From Eledone cirrhosa (lineage: Eukaryota): DNA of 64,000 nucleotides. The notes beneath the pieces are model-generated. The model was not told the origin of the DNA. It worked only from the letters and a program-made list of their open reading frames with translations, and did not search any database. The translations under genes and the position numbers were made by a program. Shown here in pieces: positions 1 to 64,000 of this stretch (the stretch's first letter is position 1; the number at the start of each line of letters is the position of its first letter). Location: positions 244,032,001-244,096,000 of the forward strand of contig OZ024743.1 in the NCBI GenBank assembly GCA_964016885.1. The letters are read 5' to 3'.

Positions 1-109
1 AATCTCTGTATCTCTGTCAAAGATAAAATTCACACACACACACACACACGCACACACACACACACACACACGCACGCACACACGCACACACACACACACA
101 TCCAAACAA

Positions 110-195
<86 letters not shown>

Positions 196-197
196 GT

Positions 198-405
198 ATG
201 TAAAAGGTAAACAGAAATAACAACACAATCGGTACAGTATATGGAAGGAATATATTAGGTTAACGCTTGAAATAGCAGGAAGAGGGACTTAACGTTTCGG
301 GTGCTAGTCCTTCATCAGAAGAAAGAATGATAAATAAGATAGATTGAAGGGACGGGCGGGGTGGAATTGGAGAAATTGGAAAAAATGTCTTTAGATAAAA
401 ATAAC
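198..405 (-). repeat. Dispersed repeat carrying a minimal hammerhead-like core (probable PLE terminal-repeat fragment), copy 1
   Basis: Near-identical to 24000-24195 and related to 55836-55990. Minus strand at 288-321 reads ctt-CTGATGA-aggactagcaccc-GAAAC-GTT-aag. Confidence 0.6.
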
Positions 406-457
406 AACTACGTGTGTGTGTGTAGGTAGTGATGTATGTATATGCATATATATATAT

Positions 458-1718
<1,261 letters not shown>

Positions 1719-1962
1719 TAGCTAATAAATGAAACACAGGAGGCAATTTTGCAGTTATATTAGGTTCGCGAGGTGCGTCTGAATAGTAACAGGACTTAGT
1801 GTGCTGTGTGAGCTATGAATGGGATAGAGATTAGCGGGTTGTGTTGACGTATTAGGTAATATCCAGGGTGTATATAACTGCGATCTCAGCTCTCTGCAAC
1901 CCTTGTGTGATTTTTTCTGGCGTGCTTTTGTCAACAGCTGCTCAATTTTAGGCCGTCGAGCA

Positions 1963-2117
1963 ATGAGCACAAAGCAACAAACCAGCCTGAAGTTTCTGGT
2001 CTGGCTCGGGTAAACTCAGCCAAAAGCACTCGGAATACTGCATCAAGTGTATGGAGATGAGACGTTGTCACGCTCACGAATTTTCGAGTGACACAAAATG
2101 TTTAAAGGGACGCGAGT
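1963..2117 (+). pseudogene. Mariner transposase N-terminal remnant
   Basis: Manual translation MSTKQQTSLKFLVWLG*TQPKALGILHQVYGDETLSRSRIFE*HKMFKGTRE resembles the mariner HTH region (KF.V.LGK...VYGDE.LSR..VFEW.K.FK.GRE), with in-frame stops. Confidence 0.8.
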
Positions 2118-2567
2118 GGCACAAAAGGTTTAAAGGGACGCGATGACTAGATTGAAGTATAACTATCGGTGTTGTGTGCAATTGCAAGTAGCATTACATC
2201 TGCTGATTCATTTTTATTGGGAGTACCTTTAAGTCTAAACTGTTGCGATCCGAAAGCTATTCAAAACTAATGGGATGTGAAACAGAAGAAGGAGGAAAAG
2301 TAAGCTCGTAATACCCCACAGAATTCATTTTGCACACCCGTGTTTGTGTGAAAATACAATTTGGAGCTGTTTGTGGTAATGTGTGTGTATGTATGTAAAC
2401 AAAACAAATTACATGCAAGAGAAAGAATGATACAATAAAGGTGGAGAAAAAACAAACAAACAAATAATTATATTAAAAATATATATATAACATTTAAAAA
2501 AAAAATTAAAATTCAATACAGATCTTATGTGCATGAGTGCTTTTCTTTGAATGAGTATGTTTTCACC

Positions 2568-2640
2568 ACCACAGATGTTGTTTCGCCACCACAGATGTTG
2601 CCGTTGCCACAGATGTTGCTATTGCCACAGATGTTGCTGT
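2568..2640 (+). repeat. Short tandem repeat containing ccacagatgttg (4 copies)
   Basis: Motif seen four times at about 18-21 bp spacing. Confidence 0.75.
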
Positions 2641-2654
2641 TACTGCTGTTGTAG

Positions 2655-3480
2655 TTAAAACGTTGATCGGTTGATGTAACAATTTTTGCATTTAGGATAT
2701 AGTTCTATATTTTGATGAAAATTGAGTTCGTCAAAGATTGTGTCTATATACTTTCTATGTTGTTCTTTTTTGTTTGTAAAAGTTGAATGATTGTTGAGAC
2801 TATCAGAAATTTCCATGTTCATAAAACTGTTCTGACTCCAACATTGTCCAACCACCAAGTGAAGACTGTGAATTCTTTTCTAACGTTGGGACACCAGTGT
2901 AGCAGTTGTATAATTTTGTATGTTGCGATAGAAGGAATTGGTTTGGGTTTTCGAAAGTTGTTTCTTTCGTTGTTAATCAGACTACGTGTTAGTAAGTCAG
3001 GGATCACCAATTGTTGCTAATGATATCGCTGCCGTTGCTTTCCCATATTATCCGAAAGCTGCATGCAGCATCAGTAAATACGTCGGAAAAATGCATCGGA
3101 AGGCTGTTCGATAAGTCAGGGTCACCAATGTATCGATGTTTGTATATTTTTGGTTGTAGCAAGAGAGATGGTTTGAGTTTGGTATTATTGTTGGTTGTTC
3201 ACTTTGGCGTGGTAGATGTTGTAGTAGTAATGTTGTTGGTTTGATGGGTGATTCCTTTGTGAAAAGCGAATGCTTATTGTTTTTGTACGAAGTAAAGTTC
3301 TTCTGGAATATACATATAGGAAAACATATTCCATTTCTAAATTTCTTTTTTTTTCTTCTCAAATTGCCGCATTCTGTAACAAAATATTTGTAGTGTTTGG
3401 CTACGAATGCTATTATGAATGGTTTAAGCCAAACCCACCCGTTGTGTATTGTTTATTTATTCATATTTATTTATATTTAT
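2655..3480 (-). pseudogene. Highly decayed Penelope-like element fragment (post-RT linker / GIY-YIG region)
   Basis: Broken ORFs with FRKPKPI, Cys-containing segments and YPKCKNCYINRS weakly resemble a PLE C-terminus. Multiple frameshifts. Confidence 0.4.
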
Positions 3481-4332
3481 TTATTTTATTGAAACTTATA
3501 ATAAGATTATATTAAACAAAGTTTGGATATACAAACTCATTAAACTACTATAATAACGGCATATTCGCTACAACTGCTTCGCTGTATACAGTTTGGATTT
3601 AGACTTTGGAACATGAAAATCTACAGTTTGTTGTTCTTCAAGAATTCGCCGGAGAACTCGTTGTAAAGAATATGTCATATTTATAATAGTTTAATATATT
3701 TACACACACACACTCACACATTCACATACACACAGCGAGGTTACCCATATGTTTATTTATATAAACGTATTATATATGTTTATGTATGTTTTCAGAAACA
3801 TCTATATTATACTTAAACACTATCTTAGTGCTACCGCAAATTAAAATAACCAGCCAAGTGTGCACTATATGCAAATGAGCATTTCCAGCCATGCTTTTGA
3901 TTTGATATATGCAAATGAGTATCTCCAGCAAATTATTGCCACACAAAATTCTATATAGACATATATAGTCTATTTCTGCTAGTACATTTTGAGTGAAAGT
4001 CGGATGAAATAATAACAAATCTTGAAACAGCGCTGTTTAACATTCTCAAAACCTACTGGCAACTGTATAATATATTCACAGAGGAAATTAGAGAAACATT
4101 TTTTCGTTACAATTTTTTTTTCTTCGGCAGCGAGGCTACCCATAAGTTGTATTATATATGTTGTTTTTATGGAGCGAGAGACTCCTAGTCTTCATTAACA
4201 AATCTTTCTAAGAGAAGGTCACTCTGATATAAAACCTACGACTTTGTTTGCATCCAATGATGTAGACCAGACATGCATATGTATATGCGTGTAGAAATAT
4301 GTATGTTGTATGATTTTGTGTATGTGTGTATG

Positions 4333-4398
<66 letters not shown>

Positions 4399-4423
4399 CA
4401 TACATATATACATATATGTATAT

Positions 4424-4458
<35 letters not shown>

Positions 4459-4834
4459 CATACATACATACATATATATATATACTCGAGATTTATCCTT
4501 AATAAGATATCTCAAAATGTGAGCAAAACCCATGGGTCGGGATTTAGTGATTTAATCCTGGTATGTATGTAAGCATTTCTAACTTTAATTTTTACCTAAT
4601 TATGTATGGTTGACCGTATATTTAATTAATTTCCACATGCTGTTGAAATGTTGGGTAAATATTCTATAGCTGTTGGCCGCTGCTGTGACGTATTTATTTA
4701 CTGTTTCTTCATAGGAGCCTTTTATTCTTATAGCCTGGTCTAATTGATTTTTTGTGTGGTTAATTATGCTGATTGGGAGTAGAGATGATGTATATATATT
4801 ATCAAATAATTCTCTGGACATGCTTTACTCTATA

Positions 4835-4899
<65 letters not shown>

Positions 4900-4904
4900 T
4901 ATCT

Positions 4905-5310
4905 ATTTAGGGTGGGTAAAATTCCCGAGATCCATGTACGAGCTCTCTCCAGCGGTCTCTGTCATTCATCATCGCCGCCATGTCCTGCGTCTCCAAGAGA
5001 CCTCTGTCTGTCCTTAGGGCATCAACATATGTCAACCTCGGTCTCCCTCTTCTAGTGTGTCCGTGTAGGGGCTCCCACAGGAGCACTGAGTGCAGTGTCA
5101 ACTCTGAATGTCGGTGAGCATGTCCAGCTAACCCCAGTCTCCTCTGTGTCACTTTTGAGCTGACATTTGGGAGGCTCCCGTACAGCTCTGAGTTCTTCAT
5201 CCTAAGTGTATACTGGTTAATGTTCAGAACCATCCTCAGCATTCTCGTGTAGCACCCATCCACCATCTGAGTGAGATTCTTGGTCAGTTTCCAAGTCTCA
5301 GACAGTGTGT
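4905..5310 (-). mobile_element. 5'-truncated RTE-clade LINE, 3' end
   Basis: SETWKLTKNLTQMVDGCYTRMLRMVLNI...RRLGLAGHAHRH...VLLWEP.HG..RRGRPRLTYVDAL...MNDRDRWR is a typical RTE C-terminus. Same family as 22780-23045. Confidence 0.9.
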
Positions 5311-5311
5311 T

Positions 5312-5362
<51 letters not shown>

Positions 5363-5426
5363 CCGTCGAAACGGGTTGAGTTCTGCCATCGGGGTCATAC
5401 TTTTTCCTATATATATATATATATAT

Positions 5427-5831
5427 GAATATATGTATAGTATATTTGGCAATATATCGTATATTTAATTTAAAACATTTAGAAGAACATACGCTATCAG
5501 TTTTAAAGTAGTGACTATGTCACTCCTTTTCGGCGAAAGAAGGGAGAGAAGCTGACAGTCTATTTCACGCTGGTTGGCGTTCATCAGAGCCACGTACGCC
5601 CTTGCTTTCGCCGAAAATTATAGAAGCTGGATTCTTATAGAATTCCACTAATAATCAGCAGCTGATTATACAGAGCGATTGCCGGTCCAGCAAAAATTAG
5701 ATATTAGGATTGGTGCTATGAAATAGCGATGTATACATGAATGTATGTATAGTATATTTGGGAATATACCGTCTTCTAAATGTTTTTAATTAAACATACG
5801 GTATATTGCCAAATATATTATACATACATTC
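5427..5831 (-). mobile_element. Non-coding hammerhead cassette (~312-bp monomer with terminal redundancy plus inverted arm)
   Basis: Direct repeat 5427-5460 / 5739-5772. Inverted arm 5772-5831 pairs with 5427-5487. Hammerhead at 5551-5590. Flanked by (TA)n. Confidence 0.7.
5551..5590 (-). ncRNA. Type I minimal hammerhead ribozyme
   Basis: Minus strand gcu-CUGAUGA-acgc caacca gcgu-GAAA-uagacug-UC-agc. Stem I gcu/agc, 4-bp stem II, near-palindromic stem III, GUC triplet. Confidence 0.8.
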
Positions 5832-6010
5832 AAATATATATAAATATATAAGTAGTAACACAACAGTTAGTTCACCATGTTCACCATATATATATATATA
5901 TATATGGTGAACTAACTGTTGTGTTACTACTTATATATTTATATATATTTTAGGATTGGTGCTGCTCTGAAATAGCGATGTATACATGAATGTATGTATA
6001 GTATATTTGG

Positions 6011-6052
<42 letters not shown>

Positions 6053-6055
<3 letters not shown>

Positions 6056-6661
6056 TGGCTGCCAACTCGTTTTCGAGTACGGCCATTACTTTATATCCAT
6101 GTAGGAGAACCCCTACCGATGCGCTGAACAAGTGTGACTTTTTAGTCCAGCCAGCGACTTGAACACTCTGGTACAAACACTACACTTGTGACAATTACTG
6201 AGACATAGTGCTGGGCTCATGGTACCATGTGACGACAAGTGCAGAGAGATCTCCAGATATAAAGCAATGCCTGTGCCGTGAAGCTTTTATAGTGAGCAAA
6301 GGCACTGCACAAAGCCAGTGTCCACTCTCTTAACCAAGATGATATTTACCAAAAAGAAGAACAAGTTAACATCATTGGATACCATCAAGGTTGCAGGTGT
6401 TATATCAGAGTTTTCCTTCTCCTAGAATTCTGTCTTGACAAAGGCTAAGGGGTCATCTCTCAGATGATTTTGGATGGCCATTTACTCTTAAGAGCTCCTT
6501 TGCTCTTTGACAGGTTTTGTTTTTAGTCCTGCAGGATGTCCAAAGTCACCCTCCTCACCAAAAAACCTTGGTGGCGTTGCCAGTTTAGTCGCCAACGACC
6601 CGACCATGAAACAGGTTGTACTGGGATACATGTTACCAGTAGCACCAACTGGTGACCTGAC
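6053..6661 (-). mobile_element. Non-autonomous RTE-derived retroelement, copy 1
   Basis: Highly similar to 40851-41383. The 3' part encodes a C2H2-like CSVCTRVFKSLAGLKSH resembling the RTE C-terminus at 38099-38400. The 5' part resembles 37690-37867. Confidence 0.75.
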
Positions 6662-6770
6662 ATATATATATATACATATATATATATACATACACACCTA
6701 CACAAAATCATAGATACATATTTCTACACGCATATATATATATATATGTATGTCTGGTCTACATCATTGC

Positions 6771-6923
<153 letters not shown>

Positions 6924-7797
6924 ATATTGCCTGATAATATCCATCAATATTTTCTGAAAAAGAATTATTGGTGCAACATAAATGGATGGATTTAGTAAGT
7001 GTTTCGCTTTCACAGTTAGTAAAATACTGAAATATAATATATAATGGTGATCTAAGTAACTATGTAAAGAATGGAAGGCAATGGACTTCCGTCGATTGCG
7101 AGTACAAGTGTTCTAGTCATTCAATTAATAGAACTTGTGAATTTAACGTGTAAGTGGCTGAGCATTCTACAGACAATTGAATCCTTAACATAATTCTCAG
7201 GGAGATTCAGCGTGACAGTGCATAACAAGGCTGGCCCCTTGAATTACAGATACAGTTTATCTGATGAGTTTCCAAAGAAACGTATATCCAATTGTACTCT
7301 TACAGACACACATACGCGTGAACTCAGATACACACATGTGCACATACGCACATGCACACACGCACTCATGAATACTTAAACACACAAACATCCACCCATG
7401 AACCCATACACAAACGTCCTGACCAGAGGATCAAACAGAGGCTCTGGTAGAAGACGCTTATCCAAGATGCCATAGAGTGGGATTGAACTCGTTACCTAAT
7501 GATTGTGAAGCGAACTCCTTCACCACCTGGTCATGCTACCTCGACAACTATGAAAGATTCTCTAATAGATTGTCACATTAATGTTTCCGATAAATGAAGA
7601 TTGGGTATTGGCAGAATCGTTAAGTGTTCGGCACATAACATTCACTATCGGACTTTGACGTTGAGAATTTTAATCTCGCACAGGTTAAATTTGTATTCTG
7701 GTCGATTGTAAAAAAAGTCCCAATCAAATTTCAGAATTTATTTAAACGACTATAACCTTCTTAAAATGTAAGATCTTGAGCCTGTGTAAAATATAAT

Positions 7798-7985
7798 TTT
7801 TCTACTTTTGGCACAAGGCCAACAATTATCCCAATGCATTACTGGTACTTTATTTTATCGACCCCGTAAGGATGAAAGGCAAAGTTAACCTCGGCGGGAT
7901 TTGAACTCAGAATGGCAAGGGCCGTAACTCTATGCGGCAAAGCATGGCGTCCGACCCTCTACCGATACTGCCAATCCACCACCCC
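7798..7985 (-). mobile_element. tRNA-derived SINE (Meta-domain-like core), young copy
   Basis: B-box gagttcaaatcc and core gcctttcatccttacggggtcgataaaataaagtaccag. TSD gtgtaaaatataat at 7784-7797 / 7986-7999. Confidence 0.9.
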
Positions 7986-8160
7986 GTGTAAAATATAATA
8001 GCTTGTTACGAGTTATGTAGGAGTAGAGCGAGTAATTTACATTGCCGAGTCTGCGATCTGGTTTCTATTCCTGGTTGAAGATATTTTACATTACTATCTA
8101 TCTATTCACCCTCTTCTCTTTCTCTCCCATCCTCTCTCGCTTTCTCTCTCTCACCCCACC

Positions 8161-8330
<170 letters not shown>

Positions 8331-8425
8331 ATATATATGTGTGTGTGTGTGTGTGCGTCTGTGTATGTGTGTATGTGTGTGTACGTCTTTCACCATTACA
8401 CTAAGACATTATTTACCAATAGATA

Positions 8426-8617
8426 GGGCGGTCGATTGGCAGTATCGGTAGAGGGTCGGACGCCATGCTTTGACGCATAGAGTTACGGCCCTTGCCATTC
8501 TGAGTTCAAATCCCGCCGAGGTTAACTTTGCCTTTCATCCTTATGGGGTCGATAAAATAAAGTACCAGTAATGTACTGGGTAATTGCTGGCCTTGTGCCA
8601 AAAGTAGAAACAATTAT
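8426..8617 (+). mobile_element. tRNA-derived SINE (Meta-domain-like core), young copy
   Basis: Same family as 7798-7985, in opposite orientation. 18-bp TSD attatttaccaatagata at 8408-8425 / 8613-8630. Confidence 0.9.
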
Positions 8618-8966
8618 TTACCAATAGATACCCACCTCATCCTCCGCTTTCTCTCACACAAAAGAAAGAAAGAACGAAAGAAAGAAGAAGAAGAAAAAGA
8701 AGAAGAAGGAGAAGAAGGGAAGTATAAATAGGACTGTGAAATCCCTTTATTGCCCCATTGTTATTGTACAACCTCACAATTTACAATGGCGGCCACTAAC
8801 CTTAATTCACTCACTCACCTTTCCTCCTGTCATTTCTCCTCCCACCTCCCCTTCTCTCTCCACCTCTCTCCACCTACCTCTCTTCCCACCTTCAATATCA
8901 CCTTTCCTCCTCCCACTACCAGCCTTGCTGCACTCCTTTACCTTCGGCAGGCTCCATCATTTTTAC

Positions 8967-8967
<1 letters not shown>

Positions 8968-9030
<63 letters not shown>

Positions 9031-9033
9031 ACT

Positions 9034-9115
<82 letters not shown>

Positions 9116-10940
9116 CACATATACTCACACACACACACATACACTCACACACAGACAAACACAAACACACACATACACACAAATACAAACACACACATAC
9201 ACGCATACACACACTCACACACACGCACACATACATACATGCATACACACATATACACGCTGACACACAAAAAGACACATACACGTGCGCTCAGATGCAC
9301 ACAGGTGCACATACGCACACACACACACGCATTCATATACACTTAAACACACACACATCTACACAAACGTCCTGACCAGACACACACACACACATGCACA
9401 CGTACATACGTACATACACAAACATACACGTATATATACTCACACATACTCCCCCCTCCATATCAGAGACGCCCCCCGCCCACACAGATAAACAACATGC
9501 ACTCAGGAGAAGACAAACATGCAATAACACACACCTACACACTTCCACCCACCAGAAACGCCCACAGAAATACGTACGCATACACACTCACACATGCGGG
9601 AACCCCCCCCCCACACACACACGTCTTACACGCCGCACAGTTACATACACATACAAACACACACACATACTTCCGCTCACGCACACACATGCATTTACAC
9701 TGCTATAGACACCATACACACACTCTGACATACACATATACACATAGGCCCATTCAAAAAGACACATAAGCACACTCATACACCCACGCACAGACACACA
9801 GACACGCAGATACACACAAATACCCACATACTTACTGATACATACACACACGTACAAACACACACTCATACACCCACGCACAAACACAGACACGCAGATA
9901 CACACAAATACCCACATACTTACTGATACATACACACACGTACAAACACACACTCATACACCCACGCACACACACACAGACACGCAGATACACACAAATA
10001 CCCACATACTTACTGATACATACACACACGTACAAACACACACTCATACACCCACGCACACACACACAGACACGCAGATACACACAAATACCCACATACT
10101 TACTGATACATACACACACGTACAAACACACACTCATACACCCACGCACAGACACACAGACACGCAGATACACACAAATACCCACATACTTACTGATACA
10201 TACACACACGTAAAAACACACACGTACATACACACACATACAAACACACACGTACATACACACACGTACATACACAACATACAAACACATAGACAGAAAG
10301 CCATTCATATATCTACTCAATAACACCCACAGATACAGAAAAACAACAAATTTCTACAAATTTCATACTTGACGACTCAATATAAACGCAGAGACACTCT
10401 TACACACAGAGATACTTACACACCCACATACTAACAAACACAGACATACACACACATATATCTACATGTATACAAACACACACACACATACATACAAATA
10501 TACACATACATACACACATACATACACGTACACACACACACATACATACACGCAAACACACGTACACACACACACATACAAACATACGCACACATACACA
10601 CACATACACATACATACGCGTACAAACACACACACACAATACAAACATACACATACATACGCGTACAGACGCACACACATACCTACAAACATACACGTAC
10701 ATACACACGCATACATACGTGTACAAACGCACTCACACACACAATACAAACATACACATACATACGCGTACAGACACACACACATACATATAAACATACA
10801 CATACATAGACACACATACATTCGCGCACAAACACACACACACATACAAACATACACATACATACAGATACACACACACACATACAAACATGCACATACA
10901 CACATACAAACATGCACATACACAGACATAGACACATACA
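8968..10940. repeat. Long degenerate (CA)n/(CATA)n low-complexity tract
   Basis: Dominated by CA/CATA units and explains the HT/VC-rich ORFs. Confidence 0.9.
9772..10225 (+). repeat. ~90-bp minisatellite, about 5 copies
   Basis: cacacaaatacccacatacttactgataca recurs at 9901, 9991, 10081, 10171 and about 9813. Confidence 0.9.
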
Positions 10941-11699
10941 CCGTACAGCAGTTAAATCCTCAACCACCTCACTTTAACTTTGAACAAAAAGAAAAATATC
11001 ATTCCACTTCACCACTCCAACCACGACCCTCACCACCTATTAATTTCTTTAAACAAACAAAACCATACTTTACACCTCCTCTTCAAGCACCAACTAGTAT
11101 TTCATTTTTTAAAATATATGTTTTGTTTATACACACATACAGGGACAGACCTGGCTGTATGGTTAAGGATTTCACTTCGCAAACACTTGTTTTCGGGTTC
11201 AGTCGTTCTGCGTGGTACTTTGAGCAAGCGGCTTCTACTATTGTCATCGGTCGGTTCATCAATGCTTTTTGAGGACAATTTTGTAGACGGAAACATCAGA
11301 AGCCTGTCGTATGTGGAGAGAGAGAGGGGGGGGGGGGGGGGCACGTGCGTGTCTCTGTTTACGTTTGTACTGTCTGTGTTTATGTCTCGAATCAACAAAA
11401 AGGGATCGATAAAATAAGTACGAGAATTGAAAAAAATAAGTACTGGAAGCGATAAGAGTGACTTCATACATGTACACACACATATAAACATACATGCACA
11501 CATATACGCATACATGCACACGCACACACATGTACATGCAAGCTCACACCCCTGCATATACACAAATGCATGTTTAAAGACTGTCATACATATACACACA
11601 TATGCTTACACAACTATTGTAAGTATTGAGGCCAGGTCTCCGATTTTAGAGTAACTTATTTTCTTTCTTTAGAAGCAGACTTCTTGTCTTAAAACCAGT

Positions 11700-11932
11700 T
11701 GACACTGATTAACAGATTGCTGACTGCTGAGGCCTAGAGGTGTATTTTCACTGCTCAGCTAAAGCAACATTATCTAGCAGACAGTTGACTGTTGAAGGCT
11801 ACAGGTAACCCAGACTAACCAGCTGTAGGCTGCTGAGGACCAGAGGAGTGTTTTTATTGCTCAGCTAAGACGACACTGACTAACAGACTTTTGATGCCTG
11901 AGGGCCAGAGGCGTGTTTTTACTGCACAGCTT
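11700..11932 (+). repeat. Degenerate tandem repeat (ctgagg..agagg.gtgttttt.ctgctcagct), 3 copies
   Basis: Motif recurs near 11727, 11833 and 11898. Confidence 0.55.
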
Positions 11933-12204
11933 ATGTGCATTCCATTTCCGTTTCAGTCTTTGTAAAGTGACCGCGGCCAGTTTTTTGTGACATTTTAAAA
12001 GTTGTTTCTTTGTTTAACTTTCAATCAAGCAAGTGGCCTACTGGTTATTGTCCAAATGCGCGTATGGCCAGTCCACTTCTGTCTCCCGCACTTTTTGAAT
12101 GTTTTGAAAATACAACGGGCACAACCCTCCCTCCACTGACTACCACAATTGACTAAGCCATGAAATCAAATATACGCATGTTTTCTGGGTGCCTTGTTAA
12201 TCCG

Positions 12205-12326
12205 GTTTGAGTTCAAATCCCGCCGAGATTAACTTTGCCTTTCATCCTTACGGGTCGATAAAATAAAGCACCAATAATGTACTGGGATAATTGCTGGCCT
12301 TGTGCCAACAGTAGAAACAATTATTT
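12205..12326 (+). mobile_element. 5'-truncated SINE, same family as 8426-8617
   Basis: gagttcaaatcccgccgag...gcctttcatcc...ggccttgtgccaacagtagaaacaatt. Confidence 0.85.
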
Positions 12327-12758
12327 ATCATAAGCTTACGGCTTATTTTCACAGCTTAATCAAGGAAGGAAGAGCAGCGACCAGGGCATCTGAGACAAAT
12401 ATGAGGAAGTTATTCTGAAACAGCCATTCTGACCTAAATGCTTGTAACAGAGTGAACTCTTCTAAAGGTACTCAAGGACCAGAGTTACTAGATTCTGTTT
12501 TCCCTGATAAGGTAGCAAGCTGAGTGGTTAAGAGGTTTGCTTTGCAATTAAGAGGTTCCAGATTCTACCCTACAGGGTAACATCTTGGACAATTACTTTA
12601 CTACAGGAGGCAAACTCCGCGGCCAAAAAATGAGTGGTACCTATAATTCCACAGTCCAGCCTTGTCATATACGACATTGGTTCTGTCTGAGAATTACGTT
12701 AAGATTACACGTGTCTGTAGAATACCCAATCACTTTCACGTTAATTGACTGAATGTTC

Positions 12759-13040
12759 AGGCGGTGAATTGGCAGAGTCGTTAAGACGTCAGATAGAATG
12801 TTTTACGGTATTCGTCCCACCTCATTGCGCGCTCTGCGTTCAAATCCCGTCATCGTCAACTTTGCCTTTCATCCTTTCGAGGTCGACTTAAAAAAGTACA
12901 ATTCCAGTACTGGGGTCGATTCTTCCTTTAAAGAAAAAATCGGCTGTGTTCAGACCTGGAGAGGGTTCGGCTCCACCAGGTTTAAAAGTGCCCTAGACAC
13001 ACCGTATGATGGTGCCTCTACGACTCCACAAGGAGTTTTG
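12759..13040 (+). mobile_element. SINE subfamily with the same core and a different 3' tail
   Basis: tRNA-like head, core gcctttcatcctttcgaggtcg, tail ttcagacctggagaggg...ccaggtttaaaa...acgactcc. Related copies at 18060-18350 (+) and 59960-60297 (-). Confidence 0.8.
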
Positions 13041-14275
13041 CAATCTTTATCCTTTATCATCGTTTTAATACTTTGCTTTCTCCAGTGTCTGCGGCAGGTA
13101 GTTTTTGCAACTGCATGTTTCCCAAGCAGTGAAATTTATTCTGTACACTTATTCAAATAAATCTGGAGGTAACTTTACTCAAATAACAATACTAAAAACT
13201 AAATAATGATCATGTGATAATAATTGCTAACACTTTCTTTCAATCTTCCCCAACACTTCTTCGGCTACGTTCGTCTTGTTTGTTAAAAGATTTCTAATTT
13301 AATATCAGCTCTCCAACCCAACAGAACACTTTCTTAAGAAGTGATAGATACAATAGAAGCTAAAAGTTTTGTCCTTAACTAGAACAAAAGTCTGATATAA
13401 GAAATAATTAATAAAAAAATGTGTTTATCTGTGTGATCATCTTGAGTGTGAAGCGTGAAAGTAAAAGAGAGAAGTAAAAGAGAAAAACTAGTCACGTGAT
13501 TGACAACGTATTATCTTATCCATTATCAACAAAACCACAAAACTGTAATGTGTTCGACCTCCACCGATTCCGACGACAGGTGTTCCAGTTGATGCTCATG
13601 AAATTAACATACAAGTAGCTAAACATTCCACAGACAGGTGAACCTTTAACACAGTGATTGACAAAACTGACCCTTTGAATTACAAATACAACTGATTTTT
13701 GTCAACTGAATAGACTGGAGCAGTATGATATAAAGTGACTTGCTCAATCGTACTGCCGAGAATTGATCCTGAGTCGAATAACTATAACCACTAAGCCATG
13801 CGCCTTCATGACAAAACTGTAATGATAGTTATATTGATTAAGTCGCCGTTAGAAAGAACAAACCCTGGTGCTGCGGAAGTGGTAGCAAGCGGAAGTGGCA
13901 AACAAGAGCGACGGGTAAGAAGTGGGGGAAGATTTTTTCTTCTCTTACCCGCAAACGCGCGCGCGCGCACACACACACGCACACGCACACACACACACAC
14001 AGACACACACACACACACACACACACGCATGCACACGCACACATATATATATATACATATATAATCTTTGTATTAAAGTCTATTTGTTATCGACTCTCAC
14101 AAGAATGGAAAGCAAGGGGGACCTTGACAGTGATTGAACTCAGAACGCAGAGAGTCAATTCACGCAGTAGGAAAAGTTAATCTAAAACTACATGAAACAT
14201 ATGACCTTCCTCTTTTAAGATTTGGCTATTATTTCTAGCGGGTCACTCTTTCGCTGGACATTTATTATTTATGTG

Positions 14276-14600
14276 AAGGCACGTGGCATAATGGTTAGAA
14301 TGGTGGTTTCACGATTGTAATATCGGGAATTTAATTCACGGAGCGAGTGGCGCGTTGTGTCCATAAGCAACAGAGTTTAATTTATGTTCTGTAAACTAAG
14401 CCGGAAAAATGAGTTGCGATGACACTGGTGCCAAGCTGTACTAGCAATTGCCTTTGTCTTGGACAATGTTGGTGACGTTGTGAGGGCTGACTAGTTTGCT
14501 TGGGCGAGAGCTGGTCTTCAATAAAACACCTTGTCCAGGCACCTTTCTTGGAGAAGAACTTTCCAGATGCAAACCCATTGTCCGCCATGACCTCCTTATT
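14276..14600 (+). mobile_element. Second tRNA-derived SINE family, decayed
   Basis: A/B-box-like head gtggcataatggttaga and body gacactggtgccaagctgta shared with 26508-26795, 49236-49352 and 61600-61834. Confidence 0.65.
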
Positions 14601-15204
14601 CTTATCATTTATATCACTTCCTTTGAAGCATCCAGCCAATCAATGTGAGCATGTAAGCCACGTGATCAACTAAAAGTCGACATTATGAGAGGCGAGGTTT
14701 ATTAATTGACTTACTACATATAAGCTAGACAATCAACAATATTGTTTAGTCGGTGGCATTTCTTCTATTTGCCGAAAGGTAAGGTGTGAAAATGCAATTA
14801 GAAAGAAAGTTAACGGAGGAGATTGAAGAAAACGTGGAGAAGCAAAAAAAAATAAGGCTCAAGAATTATCGGAACGTGAAGTTAATGAAATTCTCGGAAT
14901 GCTGTTGAAGGATGAGAAGCTAAATTGTCTGTGAGATAATTGCAAACAGATGGAATTACGATAACATAAGGGCTAAAGCAGCAACAGCAACACTAACAGC
15001 ACAATAATACAACAACAGTAACAACAGCAACAGTAGCAACAATATCAACAGTAGTAACAGCAGCAACAACAATATCAACAGTAGTAGCAACATTTATAGG
15101 AGCAAAAGAAAAAAGAAAAGAAAAAAACGCTAAGAACAATAAAAATCAACGAAAAAACAATAACAGTAATAACAACAACAAGAATGACAAATTCAGAGAA
15201 GGAA

Positions 15205-15235
<31 letters not shown>

Positions 15236-15353
15236 TGTATGTATGTATGTATGTATGTATGTATGTATGTATGTATGTATGTATGTACGTATGTACGTAT
15301 GTATATATATGTGTGTTATACATGCATGTATGTATATAAACATGTATATATAT

Positions 15354-15975
15354 ATATGAAAAAGTAAGTCCTTCATCAGTGACCCTCCAACCGTCCTGGG
15401 CATTTTATCGCTTTAAGGGCCATATACCTCAGGTTGGTGCGAACAACGGCTAAAAAAAGTCGTTGGGACACGTAAATAAAGGGGACGCTAGGGTGAACAA
15501 ACAAAATGGTTTAAGCAACAGAAAGTGAGAAGAAAGAGACAAGGCCCAGATTTCTATGAATATAAACTCGGTGAAATCGTGAACGAGAGAATAAAGACCA
15601 TCAAACCTGGTTGAAATGTGAGCAAGGAAGGAATTTCGCACAGGTCTAACGGGGGAAGAAGAAGGGGTCTGGTCTGCGAATTCTTCTTCCCCCCGTTAAA
15701 CCTGTGCGAAATTCCTTCCTTGCTCACATTTCAACCAGGTTTGATGGTCTTTATTCTCTCGTTCACGATTTCACCGAGTTTATATTCATAGAAATCTGGG
15801 ACTTGTCTCTTTCTTCTCACTTTCTGTTGCTTAAACCATTTTGTTTGTTCACCCTAGCGTCCCCTTTATTTACGTGTCCCAACGACTTTTTTTAGTCGTT
15901 GTTCGCACCAACCTGAAGCGATGAAATGCCCAGGACGGTTGGAGGGCCACTGATGAAGGACTTACTTTTTCATAT
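15354..15975. repeat. ~310-bp-arm inverted repeat (fold-back element) between TA-rich microsatellites
   Basis: Arms 15354-15663 and 15681-15975 are reverse complements with a few substitutions and one ~17-bp indel. Mirrored ORFs 15450..15641 (-) and 15704..15895 (+). Confidence 0.95.
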
Positions 15976-16008
15976 GTAACCCATTTGCAACGCCGCAGCT
16001 CCATTATT

Positions 16009-16073
<65 letters not shown>

Positions 16074-16146
16074 CAAGGAAATATAACCGATAGACAGAAA
16101 AGTGATGGAGAGAGCGGTAGGAGTAAACGCAAAAAAGCGGGATGTA

Positions 16147-16190
<44 letters not shown>

Positions 16191-16325
16191 GAGAGAGGGG
16201 GGGGGGGTAACGAGAGAATGTTACCAGAGTTGAGAAGAAATCACGTATATTTAAATGGGGTTATATATAGAAAGATGATGAAGAATCATGATCTCTGTCT
16301 CTCTGTCTATCTCTCTCTCTCTCTC

Positions 16326-16487
<162 letters not shown>

Positions 16488-17063
16488 GTGTGCGAGTGCA
16501 TCAATTCATGGTCTCTGAACAGTTGATGGAGTCAAAGGTGTCGTGGAGTTAACATAGAGCGTGTTTGAGACATTTAAACCTGGCGGAGCTCAACCCTTTC
16601 ATAGTCTGAGCATAGTCGATATATTTGTCGATGAGTGGTTGAGAATTTCACTACGCAATAATGAGGTTTCTCGTCCAATCCCACTGCGTGGCCTCTTAGA
16701 AGACTGTCATTAATAACCTCGAGTCGACCAAAGCCTTGTGAGTGAAATTAGGAAGACGAAAACTGTAGAAGCTCGTCGGATGTATTGTACCTGTAATCCA
16801 AACGGAAAATATCAAATATTGCTTTGAAATAATGTTAAGGATACACGTGTTTGTGGGATACTCAATCACTAATACATTAATTCATGTATTGAGCGTTCAG
16901 TTGATCAAACAAGTGAATTCTCATCGTAGTAAAGATTCATCACCCACACATTAACACACACATTCAAACAGGAGTGAGTCTGAAGCAGTAGTTTTTTGAA
17001 CTGTTAATTTTATGATTACCTTTATATAATAGCTGCGTATATTACTACTTCATTAGATATATA

Positions 17064-17253
17064 AATAATTGTTTCTACTTTTGGCACAAGGCCAGCAATT
17101 ACCCAGTGCATTACTGGTACTTTATTTTATCGACCCCGTAAGGATGAAAGGCAAAGTTAATCTCGGCGGGATTTGAACTCAGAATGGCAAGGGCCGTAAC
17201 TCTATGCGTCAAAGCATGGCGTCCGACCCTCTACCGATACTGCCAATCCACCG
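17064..17253 (-). mobile_element. tRNA-derived SINE (Meta-domain-like core)
   Basis: Full-length reverse copy of the 8426-8617 family. Confidence 0.9.
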
Positions 17254-18059
17254 GCGGGATTTGAAATAATGCTCACTATTCTTTCCCAGTTTGGATTCCT
17301 CCCCAATTTCTCCCTCGGCTAATATTCTCCTTTGGGATTTGAAATTCCTTCCCTGGGAGCCAAGTGCACTCCCTATTTGAGAATCCCTTACCAATTTAAT
17401 TACTAGATAAACCAACGTTTCTTCAAGCGGAAGTAAGCATTAAATCGGCTGGCGTATTAATTCTATTACGGAACTTTCCTTTGCTTTTTCTTTTATTCTT
17501 TTTCTTTTACTGGTTCCAGTCATTAGCCGGCGGTATTGCTGGGGCACCACATTGAATGGATTTTATTCGACTACCTCAACTTATTTGTCTTCTATTTATT
17601 TCTTACTGAACAAGGATTTAACCACAGAGTCATATCTTTAAACTATATTTCATAAAGATTTGAAAAACTTTAGTCAGAAAGTCTTCATCAACAACAATTT
17701 AGTGTCTTGCCTGAAGCCATTGCTGTATGAATGCCATCCATCATGGATGATATCCGATCTAGATATCTTAAATACTTTTGTCAGATTTTCTTTATTATAT
17801 ATTTCATTCTTACCAATTTCATTTCTTCTGTAATTTCTATTTTTTATTGTTTTTATTCTATCATCCTTTCTAAAGTCATCTATAAAATTTATATTCACGT
17901 ACGTTTCGGATATGAGTGAAATTCAAAGCAACTCAATTATCTCTATTTGATAATATTAAAAAAGATTATTGACATAATGATTCGGATACCTTCTTACAGT
18001 AGTAATTTCAAACTTCATTTTTGAGATAATGTTGGTTCTCAGATAGTACAATTTCTTTA

Positions 18060-18350
18060 AGGCGGCGGATTGACAGGGTTATTGGAACATCCGATAAAAT
18101 GTTTGCGGGTCTATGCGCTGAGAGTTCAAATTCCGGTGAGGTCAACTTTGCCTGCTATAATTTAAAGATAAATAAATAAAATACTGGGGTCGATTTCCCT
18201 TTTCTTTCTTTATTCCCCCCCCCCCCACACTCTCTCTCTGGGAGAAATTTGTAGTATTCAGTCCTGGGGATGGATGGGCTACGCCAGGTTTAAAATACCC
18301 AAGATACGCCATATTATGATGGCGCTCTTATGACTCCTTCATGAGTTACG
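18060..18350 (+). mobile_element. SINE, subfamily of 12759-13040, decayed
   Basis: ggcggcggattgacag head, gagttcaaattcc, gaggtcaactttgcct core and shared tail. Confidence 0.7.
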
Positions 18351-19477
18351 GATCCTTACTTACATACACTCAATTTCTTCACTTATTAATCAAATATTTT
18401 CTTCTCCAATCTCAGTAAACTTAACATTTCACATTCATCAGCTTCAAACTCGCCAAAACGTATTTTGGGTCAATAGCCATGTATTTTTAACTCTCTGCTG
18501 ACGTAGTATTTCGCCACGTGAAATCATGAGTTACCTTGTATTTTACTATGTTTTTCATTTAGCCTTGCAAAATGTTTCATGCCTAATTTGAAACTTATGG
18601 TAATTAGATGTCAAAGTTGTAAAATCTTTGATGCGATTCAAGTTAATAAATAGAAGTATGTGTTATGATTGAAGAAAAAAGTTGGTTTTCTCATTAAGAT
18701 GGCATTTACTTCGCTTAAACAACAATATTTACATGTTATTACTATTACCAATTCCCCCATCTAAGTTAAATTTCACTGTACTTGATTAAATTTATGTAAA
18801 TTTAGTCACTAAACGTATGGAACTAATTGATTTTGTATGAGGTATTTAAAACATTTGAAACTATAATTTAATTAAAAAGAAAACATAATTACTTTAAATG
18901 CACATGTTTGATTCATTTTCGCTTTAGGCAGAAAAAAAACTATAATCTGACGGAGTAACTAGATACCGCACATTCATCATATCTTCATTACATGTTTTTA
19001 GGAGTAAATGGAACAGCTTTACTCAAGCTCTAATATTTTTGTTGTATGGTGTGTGGCGAACTAGAACAGCTTGGTCAATAAATATTTGCTTAAGCCCTTA
19101 CATTAATGTTGCATTTGCTCAAGCCCTCACAATATTGTGACTGAGTCGAACAGTCTGATAAAGCCTTCATGTCTTCATTGTATGACTTGAGAATAACGAG
19201 AAGTGCTTGGTAAAGCTTCTTCTTTTCGTTACACAGTTTCTGACTAACTAGACCAGCCCGGTCAAACGCCATGTCTTCGTTGTATGACTTGTGACTACAT
19301 AGAAATACTTTGTCAAGCGTTCACATTATTGTTGCAGGGTTTTCTACTAACAAGAAGAGCCTAATGATGTCAGTGTAACAACAAAATCGTGATTCAATCA
19401 CATTGCGCAGTCCCCTTAGGAAAATGTCTTCTACTATAGTTTCAAAAGACCCAATGCCTTACAAGTGGAATATATAT

Positions 19478-19596
<119 letters not shown>

Positions 19597-19629
19597 AAGA
19601 AATTAAAAGATGGTTAAAAGAGTTCCATA

Positions 19630-19699
19630 TATTTTATTATGCGCATTTCGAAAACAACAGCATCCTGGGACAAAAATTGTGTTCTCATCAGATAAAATA
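19630..19699 (-). ncRNA. Type I hammerhead ribozyme (inverted-arm copy)
   Basis: Reverse complement of 19807-19876 with the core intact. Confidence 0.85.
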
Positions 19700-19806
19700 A
19701 GGTAGCATGATGTGAGGCCTAAAAACACTTGTGAACAAGAAAGTGTCCAGTCAACATATGACAAAAATATAAGAGAAGAGAAAAAAGGCCTCATACCATG
19801 TTACCT

Positions 19807-19876
19807 TATTTTATCTGATGAGAACACAATTGTTGTCCCAGGATGATGTTGTTTTCGAAATGCGCATAATAAAATA
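19807..19876 (+). ncRNA. Type I hammerhead ribozyme
   Basis: uauuuuau-CUGAUGA-gaacacaa...uuguuuuc-GAAA-ugcgca-UA-auaaaaua. Perfect 8-bp stem I, palindromic stem III AUGCGCAU, AUA triplet. Confidence 0.9.
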
Positions 19877-20069
19877 TATGGAACTCTTTTAACCATCTTT
19901 TAATTTCTTATTTATATATACTCCAGTTCTACCAACTGTTGAGTGCTACTTATCTGATATATGCATAGTTTTATTATTCTACAATATTACTCACGTCCTA
20001 CATTATATATATATATATATAAGTTAAAAAAATGAAATAAAAAATCAAGTCATTAGAAATATACTTCAC

Positions 20070-20204
20070 TGCTTTACGATCGTTTCTAGGTGATGATAAT
20101 ACATCGTAACTATGCTTCGTTATCGATCTATGTAAGGTGGTTACAAAATATCAGATAAGGAAAATATTTACTTACATGCATATCACCAGCTGTTGTCAAA
20201 AGCA
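20070..20204 (-). ncRNA. Degenerate hammerhead (mutated core) with ~105-nt stem II domain
   Basis: ugcuu-UUGACAA-...ggugau...aucacc ua-GAAA-cgaucg-UA-aagca. Stems I and III are intact, but the core has two changes from CUGACGA. Lies about 1.3 kb 3' of the PLE ORF at 21520-22760. Confidence 0.5.
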
Positions 20205-20610
20205 ATAATAATTTTATTCAAAATTAGTAGTAAATTAGTAGTATGTTTAGTTCTATGACCTTATTTGGAGGTAGTTGGAGAACAAACCAATCAGATTGTT
20301 TTTTTCCATACGATGTTAAGATGAAAAATAATTCACTTTAGTTGAGGTCATGACCCTTTGAAAGGAATGGTTGAATGGTGTTAATAATAGAATTGCTATA
20401 AACAATCTATTAGGAAGAAAGGTATTGTCATATTCATAGTTGAATGTATATGGTATAGTGAAGTTTAAAAGGAATGTAAAAATTAAATGTTGAGTTGTGT
20501 TGTATGGAGTTTTGGGTGAATATAAATTAAGGTCATGACCAGGAAAGATAGTATATTAAAAGATGAAAATTATAATAAGATAATGAAATACAGTAATACA
20601 ATAATATAAT

Positions 20611-20797
20611 ATAATTGTTTCTACGTTAGGTACAAGGCCAGCAATTACCCAGTGCATTACTGGTACTTTATTTTATCGACCCCGTAAGGATGAAAGGCAA
20701 AGTTAACCTTGGCGGGATTTGAACTCAGAATGGTAAGGGCCGTAACTCTATACATCAAAGCATGGCGTCCGACCCTCTACCGATACTGCCAATCCCC
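20611..20797 (-). mobile_element. tRNA-derived SINE (Meta-domain-like core)
   Basis: Reverse copy of the 8426-8617 family. Confidence 0.9.
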
Positions 20798-21193
20798 TAA
20801 TGTAACACAATATAGTACGGTGTGGTAAATTGTACTTAGTATAATACAGCGTATGATACGCCTTAAAATAAATTCAAGTATGTCTATGTATAAATAATCA
20901 AACTCAGATAAATGCATGTTGACAGTCAAAATGCATAAATTTCATAGATCACAAACTGCATATACCCACATTATAGATAGAGGTATAGATATATTGATAC
21001 TCAATTAAAAATATACATACGCATAAATAGATGCAAACGTATACATACATCTACACATGAGCACACAATCATATACACATATATTTATATATATATATAT
21101 TTACATATACACACCTATACACACATATATATACGTATGTACACACACATACATGCACACACACACACATAAACACTCATACACATATACACG

Positions 21194-21298
<105 letters not shown>

Positions 21299-21519
21299 TC
21301 ACATATCATACATACATAGATACATATTTACTCATGCAATTGCGGGTGGTTGTGTATCGTGTTGCCCTTAGTCATTAACGCATAAATCTAAGGAAGCTAA
21401 AAAATTAAAAGGTAAGAAATAAGCATGAATGCGTATAATTAAGGGAAAGGGGTACTAACAAATGTTACGCTATATAGAATTATAGGGAGTTGCTATTTAG
21501 AATATTTAATTAGGTTTAT

Positions 21520-22760
21520 AGTATTTAAATGTTTTTCGTATACGGTGATTACAAACTATAATCAGTTCCTGTCTTTTATTCAATAAATCGTCCTTGGATT
21601 TAGTAATTTCCAAGATCTCCCCTGAACATAACCGGCATTCTCTCCTGTTCCCAAGATATGGAGTTCTTTGTAGAATGGTGTTCCACGATAGCTTGAAATG
21701 TATTTTTTTCTTTTTATAGTTATTTACTGCTTCAGCTAAAGATGTGGTGTTAGCTAGTTTAGTATTGTTAAAACTACTAGAGTGTGCGTAAAATCTTTTC
21801 TTAAATGTGTTTGATGTAGATCTTTTTTATGTTTTGTTGGAGTCAGTAGTAGACACAGTGCATTTATATATTACATTATTAATCAAACAGTTGCCATTTA
21901 AGGGGCAAATGCTTCTATTTCTGCAATTACAACCATACGTAAGATGGTTGTTGGGGGTACCTATACCATTCTCATTAATCCTTGAGCTATTCCTATTGTA
22001 ATTAATGTTAGCGGGAGAATGCAGGTTGCTTTGTGGGTGGTTTAGTGCTAGGGTTGTATTGTGACTTTGTGTTCTGTTGTTTTTGTGTTGGTGATTTGGG
22101 TGGTTGTGTTTTCCGGGTTGACTGATTGTATTATTTGTCCTTTTAAAAGGTGCAGTCCTATTTAAATTATGTTGTGGTGGTGTGGTCATATTATTTTTAA
22201 ATTTATAAATGTTGTAGTTGCTTATTTTTTGCTGGAGATTGTTTGATGTAGAGTATGAGAATTTAACAGTATATCTGTTAAATATTTGGTGGTATCTGTG
22301 GTTTGGTGGAAAATGTTTATGTAGAATTTCGAAGAATTTTTTGGGGATTTGTCCAATAGTTTGCAGGTTGAAGGGTGCGTTGTACCATGTTATGTTTCTT
22401 TTGCGGTGTTTAGTTAAGTTCTTATTACCACTTATATTAATGTGCTGTGTTCTAGAAGAATTCATATGGTTAGTATCTGTATTTGTGGAATTTGGTAAAC
22501 TACCGTGGTTGTATTTGGTGTTATTATTGGGTAGATTATGAGATTTTGAATGCTTGGTATTCATATGTGAGTTGATTACATTGGTCATAGATCGTGTAGT
22601 AATAGTTGTTGTGGTTTTTCGGTTGTTTGGTGTAATAGGAATAACTCCATTAGGTATTTGTTTCAATGGTATTTTTTGGTGTTTGTAGTTTTTGCTAGGT
22701 CTTATATTTTGGTCCATAGTAGTGTTGGGGATATATGAAATTTTTTCTTTATATCCACTT
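21520..22760 (-). pseudogene. Penelope-like element, 3' coding part (linker, Zn knuckle, GIY-YIG endonuclease), frameshifted
   Basis: KRNITWYNAPF...HFPPNHRYHQIFNRYTVKFSYS and CNCRNRSICPLNGNCLINNVIYKC. Continues out of frame as STSNTFKKRFYAH and CRLC..E. Homologous to ORF 31837..32505. Confidence 0.9.
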
Positions 22761-22779
22761 CTAGTTAAGGCCTCGTTGT

Positions 22780-23909
22780 AGTGTATACTGATTAATGTTC
22801 AGAGCCATCCTCAGCATTCTCGTGTAGCACCCATCCACCATCTGAGTGAGTTTCTTGGTCAGTGTCCAAGTCTCAGACCCGTACAGCAGCACAGACTCCA
22901 CTACAGCAATGAAGAGCCGGATCTTCAGGTCTTTACGAAGGTCCGACTTCCACACCGATCTCAAGCTGTGGCACGCCGCCCAGGCTTTGCTCTTCCTCTC
23001 AACCACATCATCTTCCGTATTCCCAATCTTTGCTCCCAAATACAGAGGTGATGAAGAGATGTGATTTTGATGATATCATCCTGGGGTTCTGTAACCAGGC
23101 ACTGGAGAAAGGAGTTGCCCCAAATCAGTGGAGGATCAGTAACATCGTCCCAGTGCCAAAGAAAGGAGGTCTCTTTAACACCAACAACTACAGGGGATCT
23201 CACTGACGTCACTTGTGGCAAAGACCCTCAACAGGATGATTCTTAACAGGATCCAGCCTGAGATGGAGAAGAAGCTCAGGGACAACCAGAACGGCTTCAG
23301 AGAGGGAAGATCAATCACCAGTCACATCCTGATGCTGAGGAGGATATTAGAGGGAGCTAGAGCAAAGTGCTTTCCTGTGGTCATGGTTTTCATTTACTTT
23401 AGGAAGGCCTTTGATTCTGTGGACCATCACTGCCTGATGAAGATCTTACAGGCTTATGGAATCCCCAAGAAGATAGTGGACCTGATATCACTGCTCTACA
23501 CCAACACCAAAGCCCAAGTCATTACACCTGATGGGATGACAGAGTTCTTTGAGATACTGGCTGGAGTGCTCCAGGGAGATACATTGGCTCCCTACCTTTT
23601 TATCATCGTAGTGGACTATTGTATGCGCCTTGCACTGGAGAAACACCAGGACTCTGGCTTTACTGTAGCACCGGCTCAGAGCAGGAGAGTTAAGGCTAAA
23701 AAGATATCAGATGTTGAATTTGCCGACGACATAGTTTTGGTGACAAATACAGTGAAGGAGGCAGAGGATTTGATGCAGGAGGTTGAGACTGTGTCGATGA
23801 GTGTGGGGCTGAGAATGAATGAGACTAAAACAAAATATCTGGTAGAGAATGTTGAGAAGCCAGAGGGGATCACTAATGTAGGCGGGAAGCCGCTATGGTT
23901 GAGGACTTC

Positions 23910-23915
<6 letters not shown>
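22780..23915 (-). mobile_element. RTE-clade LINE with inverted 5' segment
   Basis: Plus segment 23046-23915 encodes RT (QNGFREGRS, LQGDTLAPYLF, FADD) and ends gacttcctgtat (DFLY). Minus segment 22780-23045 begins ctgtatttggga (YLGAK...LLYGSETW), so the two are contiguous protein in opposite orientations. Confidence 0.9.
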
Positions 23916-23983
<68 letters not shown>

Positions 23984-23999
23984 GTGTGTGTGTGTGTTT

Positions 24000-24195
24000 A
24001 AAAGGTAAACAGAAATAACAACACAATTGGTGCAGTATATGGAAGGTATATATTAGGTTAGCGCTTGATATAACAGGAAGAGGGTCTTAAGGTTTCGGAC
24101 GCTAGTCCTTCATCAGAAGAAAGAATGAGAAATAAAATAGATTGAGGAGGCGGCGGGCTGGAATTGGAAAAAATATCTTTACATAAAAATAACAG
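24000..24195 (-). repeat. Dispersed repeat with degenerate hammerhead-like core, copy 2
   Basis: Matches 198-405. Minus strand tctt-CTGATGA-a-ggac tagc gtcc-GAAAC-CTT-aaga. Confidence 0.6.
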
Positions 24196-24381
24196 GTCCA
24201 TTCATGTTGACATCTCTTGCAAAACTGTTGGTGCTGACGTTTTGTATATGATTTGTTATTTAGAAAAGTGGATGATGGCGCGCGTCTACCTGAAATGGAA
24301 AAAAACCGTTCTGTAAAAAAAGCTATACTTGAGCACGCGCGTAAGCATGAGGTAGTGTGTGTGTGTGTGTGTGGTGTGTGT

Positions 24382-24494
<113 letters not shown>

Positions 24495-24668
24495 CGTGCG
24501 TGTGTCTTATTATAGGTCTGTACGAAGCTAAGAAGTGTGTATATGTGAGTAAAAGAGTGTGTGTGCATGTAAGTACGAAGCTATGAGCAAAAGTATATTA
24601 ATATAAGGGTGTGTATCGGCATGTATATATATATGTGTGTGTGTGTATGTGTGTGTGTATGTACACAG

Positions 24669-24711
<43 letters not shown>

Positions 24712-25921
24712 CATATGTGTGTGTGTCTGTGTTTCCGTTTGCGTCTGTTCTTTTCGGCAAAAAATGGATTGATAGAATAAGTATCAGATTTGAAAAGTGA
24801 TAGATAATAATTCCATCCTTAAATTAACACTCCAATATAATTCTAGCATAAATTCAGCGCTCATTCTTATATGAATGTAAGAATGAAGAAGAAAGCTTAT
24901 AAAACCTCAATGTAAAAAAAAATATATATAAAAACCATTCAAATAAATGTTTATATGTGACGTTGTCACCATAAATACAACAAATCTGTAATGAAATCCT
25001 TTCTTACATATCTTTTAAATTGCCATCCTCTAAAGAACCTTTAACTAATGAAATTTCACAAATGAAACAAACGCTAGTTACAAATGAGTACCCAAATAGA
25101 TGAATCAAGCTACAGGGCAAGACAAGAATAAATTCCCATTACTGACAAAACTGATGCAACACCCAGTAAAAAAATACAAACTTTGCATTAAGTTAACTCT
25201 TTCCTTACCATGTTTCTGGTAAAAGACTGCCTATGATTTCCAAATCACTTGGAAAATAATCAAGAATATGAAGGGATTTAGTAATTTATTTAACTTTTTC
25301 GTTACTAATCTTGTGTCTGGACTATAAATTGACAAAGATTCTTACATAAAATTATCATTGAAAATCTTTAGGTAAATATAAACACCTTGAAATAAATGGG
25401 CTACTATTGTAGAATCAAGAGCGGTTTCATGCGGTTTGGTATCGAAAACATTAAATAAGAACCAACTACACTCTAATGGAAGACTGGAAGAATATGTCAT
25501 TAAAACCCCATGAATATGTACACATGTATCACTCCTAACAATAAACTAAAAATTAGAATATATTACAAAAATACAACCTTCTCATTCAGACGAAATCACA
25601 AACCTGCTTGTTATACACATATACTAATCAAAAACAGAGATATAGTAGACGTAAAATAAAGTCTAAACGTTATCAGGAAATAACCGTTAAACAATTCAAA
25701 ATTCAGTAATGACGATATTATCGGTTAGTAGCATAAGTACCCGACAGTGCCCAGGTGCCGGATATATAGAAACTATTTTGCATATACATTTTTTCTTAGT
25801 TTATCGCAGATACATCTATCTGTATGATACTAAAACTTACTGTATAATACTAAAACTCACTTAAATGTAATTCAAACAGTAGATTCTAGACCCCCCCGCC
25901 CCAAGATTTATTAATATACTT

Positions 25922-26450
25922 TCATCATCATCATCATTATCCGGCGGCCTCAGCCGAAATCGACTCAACAATTGATCTCCTCGTGGGTCTGTCGTTGATT
26001 GCCGTTGCCAAGTCCTGGATTTCAATACCAGAATTTCTGGAGATGACATCGGGATAGGAGAGCTTGCGCACCCTGTTATTAGTGACGGCTTGTGGTTTCC
26101 AAAGCACTAATGGGGACACGGCCTCATAGATGGCACGATGACAGTGGCCAGTAAATCTTACTCTCTCTTTTACGTACAACGACAGATATGCGTGGGAGGC
26201 CGCCATATATTTCTTTCAAAGTCAGATGTCGCCAGCTTATGTTCTGAATGCGTCGAAGCAGGCGAGTGTAGGCGCATCAAGGCGCTTTTGTTGTTTGGAT
26301 GAAAGCATCCATGTTTCACTTCCATATAGCAAGATTGGAAGAGTCTGATTTTGGTGTGGTTGGAAAGATTTGAGCGCCAAACTCGATCCATCTTGTTGAC
26401 AGCTGACCATGCTTACGTTTTTCTGGTGGCAAAATCCTTCTCTTAAACAT
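25922..26450 (-). mobile_element. Decayed RTE LINE 3' end with (TGA)n tail
   Basis: MDRVWRSNLSNHTKIRLF, RVRFTGHCHRA..VSPLVLWKP, then a tgatgatga tail. Confidence 0.85.
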
Positions 26451-26507
26451 ACATCCTTTTATCTAAAATAGCTTCCAGAAGATTTTGTGAATTGGAATTA
26501 CAATTGG

Positions 26508-26795
26508 GAGGTTGTGAGTTCGATTCTCGGATCAGTTGATCGTTGTGTCCTTGATACACTTTATTCACGTTGCTCCAATTTACTCAGTTGTAGAAATGAG
26601 CTGTGACGTCACTGGTGCCAAGCTGTATCAGCCATTGCCTTTCCCTTGGACATCATCGGTGACGTGGAGAGGGGAGGCTGGTATGCATGGGCGACGGCTG
26701 GTCTTCCACAATCAACCTTGACTGGACTTGTGCCTCGGGGGTGAACTTTCTAGGTGCAAATCTCATGGTCATTCGTGACCGAAGGGGCTCTTTAC
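26508..26795 (+). mobile_element. Second SINE family copy
   Basis: ggttgtgagttcgattc B-box, tgtgtccttg, gtcactggtgccaagctgtatc. Confidence 0.7.
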
Positions 26796-27152
26796 TATTT
26801 TTTTTATGTGAGAAACAGGCTAAGAACATAACGGTGTCGTAGTTGCTGCGGACTATTATTATAGGAAAACTACGTAATACAACAGTTGCAGCCTGATGAC
26901 GTTCGGCAACCGAATACCAATAATTGGTACAGGTCGGCGATTGTTTTGCCGGGATGGTTGAGGTATTATTTACAAAGAATGTAGTTTGTGTTTGTTTGAG
27001 TTCGTGGTTGGTTTTAGTTTAATATGAATGATGAATGCATTTACGTTCAGGTTAAGGCAATTGACGGTTATATATATATATATATATATATGTTTCAGAA
27101 GATCCCGTTAAGGGTGAAAGCAGCGATTCTTTGCTTAAACTTTAATCTGTTA

Positions 27153-27190
<38 letters not shown>

Positions 27191-27761
27191 ATATATACGT
27201 ATTTATAGATAGATGTACATACATATATATCAAAACGTTCAGTAACTATAGTTATTTTACGGACTACCATGTATTGATACACATATAATATCCACTAAAA
27301 TGAAGCTAGAGGTATACAAATAGAACTTATAAGTTCAATTACACTTAATAAGTGAAATTATAAAATCAATATTAAAATTAATATTGATATTGATATTAAT
27401 TTATTTAGATGCAAAGTAGACGCTTGTTGGCGTGGTTATAGAGAAATACAGTATCAAGATGAGTCGTGATGCTTCAATTGAGTAATACTGGTTTTATAAC
27501 GATTGAAAGAAGCATTAGAGAAAGAGAAAGACACGAAATTTTAAAGTGAACCTGGTAGTTGTAGTTGGTAGGTGTAAATTTTGAGTCAACCTGATGCCAT
27601 GCCAAGGGCCCTTAACACCTAGTGAAGTCGCAGATGCACTGCCTTCACAAATTGTGCGTCTTGAGCATTTAAAAACCTGTTAGACCATTACTCACCAGAG
27701 TACTCGATACTTGGGGTAGTGGAGTGGGTAATATGAAGGATTCAGGACCCCCCCCCCCCCA

Positions 27762-27794
<33 letters not shown>

Positions 27795-27795
<1 letters not shown>

Positions 27796-28270
27796 TCGCG
27801 ATCGTATTCTTTCGGTCATTACCCATGATTCATGACCATAGGTAAGGGTTGGAACGAATACCGAATTGAAGATAGTGAGTTTGGATTTTACACCTCCCCC
27901 CCCCCCCCCCTTCTGATTACCGAATGCTGAAGCTGGCGCATTATTGTACCAAAGGGCGGTGGATTGGAAGTATCGGTAGAGGGTCGGACGCCATGCTTTG
28001 ACGCATAGAGTTACGGCCCTTGCCATTCTGAGTTCAAATCCCGCCGAGGTTAACTTTGCCTTTCATCATTACGGGGTCGATAAAATAAAGTACCAGTAAT
28101 GTACTGGGTAATTGCTGGCCTTGCGCCAAAAGTAGAAACAATTATTGTACCAGCTCCTGCAATTCTAGCACTTAATTCAGCCCCCCTCTCTCTTCCATCA
28201 CTCATGAATACGACCCCGAGATACTTGAAATTCTCCACCTGCTTTAGTAGAACTCCATTAACATGTAGGA
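27795..28270 (-). mobile_element. RTE LINE RT fragment interrupted by a SINE
   Basis: ENFKYLGVVFMSDGRE..ELSARIAGAG on one side of the SINE and KSKLTIFNSVFVPTLTYGHESWVMTERIRSRI on the other. Confidence 0.85.
27953..28145 (+). mobile_element. tRNA-derived SINE nested in the RTE fragment
   Basis: Full-length copy of the 8426-8617 family. TSD attattgtacca at 27940-27951 / 28141-28152. Confidence 0.92.
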
Positions 28271-28905
28271 AAATCTATTTAAGTTAATACACAGTTAATT
28301 CTTATTATAGCTTCATCGGAGGAGAACGAACAAGGCTTTGATCCTCTTTCGGGGACACCAAGACTAGTGGTAAGAACTGAGAAAGTTATTCTCAAACCAG
28401 AGACCTGATCCGAAGCAATAAATTGTCCAATGAATGCGGAATTTCTTTCACATGAATCAGCCTCTAGCATGAACACCGCGAAACATCCATATTATTCGAT
28501 TACATTCTTTTATATTGTGCTACAGCGTGGATCATAAACTCACTCTGGGTATTCCCTAGTGCCTTTATTGGTGCTTAACACCGCTAGAAGGAACAATACT
28601 ATTGGTAGTTCTCAGATCTTCAGTTGATAGATGCTAAAGGGAATATCTAAACTGTTTGCACTGCAAGATATTCCCTTGTCTCTCGTTCCCTCTCACTACT
28701 TCTCTGGAAGCGATGTCAGTTTGAGCGAACCTCAAACTGTTTTTTAAAGACGCTTTGGGTGAAGTTGATAAAAATAAAAATATACTAGAAATCTACAATT
28801 TTTTAATGCAAATAATTGCACCTTCACAACGAGTAAATAAATATATATATATAAATTGAAAAGATATTTGTCTCTAATACTTAGACATCTCTATGAAAGG
28901 GTAAT

Positions 28906-28937
<32 letters not shown>

Positions 28938-29406
28938 GTATATGTATACATGAATGTATGTAATATATATATATATATATATTTATTTATTTATTAAAGT
29001 TTAAGCAAAGAATCGCTGCTTTCACCCTTAACAGGATCTTTAGAAACTAAAAAAATCAATCTGTGAACGCAGAAGTAAATATTTCGAAAAACGTTGCAAC
29101 CGAAGGAAGACAGGAAGACGAGACTTTGGTTCGTAGAAACGTTCCCTGGCAAAGAACGAAAAATAAACGAAGATAATACGTCATTATTTGGAGCGGTGAA
29201 AACAATTACACGCAAAGACAAAACTACGTTTATGGTATAACTGTAGTCGTAGATTAATATTCTATTAGGTGGTTCGTGGAATGAACGGAAAAAACGAAGA
29301 TAATACGTCATTATATATAATATTGAGATGAGCGGAACAAGTAAAATTCAAACAATCTTTCAAAATAAATTCAAAAAATATAATTTAAATATTTACCTAT
29401 CCATAT

Positions 29407-29487
29407 TGCTTTTACCGCCGGTTTCGCCTCACAAAAGATTGGAAATCCGAGGGACTTCCAATGGAAAGTTCGGCTCTTCAGAAAGCA
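29407..29487 (-). ncRNA. Type I hammerhead ribozyme (inverted-arm copy)
   Basis: ugcuuu-CUGAAGA-gcc...ggc-GAAA-ccggcgg-UA-aaagca on the minus strand. Confidence 0.85.
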
Positions 29488-30049
29488 TTTTCCCTTACAT
29501 AGGACTTAAAGTCCCACAGCCGGCAAATATATTGCCTTCAGCCAGCTAGTGCAGGATCGAATGGGGCCTTAAACGTGACCTACACGTGAACTGGTCGTTA
29601 GTAGAAGCGGTAATAGCATTGACGTGTTGTTTGCCACACCAATAAAAATAGCAGCTAGGTAAACAACGGATTTTTTCTCTACTCATGGGAGAATTTATAT
29701 AAAATCAGATTAATATCCCTACAGGCATTAAGTACCCTGGTATGTCAAATTAATACCATTGAACAACAACTGTATCATAGACACCCTATATATTTCCGAG
29801 GGTACTTAGTCCCTGTGGGGATATTAATTTGATTTTATATAAATTCTCCCATGTGTAGAGAAAAAATCCGTTGTTTATCTAGCTGCTATTTTTAGTGGTG
29901 TGGCAGACAACACGTCTATGCTATTACCGCTTCTACTAACGACCAGTTCACGTGTAGGTCACGTTTACGGCCCCATTCGATCCTGCACTAGCTGGCTGAA
30001 AGCAATATATTTGCCGGCTGTGGGACTTTAAGTCTTATGTAAGGGAAAA

Positions 30050-30130
30050 TGCTTTCTGAAGAGCCGAACTTTCCATTGGAAGTCCCTCGGATTTCCAATT
30101 TTTTGTGAGGCGAAACCGTCGGTAAAAGCA
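30050..30130 (+). ncRNA. Type I hammerhead ribozyme with 49-nt stem II domain
   Basis: ugcuuu-CUGAAGA-gcc...ggc-GAAA-ccgucgg-UA-aaagca. 6-bp stem I, stem III ACCG/CGGU, GUA triplet. Confidence 0.88.
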
Positions 30131-30348
30131 ATATGGATAGGTAAATATTTAAATTATATTTTTTGAATTTATTTTGAAAGATTGTTTGAATTTTACTTGT
30201 TCCGCTCATCTCAATTTTATAGTTCTGGTATTCAAATTAATACCATTGAACAACGACTGTATCATAGACACCCTATATATTTCCGAGGGTACTTAGTCCC
30301 TGTGGGGATATTAATCTCATTTTATATATATATAATATATATATATGC

Positions 30349-30395
<47 letters not shown>

Positions 30396-30435
30396 GATAT
30401 TAAACAAATGGAAACTATATTTATAAAACCATATT

Positions 30436-30501
30436 TATTTCATTATACATATTTCAGGGATACCATATTAAAAATATGGCATGCCTTCTTCAGATAAAAT
30501 A
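30436..30501 (-). ncRNA. Type I hammerhead ribozyme in the PLE 3' region
   Basis: uauuuuau-CUGAAGA-aggcaugccauauu uuu aauaugguaucccu-GAAA-uaugua-UA-augaaaua. About 1.3 kb 3' of the PLE ORF on the same strand. Confidence 0.88.
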
Positions 30502-31836
30502 CAATATATAAGCAGTTTTATAAATAAATTTGACGTACCATAAAATATTGATCAACTTCCATTTAAAAAAGTTGGTTTGGTAGTGAAATGTTTGTAAATA
30601 TTTAGTGTTAAGTACAGTTAGAAAGAAAGACGGAGAGAAGGAATAAATGTATGTAAAGAAAAATAGAGAGAGATAGAGAGAAATATGGGAGAGAGAAATA
30701 GTGAGGAGGTGAACAATGAGAGGCAGCTGAGGTAACAGATGAATAATAATAATTCAACATGCAAAATGAGAGATTTAGGGGGGGAGGGAGTACTGTAATT
30801 ATTTATTTATTTATTTATTTAGTTATAGTGTTAAGGAGACGGAGAAAAATAAAAAATAACAGCGATACATAGATTACATCATGTATAGAGGGAGGAGAAG
30901 AAAGCTATATCTAGAGAGAAGGATGACAGATTTACAACTTTACGTTATGTTCTATCAATTTGAATTATCAATTTATATGAATTGGGTATTATACTGTAAA
31001 TATCAATATTCATGAATGAGACATAGATATATAATGTTTGAAAAATAATGACCATATGTTTAGTTTAAAAATTCTTAGGTCGATATATCAAAAACCTGAG
31101 ATAAAACTTCAAAATACATAAGTATATATGTACTTTTCGGAAAAAGAAAGAAAGAGAAAAAGAGAAGGTCATCTCAAGTTCTAGTTGACACTATAGATAT
31201 ACACGTGAGCATACGTGATCAGCTCTGTAATTTCTCATTTCACATGAAAAAATGTTCCTTTGCGTTATAAAAGATTTTACTATATATATATATATATACA
31301 TACATACACGTACATAAAAATATAAAATATATATTAATATTAATATTCCTGCCCTCACATACATGATTATCGTTCATGTATAGAATAGACAACAGATATC
31401 AATATATCAAAACGCTAAGAATACTTTCATCACTCCCTAGAGTGTCTAGGGCCTTAAAAAACACAGTATGCACCCCATATCAACCACAGAAATCAACCCT
31501 TCCAATTTATCTGACAATATATTGCCAAGTTCATTAGAAGCAATCAGAATCAAAAGCAAACAAAAAACCAAAATTATTCAACAAGACTTATTTAGCAGAA
31601 ATCATTTAAAAGATTTAGGAGACCCTGTTGTTCTACAGATGCTCTTATATTTAGTATAGAAGTTTATCTAGCGTAAAATTTATTCAATAGATTGGGAGCA
31701 TCAACATTTAAGGGTAGTTTAATTACATCATTAGTATATATTTATGAAGAAGGTTTAAAAAAGAAAAAGTTGAAGGAATCGAAAGATTTATCGTCATGTT
31801 TCATAATTAATTAAATAAATATCTTAACTAAATATA

Positions 31837-33568
31837 CTACATTTTAAATTTATATTTATATTTAAACGTTGAGTTCAATCTATGTCTGCAGCAACTGAAT
31901 AGATTGCTCCTTAGATTAAGGGAATTTTTAGATTTTAATATAAAGAATATCTCCTCCACGCAGAGGTCACATGTCTCAGATGAGGAATTAAAAGGAATCC
32001 CTCTTGAGACTATATTCCAAAACAACAAATATCCACCTTTATCATGTTTAAGTTGCCAGAGTAAGCCTGATAGTGAAGTTGAAGATTTTTTGCCTGGATC
32101 TGTGAAAGAATTCTTATGATTATTATAGCGAAGTTTAAATTCTGTCGAGGTGGAACCAACATAGTTAAAAGAATTTAAGTCAGTTTTAACATTACAATTG
32201 TATATTATATTTTTAACTAAGCAATTGTTATTTAACGGACATTTAGATTTATTTCTACAGTTACAGTTGTTTAATTGAATATTGTTTAGGCTATTATCTG
32301 TATTTTGGCTAGGTTTTAGATTCCTATTATTTATTCTGTTAATATTTTGTGCTAAGTTTTTGGTGGACGAGTAAGTTAATTTTATAGTATGTCTATTAAA
32401 AATTGAGTGATATTTATGTGTTCTAGGGAAGCGTTTGTCAAGAGCATTAAAAAATAGTTTAGCAATGTGGGTTTTAATATTTAGTGAGAGGGGGGGGGGG
32501 GGCAAACCATATTATATTTCTAGTTCTATTTCTTTTCTGGCTTTTGGAATTATTGTAATGTTTTCTATTATAGTTGTTAAAGTTGTTACCGTAATTAAAA
32601 TTGTTGTTATATTGGTTAGTTTGCCTATTATTATCGATGTACATAATTTTATCACTATATCCTGCTCTAGCTAACGCTTCATTGTAATACTGCGCTTTTT
32701 CGTCGAAAATATTTTTATTAGATGAAATTCTTGAGATACGTTCTTGAACAGAGTTCACTATAGTATTTTTAACAGATCTGGGGTGATTAGAGTTAAAACT
32801 GACATAATTCAAGTTTTCATTTAGTTTGTGAAAAGGATAGTGAAGACATGTGTTGAGATTTAGTGTTACATCTAGGAAATTGACTATTCTATGGTTATTC
32901 TCTATTTCTATTTTTAGATTAAGGTAATTAAAAAATTGTATAATTTGTTTTCTTTTCCTATTTAGTTCAGAGTTATTATTTTCAATAAGTAAAAGCGTGT
33001 CATCACGATATAATCCTCCGGTTACACCAGGTATTTTTCTATGTAGCGAATTAATTATAAATAGGCCCACAAGGTCCGTTACCTGAGCTGAGTCAGATGA
33101 TCCCATAGTAATGTCGAAATTATTATCTCTATCTGCCCTAGTCCATAGTTGGTTATTAAATTCTATCAATGTTTTCCTTGCCGATAATATAATGTGCATT
33201 TCATTGCTAGTTAGGTCTGTATGTTTGAATGCGTAATTTAGTGCCTTATTTAGTAGATTAGGGGTAATAGATGAATAGTAGTTAGCAATATCTAGTTGAA
33301 TAAATTTATTATTATTGTTATATTTAATTTCTTTAAACCACTCAATAACCTCACCAGTTCCCTTCCACAAGTTTAAGTTAGGTAAACCATGTAAGTTTTT
33401 AACCTGCTGTATCACCCTGTCTAGAATGTTTTTGCTAAGTTTACCCAGGTCAGATTTTGATGGTGCAATCAATCTGACTGGCAAATCATTTTCAAAATTT
33501 CTTTTGTGATCTTTCATACTGAAATATGTATGATGAAATAAATATGGTTTTATAAATATAGTTTCCAT
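31837..33568 (-). CDS. Penelope-like retroelement polyprotein (RT + Zn knuckle + GIY-YIG), 5'-truncated, one frameshift at a G-run near 32490-32502
   Basis: RT motifs QLDIANYYSSI, ITMGSSDSAQVTDLVG, LYRDD, VNFLDVTL, SNHPRS. Then CNCRNKSKCPLNNNCL, NIIY...YVGSTSTEFKLRYNNH and CDLCVEE. Confidence 0.93.
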
Positions 33569-33667
33569 TTGTTTAATATCGTATATCTACTCCAAAACTT
33601 GTTGAGTGCTTTATATCAGTTATAAAATATTTACTCGTTGTAACCCAACAATTTTAAATAAAACTTT

Positions 33668-33713
<46 letters not shown>

Positions 33714-33817
33714 CAGCGAGATCGTATTTCGGCGGGGGACAAAAATAAAACGAAACGCAATCCTCGAAATATGCGGCAAGCGCTCAATAGACTAAAAGAA
33801 GACCAGAGCAATTAATG

Positions 33818-33848
<31 letters not shown>

Positions 33849-34270
33849 GATAACCGCAAAGGTCAAATGTAGATTGTCATAATCTGCCATAATACATATT
33901 TCCGTCGCGTAATGATTACGTAATGCTGTCATCCCGCAACCACCAACACGACTTCACCAGACAGCATCACAAGTAATACGGTTGATATGTAACATATCTA
34001 ATGCAATACAGACAATCGTCAAGAGGACGAAAGAATTTGCTGTTGCTCCTATCAGATTCTTCTGATAAAATCCAGTAAAATACCCTTAGGAAGGGGAAAA
34101 TAATGCTACTGTCTAGTCTATTGTCTCTAAGTGTATTTTACTCTTTCTTTTACGCTATTATTTATAGCGATCAACTGTTGTTACAGTCATTTTCTGCGTT
34201 TGGGATTCCCACGTTATCAAATATATATAGATGTAAGCATCATCTAAACAAAAATACACATACACGCAAA

Positions 34271-34314
<44 letters not shown>

Positions 34315-34323
<9 letters not shown>

Positions 34324-34883
34324 ATATGGGTGAGAAGAATACTGCTGGTTGCACATGGATAACATGTTATAAAATGAGTCCCTCATCAGTGATTTACCAA
34401 ACGATCATGGGTATTTCATCGCATTAAAAATCATTTACCTCACGTTGGAGCGATAATAACTAAAATAAGTTATTAGGACAATAGAAACGCGTAAAGCGAG
34501 TGAGACAAGTAAACAACACAGGGGGAAGCTAACCGAAGATGGAAATAAACACAAGCAACATAGTTATTCTTTCAGCGTAAGCTGTGTGAATATATGAGCG
34601 AGTCAGAAAACAGACCTTTCACTAGTGAATCCGGTGTTAGAAAGAATGAAAACCGTTTTCCCAGCGAACGGGAGGAAGAAAGAAGGGGAGAAACAGGGAC
34701 TGAGTGAGTGGGAGTGCGAGGAAGAGGTCAGTAGAGAGAAAGAGTTAACTGACATGGCAGAGGGGACGAAAGAAAGTAAGAGAAACAGAGAGAACGAGGG
34801 AGCAGTAAGAGAGAAAGAGAGAAACACAGAATTGCAGTTTGGGTAAATATATGAAAATATGGGTGAGAAGAATACTGCTGGTT
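34315..34883 (-). repeat. 533-bp unit with ~35-bp terminal direct repeat, carrying a CUGAUGA motif related to 15354-15975
   Basis: gaaaatatgggtgagaagaatactgctggtt at 34320 and 34853. 34376-34480 is homologous to 15365-15470. Confidence 0.65.
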
Positions 34884-34957
34884 ATATAATCAGGTTTAGC
34901 AAATAATGAAAAAGTTTCAAAATAAATTTTAAAAAATTGACTTTACTTACTATAGTT

Positions 34958-35041
34958 ACCTTTACCGAATCGGTTTCGAATCTCAAAAATAAACGGAGAC
35001 CATACGGCCTTCGTTGCAAAGAAAGATTCTCGTCAGAAGGT
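34958..35041 (-). ncRNA. Type I hammerhead ribozyme with 52-nt stem II domain
   Basis: accuu-CUGACGA-gaaucu...agauuc-GAAA-ccgauucgg-UA-aaggu. All three stems pair, GUA triplet. Confidence 0.88.
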
Positions 35042-35105
35042 TCTTTTCATTCGAAGAATATAAAATTCTTGAATTTAAATTACGAACTAGCGATATATAT
35101 ATATA

Positions 35106-35144
<39 letters not shown>

Positions 35145-35175
35145 ATGTGTGTGTGAATATATTTGTGTGTGTGTG

Positions 35176-35252
<77 letters not shown>

Positions 35253-35970
35253 TTGCATATGTGTCTCAACACATATTTTTATTCCTCTTGTAATCTCGCA
35301 GTCTCAGACAGTACGGTTCTACTGAAACTTGCAACCCAGAGCGAAGTTGGGTCTTTGACGGGTAAGTGGAAATACAACTCTAATGCAGCAGAACTAAATT
35401 TTTAAGCAAAATAACAGCGGGATAATAATTAAAATTCATTTGCTTTAATACGAAACTTACACTTAATCTTATGTAAATATGATATCAATTACATTAAAAT
35501 CTTACTTTAAAAAAATATATACATAGAAAATCACTATGGCTGTTTAATTGGAAATTCAATTTGATACGGCTGCCAGAAAATATAATATTTATATGAATAT
35601 ATTATTATTTCAAATATGTTATTTGTTAATATATAAAATTTTTTTAAAACAAATATTAACATAAATAGTGGCTGTCCCAAGTGGCCGAATGTCAACATCT
35701 TGGTTCATCAATGGAGCGACTGGGTTCCGTCAAAGAAAAAGCAAAGAAAAAAATAACAGCAGTCTCCCCTAGGATTAGGCGGCACTCGACATTTCCGTCT
35801 TTCCTCTTTCCAGTATATCGTAACGGGAAATCAAATGCCAAGGAACACAGAACGGGTCGTTGGCTTGGTGGTAGGGTATAACTGATTATATATACACATA
35901 TATTATAAAGAGTCGGGACCCTGCCGACTGAGCTCTTGCCGTTTCAACAGCTAGTTTCATCCAGATTTAT

Positions 35971-36007
<37 letters not shown>

Positions 36008-36435
36008 AATATTGTTATACTAGGGGAGGGTCATATTGTTGTAATAACATTGCCAGAAATAATAAGAGAACACACTCACTGTTTGGTTGGTTTTCGCTTC
36101 TGTATCTTTTATATCTCCATAGTTAATTCATTTGGCCATCAATGTTTATCACTGACTGACCAACGGTCAAAAATACAGATATAAATACATATATATAGAG
36201 TCTAACAAAGTTCTTTCGTTGCACATCTGCAACAACATCAGTGGTACTATTATCATGTTTCCCCTGCTGTATTGTATGTATTGTAATGTCTACGCCATTT
36301 TTATTTTATCTATTTATTTATTTATTTTTGTCTTCGTCTCTGCGCATGCGTTTGCGTGTATGTATAGTGTTTGGTGTGTGTTCGCGTTTGGCTGACTGTG
36401 TTTTGGTTATTGCATTCTATCTTAGTTTATTTATG

Positions 36436-36484
<49 letters not shown>

Positions 36485-36618
36485 TGTTAAGGTGCAAATT
36501 AATTGCGTCCATAGGCAGTATGCCGAATGAGCACTCGGTGTCCGTGGGGAGCAGAGTATCAATAGTATGAATATATAAGGAACAAAGAATCAGTGTTGCA
36601 TCATATGCATATTTCATT

Positions 36619-36710
36619 ACATATTACATATGTTTCACTGTTGATCAGCTCGAGGAACGATCTATTAATGATCGAACCTGACTCTAGAATCGGAAGTTCT
36701 TCAGATATGT
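36619..36710 (-). ncRNA. Type I hammerhead ribozyme with 61-nt stem II domain
   Basis: acauau-CUGAAGA-acu...agu-GAAA-cauaug-UA-auaugu. Perfect palindrome ACAUAUGU, GUA triplet. Confidence 0.85.
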
Positions 36711-36739
36711 TTTAACGTGTAGACTCGCGTCTCAGACGC

Positions 36740-37525
36740 CAAACTCTCCCTCTCTATATATCTACTACACGGCCTCTCTACCAGTTCCCCTCTCTATATC
36801 AATTAACACCAAATTCTCCATCTCTCTATATCTACTACACAGTACCTCTTCCATTCCCCCTCTCTATATCAATTAGCACCGAACACTCCTCCTCTTTATA
36901 TGTACTACACGGAATTCTCTTCCAATCACCCTCTCTATATGAATAAACATCAATCTCTTCCCCTCTCTATATCTAATATACAGCACACTCTCCCAACCCC
37001 CTCACTATGTCAATTACCGCCAAATTATCCCCTTCTCTATATCTACCATACATCACTCTCTCTCTTTCCTTCTCACTCTATCTTTCAATATCTATCAATA
37101 CCTTTCTCTATCAATTCTCTCACTCTATTTATTACCACCAAACTCTCCCCTTCTCTACATTAACCATACGACACCCTCTCCTAATTTCTCCTCTATATCA
37201 ATTAACACCAAACTTTCCCTCTTTTTATATCTACTACACCGAACTCTCTTCTAATACCCCTCTCTATATCAATAAACCTTAAACTCTTCTCCCCTCTATA
37301 TCTACTATACGGAACTCTCATCCAGTCACCCTCTCTACATCAATTAACGCCAAACTCTCCCCCTCTCTATATCTGCTACACGGAACTCTCTTCAAACCCC
37401 TCTCTCTATATCAATAAAAATCAATCTCTCCATTTCTCTATATCTAATATACAACACACTCTCCCAGCCTTCCCCTCTATATCAATTACCACCAAACTCT
37501 CGCCCTCCCTATATCTATATCTATC
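36740..37525 (+). repeat. Degenerate CT-rich tandem repeat (ctctatatcaattaacaccaaactctcc / ctctatatctactacacggaactctc alternating)
   Basis: Alternating motifs recur about ten times with a period of roughly 60 bp. Confidence 0.75.
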
Positions 37526-37689
37526 TCTCACACCTGTCTCTACAAAACATGTACATAAATTGTAGCTCATATACAAATAGATGTGTGTTCTGGTAGTTTG
37601 GGAGTGACTTACTGCTAGGGAGATGTCTTACTGAAGACTAGGAGTCTCTCGCGCCAGAAAAAAAAATCTTTATTGGATTGCCGTTGACA

Positions 37690-37867
37690 CTCCTGCGTTC
37701 CTCCGCCCTTTGACGGATCATTTTCTTTCACCCCGCAAGGTGTCCCAAATCACTCTCCTCACCAAGCAAGCTTGGTGGTGGGATTGTCGGTTTAGTCGCC
37801 GACGATCCGACCATGCACAAGTTGTACTGGGTTAGATGTTACCAGTAGCGCAGAAGGACGATCTGAC
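37690..37867 (-). mobile_element. 5' fragment related to the RTE-derived non-autonomous element
   Basis: gtttagtcgccgacgatccgaccatg...gttgtactggg...tgttaccagtagc matches 6583-6661. Confidence 0.7.
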
Positions 37868-38094
37868 ATACACACACACACATACATACATACATGATGA
37901 TGGCTGCCCCCTCGTTATCGAGTATGGCCATTGCACGAGAAAAAAAAAACAAAAAAACAATAATAACAATAATAATAATAATAATAATAACAACAATAAT
38001 AATAACGACAACAACAGCAATAATAATATACATATATATATACACACACACGCACACACATAAACATATCTATACACATACGATAGCAATTAAC

Positions 38095-40835
38095 AACGCT
38101 ACGATCGAATGTGGGTTTTTAGCCCAGCCAATGATCTAAAATGTCTTGCACAGAGTCGGCAACCAAAACATTCACTGGGAATAGCCGGCTGTGGTTGGAG
38201 TTCATGTAATTTTGCATGTCGTTTGAGCCCTCCTGCTGATTTACATTCTCTACCACATGCTTGGCAGGCATGATGAGTAGCATCTCCAACAGCAGCCTGG
38301 TAGTTAACCACTGGTCTTACTTTATGACTGCGAAGATAACTTTCGAGTCCAGCTTTGCTTAGGCAGAGTCTCGCACAGACGCTGCATGTCAGCACCATAA
38401 GAGGACCTTCGCCGTCTGGAAGTGCAACAGCAATGCCCTTCCTCACATCCCGCTTTACTTTCTCGTATGCGATTCGAGATGCCTCAAAGGCAACTTTTCC
38501 CTCATATACAGTCTTTCTCCATTTATTACGATCAGCAGCAACATTTTCCCATGTATCAGCAGAGATGTTAGCGTCTTTCAAATAGGCTTTCAAGGAATCC
38601 TTATACCTCTTTTTTGGTTTATGTGGCAGTCGTTTTCCTTTAACTAACTCTCCATAAAAGAGTTGTTTTGGTATTCTAGAATCCTTCATCCTGGCAAGGT
38701 GACCACTCCAACGGAGTCGTTGCTTAAGCACAAGAGCTTCTATACTGTCACATATAGAGCTTTCCAAAATCTCGACATCACTGATGTGGTCCCTCCAGTG
38801 AACGCCATGGATCCGTCTGAGACACATCTCATGGAAACGCTCCAATTGTTTAAGGTGGTGTCGATATGTGAACCAGGTCTCGCAGGCATAAAGAAGAGAA
38901 GAGAGCACACATGCCTTGTACACCTTTACCTTTGTCTTCTTGCATATGTCTCGCCGACCCCAGAGTCGCCTTTCTAGCTTTCCGAAAGCATCACTTGCTT
39001 TCCTAATCCTGAGTGGGATTTCATTATCAAGGTTGCTGTATCGATTGACAGTACTTCCCAGGTAGACAAACTGATCAACCACTCCAACTCGTTTACCATA
39101 CACATAGATATTTGGTTTACTGTACTGCTTACCAGGGACAGATAGGTACATGACGACAGTTTTCTTGACACTGACAGTCAAACCCAGGGCAGTCAAGCAT
39201 CAGAAAATGCATTCAAAATGTGCTGCATATCACTCTCTGTGTGCACTACAAGATCGCAATCATCTGCATACAAGAGGTTTCTTATAATTGATGTAAATAC
39301 TTTTGTTTTTGCAGCAAAGCGCCTGATGTTCGATATCGGATGTAAACACCATGCTCGCAATTCCTGAATGCAATATAGAAAACCATTGCAAAGTATATGG
39401 CAAACAGGGTCGGTGCTGGAATATCCCCTTGTTTCATTCTATTTTTTTTTTACTGAGATAGGCTCCGACATGTTACCTCCGACATTAATCCAAGCCTTCA
39501 TGTCGTCATGGAAAGATCTAACTAAAGCAAGGAACTTATCAGGGCAACCAAGTTTACCTTCCATAATGCATTTCTGTTAACAGTATCGAAGATACATATC
39601 CAAACCTTGTTCCATGCACTTCTCCTGGGGCTGTCTAGCTGAGAAGATCATACCAGTAGTGCCGCATCCAGCACGAAAACCAGATTGACTTTCAGGAAGA
39701 GCACAATCTGCAATGTGTGTCAGCAGACGGTCCAGAAGCACCCTACATAAAACTTTCCCTACGACAGAAAGCAATGATATACCTCTGTAGTTCCCACAAT
39801 CATTCCTGTTACCCTTTCCCTTGTACAAGACCACCATTACTGCATCTCTCCAGTCCTCATGTACGGATTCATTAGCCCATATCCTGCCAAACAAAGAGTG
39901 AAGATGTTGCAGGAGTCTATCACCACCATATTGTAGGAGCTCAGCAAGTATGCCATCCATACCTGGAGACCTTCCACTGTTCAGCTTCGAGATAGCCACT
40001 GCAACCTCCACAAGCGTCGGAGGTTCTGCGAGAGCTACTTTCACAGGACTTTCTGGAATGAGATTGAGGAAATCTTCATTAACGACAGACAGCTGATTCA
40101 AAAGATCATCAAAGTGCTCTCGCCACCTTCGTAGAATTCCTTGTGAGTCACGAAGAAGTTCTTTGCCATCCTTGCTGCGAAGCGGTGTCATCAGAAAAGA
40201 AGACGGTCCATAAACTTCACGCAAGAGACTGTACAACAGCTGTGTTATTGGAATCTGACGCAGTTTGTATCTCATCAGCCTTTTCACTCCACCACTGATC
40301 CTTCATCTGAGAAATACTCCGCCTAACACGTGATTTCACATCCTTGAGCTCCTTATGCAACATATTCTTCTCCTGTGGTTTTGCCGTCAAGTATCGTGAC
40401 AGAGCACGTCTCTTATCAGCCAACAAGTCTTCTATATGTTCATCATTCTCATTAAACCAGTCTTGATGTTTTCTCTGCACAAATCCCAGAACACGCCTGC
40501 CTACATCATAAACCAACTTTTTAAGGGTCGGCCAATCCTTACCAAGATCTGCAATCTGCATCTCTTCTTGCAATGTCCTCTTCACATTTTAATCCTTAAG
40601 ACGAGCAGCATTCAAACTTCTGGGCAGGGCAACACCAGGAGCCCGGATTTTACGTTTAGTGATTAGTTTCACTTTTGCGCGTACCAGGCGGTGGTCCGTC
40701 CAGCACTCAGCTCCACGAAGAGCACGAACACACTGCACATCCTGTTACGCATCCTGACTAGGACGTAGTCCAAAAAAAGATGCCATTCCTTAGATGGTCT
40801 TAAATTTGTTCTTTTGTTGGAACATGGTGTTGGTA
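38095..40835 (-). mobile_element. RTE-clade LINE (BovB-like), decayed: end of APE, RT and C-terminal triple C2H2 zinc fingers
   Basis: ORFs 40217..40585, 39577..40287 (SPGMDGI, NYRGISLLSVVGKV, ESQSGFR) and 38099..39196 (FVYLGS, LLYACETW, LRWSGHL, three CxxC...H..H motifs). yADD-like codons near 39260-39270. Frameshifted. Confidence 0.93.
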
Positions 40836-40850
40836 ACATACATACATACA

Positions 40851-41383
40851 TGGTGGCTGCCAACTCGTTTTCGAGTACGGCCACTACTTTATATCCATGT
40901 AGGAGAACCCCTACCGATGCGCTGAATGAGTGACTTTTTAGTCCAGCCAGCGACTTGAAAACTCTGGTACAAACACTACACTTGTGACAATTATTGACAC
41001 ATAGTTCTGGGCCCATGGTACCATGTGACGACAAGTGCAGAGATCTCCAGATATAAAGCAATGTCTGTGCCGTGAAGCTTTTATAGTGAGCAAAGGCACT
41101 GCACAAAGCCAGTCCCACTCTCTTAACCAAGATGATATTTACCAAAAAGAAGAACAAGTCAACATCATTGGATACCATCAGGGTTGCAGGTGTTATATCA
41201 GAGTTTTCCTTCTCCTAGAATTCTGTCTTGACAAAGGCTAAGGGGTCATCTCTCCCGGTGATTTTGGATGGCCATGACTCTTAAGAGCTTCTTTGCCCTT
41301 TGACAGGTTTTGTTTTTAGTCCTGCAGGATGTCCAAAGTCACCCTCCTCACCAAAAAACCTTGGTGGGGTTGCCAGTTTAGTC
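40851..41383 (-). mobile_element. Non-autonomous RTE-derived retroelement, copy 2
   Basis: Highly similar to 6053-6590 and flanked by (TACA)n. Confidence 0.75.
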
Positions 41384-41600
41384 AAACATACATACATACA
41401 TACATACATACATACGTGTGTATGAGTGAGTGTGCGTGTACCTGTATGTATGTGTTTGTGAGTGTTAAATTTATATCTGTACGAATACAGTAGAGAATGT
41501 AATGGAAACTGCGTAAATGTATATACATATTGATTAAAAGACATATATATCGAATAAGAAAATCCGAAGTAGTTGCAGATGTTAGTCTTTTATTGATAAG

Positions 41601-55774: not shown

Positions 55775-55835
55775 AAATAAAGGATTATGAGTTCATGCAA
55801 TTGACTTACGTTTCGTCACTATATATATATATATA

Positions 55836-55990
55836 TGCAAAAGTAAACGGAAACAACAGAACAAACAACTCAGTACAATGAAGAAATATGTTAGTTTAAC
55901 GCTTGATATAGTAGAAAAAGAGTCTTTAGGTTTCGGTCTTTAGTCCTTCATCAGAAGAAGATAGAATGAGAAATAAGAGATAAAATAGAA
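55836..55990 (-). repeat. Diverged copy 3 of the 198-405 repeat
   Basis: ttagtttaacgcttga...ggtttcgg..tagtccttcatcagaagaag. Confidence 0.55.
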
Positions 55991-56287
55991 AGATAGAGAG
56001 TGAGAAGAGGAAAGAATGGAAAATATTAGAGAGATATTTGTTGTAGCTTTGTACTCTCTGGGATCAAATCCTGCAGAGGACAACTTTGTCCTCTAGCTCT
56101 TGGTTGCTTAAAATATAATCTACCCCTAGGGTGAGATACTTGTGAAGTTTCTTTAATTTAAAGTACATTACTGGGATCTTCCCTATCGGATAGTCTGTGT
56201 TGTATTTCAGATATTTGTATATTTATATAAGCTTCTATAAATTAGATTCTAAGCAGTCTTATTTATCGAGATGTATATATATATGTA

Positions 56288-56353
<66 letters not shown>

Positions 56354-56689
56354 TGAAAATTATAAAAGAAAATTAAAACAACTTGAATTTACATATTTAT
56401 GGGAAAATGCCTTCCCTGCAATAAACTCTGGTTAGCCTATTTACCGGACAAGTAGGTACAGACTTGGAACTTCTAAACAAGGTGACTAATTAGATATACT
56501 TCCTACTAACATGACTACATTCAGGGTCCTTATTAGACAGGATGACGTCCTTCCTACTCAAACACCGTTGCCTCAACATAGCCAAATTATTCCATGCTTC
56601 CTTTAAAAGCCTACTGGTATGTTACATGCTTACTCATACCTCCCTTTGTAAAATTCGTATGTGGGCGTATATGTTATTTACATATATGC

Positions 56690-57200
56690 AAAAGATATTC
56701 AACATGTGTAGATGGATTTGTAGCATATGAAGTGCATAAGAATCCATTTAGTTCACGGAAGTAAAAGAAAGCGTTTAGTCCAATGTAGGTATTTCCTATA
56801 CTGTCTGCCGGGGTCGCCGGGCGGCCAGCTCGTGGACCCCCATTTGCTCATTATAGTGAGAAATGGAGGTAGCAGGAAAGACGGAAGCAGTGACAGTAAG
56901 AGTTTGGTTCTTTTGTGTTCGAACCTGGTGTAAATGTATATGTTTCACGGAGACATTCATAACTGCTGGTTTTTTTTTCTCCAAGTTGTACTGATACTTT
57001 AGAACACTATATAATAGTGATATATGTGAATCATCCAGCATTGTTGTTCTCTAAGGAAATATCTAAAGTAGGACAATACACAGGATCTGTAAGGAAATTT
57101 CCGGAATTAGAAAATACGCAGGATCTTATGTCCTCAAATAATTGTAAAGGATTCTAATAAATTTCTGTTTGAAAACTCCATTAGTTTTGTAAATGATGTG
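56690..57200 (-). pseudogene. Decayed PLE GIY-YIG remnant
   Basis: Minus strand tacctacattggact (TYIG-like) and aaatggatt (KWI-like), heavily broken. Confidence 0.4.
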
Positions 57201-57493
57201 CTCTGTAAAAAAAAAAAAAAAAAAAAAAAATGCAGACATATCCGGATTCAATCAAGAATAATATAAACCGGGATATAAACCGGGATTTAACTTCTCTCTA
57301 CTTGATCACTCTCTGAAACCTCTCTGCACCAGCAATGTGCATTGAGTCAGAAAGACGTTGGTAAAATGGCGATGCTTTTGTTTTCATAAATATTTACAAA
57401 CTTTCACTTCAATCTAATTGTAAATGTTAATGAAGGGTTATCTATTTATATATCCTAAGTATATATGATCACATTTAATATTGTATATCATAT

Positions 57494-57559
<66 letters not shown>

Positions 57560-57565
57560 GAGAAT

Positions 57566-57630
<65 letters not shown>

Positions 57631-57689
57631 GCTGGAAAAACGAAGGTTAGGAGGTTGAACAAATAAATTAAGATGGGTGAGCATCTTAT

Positions 57690-57797
57690 ACCTTCATATT
57701 ATTTGAAATAATAAATTTATACAGGATTATCATGATTCCCATCTTAAAAAATACTGGAATTGTTTTATTTCCCGGGTAACACCGGGTAGCCGTCTAG
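57690..57797 (+). mobile_element. Helitron 3' terminus (5' end not located)
   Basis: Hairpin cccgg-gtaaca-ccggg followed by CTAG|t at 57794-57797. Confidence 0.6.
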
Positions 57798-58238
57798 TAG
57801 AAACGAAATCTTCACATTACTCACTGCCACCTCAAAGAAAGAAATGACGTATTGGATAATGCACCTCTAGATGTCTCGTAAAATAAAAGATGGGACAGTC
57901 TTGGCTGGACTATCTTTGATCAACAACAACAACAAAAACAACCAACTGTAGACTATATCTGTGAATTGACATGGGAAACTTGTTGGCAATCCAATTGTGG
58001 TTGGCACGGTGCTGTTGTTTCACGATTAACACCATGTTTACTCGCCAGGGGGACCCATATTTACTTAGAACCAGTCCTTAATAATCTGTTGGATTTCTCG
58101 GGATCTTGGCACCACTTGATACTGTCGATAAGCAGCCGGCTTTATCAAAACACCTGTACACATACACACACACACACGCATAGACTCGTAGACGCGCACA
58201 CACTTACAGACACACACAGATTCACACACACACACGCA

Positions 58239-58311
<73 letters not shown>

Positions 58312-59330
58312 TCACATTCACAAACATATCCACATGTGTATGTACATACACTCCTATCATCATAATTACTCATATAAACACTCTCTCGTCTATATCTTTC
58401 ACACACATACACACGCACATATATAATATATATGTATATATATGTAATACATATGAATGTGTGTATATGCGTGTGCGAATGAGTTTGTGTGTGGGTGTGT
58501 ATGCGTGTGTGTATGTGTGTATATTTATGTATGCATGTGTGTGTGTGTGTGTGTGAATGTGCATATATGTTTGCTTATTGGTTATGATGTTCTCATAAGG
58601 TTATAGGTTCGATTACTTGAGCCAGATACCTTCGTGTTACTTTGGTTCACTCGGCCGGAAAAAAAACGAGTCGCATCTGGTGTCAAGCTGAATCTCCCTG
58701 AGAAATCTGTTAAGAGTACACGTCTGTGAAATGCTTGGTAACATGCACGTTAATTTCCCTACCAGACAGTTCAGTTTTTTCAAAACAATTGGAACACTCG
58801 TCATCGCGATTGACGGAGATCCAGCCACTACTTTCACCACCTCAAAATGTCTGCAATGGATGAGTGAAATAAACATAGGATTTATCTCTACATTGCTCTG
58901 ACAATAAACTTAGAGGAGACCAAACAGAGTCATTAACAGCCAGCTCGCTCGCGGATATAACTTGTGTTGGATATATATGATGATAGCGCGGGAATCTGCC
59001 GGAACTGGTGGTAATAGTACAGTCAATTAGATAGAAGAAAAGAAAAAATGCAGGAAGGATATAAAGAATAACTGAAATGGAGATGATAGATGAATAGATA
59101 AAGAGGGAGATATTACAGAGAAAAAGAGAGAAAGAAAGAGAAAAGGAGAGAGAGAGAGAGAGTGAAAGTATAAGAGACAAAACATTTAAATAAAAATGGA
59201 AAACGTACATTAAAATTAGATAAGCAACAGAAGAAAGAATATAAGGATGCAACATTTAAGAGGAAGAAATATATAGAATTAGGACAGAGAAACAATTAAA
59301 ACGGGAAATACTGGAGAGAGAGGGGGGGGG

Positions 59331-59361
<31 letters not shown>

Positions 59362-59574
59362 GGTCGAATTTAAGAATGACTTCTCTTATTATTTCTCTTG
59401 TTTCAGTCAATAGACTGCGGTCAAGCTGGGGCACAGCCGTGAAGGGATTTTAGTTGATCATAACAACAACACTACTTATTTTTCAAGTTTACAATTTATT
59501 TTATTGATCTCTTTCTGTCGATCTGCAAATTCACGGAACATAAACAAACACATACACACAAACACATATTCACC

Positions 59575-59644
<70 letters not shown>

Positions 59645-59959
59645 CGTGTGAAAGGAACATAAACAAAGACATACACACACAATTACACACAAACACACAT
59701 TCACCACCTGACATATGTATATATTTACGCGTGTGTGTGAGCATGTGTGTGTGTGTGTAGGAAAGCGCGTGGCCTAGAGATTAGGGTGACCATAATATAG
59801 TGGTCTCGAGTGGTGTGTTGTGTTTTTCAGGAAACATTTCATTTCACATAGCCCCAGTAGAAAATGTGTCCCTAGAGTAGCTTGAACTAAAACCCAGAAG
59901 CATGTGGCTGGAAACTTAACTCCTTAATCTCACAATCATGCCAGCGCCTATGTATGTAT

Positions 59960-60297
59960 GTATGGTCTCGTCACTCCCGATAGAGTCGTAGGGGCACCGT
60001 ATTGACGTACGGTGTTTCTTGGACATTTTAAGCCTGGCGGAACCCACCCCTCTCCAGGTCTGAATACAGCAGATTTCTTCCAGAGAAAGATAGAAAGTGA
60101 AACAGAGGAAGGAAATGAGAAAGAGATATAGAGGCAGAACCCACCCTAGTACTAGACTGGTACTTTTTATTATCAACCTCGAAAGGATGAAAGGCAAAGT
60201 TGACCTCAGTGGGATTTAAACTCAGAGAGCAGAAAGCCGGAACAAATACCATAAAGCATTCTATCCGACGTTCTAACGACTCTGCCAATTCGCCGCC
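59960..60297 (-). mobile_element. SINE, subfamily of 12759-13040
   Basis: Reverse head ggcggcgaattggcagagtcgttagaacgtcgg, core and the shared tail. Confidence 0.85.
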
Positions 60298-60455
60298 TGT
60301 CAGCGCCTATAGTTAACGATATAAGTATTTACTAAAATACCCAAAAATATGTTTGAAGTTGATCTCATAAATTGTTATTAATTACCGAAGGAATCCTTCA
60401 AATGTGTACGTTTTGTTGATGGGATAAAATAGATTTCGAAATAGTATATAATGTG

Positions 60456-60566
<111 letters not shown>

Positions 60567-60798
60567 ACACACACACATACGCACACACACATACATACAT
60601 ATACAGATACATATATGTATAAATGTATATATATATGCATATATATATATATATAGATAGATAGATAGATAGATAGATATTTATATATATCATATATATA
60701 TATACATAAATATATACACATATATCTGTACATATGATGATTTCTTTTGAATGAAACAGTACTAGTCCTGTAGAAGCCATTTCTATATTAATAATCAA

Positions 60799-60838
<40 letters not shown>

Positions 60839-61252
60839 GCGCACATATAATATACATATATATATATATATATGCTAATACATATATATATATATATATG
60901 TGTGTGCATGTGTGTGCATGTGAATATGTGTATGTGTGTGCATATGTGTGAATGTATCTATGTTGGCACACATATGTGCGTACAGACATACACGTACACA
61001 CATATACTTTCAAACTTGGCTTGTTGGCTGCTCTTTGTAATAATATTTCCCCCTCGAGCGAATGTTTTAAATTGGAGCAGTAGGAGAAAAACTCGTAAAT
61101 AAATCTGGAATCCGGAACAAAAATGATGTTCCATCATGGCCGCAGTCTAATGCCTGAAACCAGTAAAGAAGTAATAAACGAGCAAGAGGACGAATGGAAG
61201 CATATTTCCTCCGTAATTATCCAAAATACACATGCACGCGTGCATACTCACA

Positions 61253-61306
<54 letters not shown>

Positions 61307-61457
61307 GACACACGCTCGCACGCATGTTAGTCTCTATATACTGAGTTCAATTCCTGCTGTGGTCAACTTTGCTTTTTCCATCGGCCTCTCAGAGCCATTA
61401 CAGAAAAACAAGGCCACTACTTCTTTTTCTCATTTGATCGTCTCCCTCACACACACT

Positions 61458-61546
<89 letters not shown>

Positions 61547-61599
61547 ACACATATATATATATGTGTGTGTGTAAGTATTTTAAAGCTCCATTTGGCCAA

Positions 61600-61834
61600 T
61601 GTGACTCTCCAAGCCGCATGGCTGGGAAAGGTATTTTTGAGGGGGAAATCAGTCTCCTCTCACTTCGACACCACTATTGTCCCAGGAGAAGGCATTGGTC
61701 GATACAGCTTGGCACCAGTGTCGTCAAAACTAATTTTCCAGTTGAGTGAAATGGAACAGTATATTCCCAGGTCTGGGGATCGAACTCACAACTGTACAAT
61801 TGTAAGCCAAACAACACTAACTAAGCCACGCGCG
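61600..61834 (-). mobile_element. Second SINE family copy
   Basis: Reverse cgcgtggcttagttagtg head, gtgagttcgatcccc, and gacactggtgccaagctgtatc. Confidence 0.7.
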
Positions 61835-62124
61835 TTCATAAGTGTGTGTATGTGCACATGTATATTAATTTGTATTCGTTTACTATAATTATTTTCGTAT
61901 TTGGCCTTGAATCGAAGATAGTTATCATATCTGTATTTCATTAAATATATATATTTTAAATAAAACGAAAAATTATTGAAGCAGACGTTACAAATGGCTG
62001 CCAATTATTCCTACGTCTATCCCTTCAGGATAACAGGATACTTTTTTTCTATTGCACATAATTATCGACTGCTCTACACATACATACATATATACACACA
62101 TACATACATAAACACATACATGTA

Positions 62125-62203
<79 letters not shown>

Positions 62204-62499
62204 TATTCTGGTTTTTAGACAGTCAACAATATTAATTATAGATAATGTCTATTTTCTTTCTGCCCATTATTTCTCATTTCTAAAAATAAGCAAATTTCTA
62301 CGTAACAAACGAAAAACTAACGATTTCATTTCATCATAATTATCATCATCATCATCACAAGTGTATAACATAGTTAGGTGTCTTTGTATTCTGAGTTCAA
62401 ATCCTGTTGTGGTCAATTTTACTTCCTCCACCAACCTGACAGCCATTACAGAAAAAAACGTGGCCACTGTACTTCTTTTTCTCATTTGAGCTTCTCCGT

Positions 62500-63560
62500 T
62501 CTGTGACTAAATCATTAAAAAGGTCATCAGCATTTTCTTTCCTCTGGTTACACCAATAAAAAGTAATGACCTCTGTCAAAGCCATTAAATTATCCTTCCT
62601 CGTGTAAATAATCATTTAAAATATCACTGTGGCTGCGCTTCCTCCTATGAATAATTCATTACAAAACTCGCGGTCGCTCTTCTTTTTCCCATGACAAAGC
62701 CATTAAAAAATGCCCGATTAAACACTTCCCTCACTCCTTTCCTAGGAACTATAAATCTCTTCAGGTGCCGAGCTGCAAACCCACCAACTTTCCGAGTTGA
62801 TGTTTGCTCCCGCCAACCTTTCCTCTAAGTAGTTGCTGAACACCTCAATTTCTGATGTGTTCGACACCATCACATTGTCGTCGTCCACATATGCCGACGA
62901 AGCCCTTCCATGTTTGAAGGACCGGGCGCATAATCTGGAATAGTTTCGATCGGTGGTCATTTACTTTGACCATCGAGCTGATATCGCTGTGTATTGCAAT
63001 GATCCAGCCTCTGAAGACGGGATTGAAGCCGGCTACTTTGAGGACAACCTCCAGGTTTCGATGGTTGACCTTATCGAAAACTTTCGACTGATCTAAATTG
63101 GTCAGAGCACCATCGAAGTTGGGTTTACTCCCCACCCTTACCATGAGATGGAGTTTGACGTGTATGGACCTGATCGAGATTGCGCACGTCTGGGCCTCTC
63201 CTACCAGACCCTAGGTGACAAGCGCCAGCCTCGTTGCTAGCACCTTGGCCAAGAAATTTTAAACTTTGTATTGAGCAGAGTTATAGCCCGGAAATGATTT
63301 ATAACGTCCTCCTTATTGTCGTCTATCTTTTCTAATCGCTCTCTTGAGGGCATCCAATCAACTGTTGTTGACGACTGTTCCTGTCAACTGGTACTTAGCT
63401 AATGTGCTAATCCGGTTGATGCGGTCATTATGCACCGGGAACGACGCGTTAAGGTTCCAGTAACTGGGTACCTGCCTACGTGTTCTATCTAGGTCGACCA
63501 TGCAGACCACGAAATTGTGGTCTGAATAGGCGACTGTTTGAAATTGTGGAGATACTTGCT
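62500..63560 (-). mobile_element. L1/Tx1-like LINE remnant (end of APE and RT), internally deleted
   Basis: YSDHNFV..V...YWNLNAS, LDQSKVFDKVNH..L..VL..AGF.P.FRGWI...VKVN, SAYVDD. Confidence 0.8.
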
Positions 63561-64000
63561 TCTGTTTAGCCCCTTTTTCCCTCCTCACTATTGATGTTGT
63601 CACTTCCCTTTTTTCTATCCATACATTAATAGTTGGTTTTGTCGTCTTTGTTGTTGCTGATGTTCTTGCAGTTGTTAATACCACCCTCACGGTGTTGGTG
63701 TTCGTAGCATTTGCTGTGCCACTAAAGATATTATTACGGCTGATAATCATGCAGTCCGTGCGTTTGTTTTCTTTCCTCGTGCTTTCGTCGTCGTCGTCGT
63801 CGTTTTTGTTGTTTTTATTGCTGCTGCCTTTGCTGAGACTGTCTACCTGTTACTGAGTTATAGATTGCTTATAAATGGATAGGGAGATGATGACGTCATC
63901 TCTTAATATAATGTATTTTAAAACAAAAATCAACATTTTGTTTTCAAATTTCTGCTCACATGGGTCAAATAGAGAAAAAAAGAAAGAAAAGAAGCCGCCT

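What the first reader, a model, noticed from the sequence alone, without database searches (positions are those of the whole stretch)
5427..5831. Second, unrelated cassette with the same architecture (312-nt monomer)
Seen: a 34-bp direct repeat at 5427 and 5739 brackets one minus-strand hammerhead (5551-5590). It is followed by an inverted arm (5772-5831), a hairpin (5836-5946) and another partial copy (about 5950-6012). The sequence is unrelated to the 29.3-30.3 kb cassette but the layout matches, which points to a shared integration mechanism. 312 nt is in the size range known for metazoan non-LTR retrozymes.
Basis: partly seen in the sequence, partly recalled or inferred. Interest (0 to 1): 0.78.

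Follow-up and report, generated by a model that had tools for sequence, protein, structure and literature searches.

The report
Hammerhead retrozyme with Penelope insertion scar
This is one copy of a short protein-free repeat, present thousands of times in this animal genome, that carries a predicted self-cutting RNA fold and the insertion scars of Penelope-type jumping genes; it is a known kind of element (retrozyme), but its back-to-back copies indicate that one RNA, likely circular, is copied from two start points in a single insertion.

Summary
The 312-nt unit belongs to a dispersed family with no reading frame (4,040 matches to its 3'-end motif), carrying a type I hammerhead whose stems and core C3-G8 pair covary across three sister families. 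Copies are 5'-truncated partial tandems in (TA)n with two fixed 3' ends about 34 nt apart, often as head-to-head pairs: the Penelope-like-element (PLE) signature. Of 38 classifiable pairs, 29 have one long and one short end and none has two long ends. Paired arms share variants far above chance (101 against 21). A young 310-nt sister family forms head-to-head arrays of near-identical units, long plus short in 16 of 16. Best reading: a non-LTR retrozyme mobilised in trans by a PLE enzyme. Two corrections: the 34-bp repeat is a chance truncation overlap, and the hairpin is the 3' end of a different, protein-coding PLE. Cleavage, RNA circles and the partner enzyme are not shown. The kind is known, and this scan noted like structures on other DNA of this genome.

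The parts
5408..5426 (.). (TA)n target tract at the 3' end of the main arm
   Evidence: sequence; most 3' ends in the family run into (TA)n or (CA)n
5427..5772 (-). Main arm: one full 312-nt unit plus 34 nt of the next, ending at the family's short 3' end (5427)
   Evidence: 13 differences of 312 from the family majority base
5461..5772 (-). 312-nt monomer without ORF (family units 310-316 nt, 38% GC)
5528..5616 (-). Type I hammerhead: long bulged stem I, 4-bp stem II, palindromic stem III; C3 at 5587, predicted cut after 5554
   Evidence: fold predicted and covarying, cleavage untested
5679..5770 (-). Conserved structured region around the two 3'-end sites (hairpins, AC-rich loop with the short site near 5739, long site near 5703, GAC-loop hairpin); likely the enzyme-binding and start region
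   Evidence: role inferred from PMC11167929
5772..5831 (+). Inverted 5'-truncated arm of the same family, also ending at the short 3' end
5832..5949 (.). Not this element: inverted duplication of the short 3' end of a different, GIY-YIG-encoding PLE family plus its interrupted TA flank
   Evidence: 2,805 motif matches; motif lies 225-270 nt after the endonuclease match in 16 of 20 loci
5950..6013 (-). Short piece of the 312-nt family ending at the long 3' end, facing the inverted arm across the hairpin
6014..6054 (.). (TA)n tract at the 5' side of the third piece
   Evidence: sequence

Best explanation
An aged insertion of a protein-free 312-nt hammerhead repeat (non-LTR retrozyme) that was most likely pasted into a (TA)n tract by the reverse transcriptase-endonuclease of a Penelope-like element acting in trans. 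Shown: dispersed family, no ORF, fixed 3' ends at two sites about 34 nt apart, 5' truncation anywhere around the unit, head-to-head pairs with one long and one short end, variants shared by both arms. Inferred: tandem transcripts are cut by the hammerhead (as a dimer, through the palindromic stem III) and ligated to circles; the PLE protein binds the structured region near the ends, cuts both strands of (TA)n, and each 3'-OH primes cDNA on the same RNA, one at each start site; copying runs round the unit until it stops, and the two cDNAs are joined at their 5' ends. I put trans-mobilisation by a PLE at about 0.85, one RNA molecule for both arms at about 0.7, a circular template at about 0.6.
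For: Family: 39 other full-length places at 92-94% among the 40 scored; 4,040 end-motif and 636 hammerhead-core matches, controls 0. Ends cluster at two sites, 5' ends scatter, units run head to tail up to 606 nt. End rule: 29 of 38 classifiable pairs long+short, 9 short+short, 0 long+long, p 2.4e-4; 9 of 9 and 7 of 7 in the young 310-nt sister family, at homologous sites. Shared variants in paired arms: 101 against 21.1 +- 4.8, 0 of 1,000 draws. A rare variant (47 matches, against 15,626 hammerhead units) fills every unit of both arms in 4 arrays and of one single arm. Covariation: 11 of 25 hammerhead pairs, including C3-G8 to U3-A8, and 4 of 32 end-region pairs change on both sides. Tail, inverted copy, (TA)n target and two adjacent start sites are described for PLEs in PMC8557442 and PMC11167929.
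Against: No partner was found: a profile of the three sister families matched no terminal repeat of the two ORF-bearing PLE families tested (62 loci), out of many PLE families present. The window's own pair is short+short, against the common rule. The window's family forms no long arrays in 102 loci, and no copy with two intact hammerheads in tandem was verified, so it may fail the 'active retrozyme' criterion of the 2026 preprint. This copy has a C-to-U change in stem III that weakens the predicted dimer helix from -6.9 to -3.1 kcal/mol. Rfam match is below threshold. Covariation rests on three or four related lineages. Gene conversion between arms could explain part of the shared variants in the old family.
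Confidence: 0.82

Rival explanations
1. The unit is the pseudo-LTR of an autonomous PLE, and these copies are its 5'-truncated ends, with no independent life.
For: Same scars as PLE ends; the neighbouring hairpin is exactly such a remnant; most copies lack the hammerhead (636 against 4,040).
Against: Upstream of a unit there is always more unit, a TA tract or unrelated flank; no shared ORF-bearing flank in 90 fetched loci or 30 loci of the U3-A8 search; sister families form arrays of 10 or more units with no ORF between.
Confidence: 0.08
2. Non-autonomous and PLE-mobilised, but the template is a linear multimeric transcript of a source array, not a circle, and the hammerhead is a passenger.
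For: In PMC11167929 hammerhead mutants did not affect insertion in vitro and unprocessed RNA was the main substrate. A uniform source array would also give uniform units.
Against: Rare variants fill whole arrays or single units, with no ordered pattern shared between arrays in the 13 variant-bearing loci read; hammerhead structure is kept by compensatory change across 62-74% identical families.
Confidence: 0.3
3. Tandem units and inverted arms arose after insertion at the DNA level (unequal crossover, fold-back at (TA)n, gene conversion).
For: The 2026 preprint proposes local amplification by unequal crossover. The window's hairpin and L133 show real fold-back duplications. Old 321-nt arrays have diverged units.
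Against: A fold-back copy would give two like ends, whereas long+short dominates; central junctions fall anywhere, with 1-4 nt overlaps in 5 of 9 arrays; single-unit variants persist unconverted in 8 arrays.
Confidence: 0.07

Closest known systems
Metazoan non-LTR retrozymes (Cervera and de la Pena 2020, PMC7229834; Li, Clavereau and Pollet 2026, 10.64898/2026.07.22.740005)
   Same: Unit of 150-450 bp, low GC, type I hammerhead with short palindromic helix III, no LTR or ORF, many monomer copies, co-occurring PLEs proposed as mobilisers.
   Different: New sequence family. Here the insertion anatomy is mapped: two fixed 3' ends, head-to-head arms, long+short rule, one template variant for both arms. 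The parts of those papers that I read do not describe this, and the preprint leans on unequal crossover for arrays. No homologous autonomous pLTR found here; expression and circles untested.
Endonuclease-positive PLE insertion units (Craig et al. 2021, PMC8557442; Frangieh et al. 2024, PMC11167929; Cervera and de la Pena 2014, PMC4209133)
   Same: Partial tandems, inverted 5'-truncated copy, 30-40 bp tail often at one end only, (TA)n targets, two adjacent internal start sites in an AC-rich stem-loop, hammerhead in the repeat, U3-A8 core variant.
   Different: No RT or GIY-YIG frame; the repeat unit is the whole element.

Membership tests
non-LTR retrozyme | Type I hammerhead in the unit | tested here: met
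   Core intact, stems I-III, covariation; Rfam HH9 only below threshold
non-LTR retrozyme | Unit 150-450 bp, GC under 50%, no LTR and no ORF | tested here: met
   312 nt, 38% GC; no ORF link
non-LTR retrozyme | Head-to-tail tandem copies | tested here: met
   Up to about 1.9 units in the window's family; up to 14 hammerhead units per arm in the 310-nt sister; long arrays in the 321-nt sister
non-LTR retrozyme | [quoted passage not shown] | tested here: inconclusive
   Not met by this copy (one hammerhead); not verified in the window's family; met by the sister family
non-LTR retrozyme | Self-cleavage | not testable with these tools
   Needs in vitro transcription
non-LTR retrozyme | Expressed as linear and circular monomer RNA | not testable with these tools
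   No RNA run was offered
autonomous EN+ Penelope-like element | RT plus GIY-YIG ORF between pseudo-LTRs | tested here: not met
   No ORF continuous with any arm in the loci examined
autonomous EN+ Penelope-like element | 5' truncation, partial tandems, inverted copy, 30-40 bp tail at one end, (TA)n target | tested here: met
plant-type LTR retrozyme | Type III hammerheads in LTRs, with PBS, PPT and 4-bp target duplication | tested here: not met
   Type I fold; the direct repeat varies in length between copies

The most novel reading that the evidence does not exclude
The lineage records the retrozyme transposition step directly: a PLE enzyme dimer primes one circular RNA at two sites 34 nt apart, one from each strand of a cut (TA)n, and rolls round the circle, so that a whole head-to-head array with one long and one short end is written in one event, not grown later by unequal crossover. 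The young 310-nt sister family (15,626 units) would then be a live substrate with a structurally conserved enzyme-binding element.
Probability: 0.5. Interest if true: 0.62.

Novelty: new member of a known kind. Interest (0 to 1): 0.4.

Why it matters
How animal retrozymes move is proposed but not shown. This lineage ties them to PLE enzymology through insertion scars rather than co-occurrence, gives a marker-based argument that both arms of an insertion come from one RNA, and names a short conserved structure and a young sister family with which the question can be tested in vitro. The window's copy itself is an aged, ordinary member.

Tried and rejected
Rfam scan of the whole window: the 150 rows shown of 241 were microsatellite-driven miRNA and similar matches, none a hammerhead. 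The abundant PLE family of the window (31.8-33.6 kb) as partner by sequence: it has its own hammerhead repeat and shares nothing with the unit in 30 loci. The hairpin's PLE family as partner: no sequence match; it lies near 5 of 83 loci, but another PLE end was found near 5 of the first 30 loci, so shared TA targeting suffices. The hairpin as unique target DNA: rejected, 2,805 matches. DNA search with the 310-nt unit returned nothing although the unit is in the genome; a pattern search found it. A genome-wide survey of all PLE families for a partner was not achieved. Expression: no RNA holder listed; three contig runs of one sample laid on the locus say nothing on RNA. Pfam gave no family for the PLE frames. 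Look-ups of earlier findings by sequence were empty.

Full report
Observation. The minus strand holds a type I hammerhead with intact core (C3 at 5587, predicted cut after 5554), a 4-bp stem II, a long bulged stem I and a palindromic stem III. The region folds better than all 200 shuffles (z -3.78). Rfam sees it only below threshold (HH9, 19.3 of 52 bits).

A family. The window lies in a 3.0-Gb genome (G000). The unit has 3,109 first-look candidates; the 40 scored places were the window and 39 others at 92-94%. A 27-nt motif at the 3' end has 4,040 matches with up to one mismatch, the hammerhead core 636, controls 0. I number the unit 1-312 from window 5772 downwards.

Anatomy of copies. In 90 fetched loci (7 of them repeats of another) 5' ends scatter around the unit and copies run head to tail past the unit boundary, while 3' ends cluster at two places, about position 35 and about 69 (BLAST reports 44 and 75 because it extends into the TA tract), mostly into (TA)n. 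The longest continuous piece is 606 nt. Head-to-head pairs with 3' ends outwards occur in 46 of 102 distinct loci; this is inflated, because I picked many of the 20 regions for having opposite-strand neighbours; among the 27 distinct loci taken in genome order it is 11. Of 47 pairs, 9 had an end outside both classes and were dropped; of the other 38, 29 are long+short, 9 short+short, none long+long (expected share of unlike pairs 0.47, p 2.4e-4). The window's pair is one of the short+short cases.

No reading frame. PLE protein fragments lie in some loci, but downstream of a 3' end, on the other strand or beyond other repeats; upstream flanks are not shared apart from repeated fetches, one 41-nt repeat and the pair L075/L086. 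The same holds for 30 loci of a sister search. A profile of the unit families did not match the terminal repeats of the two ORF-bearing PLE families tested (62 loci). Many other PLE families exist and were not tested, so the partner is unknown.

The hairpin is foreign. Its motif has 2,805 matches and lies 225-270 nt after a GIY-YIG-type endonuclease match in 16 of 20 loci: it is the short 3' end of another PLE. In the window it is an inverted duplication that includes the interrupted TA flank and stops at the two inward-facing ends of the 312-nt family, one short (5831) and one long (5950). L133 has a similar fold-back. I cannot order these events.

Sister families. A 310-nt family (64% identical) has 15,626 hammerhead units, and a 321-nt family (74%) has a U3-A8 core. 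On 16 sequences, 11 of 25 hammerhead pairs change on both sides, including the core pair 3-8 and three pairs of stem II (0 of 500 shuffles); on 15 sequences, 4 of 32 pairs around the 3' ends do. These counts rest on few related lineages. Stem III differs in each family but stays palindromic; self-pairing is predicted at -6.9, -7.5 and -20.1 kcal/mol, and at -3.1 for the window's copy, which has a C-to-U change. The young family forms head-to-head arrays of 1-14 near-identical units per arm; ends are long+short at the homologous sites in 9 of 9 arrays and in 7 of 7 more with both ends in view. A rare variant (47 matches) fills every unit of both arms in 4 arrays and of one single arm, and occurs as a lone unit in 8 others; no array has one arm fixed for it and the other not. 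In the window's family, opposite arms in 37 loci share 101 variant sites against 21.1 +- 4.8 for arms drawn from other loci (0 of 1,000; 88 without the fold-back L133); gene conversion could add to this.

Mechanism. Shown: the anatomy above. From the literature: PLE insertions are 5'-truncated partial tandems with an inverted copy, a 30-40 bp tail often at one end only, and (TA)n targets (PMC8557442, passages); a purified PLE protein cuts and extends both strands of AT-rich DNA, is predicted to be a dimer and starts at two adjacent internal sites in an AC-rich stem-loop that define the tail (PMC11167929, parts 1-2 of 4); short palindromic helix III points to dimeric hammerheads, and U3-A8 is a known core variant (PMC4209133, part 1 of 4). 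Inferred: the unit RNA is bound in trans by a PLE protein, both cut strands prime on the same RNA, one per start site, and copying runs round the unit. A circle explains this most simply, but a linear transcript of a uniform source array is not excluded, and in PMC11167929 hammerhead cleavage was not needed for insertion.

Comparison and novelty. Non-LTR retrozymes, their circles and PLEs as likely mobilisers are in print (PMC7229834, passages; bioRxiv 10.64898/2026.07.22.740005, parts 1-3 of 5; its supplements were not seen and may hold related families). The element meets the sequence-level features of that kind and fails the ORF test for an autonomous PLE. Four paper searches (listings and abstract starts) showed no report of head-to-head retrozyme arrays with a long+short rule or of both arms sharing one template; subscription journals are not covered. 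Notes of this scan describe like structures for other families in this genome, which is not independent support.

Verdict. Real; a new member of a known kind; this copy is aged and ordinary. The added value is the mechanism evidence from its lineage. Interest 0.40.

Noticed in passing
L104:1-889, L135, L163-L171 (G000:C1): Young 310-nt sister family, 64% identical to the window's unit, 15,626 hammerhead units, head-to-head arrays of near-identical units; looks recently active.
   Followed up: yes
L084, L174-L201: Third sister family (about 321 nt, 74% identical) with a U3-A8 hammerhead core and a 12-nt palindromic stem III; some long, diverged arrays (L191, L197-L199).
   Followed up: partly
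window 5832-5949 and L133:720-850: Inverted duplication of target flank between two inward-facing 3' ends; in the window one end is short and one long. Origin unexplained.
   Followed up: partly
window 29316-30331: The other cassette: 92% inverted arms, direct repeat at 488-nt spacing, one arm ending about 115 nt further than the other; same layout, unrelated sequence. Its family was not searched.
   Followed up: partly
window 31837-33586 (-) and 21827-22798 (-): Broken PLE frames (RT followed by a cysteine-rich linker and GIY-YIG-type endonuclease); the first belongs to an abundant family whose hammerhead end lies at 30391-30560. Clade not tested.
   Followed up: partly
window 19691/19815, 48240, 55724: Further hammerhead-like cores of unrelated repeats in TA tracts.
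   Followed up: no
L075 and L086: Two copies share 195 nt of foreign sequence fused to the same 5' truncation point, with different outer flanks: possibly a chimeric unit that moved again.
   Followed up: no
L163-L165: In young arrays the TA tracts on both sides share the same interruptions in direct orientation, like a target duplication inside the microsatellite.
   Followed up: no
window 4907-5303 (-), 5360-5407, 6055-6200: A frame that looks like the 3' end of an RTE-type LINE (label recalled, no Pfam hit) and two more repeats flank the locus; 6075-6198 is very deeply covered.
   Followed up: no
family units, position about 245-252: A GTAAGT splice-donor-like motif is present in 316-nt units and shortened in 312-nt units such as the window's.
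   Followed up: no

What the first reader, a model, noticed from the sequence alone, without database searches (positions are those of the whole stretch)
29322..30315. Retrozyme-like cassette: 488-nt monomer with one hammerhead, ~90-bp terminal redundancy and an inverted 5' arm
Seen: 29737-29828 recurs at 30225-30315 (period 488), with one plus-strand hammerhead per period (30050-30130). An upstream ~415-bp inverted copy carries a second hammerhead. There is no ORF and the 3' end abuts (TA)n. Inference: this layout fits reverse transcription running more than once around a circular (or tandem) hammerhead RNA, followed by fold-back. That suggests a non-autonomous circRNA retroelement using the PLE RT/GIY-YIG in trans. 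The alternative is a solo PLE terminal repeat.
Basis: partly seen in the sequence, partly recalled or inferred. Interest (0 to 1): 0.85.

Follow-up and report, generated by a model that had tools for sequence, protein, structure and literature searches.

The report
Two-armed hammerhead retrozyme, Penelope footprint
This is one ageing copy of a dispersed, non-coding 488-base repeat with a hammerhead ribozyme motif, and its two mirror-image arms end at two fixed sites as in Penelope-type jumping genes, so it was likely written into DNA by a borrowed Penelope enzyme priming from both sides of a break, probably on an RNA circle.

Summary
In detail: a 488-nt ORF-less unit read 1.2 times on + (29737-30323), a 423-nt inverted arm (29316-29738), one type I hammerhead motif per arm, ending at (TA)n. 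It belongs to a family of a few hundred copies. In 228 arms from 169 loci none was a coding element's terminal repeat. 3' ends fall at two fixed sites about 107 nt apart (139 and 56 arms), and 33 of 34 classifiable back-to-back pairs use one site each: the Penelope 'tail' footprint, which coding Hydra-type elements in this genome also show. Fold-back is not supported: five pairs share almost no sequence. A younger sister family (483 nt, 64% identical, same two sites) has an arm of 8.8 near-identical laps, favouring a circular template, but a linear multimer is not excluded and no RNA data exist. This copy has one ribozyme per strand and cannot release a circle by double cleavage. Two retrozyme-Penelope fusions hint at the partner but may be deletions. 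Verdict: new member of the known animal non-LTR retrozymes. The scan already reported the same two-armed layout for other families (310, 422, 467 nt) in this genome.

The parts
29316..29738 (-). Left arm: unit positions 63-485, 3' end at fixed site A, 5'-truncated
29407..29487 (-). Type I hammerhead motif of the left arm; predicted cut after GUA 29415-29413
29737..30224 (+). Right arm, one full 488-nt unit (5' truncation point at 29737; 2-nt overlap with the left arm)
30050..30130 (+). Type I hammerhead motif with long stem II extension; predicted cut after GUA 30122-30124
30225..30323 (+). Start of the next lap, ending at fixed site B (the 'tail')
30323..30394 (.). (TA)n target tract, shared with the neighbouring coding element
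30387..33670 (-). Context, not part of the family: separate two-armed coding Penelope-like insertion (RT frame 32474-33586, endonuclease frame 31837-32511, own hammerhead 30436-30501, short + arm from 33519)
34883..35096 (-). Context: 5'-truncated copy of the 483-487-nt sister family with its hammerhead (34958-35041)

Best explanation
This is one insertion of an ORF-less 488-nt hammerhead repeat family (an animal non-LTR retrozyme), likely copied into a (TA)n break by a Penelope-like RT/GIY-YIG protein acting in trans, which likely primed separately from both DNA ends at two fixed internal sites of the RNA, probably running round a circular monomer. Shown: closed 488-nt unit, no ORF, two fixed 3' ends beside (TA)n, one end per arm, scattered 5' truncation, seamless read-through of the predicted cut site. 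Inferred: transcription of a copy with two ribozymes, self-cleavage, ligation to a circle, capture by a Hydra-clade Penelope protein (dimer), two-sided priming, joining of the two cDNA 5' ends in the middle. My odds: Penelope-mobilised ORF-less element about 0.9; circle rather than linear multimer about 0.6; the specific partner family about 0.4.
For: Ends: 139 arms at site A, 56 at site B, 33 elsewhere, of 228; back-to-back pairs 33 AB, 1 AA, 0 BB, 13 with an unclassified end (p 2e-9). TATATA at the end in 91/100 A and 37/38 B arms against 7/22 others (first 160 arms). Same rule in a coding Hydra-type family here: 7 of 8 opposed arms stop about 66 nt before the main end. In vitro, a Penelope protein cuts and extends both strands and starts at two internal sites that match the genomic tail (PMC11167929). 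No arm is an ORF's terminal repeat. A sister family is colinear over the whole unit at 64% (290/456), with homologous ends 108 nt apart and compensatory changes in hammerhead stem I. Its locus L307 has a 4270-nt arm with 8 full units, 7 identical and 1 with one substitution, plus a matching opposed arm. Laps within one insertion differ at family-polymorphic sites 5-7 times less than different loci (0.5-0.7% vs 2.9-5.2%); the three-way test gave 4:9, near the 1:2 expected of one template. No insertions and 2 deletions in 211 arms at the cut site. 5' ends cluster at the cut site, 18 of 228 vs 7 expected (p 4e-4).
Against: No RNA evidence either way. The isolated ribozyme folds better without stem III (-27.0 vs -23.8 kcal/mol), so cleavage may need a dimer or protein; in Xenopus only 1 of 9 tested elements cleaved. 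The 5' cluster is not clear in the 77 arms chosen by an end-A pattern (3 vs 1.4 and 2 vs 1.0), and most loci were chosen by hammerhead patterns, which favours read-through. Different-lap pairs are slightly more diverged than same-position pairs (6.8% vs 5.4%), leaning to a linear template. In this copy a rare G at unit position 95 is in two of three copies. In L308 two of three units share a doublet change the third lacks. No arm of this family reaches two units (max 908 nt). No A-to-G editing excess (94 vs 134, p 0.59). No coding parent found; the two fusions could be deletions.
Confidence: 0.7

Rival explanations
1. Same element and same enzyme, but the template is linear: an uncleaved or partly cleaved multimeric transcript of a tandem master locus, or cleaved monomers that the RT joins by end-to-end jumps. 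No circle is needed.
For: 5' ends cluster at the cut site, so some templates had a free end there. Different-lap divergence is slightly higher. Uncleaved RNA was the main substrate in vitro (PMC11167929). Young tandem arrays of the sister family exist and could be transcribed.
Against: No scars at the cut-site junction in 211 arms, against jumping. No array of two or more units among 169 loci of this family to act as master. No lap-specific alleles in the three-way test (small numbers). Linear copying alone only shortens arrays.
Confidence: 0.22
2. Solo, 5'-truncated terminal repeats (pLTRs) of an autonomous Penelope element that I did not sample.
For: Inverted 5' arm, tail, partial tandem and (TA)n targeting are all standard Penelope features (PMC8557442); most Penelope insertions are truncated to one terminal repeat. 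My sample is 169 loci of an estimated 270 or more units.
Against: Arms run from position 488 back to 1 with nothing between, up to 1.86 laps; upstream of a unit there is more unit, never a shared ORF end. Three families at 55-64% identity keep the closed ORF-free unit. A clade profile hit 1 of 79 regions downstream of endonuclease ends, and that was a fusion with another retrozyme.
Confidence: 0.06
3. A DNA-level product: fold-back or inverted duplication of one insertion, with arrays grown by unequal exchange like a satellite.
For: 423-nt palindrome; identical units in L307 could also come from recent local amplification; Li et al. propose local amplification for tandem retrozymes.
Against: The A+B rule in 33 of 34 pairs, non-overlapping arms in 5 pairs, and both outer ends flush with (TA)n.
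Confidence: 0.02

Closest known systems
Metazoan non-LTR retrozymes (Cervera and de la Pena 2020, PMC7229834: abstract start, passages and Discussion read; Li, Clavereau and Pollet 2026, 10.64898/2026.07.22.740005: parts 1-3 of 5 read, supplements not seen)
   Same: ORF-less repeat with one type I hammerhead per unit, low GC, monomers to multimers, proposed Penelope mobilisation through circles; unit length within the 51-972 bp range reported.
   Different: This family is mostly one lap or less; this copy fails the 'two consecutive hammerhead units' rule for an active element. The two-armed layout with two fixed ends is not described in the parts read ('inverted' and 'target site' occur 0 times in PMC7229834; 'tail' 0 times in the preprint). 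No homologous coding pLTR found here, unlike 24 of 57 Xenopus families that matched Repbase elements.
Hydra-clade Penelope-like elements (Craig et al. 2021, PMC8557442: passages and section 11 read)
   Same: (TA)n targeting, canonical hammerhead; partial tandems, inverted 5' copy and a tail at one end are described there for Penelope-like elements in general. The coding family fused to the retrozymes has the CxCX5C linker, CxxC and CxH motifs given for Hydra.
   Different: No ORF; tail about 107 nt rather than 30-40 nt; clade assigned by motifs only, no tree built.
Anolis Poseidon element PAc in vitro (Frangieh et al. 2024, PMC11167929: parts 1-2 of 4 read)
   Same: Two internal RT start sites defining the tail, cutting and extension of both strands, AT-rich target, predicted dimer.
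   Different: Autonomous, different clade, start sites inside the ORF; no circular template tested in the parts read.
MRC1 and other non-autonomous Chlamys elements of Chlamydomonas (passage in PMC8557442)
   Same: Non-coding Penelope derivatives with pLTRs and head-to-tail copies.
   Different: They generally resemble their autonomous partner at the 3' end; no such likeness was found here.

Membership tests
Metazoan non-LTR retrozyme | Type I hammerhead motif in each repeat unit | tested here: met
   compensatory stem I changes in the sister family; Rfam does not detect it
Metazoan non-LTR retrozyme | No protein coding capacity | tested here: met
   longest ATG ORF 73 codons, 92 on the closed unit, both antisense; no ORF attached in 169 loci
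Metazoan non-LTR retrozyme | Head-to-tail units of a few hundred nt | tested here: met
   63 of 228 arms exceed one unit, max 1.86; sister family up to 8.8 units
Metazoan non-LTR retrozyme, 'active' class of Li et al. | [quoted passage not shown] | tested here: not met
   this copy has one per strand; 14 of 228 family arms span two. Filed as a monomer-class offspring of the family, not as an active copy
Metazoan non-LTR retrozyme | Self-cleavage of the transcript | not testable with these tools
   only folding and a weak 5' cluster at the cut site
Metazoan non-LTR retrozyme | Monomeric circular RNA in cells | not testable with these tools
   no RNA run listed
Penelope-like insertion | Fixed 3' ends with a one-sided tail, 5' truncation, inverted 5' arm, microsatellite target | tested here: met
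Non-autonomous derivative of a named Penelope family | Sequence homology to the partner's terminal repeat | tested here: inconclusive
   no parent among 79 regions downstream of endonuclease ends, many of them from one family; not a genome-wide test
Autonomous Penelope-like element (solo pLTR) | Unit joined in fixed register to an RT-GIY-YIG ORF in some copies | tested here: not met
   0 of 169 loci; one irregular fusion, L102

The most novel reading that the evidence does not exclude
A clade of ribozyme RNA circles (at least three families of 483-543 nt, 55-64% identical) has lived ORF-free in this genome for a long time by keeping two priming sites for a Hydra-clade Penelope dimer, which reverse-transcribes one circle from both ends of a (TA)n break, for up to nine laps, and can switch mid-reaction between the circle and its own mRNA (fusions L102 and L222), naming the enzyme partner directly from genome sequence.
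Probability: 0.35. Interest if true: 0.7.

Novelty: new member of a known kind. Interest (0 to 1): 0.45.

Why it matters
Penelope mobilisation of animal retrozymes through RNA circles is proposed in the papers read here, from co-occurrence and terminal-repeat likeness, but the reverse-transcription step is not shown there. This clade supplies exact predictions: two priming sites on a defined RNA, one per DNA end, a (TA)n target, a young family with multi-lap products and a candidate Hydra-clade enzyme. With the published in vitro Penelope assay these can be tested directly. The copy in the window is itself an ageing, probably inert insertion.

Tried and rejected
RNA: no RNA holder listed; three contig runs of unknown kind from one study were laid and say nothing on expression. 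Rfam: nothing at gathering score, only palindrome-driven hits below cut-off. Pfam finds no family in the Penelope-like proteins; 308 unnamed homologues added no label. Four same-strand matches 3.9 kb apart (L121/L122) looked like tandem coding elements but are a segmental duplication without a Penelope ORF; both loci were dropped from all counts. Penelope ORFs within 4 kb of many copies (L092, L109, L087, L160, L146 and others) are separated by (TA)n or other DNA and belong to several families: shared targeting, not attachment. L308 looked like a fusion but has a TA tract between. The neighbouring coding element at 30387-33670 has a different hammerhead, different ends and no homology to the unit. 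A-to-I editing scars: none. The bacterial promoter scan was uninformative. One search was in the wrong frame; one search gave the ORF. Arms under 60 nt or under 74% identity were left out of the counts, as were 15 loci already held, and chimeric L094 in the lap comparison. Searches for earlier notes on this family by sequence, place and words returned nothing.

Full report
Observation. A 423-nt inverted pair (29316-29738 and 29799-30221, 96%) and a direct repeat at 487-488 spacing are present; the redundancy is about 100 nt. My pattern scan finds a type I hammerhead motif on each strand (+ 30050-30130, - 29407-29487). Rfam misses it, probably because stem II carries a 43-nt extension. There is no meaningful ORF. 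The unit folds well beyond shuffles (z -4.9), but the isolated ribozyme prefers a fold without the 3-bp stem III (-27.0 vs -23.8 kcal/mol). The window is from a 3.0-Gb, microsatellite-rich animal genome with many other hammerhead families.

Family. A genome search with the element gave 67 matches from the 40 best of 2,899 candidates. Three short patterns gave 62, 136 and 177 exact matches, controls 0. Overlap of the first two on contigs 1-4 (43, 96, 22 shared, counted by hand from the listings) suggests about 270 hammerhead-bearing units, a lower bound. I fetched all 53 loci of the first pattern, 8 further top hits, and the loci among the first 100 listed matches of the other two patterns (most for the second, all for the third), with 1.5-4 kb flanks. 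After dropping duplicates, one segmental duplication and arms under 60 nt or 74% identity, 228 arms in 169 loci remain. They form a younger group (median 95.4% to its consensus) and an older one; no identical copies were seen, and the two arms in the window differ at 14 of 407 sites. The family looks dormant.

Ends. Numbering the unit from 29737, 139 arms end at site A (about 479-485), 56 at site B (about 98-105 of the next lap) and 33 elsewhere. A and B ends are followed by TATATA in 91 of 100 and 37 of 38 cases, other ends in 7 of 22 (first 160 arms). Both sites follow the motif ATCTCA and lie just 3' of a predicted hairpin. Of 47 back-to-back pairs, 33 are A+B, 1 is A+A, none B+B, and 13 have an unclassified end (p 2e-9 for the 34). 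The window copy is such a pair: left arm A, right arm B. Five A+B pairs share under 20% of the shorter arm, four of them nothing, which fold-back copying cannot give. This is the Penelope pattern. Craig et al. describe partial tandems, an inverted 5' copy and a tail at one end (PMC8557442, passages). Frangieh et al. show that a Penelope protein cuts and extends both strands of AT-rich DNA and starts at two internal RNA sites that match the tail (PMC11167929, parts 1-2 of 4). A coding family in this genome follows the same rule: 7 of its 8 opposed arms stop about 66 nt short of the main end. The window's coding neighbour has an offset of about 85 nt.

Not a solo terminal repeat. Upstream of a unit there is more unit, the opposed arm, TA or unrelated DNA, never a shared ORF end. 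Penelope ORFs nearby are of several families and separated by TA tracts or other DNA. A relaxed hammerhead pattern gave 3,285 hits against 10, mostly a sister group of 483-487-nt units, colinear with ours over the whole length at 64%, with homologous ends 108 nt apart and compensatory changes in stem I. A third family of 543 nt aligns best in the same phase (297 identities; score 195 vs at most 143 for 8 shuffles). A profile of the clade hit 1 of 79 regions downstream of endonuclease ends, a fusion discussed below. This is a sample, not a genome-wide exclusion.

Circle or linear template. For: 63 of 228 arms exceed one unit; the predicted cut site is crossed without scars (0 insertions, 2 deletions in 211); laps inside one insertion differ at family-polymorphic sites 5-7 times less than separate loci and share rare alleles more often; in three-way comparisons derived alleles were shared 4 times by same-position pairs and 9 times by cross-lap pairs, near the 1:2 of a single template; sister locus L307 has a 4270-nt arm ending at site A with eight full units, seven identical, and an opposed 172-nt arm ending at B. 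Against or neutral: different-lap divergence is a little higher than same-position divergence (155/2282 vs 111/2057); L308 units share four locus-specific changes but two of three share a further doublet; this family never reaches two laps, and the chance of stopping rises with length; no editing scars. 5' ends cluster at the cut site (18 of 228 in 15 nt, 7 expected, the top window), hinting that some templates were cleaved there, but this is weak in the less biased 77-arm subset, and most loci were chosen by hammerhead patterns. I put the circle at about 0.6.

Partner. In L102 a site-A arm of this family (positions 215-485) continues, through a patchwork of 11-16-nt pieces from both sides with 2-nt microhomologies, into the ORF of a coding element, and the opposed arm is that coding element ending at its own downstream site. 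In L222 a 543-nt family arm continues without TA into the same coding family. That family has the CxCX5C linker, CxxC and CxH motifs that Craig et al. give for the Hydra clade, which targets (TA)n and carries hammerheads (section 11); its best copies are 93-95% alike, a similar age. Template switching would explain both, but so would deletions joining neighbours in a shared TA tract: roughly 60 of 228 arms have a 5' junction that is neither TA nor an opposed arm (derived), and this family is common. I treat them as leads.

Mechanism. Shown: closed ORF-less unit, two fixed ends, one per arm, TA target, random 5' truncation. Inferred: a copy with two ribozymes (14 of 228 arms span two) is transcribed, self-cleaves, perhaps as a dimer or with protein help, and is ligated to a circle as shown for coral, mussel and axolotl retrozymes (PMC7229834, passages and Discussion); a Hydra-clade protein nicks (TA)n and primes from both ends at sites A and B; the two cDNAs are joined in the middle. 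The window copy has one ribozyme per strand, so it cannot release a monomer by double cleavage, and a read-through transcript would form a 423-bp hairpin that masks the ribozyme (inference).

Novelty. The kind is known, and Penelope origin and mobilisation are already proposed (PMC7229834; preprint 10.64898/2026.07.22.740005, parts 1-3 of 5; its supplements were not seen and may list similar structures). Seven paper searches and term counts in those two papers found no description of the two-ended footprint in retrozymes; most subscription journals are not in the library. Earlier notes of this scan report the same layout for 310-, 422- and 467-nt families in this genome; they pointed me to the end test, which I ran on this family myself. 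Verdict: real, a new member of a known kind, with useful mechanistic footprints; interest 0.45.

Noticed in passing
L307 (G000:C1:82114000-82123500), 2245-6685: Very young two-armed insertion of the 483-nt sister family with 8.8 near-identical laps; best target for RNA tests.
   Followed up: partly
L102 3857-5280 and L222 2552-3237: Direct fusions of retrozyme arms (two different families) to the same coding Hydra-type Penelope family; template switch or deletion.
   Followed up: partly
window 30387-33670: Two-armed coding Penelope-like insertion with RT and endonuclease in different frames, own hammerhead and two ends about 85 nt apart; shares the TA tract with the finding. No Pfam hit.
   Followed up: partly
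window 19630-19876, 36619-36710, 41601-41674, 48191-48245, 55719-55774: Hammerhead motifs of at least four further repeat families; the pair at 19630-19876 is back-to-back.
   Followed up: no
window 28993-29315 (inverted partial copy at 27092-27146): Arm of another very abundant repeat directly beside the left arm, ending at (TA)n; related copies show a hammerhead-like layout with CAGAAGA in place of CTGAAGA (L141).
   Followed up: no
L087 3510-3686 and L144 3983-4170: The same roughly 180-bp repeat interrupts the unit at about positions 2-18 in two separate loci, suggesting a preferred target inside the retrozyme.
   Followed up: no
L121/L122 (G000:C2:144354000-144373999): Tandem segmental duplication of about 3.9 kb, 98-99% identical, each copy with a 104-nt piece of the family.
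   Followed up: yes
window 43849-46380: Long G/T-rich tandem array with a 59-nt period and extreme strand skew.
   Followed up: no
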